A DNA stretch of 18,198 nt from a virus. Lineage: Duplodnaviria; Heunggongvirae; Uroviricota; Caudoviricetes. A program made the translations under genes and the position numbers. Below the pieces are notes generated by a model. It was given only the letters and a program-made list of their open reading frames with translations, ran no database searches and had not been told where the DNA came from. The DNA lies in IMG/VR virus record IMGVR_UViG_2534681697_000016, positions 1 through 18,198 of that record, one strand, 5' to 3'. Shown here one piece after another: positions 1 to 18,198 of this stretch. Within the stretch, counting starts at the first letter, position 1, and each line of letters opens with the position of its first letter.

Positions 1-10846: not shown

Positions 10847-11420
10847 AGTCACAGGTGGCAAACAGTTCCGGCAGAAGCTGAAACAGGTTGCCGCGAACCT
10901 TTCATTGGGTAAAAAACTCAAAGTGGGTTTTCTTGAGGGAGCAACTTACCCTGACGGTACGTCAGTGGCTTATATTGCCGCAGTTCAGGAGTTTGGTGGA
11001 AGAGCGGTCATACCCGCCCGTGAGCAGACGCTCCACTTTCGCTATAACGAAAAAACGGGAGAAACCGGGCACCGCTTTGTCAAAGCCGGTAAAGGGAATT
11101 TTGTTCAGGATGTGGTTATTCCTGAGCACACGGTCACCATTCCCCCCCGTCCGTTCTTCCGTAAGATGATCGAACATAAAAGTCCCGAATGGGGCGAAAA
11201 AATGGCGACCTTATTACGGGCGAATGATTTTGATACTGCGACCGCTCTGGTGTGTATGGGAGAACATATCAAAGGGCAGTTGCAGATGTCTGTTCGCGAC
11301 TGGGAAAGTCCGCCCAACGCTGCATCCACTGCCCGGCAAAAGGGTTTTAACAACCCGCTTATTGAAACCGGACATATGATGGACAGCGTTGATTATTCTG
11401 TAGACGGGGGCAAAAAATGA
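10836..11420 (+). CDS. phage neck/virion morphogenesis protein (HK97 gp10-like)
   Basis: The ORF track gives 10566-11420, but the upstream part overlaps the previous gene in another frame. ATG 10836 follows a GGGAGGGG ribosome-binding site and overlaps the upstream stop. Contains IPPRPFF, resembling the conserved PxRPF motif of HK97 gp10-like proteins. Confidence 0.45.
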
Positions 11421-11782
11421 ACTTTCACGGTATTGTTTCCGGCGCAGTACGTCGGGTAAATCCCTTTACAGACGCGCTGGTTTATCGTTCCCGCGGGAGT
11501 ACACAGCAGGCAGATTATTCCCGCGTACCTGAGTATGAAGATCCGGTTTCCGTCAGGGTGCAAAAGCAGGCTGTCACCCAGGCTGATTTACGTCATCTTG
11601 ATAATCTTAACCAGCAGGGAGTTTTCGCCACATTGTATACCGATGGTAACTGGTGCGGGCTTAACCGTGCCCGGCAACAGGGAGGCGATAAATTTGTTAT
11701 TGGCGATGAAACGTGGCTGGTGATTGAGGTACCGGAAATCTGGCCTGACTGGACGAGGGTTATTGTATGCCTTCAGGTGTGA
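11417..11782 (+). CDS. hypothetical phage head-tail joining protein (121 aa)
   Basis: ORF track 11417-11782; ATG overlaps the upstream stop (ATGA). Confidence 0.45.
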   Translation: MNFHGIVSGAVRRVNPFTDALVYRSRGSTQQADYSRVPEYEDPVSVRVQKQAVTQADLRHLDNLNQQGVFATLYTDGNWCGLNRARQQGGDKFVIGDETWLVIEVPEIWPDWTRVIVCLQV

Positions 11783-12312
11783 CCCTCTCCGTTACGGAAA
11801 GCGCTCTTTATCAGGCCCTCGGTGATTATCTCCGGGGGCTTTTTTCTGATGCCGGGATTGAACGAACGCAGCAGAACCAGGTCCCGATGCCTCAGGGGAA
11901 TTTCATCACCATGACGGGCATTGATGTTACCGGATTATCCACTGCGGTAGTGGCATATTCTGCGCCAGCGCAGGCTGGTGAGGGCTCTCAGCATATCACC
12001 CGTACCACAAAATGGCGTTGCCAGCTTGATTTCTACGGCCCTCACGCGGCAGATAACGCGCAGGTGCTGGCAACGCTTTTCCGGTCTGAATTTTCCGTAC
12101 GGCTTTTCCGGCAGGGCGGTGGGCTGATTTCCCCGCTGTATTGCTCAGAGCCCTTTAACACCACATTCCCCAACGGTCAGCAACAGTATGAACCGCGCTG
12201 GACGCTTGATATTCAGATGCAGATTAACCCTGTGGTCACAACTTCCCTGATGTTTTTTGACAACGTGATCACCCGGACAACGGAGGCTGATAATGCCAAT
12301 TCCACTCAGTAA
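11767..12312 (+). CDS. hypothetical phage tail completion/terminator-like protein (181 aa)
   Basis: ORF track 11767-12312, in the operon just before the sheath gene. Confidence 0.45.
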
Positions 12313-13777
12313 AGATGTACAGATAAATCCCGGTGTGCTGGCTGTGGCGGGTAATGCCGTTGATCTTAACGGCCTGCTGTTGACCAGTAATCCGTTACTT
12401 CCGGTCGGCACTGTGGTTCCGTTTTCCTCTCCGGATGATGTGGCCGCGTATTTTGGTGCATTATCCGATGAGTACGCACGCGCTCAGCTTTATTTCCAGG
12501 GCTTCAAAAATGCCACCAGGACGCCGGGGCAATTGTTGTTTTCCCGTTTCAGTCCTGCCCCATCGGCGGCCTGGTTACGTAGCGGTTCGTTTAAGGGCGC
12601 GACTGTTGAACAGCTACAAAAACTTTCCGGCACGCTGATGCTGAGTATTAACGGGAAAAGCGTCAGCATTGAAGTGAATTTTAACGGTGTCGCCAGCTTC
12701 GCCGCTGCTGCAACGGCACTACAGACAGCGCTGACCGCAGCAGTGGCTACAGTGGTATTCGATACCACACAGAATGCTTTTGTCATTACTGTCGCCGGTG
12801 CGAAACCCGGGAGTACCACGATAACGTTCGGCAGTGGATCGGCAGCAGAACTCCTGAAGATGACCAGTAACACCGGTGCGGTGATATCCCGGGGCGCGCC
12901 TGTATCTGATGTCCCTGACACAATGGCAGCCATTAAGGCCGCTTCCCAGCAATGGGCGGGTTTTTCCACGGTATCTGAGGTCACTGACGAGCAACACCTG
13001 GCGTTTTCTGCATGGGCAAACGGGCAGGGCAAGCGTTACTTTTATGTGGCATGGACAACCAGCGGCAACGCCAGAGTAAAAGGCAGTACTAAACACATCG
13101 CTTACCAGATAATTGCTGTCAATAACTACAGCTCTGTTGTACCTGTTTTCGCGACTGATGGTAACCGGGCTGCAGCGGTACTGGGGTATGCAGCGTGCCT
13201 TGATTTTGTCCGACCAGAGGGGCGTGTATCATTCAAGTTCCGCGAGTATGAGGGGCTGGCCGCTGATGTTACCAGTGGCAGCGATTATGATGCGCTGATC
13301 GCCGCAGGTTACAATTTCTACGGAAAATATGCGGAAAACAGTGTGGTGGAAGATTACTGGGCGGATGGCACTATTACCGGTGATTTTAAATGGCTGGACA
13401 GTTTCTGCGGGCAAATCTGGCTGAATGCCAGTTTGCAGGGGGCGGTGATCGCGTTATTCAAGTCAAACCAGACGATCCCCTACAACAATGAAGGGCGGGC
13501 GCTGGTTGCAGCGTCAATGAGTGACGTTATCCAGCAGTACAAACGCTGGGGAGGGATCCGTGAAGGGGTGACACTGACGGAGGCGCAGAAGAAACAGATT
13601 AACAATGTTGTGGGGGCAGATGTTTCTTCAACGTTGTTTGCCACCGGCTATTACCTGTATATCGGCGATATGCTTCCCTCTTTGCGGGCAACCCGTAGCA
13701 GTCCGTCCTGTACGCTCTGGTACTGTGACGGCGGTAGTATCCAGAAACTTGTTATTGCATCCACGGAGGTCCAGTAA
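12293..13777 (+). CDS. phage contractile-tail sheath protein (DUF3383-like)
   Basis: 494-aa ORF with ATG 12293 and a GGAGG ribosome-binding site, directly followed by a ~150-aa tube-sized gene and a chaperone/tape-measure pair, the canonical myovirus order. Confidence 0.6.
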
Positions 13778-14224
13778 ATGTCGGGTAACAACAACACCAT
13801 CACTGCGGCGGATGCCATTATCACGCTGACAGTGAATAATCTGTATCCCTCCGGCGTACGACTTCAGGGATTTGCAACAGATAACGTTTATGGCACCGAT
13901 CCACTGGTACTGGCGGAAACTGCCCGCGGTATTGACGGTAAACTGTCCGCGGGATTTGTGTACAGCAACATTATCCAGACGTTTCATATCATGCCGGATT
14001 CCCCCAGCCGGGATATTTTTGATACCTGGTCAACCACATCCCGGGCCAGTCGGGCTGTATTCCGTTGTAACGCTGTCGTCCTGCTTCCGGCGATTGGCCG
14101 TAAATATACCTGCGTGAATGGCGTACTCAAACAATGGAAAGCGCTGCCTGATGCAGCTCGTACGTTGCAGCCAGGGCAGGCGGTTATTGAGTGGGAAACC
14201 ATTACTCCGGAGGTTTTTAACTGA
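13778..14224 (+). CDS. phage tail tube protein
   Basis: 148-aa ORF with ATG 13778 and a GGAGG ribosome-binding site, between the sheath and the tail assembly chaperone. Confidence 0.5.
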   Translation: MSGNNNTITAADAIITLTVNNLYPSGVRLQGFATDNVYGTDPLVLAETARGIDGKLSAGFVYSNIIQTFHIMPDSPSRDIFDTWSTTSRASRAVFRCNAVVLLPAIGRKYTCVNGVLKQWKALPDAARTLQPGQAVIEWETITPEVFN

Positions 14225-14628
14225 TGGCCCGTAAAGAGAAATTTATCACTATTGAAGGTCAGGGACGGGATAAGGGCAAGGTATTTCATCTTACCGAAAT
14301 GTCTGCCTTACAGGCGGAATGGTGGGCGATGCGTGCCATTATGGCAATGGGGCGTGGTGGCGTGGAGTTACCGGATGATGTTCGTAGTCTGGGGATGGCT
14401 GCGCTTGCCCTTGAAGGGCTGAAAGCATTATCGAAAATTCCGCCTGATGAGGCGCGTCCGTTGATGGATGAAATGATGGACTGTGTGCAGTTTGTTCCCG
14501 ATCCGAAAAAACGCAGCATCCGGAGACCGCTTGTTGAAGAGGATATTGAAGAAATCATTACCCGTCTTAATCTGCGTGCGGAGGTCTTTAAGCTGCATGT
14601 GGATTTTTTCGCTACCGTCGTCAGCTAG
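14224..14628 (+). CDS. tail assembly chaperone (lambda gpG analogue)
   Basis: 134-aa ORF immediately upstream of the tape measure gene, with a T TTT TTC slippery heptamer 18 nt before its stop. Confidence 0.6.
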   Translation: MARKEKFITIEGQGRDKGKVFHLTEMSALQAEWWAMRAIMAMGRGGVELPDDVRSLGMAALALEGLKALSKIPPDEARPLMDEMMDCVQFVPDPKKRSIRRPLVEEDIEEIITRLNLRAEVFKLHVDFFATVVS

Positions 14629-14852
14629 ATATCCCCCCGCGTTATCTCGACCCCGACAGACCGTTCGGGGTGGTGGATTACGTTAATGTTCCCCGTACCA
14701 TTGCGACCGTTATCTCCTCCGGTAAGGCTTCAAAAGCTGAACTGGATTCTGTCCTTGGTGTGCAGGACTTATGGGATCTGCTGGAAATAATTCATGTGGA
14801 TGCCCATAACGAACAGGTGATACAGGAGAACAGAAATGGCGCAGGTACTTGA
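14224..14852 (+). CDS. tail assembly chaperone frameshift-extended product (gpGT analogue) via programmed -1 frameshift at 14604-14610
   Basis: The -1 frame is open from 14592 to 14852 (track ORF 14670-14852 from GTG). The slippery sequence T TTT TTC at 14604-14610 lies in the overlap, and the extension ends 14 bp after the tape measure ATG. Confidence 0.5.
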
Positions 14853-15376
14853 TGAGCTTGTTCTGTCCCTCGGGATTGATGACAGGGACTTTACTGCCGG
14901 GGAACAGGCAGTACATGCTGCCCTTAACCGGCTCACGACGGTGATGGAAGGTGTCGCTGACACATTCAGTCAGGGACAGAAGAAAACCAGTGAATCACTG
15001 GAAAAAACCGGAAAAGATGCTGATAAAACGGCCCGTCGAATGGAAGATGCCGGGAAACGGGCGTCCCGTTTTTTTTCAGGGATCCGTAGCGAGATTCTGG
15101 CTCTTGCGGGTGTCAGTCTGACGCTGGGGGGGCTGAAGAACCTGGTAACAGGTTTTGCCCGTGATCTGAACCGTCTGTCCGTGGAATCTGATGCTTTTGG
15201 CATGAAGGCCAGAAATCTGGACGGATGGTTACGGGCTGCGCGGGCAAATAATGTTGATGAAGGGGAAATGTCTGGGGCATTTTCCCGGCTTGCAAATGCA
15301 AAAGCGGCCTTCAGAGCCGGAAGGTCCTTTGATCCTGTGTTACAGGATTTGTTTCAGGTTGCAGCCAGGGCGGGCA
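14836..15376 (+). pseudogene. tail tape measure protein, N-terminal ~180 codons only, truncated by the IS5-family element
   Basis: ATG 14836 directly after the chaperone pair. The ORF track frame (14836-15402) runs into the IS inverted repeat at 15377 and terminates there. 180 aa is far shorter than any tape measure protein. Confidence 0.55.
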
Positions 15377-16298
15377 TTAGGCTGTGTCCCTTAATCATCT
15401 GAGCTATAGTAACTGTCTGTTTACACAACATATTGAACTATGGCTCGCTACGACCTTCCCGATGAGGCATGGACCATCATCAAGCCCCTGTTACCTCCTG
15501 AACCCGCCACACCACGGGCCGGACGCCCATGGGCTGAGCACCGTAAAATCATCAATGGCATGTTCTGGGTGTTATGTTCCGGTGCACCATGGCGCGATTT
15601 ACCCGAACGATATGGGTCATGGAAAACTGTTTATAACCGCTTTAACCGATGGTCAAAGTCAGGCGTGATTAATATTATTTTCAACAGGTTGCTTTCGCTA
15701 CTTGATGCAAACGGCTTTATTGACTGGTCTGCCACCGCGCTGGATGGCAGTAATATCCGGGCGCTGAAATGTGCCGCCGGTGCTCAAAAAAACATCCCGA
15801 TATCGACGGAGATAATGGGCTGGGTCGCTCTCGCGGCGGTTTTGGCACCAAAATCCATCTGGCAACAGACGGAAGTGGCCTCCCGTTAAATATCGTGCTA
15901 AGCCCCGGACAAGCTCATGAAAGCCAGTTCGCGCAACGACTTCTGGACGGGATTGGCGTTCAGCGTCAGAACGGCAGCATGAAACGCCGTGGACATGCGG
16001 TACTGGCTGATAAAGCGTATTCAGGGCGCGCATTGCGCAACGAGCTGAAAAATAACGGTATAAAGGCAGTAATCCCCCGAAAGTCAAATGAGAAAATGGC
16101 ATCGGATGGACGTGCACAGCTTGATCGTGATGCGTACCGCAATCGTAATGTCGTTGAACGGTGCTTTGGGCGGCTGAAAGAATATCGCCGCATCGCCACG
16201 CGTTACGACAAAACGGCGAGAAATTACCTGGCGATGGTGAAACTGGGCTGCATCCGACTCTTTTATCAACGCTTACGTAATTAAGGGACACAGCCTAA
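15377..16298 (+). mobile_element. IS5-family insertion sequence (IS427/IS1031-group-like), ~920 bp
   Basis: Perfect 19-bp terminal inverted repeats: TTAGGCTGTGTCCCTTAAT at 15377-15395 and its reverse complement at 16280-16298. Encodes a two-frame transposase with an A7 slippery run. Boundaries are +/- 3 bp. Confidence 0.75.
15440..16284 (+). CDS. IS5-family DDE transposase, produced from two frames by a -1 frameshift at the A7 run 15786-15792
   Basis: Track ORFs 15440-15889 and 15769-16284 (-1 frame). The joined product reads ...LDGSNIRALKCAAGAQKK/HPDIDGDNGLGRSRGGFGTKIHLATDGSGLPLNIVLSPGQAHESQ...DKAYSG...NVVERCFGRLKEYRRIATRYDK, with the GRSRGG-TKIH and YDK hallmarks of IS5-family transposases. 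Confidence 0.8.
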
Positions 16299-16378
16299 AA
16301 CTCCGTGCCCATATAACCCAAGTCGGAGGCATGCCTTCCTCTGGTTCGTTCCATCTAAAATGTCTATACATAACATGG

Positions 16379-16779
16379 TTATTCAATTATTTTTTCTTTG
16401 AATATATTCTCAGTCCAGCTGTGTTTATACCTGATGAAAATTTGACACTCACCAATATTATCAATGTCTCCAGAATTTGTATTTGGAATTTGTCCAACTG
16501 CAACTATAGTTGATTCAAAATATTCAACATTGACATTATCTGTAATTATTGAAATTATATAATCATCTGGAATAGAGCCATTAGGAGTTATATTGAAGAA
16601 ACTAACATCTGAAAATACCAAATAACCATCTTCTAAGTCTTCATTATCATAAAAATTCCATTCTGTTGTACCATAGGCTATCCTTGAGATTAAATTAACC
16701 TGAATTCTAATTTGTTTACTCCATAAATCAAATTCAATTTTTTTATTGCTCGATCACCAAGATATATTCTATCAAACAT
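16379..16779 (-). pseudogene. putative Rhs-associated immunity protein gene, split by a frameshift in an A7 run
   Basis: Minus-strand ATG at 16779-16777 lies 14 nt after the Rhs stop, behind a GGGGGG ribosome-binding site. That frame stops after 29 codons (MFDRIYLGDRAIKKLNLIYGVNKLEFRLI). The -1 frame is open from before the A7 run (plus-strand T7 at 16738-16744) to 16379 and contains the track ORF 16379-16621. AT-rich like the adjacent toxin tip. Confidence 0.4.
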
Positions 16780-16793
16780 ATTACCCCCCTATT

Positions 16794-18198
16794 CTAAAAA
16801 TACTCAGGCATTCCGCACATTATATCAGCCTCATCTTGATTGCTTCCCGTTGACATTTCAACATACATAGCACAATAACATTGTCCAAACGTTCCCTCTC
16901 TACATGATCTAAGTGTAAACATATGTAAAACAGAACTAAAAAAGCTTAGTGTACCGAGTGATCTAATACCGATATGTGCGGCACTACTATTCCATGGTAC
17001 AACGCGACCATTAACATCAAGGGATGGACCTTGGCCTTTCATACCGCTACCTGTTCCTGGTAAATGTGCATGTGGTGTTGAATTGTTTGCATGCCCTATT
17101 GGATTAAGCCTATAATCATTTGAATTATTCTGATAAAGAGTGTGAGTATCTGCACTTCCTGGATTACTGGGGGGATACGGGATTGTTCTGCCACCTACCG
17201 GTTCAACCATAATATTGCCTTTAGAATCACCTATAAACCTACCAACAGGTTGTTGAGTTATAGGATCAATAGTACAGGATTGACTTACAGGTTTTTGTCT
17301 GGGAGAAGGTAATGATAATAGATCTAATCCCAAAGGTTCTATATACTGAACCGGATTCAACGGATACTGATAAAAATTCCATCCCCCCTTCAGTCCAATC
17401 GGATCCTGAGTGATATATCGCCCCTGCAGCGGGTCATAATAGCGGTGGCGGTTGTAATACAGGCCGGACTCCTCATCATACTGCTGCCCCGGCAGGCGGA
17501 TAAGCTGCTGCAGCTGATGCGGGTTCTCTTCATTCAGCAGGTTGCCCCACTCATCGTATTCTGCGCACCATTCTGTTGCCCCTTCCGTGCTGATAAGCAC
17601 CAGCGGCAGGCCGCGATGGTCGCAGTGGTACAGGTGGATTTTTCGCGCCGGCGTGTACACCGGGTCCATCTGGTTTTGCATCTGCTCTACCGTCAGGCCG
17701 CACGATGCCAGCCAGCGGCGGCTTTCCTCACTCACCCGGTCAGCCAGGATTTCACTTTCCAGCCGGTCGAGCATCTGCACCAGCACCGGCGGGAACACCA
17801 CATCACCACCGTCTTCGCCGCCGGACTGCTGAAGGGCATCCGCCAGGCTGCGGCGCTGCATTTTCGCCTGCTCACCGGTGGCGGTTTCAACTCTGATGAG
17901 TGGCGTGAAGCTCCCCGGCTGATAAATCGTCTGGATGCGGGTTCTGTCGTTCTGTATCGTGGTCAGGCGGTCGCCGTCCCAGCCGTACCAGGTCACTTCC
18001 GGTTTCCGTGACAGCGACATCCAGCCCGTCAGGTCCCGTTCACGTCGCCATACCCGTTTTGCCACCCTGCGGCCCAGCGGGTCGTAAAGATAGCGGCTTT
18101 CGACCAGCGGCTCTGCATATTGTGTCCGCGTGTAGTGCACCAGCCGGTGCTGACTGTCGTAATGGTACCGGTGGGTGCGCTCATCATCCGTGCGGATA
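16794..18198 (-). CDS. Rhs-family protein, C-terminal part: 3' end of the YD-repeat core plus a ~176-aa C-terminal polymorphic toxin tip; the 5' end lies beyond the window
   Basis: The minus-strand frame is open to the window edge; the track ORF 16794-18140 begins at an internal GTG. It contains YD repeats ([36 protein letters not shown]) and the core-terminal hallmark [40 protein letters not shown]. An AT-rich variable tip follows, ending ...CGMPEYF-stop at 16794. Confidence 0.85.

Follow-up and report, generated by a model that had tools for sequence, protein, structure and literature searches.

The small gene that lies 3' of the Rhs ORF in the window, a term used here for the whole stretch of 18,198 nt that was analysed, is very probably an ordinary pseudogene, namely a DUF6258 immunity gene that a one-base deletion in its A8 run has broken, within a decaying Rhs module that ends in an undescribed toxin tip. 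In the explanation that we favor, a mutation-prone A8 tract became one A shorter, which inactivated a putative cognate immunity gene encoding 133 aa in its intact form. This loss would have been tolerated because the module was probably no longer an active weapon in the lineage, its toxin being likely disarmed by the replacement of the releasing Asp with Glu, by the deletion of a conserved His and by the change A70D in its most conserved motif. The rhs locus itself would have been cut and rearranged by an insertion sequence (IS) in an IS-rich, Shigella/EIEC-like genome, and at most trace amounts of the full-length protein would still arise by spontaneous –1 slippage or RNA polymerase stuttering. 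On this reading, the locus can be annotated as a true pseudogene, being neither an assembly error nor a recoding signal. The features of the window that are involved are the following:

15377 to 16298, plus strand: ISSfl7-like IS of the IS5 family, with 28-nt terminal inverted repeats and two overlapping transposase ORFs
16379 to 16621, minus strand: ORF of 80 aa with a TTG start, within the 3' segment of the putative immunity gene; it is what gene callers report, and was called on short Logan contigs only
16379 to 16738, minus strand: 3' segment of the putative immunity gene, in the –1 frame, 119 codons plus TAA
16690 to 16779, minus strand: 5' segment of the putative DUF6258 immunity gene, 29 codons plus TAA, with only the first 14 codons in the authentic frame
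16738 to 16744, minus strand: A7 homopolymer that has lost one base, intact alleles having A8, as seen in the alignment with three A8 orthologues
16784 to 16790, minus strand: Shine-Dalgarno-like AGGGGGG, 4 nt 5' of the immunity ATG, by direct reading
16794 to 17324, minus strand: variable toxin tip at the C-terminus, 176 aa followed by a stop codon, belonging to an undescribed family; GC 0.39-0.44
17325 to 17405, minus strand: double DPxGL autoprotease motif, DPIGL-x17-EPLGL, with the second Asp changed to Glu (codon 17339-17337, SNP at 17337)
17406 to 18198, minus strand: 3' part of the Rhs core (YD-repeat shell), with no stop up to the window edge; Pfam RHS PF03527, E=2e-14; GC about 0.62

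Reading of the minus strand confirmed the interruption reported in a preliminary description of this DNA: the ORF provided with a ribosome-binding site begins at the ATG at 16779-16777 and terminates after 29 codons at the TAA at 16692-16690. In this frame, the sequence around the run is ...GCA ATA AAA AAA TTG..., the run consisting of exactly seven A (16744-16738), and the –1 frame is open from there to the TAA at 16381-16379. This remainder had been put at about 117 codons and the repaired protein at about 130 aa; 119 codons were counted, and one extra A does restore a protein, of 133 aa. The TTG at 16621 is the sole canonical start codon in the –1 frame and gives rise to the ORF of 80 aa. 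Since the intact orthologues differ at the run only by their A8, the interruption is a real one-base difference and not a chance pattern of ORFs. The window copy also carries two private non-synonymous changes and no private synonymous one, both in the 3' segment: I123T (16413), at a position where nearly all homologues have I or L, and K126I (16404).

With one A inserted, the 133-aa protein matches the Pfam family DUF6258 (PF19772; E=7e-26, 91.3 bits against a cut-off of 25) over residues 4-89, that is, across the shift site at residue 14/15. The ORFs of 29 and 80 aa, searched singly against Pfam, had no match, so the gene as it stands encodes no DUF6258 member in one frame. The homologues are uninterrupted, 128-133 aa long, with the conserved N-terminus M-[FI]-[DE]-R-I-Y-L-G-D-R, and all the full-length ones begin at the same Met; in the window, the frame of this ORF breaks after codon 14. 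They include the intact E. coli orthologues, 402 nt long, of O121, O55:H7 and PS10-3, which are annotated as 'DUF6258 family protein', full-length homologues of 133 aa in E. albertii (92% identity), Citrobacter (84%) and Salmonella (about 80%), and more distant homologues whose identity falls as low as 37%. Conservation of the family peaks at the N-terminus (I5, Y6, L7, G8, D9, R10 and K13), followed by I31, S32, R33, W41, Y44, E47 and D48, and all these residues sit upstream of the internal TTG. The preliminary description had called for an alignment of homologues, conceding that a protein naturally starting at this TTG, with no conservation of the upstream frame, would speak against it; the alignment gave the opposite, coding potential spanning both frames and being best conserved at the N-terminus. 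An AlphaFold model, built on an intact homologue 97% identical to the repaired window protein, is all-beta (pLDDT 79.6), and three of its nine predicted strands (residues 5-7, 11-18 and 23-33) precede the internal TTG. The fold search of this model against the PDB returned no match (best E=0.25, TM 0.22), nor did the profile search of DUF6258 against PDB sequences, and no paper naming DUF6258 was found in the literature.

The gene had been described as immunity-like on account of its place after an Rhs toxin. That placement held, since it is a DUF6258-type gene directly following an Rhs toxin tip and the pairing recurs elsewhere; the role itself is read from gene order. A gap of 14 nt separates the small gene from a full-length Rhs gene ending in the same tip both at the rhsA locus (O121, O55:H7) and at the rhsB locus (PS10-3), and a homologous tip is directly followed by a DUF6258 gene in Rahnella sikkimica, across a gap of 14 nt, and in Diaphorobacter aerolatus, a betaproteobacterium. 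A small downstream gene co-varying with the tip, the mark of a cognate immunity gene, was therefore found in E. coli, Rahnella and Diaphorobacter. Further settings of DUF6258 genes are the arrays of Rhs orphans in Salmonella and E. albertii, and an islet that also contains Barstar- and ankyrin-like genes. The GC content drops from 0.62 in the Rhs core to about 0.4 in the tip (0.39-0.44) and to 0.28 in the small gene, a fall from core to tip to small gene that is usual for Rhs elements. Rhs C-terminal toxin/immunity modules are reportedly the subject of work by Poole in 2011 and by Koskiniemi in 2013. The gene order suggests that the DUF6258 gene is a putative cognate immunity gene of this tip, and DUF6258 could be assigned as the putative immunity partner of an undescribed Rhs/PT-HINT tip from an arrangement found across two proteobacterial classes.

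The Rhs gene runs off the window at 18198, so that its 3' third was analysed and its other two thirds fall beyond the edge. The toxin side of the module is open from the window edge to the TAG at 16796-16794 (minus strand), and its core shares 98.9% identity with the E. coli O121 gene at the rhsA locus. It has the build of an Rhs module, with an RHS/YD core (PF03527) ending in PxxxxDPxGL and a variable tip of lower GC content. The first residue of each DPxGL is a catalytic Asp, and only one of the two is present here, the second motif being EPLGL. Where the window has IEPLGL, the homologues have IDPLGL, the Asp being kept in all seven of the seven Rhs-linked homologues aligned, and the exact 80-mer with the Glu codon was absent from the complete E. 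coli genomes searched. It was demonstrated that D1338N abolishes cleavage in Rhs1 of P. laumondii (PMC8636562) and that D1324N and D1346N each end cleavage and killing in RhsA of P. protegens (PMC8765631). For the window, a loss of cleavage is what we infer, since Glu keeps the carboxylate and the substitutions described in the publications replace Asp with Asn or Ala.

The tip also departs from its family at two other sites. It lacks one 'HA' unit of TPHAHAHL near 17075, the TPHxHxH motif being present in every homologue; this corresponds to the deletion of a 6-nt repeat unit (CATGCA) that is common to O121, while O55:H7 and PS10-3 keep the unit, and the O121 strains with the deletion still carry an intact immunity gene. 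Additionally, a private A70D (codon 17117-17115) falls in the invariant N-S-N-x-x-R-L-N-P-x-G-H block, the most conserved motif of the tip; the other invariant motifs of the family are EPVGG, DTHT and T-P-H-x-H-x-H. Homologues of the tip were found on Rhs and PT-HINT proteins, searches against Pfam, NCBIfam and PDB sequences gave no match, and the AlphaFold model of the tip had a pLDDT of 55.7. With Glu at a catalytic Asp, one conserved His missing and A70D, the visible part of the toxin appears to be damaged. Among the four explanations put forward in the preliminary description, a dead toxin is the best supported, both by these three suspicious changes and by the broken or orphan Rhs genes at the other toxin-linked A7 loci inspected.

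The loci at which the gene is still linked to the toxin tip allow the same comparison in other strains. Fifty-seven complete genomes keep the gene linked to the full tip, most of them with a length and identity typical of A8, and two loci were fetched because their lengths suggested A7, those of OkiPb01700 and EC556. In OkiPb01700, the Rhs gene is annotated as frameshifted, its core having lost about 100 nt, and a motif of ten letters is one residue short; in EC556, the tip is found on an orphan fragment that has no N-terminus, behind an ISAs1 element. In O121 and O55:H7, on the other hand, the Rhs gene ending in this tip is full-length and goes with A8. Such a pattern, intact toxin with A8 versus disabled toxin with A7, fits a loss of immunity after the weapon had been disarmed. 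It had been argued that losing the immunity should be deleterious if the toxin were intact. The danger would be smaller than assumed, because, in the published double-lock view, the attacker is shielded by the Rhs cage as well as by the immunity protein (PMC8636562). The association of intact toxin with A8 and of broken or orphan toxin with A7 may serve as an illustration of toxin and immunity genes decaying together.

The distribution of the two run lengths was determined from exact-match counts with queries of 80-82 nt around the run in 5426 complete E. coli genomes, 837 of which carry the gene. The exact A7 80-mer was found in 415 of the 5426 genomes, A8 in 146 and A9 in none, and, since the remaining genomes with the gene (about 276 of 837) have extra SNPs and were left out of both classes, these counts mean at least 415 with A7 and at least 146 with A8. 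All the run-length changes seen were deletions. REL606, BL21(DE3), E. coli C and O157:H7 EDL933 are among the carriers of A7. In these four strains, the gene has been displaced to the rhsC array as an orphan, and no more than the last 57 nt of the tip are left.

The same deletion is found on several different E. coli allele backgrounds. REL606 and E. coli C (A7) are the same as ATCC 8739, which has A8 and is intact, at all other variable sites; OkiPb01700 has A7 on an O55-like background; and AR_0015 has A7 in a divergent allele, 91.6% identical, that also contains W122stop. Further lesions accompany A7 in EDL933 (G105stop and four non-synonymous changes) and in EC556 (three substitutions and an early stop, the gene being truncated), next to the two private changes, I123T and K126I, of the window copy. 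The broken gene thus appears to be recurrent and unmaintained, as judged from the further decay of the other A7 alleles. The relatives in other genera have a single-frame gene. The fragile A8 belongs to the E. coli allele only (ATA AAA AAA ATT), in contrast to Salmonella, which has no run at the site (ATC AAG AAA ATC), and to E. albertii, in which an A7 is in frame (ATG AAA AAA ATT). The A8 tract of the E. coli allele can be regarded as a recurrent break point, already broken in standard strains, for which annotation pipelines report truncated 'DUF6258 family proteins'. A separate observation concerns a metagenome allele (ENA contig, 1738 nt) reading IKKL-NLIYGANKLEFRW-ISRIAYG, in which an A7-type shift is followed about 17 codons later by a second shift that restores the frame; there is one such member, on one contig, and either a compensated frameshift or an artefact of assembly could account for it.

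The surroundings of the gene point to rearrangement by IS. The ISSfl7-like element ends 80 nt after the immunity stop, the homology to O121 ends at 16295, and one end of the IS truncates a prophage ORF (14836-15402). An identical IS-prophage junction is present in CP026875.1, and since the prophage continues beyond the IS in that sequence, the IS of the window is best read as the joint at which recombination connected a prophage to the rhs locus. Farther away in the window, a copy of IS600 (1941-3205) abuts the left end of a tailed-phage structural module of 12 kb (3206-15380) with portal, Mu-F-like head protein and E217-type tail genes, which is 99.7% identical to prophages of EIEC-type E. 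coli such as CFSAN029787. In addition, positions 333-912 (plus strand) hold two overlapping ORFs in different frames, both matching Pfam Oxidored_FMN (profile positions 191-268 and 292-340), and probably represent a second frameshifted gene of the window, truncated as well. Together with this second gene, the IS content gives the impression of a decaying genome of the Shigella/EIEC type. No hits were obtained when the window was scanned for Rfam families and tRNAs, and the promoter and terminator scan remained at background level.

Four other explanations were weighed against the pseudogene. The first one is a leaky or programmed recoding, in which a –1 slip on A_AAA_AAA, or the addition of an A by the RNA polymerase, would supply enough DUF6258 protein for immunity; we consider it improbable. 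The heptamer is in phase (0-frame ATA AAA AAA TTG), and a tandem –1 slip on it would produce ...AIKKIEFD..., the same as the A8 product. In fact, A_AA.A_AA.A shifts at more than 0.1% in the absence of stimulators and is among the two commonest heptamers of IS1 and IS3 elements (PMC4066793), and C-AAA-AAA in the over-expression vector pDEST17 led to 25-60% frameshifting (PMC1851650), so that both the unstimulated shifting of this heptamer and the vector case lend the idea some credit. It also agrees with the restriction of the observed alleles to A7 and A8, with no A9.

However, of the attributes of a programmed –1 site, only the in-phase X_XXY_YYZ heptamer was observed, and neither a stimulatory structure nor a conserved two-frame organization was found. 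The 78 nt downstream of the run have a minimum free energy of –7.7 kcal/mol (z=+0.63), 147 of 200 shuffled sequences fold as well, and there was no Rfam match. Since the flanks are identical in the A8 alleles, nothing seems to have evolved for shifting, and the other A7 alleles (EDL933, AR_0015) contain stops in the frame that would be needed. As for transcriptional slippage, selection against it is evident from about 9 A/T in many bacteria (PMC1088944), and the A7 run is shorter than that. GGTGATC, placed 7 nt before the run, was considered as a dnaX-like Shine-Dalgarno stimulator and discarded, its spacing being below the 10 nt of dnaX and its sequence being unchanged in the A8 alleles. Ribosomal or transcriptional slippage, as proposed in the preliminary description, thus survives as a low-level event, some full-length product being possible because the heptamer stands in the exact phase that regenerates the wild-type protein; as a selected mechanism it does not, considering the missing structure and the stops in other A7 alleles. 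It is doubtful, and we give it a small chance only, that such a low dose of the 133-aa protein, by slippage or stuttering, would neutralize a poorly expressed or poorly released toxin. If it did, this would help to explain why the same deletion has been repeatedly tolerated, toxin-linked copies included.

A second explanation would make the tract a contingency locus that toggles between A7 and A8 to turn the immunity off and on. One haplotype occurs with both lengths (A7 in REL606 and E. coli C, A8 in ATCC 8739), and this, like the presence of A7 on several backgrounds, is what such switching would leave behind, but we regard it as very improbable. Known contingency loci use tracts longer than the 7-8 nt seen here, and turning an immunity gene off offers no evident benefit. 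Moreover, the A7 alleles are not being maintained for switching back, because other A7 alleles have accumulated stops.

According to the third explanation, an N-terminally truncated product would be a working immunity protein, either the 80 aa starting at TTG 16621, which the preliminary description had offered as sufficient, or the products of 119 or 103 aa called by NCBI. The downstream frame is still open in the window, a point that also counts against the pseudogene, and RefSeq does list truncated 'DUF6258 family proteins' of 103, 119 or 73 aa in standard strains with A7; judged by position, that of 119 aa (E. coli C) would start at ATT and that of 103 aa (REL606) at ATC. Such a product would nevertheless do without the start Met shared by all the full-length homologues, and, when begun at the TTG, without the invariant IYLGDR..K and ISR/W/Y/ED blocks and the three predicted strands that lie upstream. 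The 80-aa ORF has no Pfam match, and direct reading revealed no Shine-Dalgarno-like sequence at the usual spacing before the ATT or the TTG. Because the conserved residues and three predicted strands precede the TTG, the 80-aa ORF is very unlikely to be a working protein, and we rejected the truncated-product explanation as hardly credible.

Finally, the suggestion that the true sequence is A8 in an intact gene and that A7 is a homopolymer error of sequencing or assembly, for all that homopolymers are the classic site of such errors and that the genomes of close relatives differ in the length of the run only, has next to no probability, since two Logan contigs, which together represent the assemblies of 1 + 6 = 7 independent read sets, show 100% identity to the window along 1.1 kb with the A7 and the private SNPs included, the same A7 recurs among B strains and O157:H7 across many assemblies made independently (the exact A7 80-mer being that of the 415 complete genomes), and the window copy bears private non-synonymous changes of the kind that marks a gene in decay. 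The deletion is genuine.

The pseudogene can be compared with three known systems. As at the –1 sites of dnaX and of IS1 and IS3 (A_AAA_AAG or A_AAA_AAA), a slippery heptamer is in phase in the window, and a shift on it would fuse two ORFs. Unlike these sites, the window has no stimulatory stem-loop or pseudoknot, its two frames derive from a deletion in an intact gene, and the arrangement is not conserved. The frameshifts rescued by poly(A) slippage (Baranov 2005, PMC1088944) likewise involve a one-base deletion in an A run, one A added to the mRNA restoring the ORF; however, the tract of the window has only 7 A, below the approximately 9 from which slippage becomes evident in many bacteria.

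The third likeness is to the Rhs toxin/immunity modules that E. coli and Salmonella have, and to their displaced orphan tips (Jackson 2009, PMC2935791), with which the window shares a GC-rich YD-repeat core ending in DPxGL motifs, an AT-rich variable tip and a small AT-rich gene 14 nt downstream; as with the displaced tips, the same immunity gene is also met as an orphan within the rhsC array, both in E. coli and in E. albertii. It differs from the known Rhs modules in a tip that has no Pfam model and in an immunity family, DUF6258, with no published characterization, as well as in the frameshift of its immunity gene and in the Asp of its autoprotease, which has become Glu.

Follow-up and report, generated by a model that had tools for sequence, protein, structure and literature searches.

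A putative PT7-related nuclease domain at the tip of an Rhs protein, with DUF6258 as its likely immunity family

What does an Rhs protein deliver when its C-terminal tip falls outside every curated toxin family? The question is posed by one end of an 18,198-nucleotide stretch of DNA (IMG/VR record IMGVR_UViG_2534681697_000016; hereafter the window), where an Rhs gene enters from the window end as a single open frame on the minus strand (16794-18197), open throughout its 467 visible codons. The first 291 residues of this ORF are the end of an Rhs core (17325-18198, minus strand), comprising the end of the cocoon and the aspartyl autoprotease region; they match positions 971-1261 of the 1261 in NCBIfam RHS_core (E = 1.6e-184), as well as TIGR03696 Rhs_assc_core (NCBIfam) and Pfam RHS, and are 98-99% identical to genes of the rhsA locus adjoining yibF in E. 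coli O121 and O55:H7. A full-length E. coli relative carries DUF6531 at its N-terminus together with RHS repeats. The tip (DLLSLP..., numbered here from this D as residue 1) starts directly after the core-terminal PxxxxDPxG[LWF] autocleavage motif, which lies within the demarcation segment DPIGL...EPLGL (17325-17405, minus strand), and occupies 16794-17324 (minus strand) as 176 codons plus a TAG stop (16794-16796). Across the junction, GC content falls from 0.56-0.64 (17400-18100) to 0.34-0.45 (16700-17400). The original prediction of an AT-rich, 176-residue tip behind this motif was thus accurate, both in the residues quoted and in the compositional drop.

In its architecture the gene resembles known Rhs effectors. 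E. coli RhsA-type effectors (Ma et al. 2017, via PMC6730261) and P. protegens RhsA (PMC8765631) have the same Rhs cocoon core and a common order of PxxxxDPxGL motif, variable toxin and downstream immunity gene; with the E. coli RhsA-type effectors the gene also has in common its chromosomal position, the rhsA locus adjoining yibF. By contrast, the toxin domain is not among the Rhs C-terminal domains found named as characterised (metallopeptidase CT1, REase-3 CT3 and Toxin_55 CT5).

Searched alone against Pfam, NCBIfam and PADLOC, the tip matched no model, even at E <= 1, and the claim that it lacks a curated family model therefore stands. It is nevertheless no chance ORF, since the tip of 531-537 nt is present at full length in 57 of 5426 complete E. 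coli genomes, at 96.6-99.6% identity, and unrelated bacteria and metagenomes encode relatives with 50-70% protein identity. A first protein search with the tip returned 13 relatives (54-70% identity), which have only tip residues ~18-122 in common. These residues define a beta-rich core domain (tip residues 18-122; 16959-17273, minus strand), preceded by a linker that is not conserved in family alignments (residues 1-17; 17274-17324, minus strand) and followed by a helical C-terminal tail with four cysteines that only a subfamily has (residues 123-176; 16797-16958, minus strand).

A profile search of 1.84 billion representative sequences extended the family to at least 214 clusters at 50% identity, of which 110 scored E <= 1e-30. 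In 120 of 129 full-length matches the domain, of about 104 residues, ends no more than 19 residues from the C-terminus of the protein. Its carriers are varied: Rhs/YD proteins with DUF6531, DUF6443 or ChW parts, SpvB-TcdB-Rhs (Tc-like, TcB/TcC-like) proteins of 2200-2900 residues, and PT-HINT proteins. Because the domain is C-terminal in such different carriers and is repeatedly followed by a gene of one family, DUF6258 (see below), we take it, from its sequence context, to be a polymorphic-toxin cassette that has an immunity family of its own. The proposal that the tip is an exchangeable Rhs toxin domain is borne out by the same features.

The family alignment also indicates which residues may matter for function. 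Conserved core residues comprise D20, G28, R29, D33, G36, N37, E41, P42, G44, G45 and T47 in the first part; D59, T60, H61, T62, Y64, N66, S68, R72, N74 (Asn in 85% of the family, Asp in 11%), H78 and P84 in the middle; and, at the end, an H-x-H-x-H motif followed by G90, G92, G97, Q98, G99, S101, D103, G106, V109, S113, A116, H117 and W118. In the window this His motif is H85-A-H87 (17064-17072, minus strand; family consensus P-H-x-H-x-H). H85 is conserved in 100% of the family, H87 in 92% and H117 in 98%, and the alignment of the core domain contains no conserved cysteine. In the most divergent members, x-E-T/S-x replaces D-T-H-T and the third His of HxHxH is F or Y; these proteins retain the first two His and A-H-W, an indication of the residues that are indispensable. 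A further member, P0137 (330 aa), has the PT7-like domain at 93-196 followed by 134 residues with a DGRHR motif reminiscent of ParB-type nucleases, and would be a toxin-domain fusion.

The characterised protein to which this core could be linked is PT7, a toxin that Nachmias et al. found when they screened systematically for new toxin domains at protein C-termini (10.1101/2021.10.19.465003; later Nat Microbiol 2024). PT7(Bc), of 78 residues, comes from B. cereus BAG3X2-1 (EJQ03417.1), and its structure with the immunity protein PIM7 (PDB 8OWU) was reported as a new topology; the family is tied to LXG/T7SS proteins (10.1101/2021.10.19.465003). PT7 is toxic to E. coli and yeast, its expression causes the nucleoid to shrink or disappear, and it is a non-specific endo-DNase whose activity EDTA abolishes (10.1101/2021.10.19.465003). 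Its pocket residues are H47, H49 and H73 (supplementary Fig. S11H); density in this pocket was fitted as Mg2+, PIM7 covers the pocket, and the D37A and H47A variants lose toxicity in vivo while retaining non-specific endo-DNase activity (10.1101/2021.10.19.465003). According to a 2026 preprint (10.64898/2026.07.31.742022), wild-type PT7 breaks down rRNA as well as DNA. A literature search for the PDB code 8OWU returned no match.

For the comparison, PT7(Bc)-like sequences were retrieved through the fragment present in the PDB alignment and then aligned to make a PT7 profile. In hhalign, the tip family profile matched the PT7 profile with 92.6% probability (E = 4.4e-7, 60 columns), and in an hmmsearch of the PDB the top hit was 8owu_B (E = 0.042). 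Reciprocal HMM searches between the two families recovered essentially all members at 10-25 bits, scores that are too low for a database-wide threshold and that agree with a BLASTP comparison of the tip with a PT7(Bc)-like protein, in which only 17 residues aligned, about 22% of PT7. The hhalign alignment pairs PT7 H24 with tip H61, N29 with N66, R35 with R72, D37 with N74, and the three pocket residues H47, H49 and H73 with H85, H87 and H117. Both families have the motifs R-x-[DN]-P, LD-x-x-G-N-x-V and S-x-x-A-H, and both domains terminate in ...S-x-x-A-H-[IW]-P. In the predicted model, the tip core appears to adopt the PT7 fold (PDB 8OWU). The description of the tip as uncharacterised therefore needs dividing: curated models are blank, as expected, but profile comparison makes the tip a distant relative of a known toxin.

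The differences from PT7 are nonetheless substantial. The tip core is longer (~105 residues against 78), with ~40 extra N-terminal residues that form additional strands and 6 residues inserted behind the His motif; it has HxHxH where PT7 has YxHxH, further conserved His and Asp that PT7 lacks, and Asn at the position of D37, which PT7 needs for toxicity in vivo. Its immunity partner is DUF6258 rather than PIM7, it is found on Rhs, TcB/TcC-like and PT-HINT proteins where PT7 is linked to LXG/T7SS proteins, and the subfamily of the tip has the additional Cys-rich tail. Nachmias et al. defined PT7 homologues by DIAMOND (E <= 0.001, at least 80% cover); when these thresholds were applied by pairwise BLASTP, the tip fell outside them, and E. 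coli is absent from the PT7-encoding pathogens in their Table S6 (10.1101/2021.10.19.465003). Given the differences in length, insertion, HxHxH motif, Asn and immunity protein, we treat the tip core as a distant homologue of PT7, belonging to a sister family that would have a common fold and pocket with it, and not as PT7 as published.

An AlphaFold model built from a 93-sequence alignment has a mean pLDDT of 88.6 (above 90 over most of the core) and predicts six beta strands for the core and, for the tail, four helices (pLDDT about 83-89). It supersedes a model from 14 sequences only, in which the core had a pLDDT below 50. A structure search of a viral structure library found no match for the tip.

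The division into core and tail bears on the original prediction that a His-containing stretch and several C-terminal cysteines could form a metal-dependent active site. The four cysteines (SC-x8-CxC-x~21-C) are indeed conserved within the tail-bearing subfamily. However, that subfamily consists of E. coli, Rahnella and a few metagenome proteins; the tail is common only to P0001, P0002, P0033 and P0115, and loosely to P0004 and P0038, and a protein search with the tail alone found only fragments of the same E. coli protein. The tail is missing from 120 of 129 full-length family members (~93%), which end ...AHWPI, while tail-bearing proteins have I or F at the otherwise conserved W118. Since most members do without the tail, it cannot hold the active site of the family, and with no conserved cysteine in the core domain either, an active site built on the C-terminal cysteines is highly improbable. 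From these alignments we regard the tail as a subfamily-specific helical appendage rather than a catalytic centre. The histidine half of the proposal fared better, as that stretch is a conserved and probably catalytic motif.

A second way of reading the histidines is as an HNH or beta-beta-alpha-Me nuclease, with the H...N...H pattern supplied by PHAH...NG...AH. The one argument for this is how His, Asn and His are spaced along the C-terminal half; searches for nucleases of this type (AHH, GHH, LHH, WHH and similar) produced no HNH-type profile match or metal-finger fold, and we consider the assignment very improbable.

More weight attaches to the possibility that the domain has kept the PT7 fold and changed its chemistry, acting as a metalloenzyme on a specific RNA, a nucleotide or a component of the cell envelope rather than on bulk DNA. 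Such a shift could account for the replacement of PT7 Asp37 by Asn, the extra invariant residues (D20, D33, E41, H78 and the additional His in HxHxH), the added N-terminal beta subdomain and an immunity family unrelated to PIM7; further, the finding that PT7 cuts rRNA too (10.64898/2026.07.31.742022) means that the range of substrates on this fold is not fixed. Yet the three pocket His of PT7 and the motifs around them are conserved in both families, so that the same phosphodiester hydrolysis is the simplest expectation, and we judge a change of chemistry unlikely. A related proposal, which we also judge unlikely, is that the clade goes beyond a longer PT7, either acting on another substrate or having gained a new accessory role, such as that of a Zn-binding or an entry/targeting module C-terminal to the toxin. 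The N-terminal beta subdomain, HxHxH, the Asn in place of Asp, the unrelated immunity family and, in the enterobacterial subfamily, the four-Cys helical tail are the features that suggest it. An accessory module placed C-terminal to the toxin would be unusual for polymorphic toxins.

If the tip is a PT7-related toxin, which gene protects the producer? The ORF adjoining the tip, which the original prediction had called immunity-like, lies at 16379-16779 on the minus strand and is frameshifted. Comparison with E. coli shows it to be the same gene as an intact orthologue, with a 1-base deletion and a few substitutions; the orthologue, when scanned, matched Pfam DUF6258 (PF19772; E = 7.6e-26, 91.2 bits against a cut-off of 25), a family without assigned function, of whose members the repaired window ORF is an orthologue. 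A homopolymer at 16738-16744 has 7 bases in the window and 8 in all six aligned E. coli relatives; because of this 7-base run, the first frame stops after 29 codons, and one added base restores a 133-residue protein. The contraction may reflect genuine decay, slippage that can revert or a sequencing error.

A DUF6258 gene lies directly downstream of the toxin in each of the four loci checked (E. coli, Rahnella, Pseudomarimonas and a metagenome contig), including the Rahnella locus, where the tip is an orphan, and the metagenome contig, where the toxin is tail-less. This constant place right after the toxin domain in four unrelated loci makes DUF6258 most likely, on positional grounds, the cognate immunity family of these toxins. 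No resemblance to the PT7 partner was found: PIM7-like proteins (L006:3253-3603 and L009:3295-3669) had no match to Pfam DUF6258 at E <= 10, and hhalign of DUF6258 against PIM7 gave a probability of 0.2%. A phmmer search of the PDB with the E. coli DUF6258 protein gave no match, and a full-text literature search for DUF6258 found no paper naming it.

Together, the link to PT7 and the cassette features make a nuclease toxin the most likely identity of the tip. Our preferred explanation, to which we assign a probability of about 0.68 on the strength of sequence comparison and analogy, is that the tip is a two-part Rhs cargo whose core is a small, beta-rich, metal-dependent nuclease distantly homologous to B. 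cereus PT7, with DUF6258 as its immunity protein. By analogy with Rhs effectors and with PT7, the tip would be held inside the Rhs cocoon until the aspartyl autoprotease cuts after ...PLGL and frees it, and it would enter a neighbouring cell together with the Rhs/T6SS spike. Once inside, it might degrade DNA, and possibly rRNA, through a divalent metal bound in a pocket of H85, H87 and H117, with support from H61, N74 and H78; the clustering of these histidines is suggested by the alignment to PT7. In the producer, the product of the adjoining downstream gene, the DUF6258 protein, would bind the toxin and block this pocket. Nuclease activity, immunity by occlusion and T6SS delivery are here all proposed by analogy.

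The window allele itself offers a point against a PT7-like nuclease: it is without one His of the HxHxH triad, at a position that is 98% conserved in the family. Here the motif reads PHAH instead of PHAHAH, one 6-bp CACATG unit having been deleted and with it one HA unit. In the hhalign alignment, however, the lost His falls opposite PT7 Y45, which is not a pocket residue of PT7, and the PHAH allele also occurs in E. coli O121 strains, where the immunity gene is intact. The tandem CACATG repeat that encodes the motif varies in copy number, giving PHAH or PHAHAH, and the conserved Met of GN-x-M-x-EP is lost through an unlinked 3-bp deletion. E. coli strains show each of the four combinations of the CACATG indel and the Met-codon deletion, which suggests recurrent slippage or recombination; the CACATG repeat may be prone to slippage and so alter the count of His again and again.

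The surroundings of the module have also been rearranged. From 16295 to 18198 the window is 98-99% identical to the rhsA locus (adjoining yibF) of E. coli O121, O55:H7 and others, in which the tip is followed by an intact gene for a 133-residue protein, annotated as DUF6258 family, and then by orphan rhs fragments and yibG. Similarity ends at about 16295, about 85 bp past the immunity gene, where a partial IS of IS5/IS4 type begins (15375-16298, 924 bp; DDE_Tnp_1). Its partial transposase ORF (15769-16284, plus strand) matches Pfam DDE_Tnp_1 (E = 1e-21) and is 99.9% identical to an annotated IS5-family transposase. This fragment joins the rhs locus to a prophage structural module, and together the two take the place of the orphan rhs/yibG region of the E. 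coli relatives, in an arrangement that suggests IS-mediated rearrangement of the region downstream of rhsA; the junction between IS and immunity gene was found in no complete E. coli genome. The prophage module (2006-15402, plus strand) encodes a large terminase, portal, head protease, major head protein, tail sheath, virion structural protein and tail assembly chaperone, with an IS3-type transposase at its left side (2006-3162); its ORF for a tape-measure or lytic tail protein (14836-15402) stops after 188 residues at the IS.

A further change lies in the release mechanism. At 17337-17339 (minus strand), the second catalytic Asp codon of PxxxxDPxGL, GAC in all six aligned E. coli relatives, is GAA (Glu) in the window, a departure from the known Rhs effectors; among carriers of the toxin family, the 39 junction motifs all have D and none has E. 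The residue lies 22 positions past the other catalytic Asp, as does its counterpart in P. protegens RhsA, D1346, on which both C-terminal autoproteolysis and toxicity depend (PMC8765631). By analogy, the substitution probably impairs release of the toxin from the cocoon.

With its frameshifted immunity gene, the Asp-to-Glu change and the IS fragment, the module in the window is probably decaying. Whether this copy is already a non-functional remnant, its toxin unreleased or inactive, strikes us as an even bet. Loss of the immunity gene would be tolerated if the toxin were no longer released or active, and several features fit: the immunity frameshift is unique to the window, Glu stands where relatives and family motifs uniformly have Asp, one HA unit of the His motif is gone, the IS insertion and prophage junction adjoin the locus, and other E. 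coli strains have frameshifted versions of the same rhs gene. Against this, every visible codon of the toxin gene is open, a sequencing error or reversible slippage could explain the frameshift in the homopolymer, what Asp-to-Glu does to autoproteolysis is only predicted, and O121 combines the PHAH allele with an intact immunity gene. Decay would in any case concern the state of this copy and not the identity of its domain, and is compatible with the preferred reading of the tip as a PT7-related nuclease. The reverse of the window situation is seen in E. coli 13E0780, 2014C-3061 and 2013C-3264, where annotation marks a frameshift in the rhs gene that bears this tip and DUF6258 is intact; in 2013C-3264 the tip has a 1-base deletion in a C run.

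The kind of toxin described here is already known, being PT7-like, and the general view of how Rhs toxins act is unchanged by it. What is added is a sister family that is longer than PT7 and has a DUF6258 partner and, in the subfamily of the window, a Cys-rich tail; its nuclease activity is suggested by analogy with PT7. These results propose a function for a family that lacks a curated model and numbers at least 214 clusters, and a testable one for an Rhs tip found in about 1% of complete E. coli genomes, O121 and O55:H7 pathogens among them. They would extend the PT7 fold from LXG-associated proteins and short stand-alone homologues in Firmicutes and some Proteobacteria to Gram-negative carriers of the T6SS-type Rhs, Tc-like and PT-HINT kinds. 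They also propose a role for DUF6258, as the immunity protein of PT7-fold toxins, in which case a single catalytic pocket would be paired with two unrelated immunity families.
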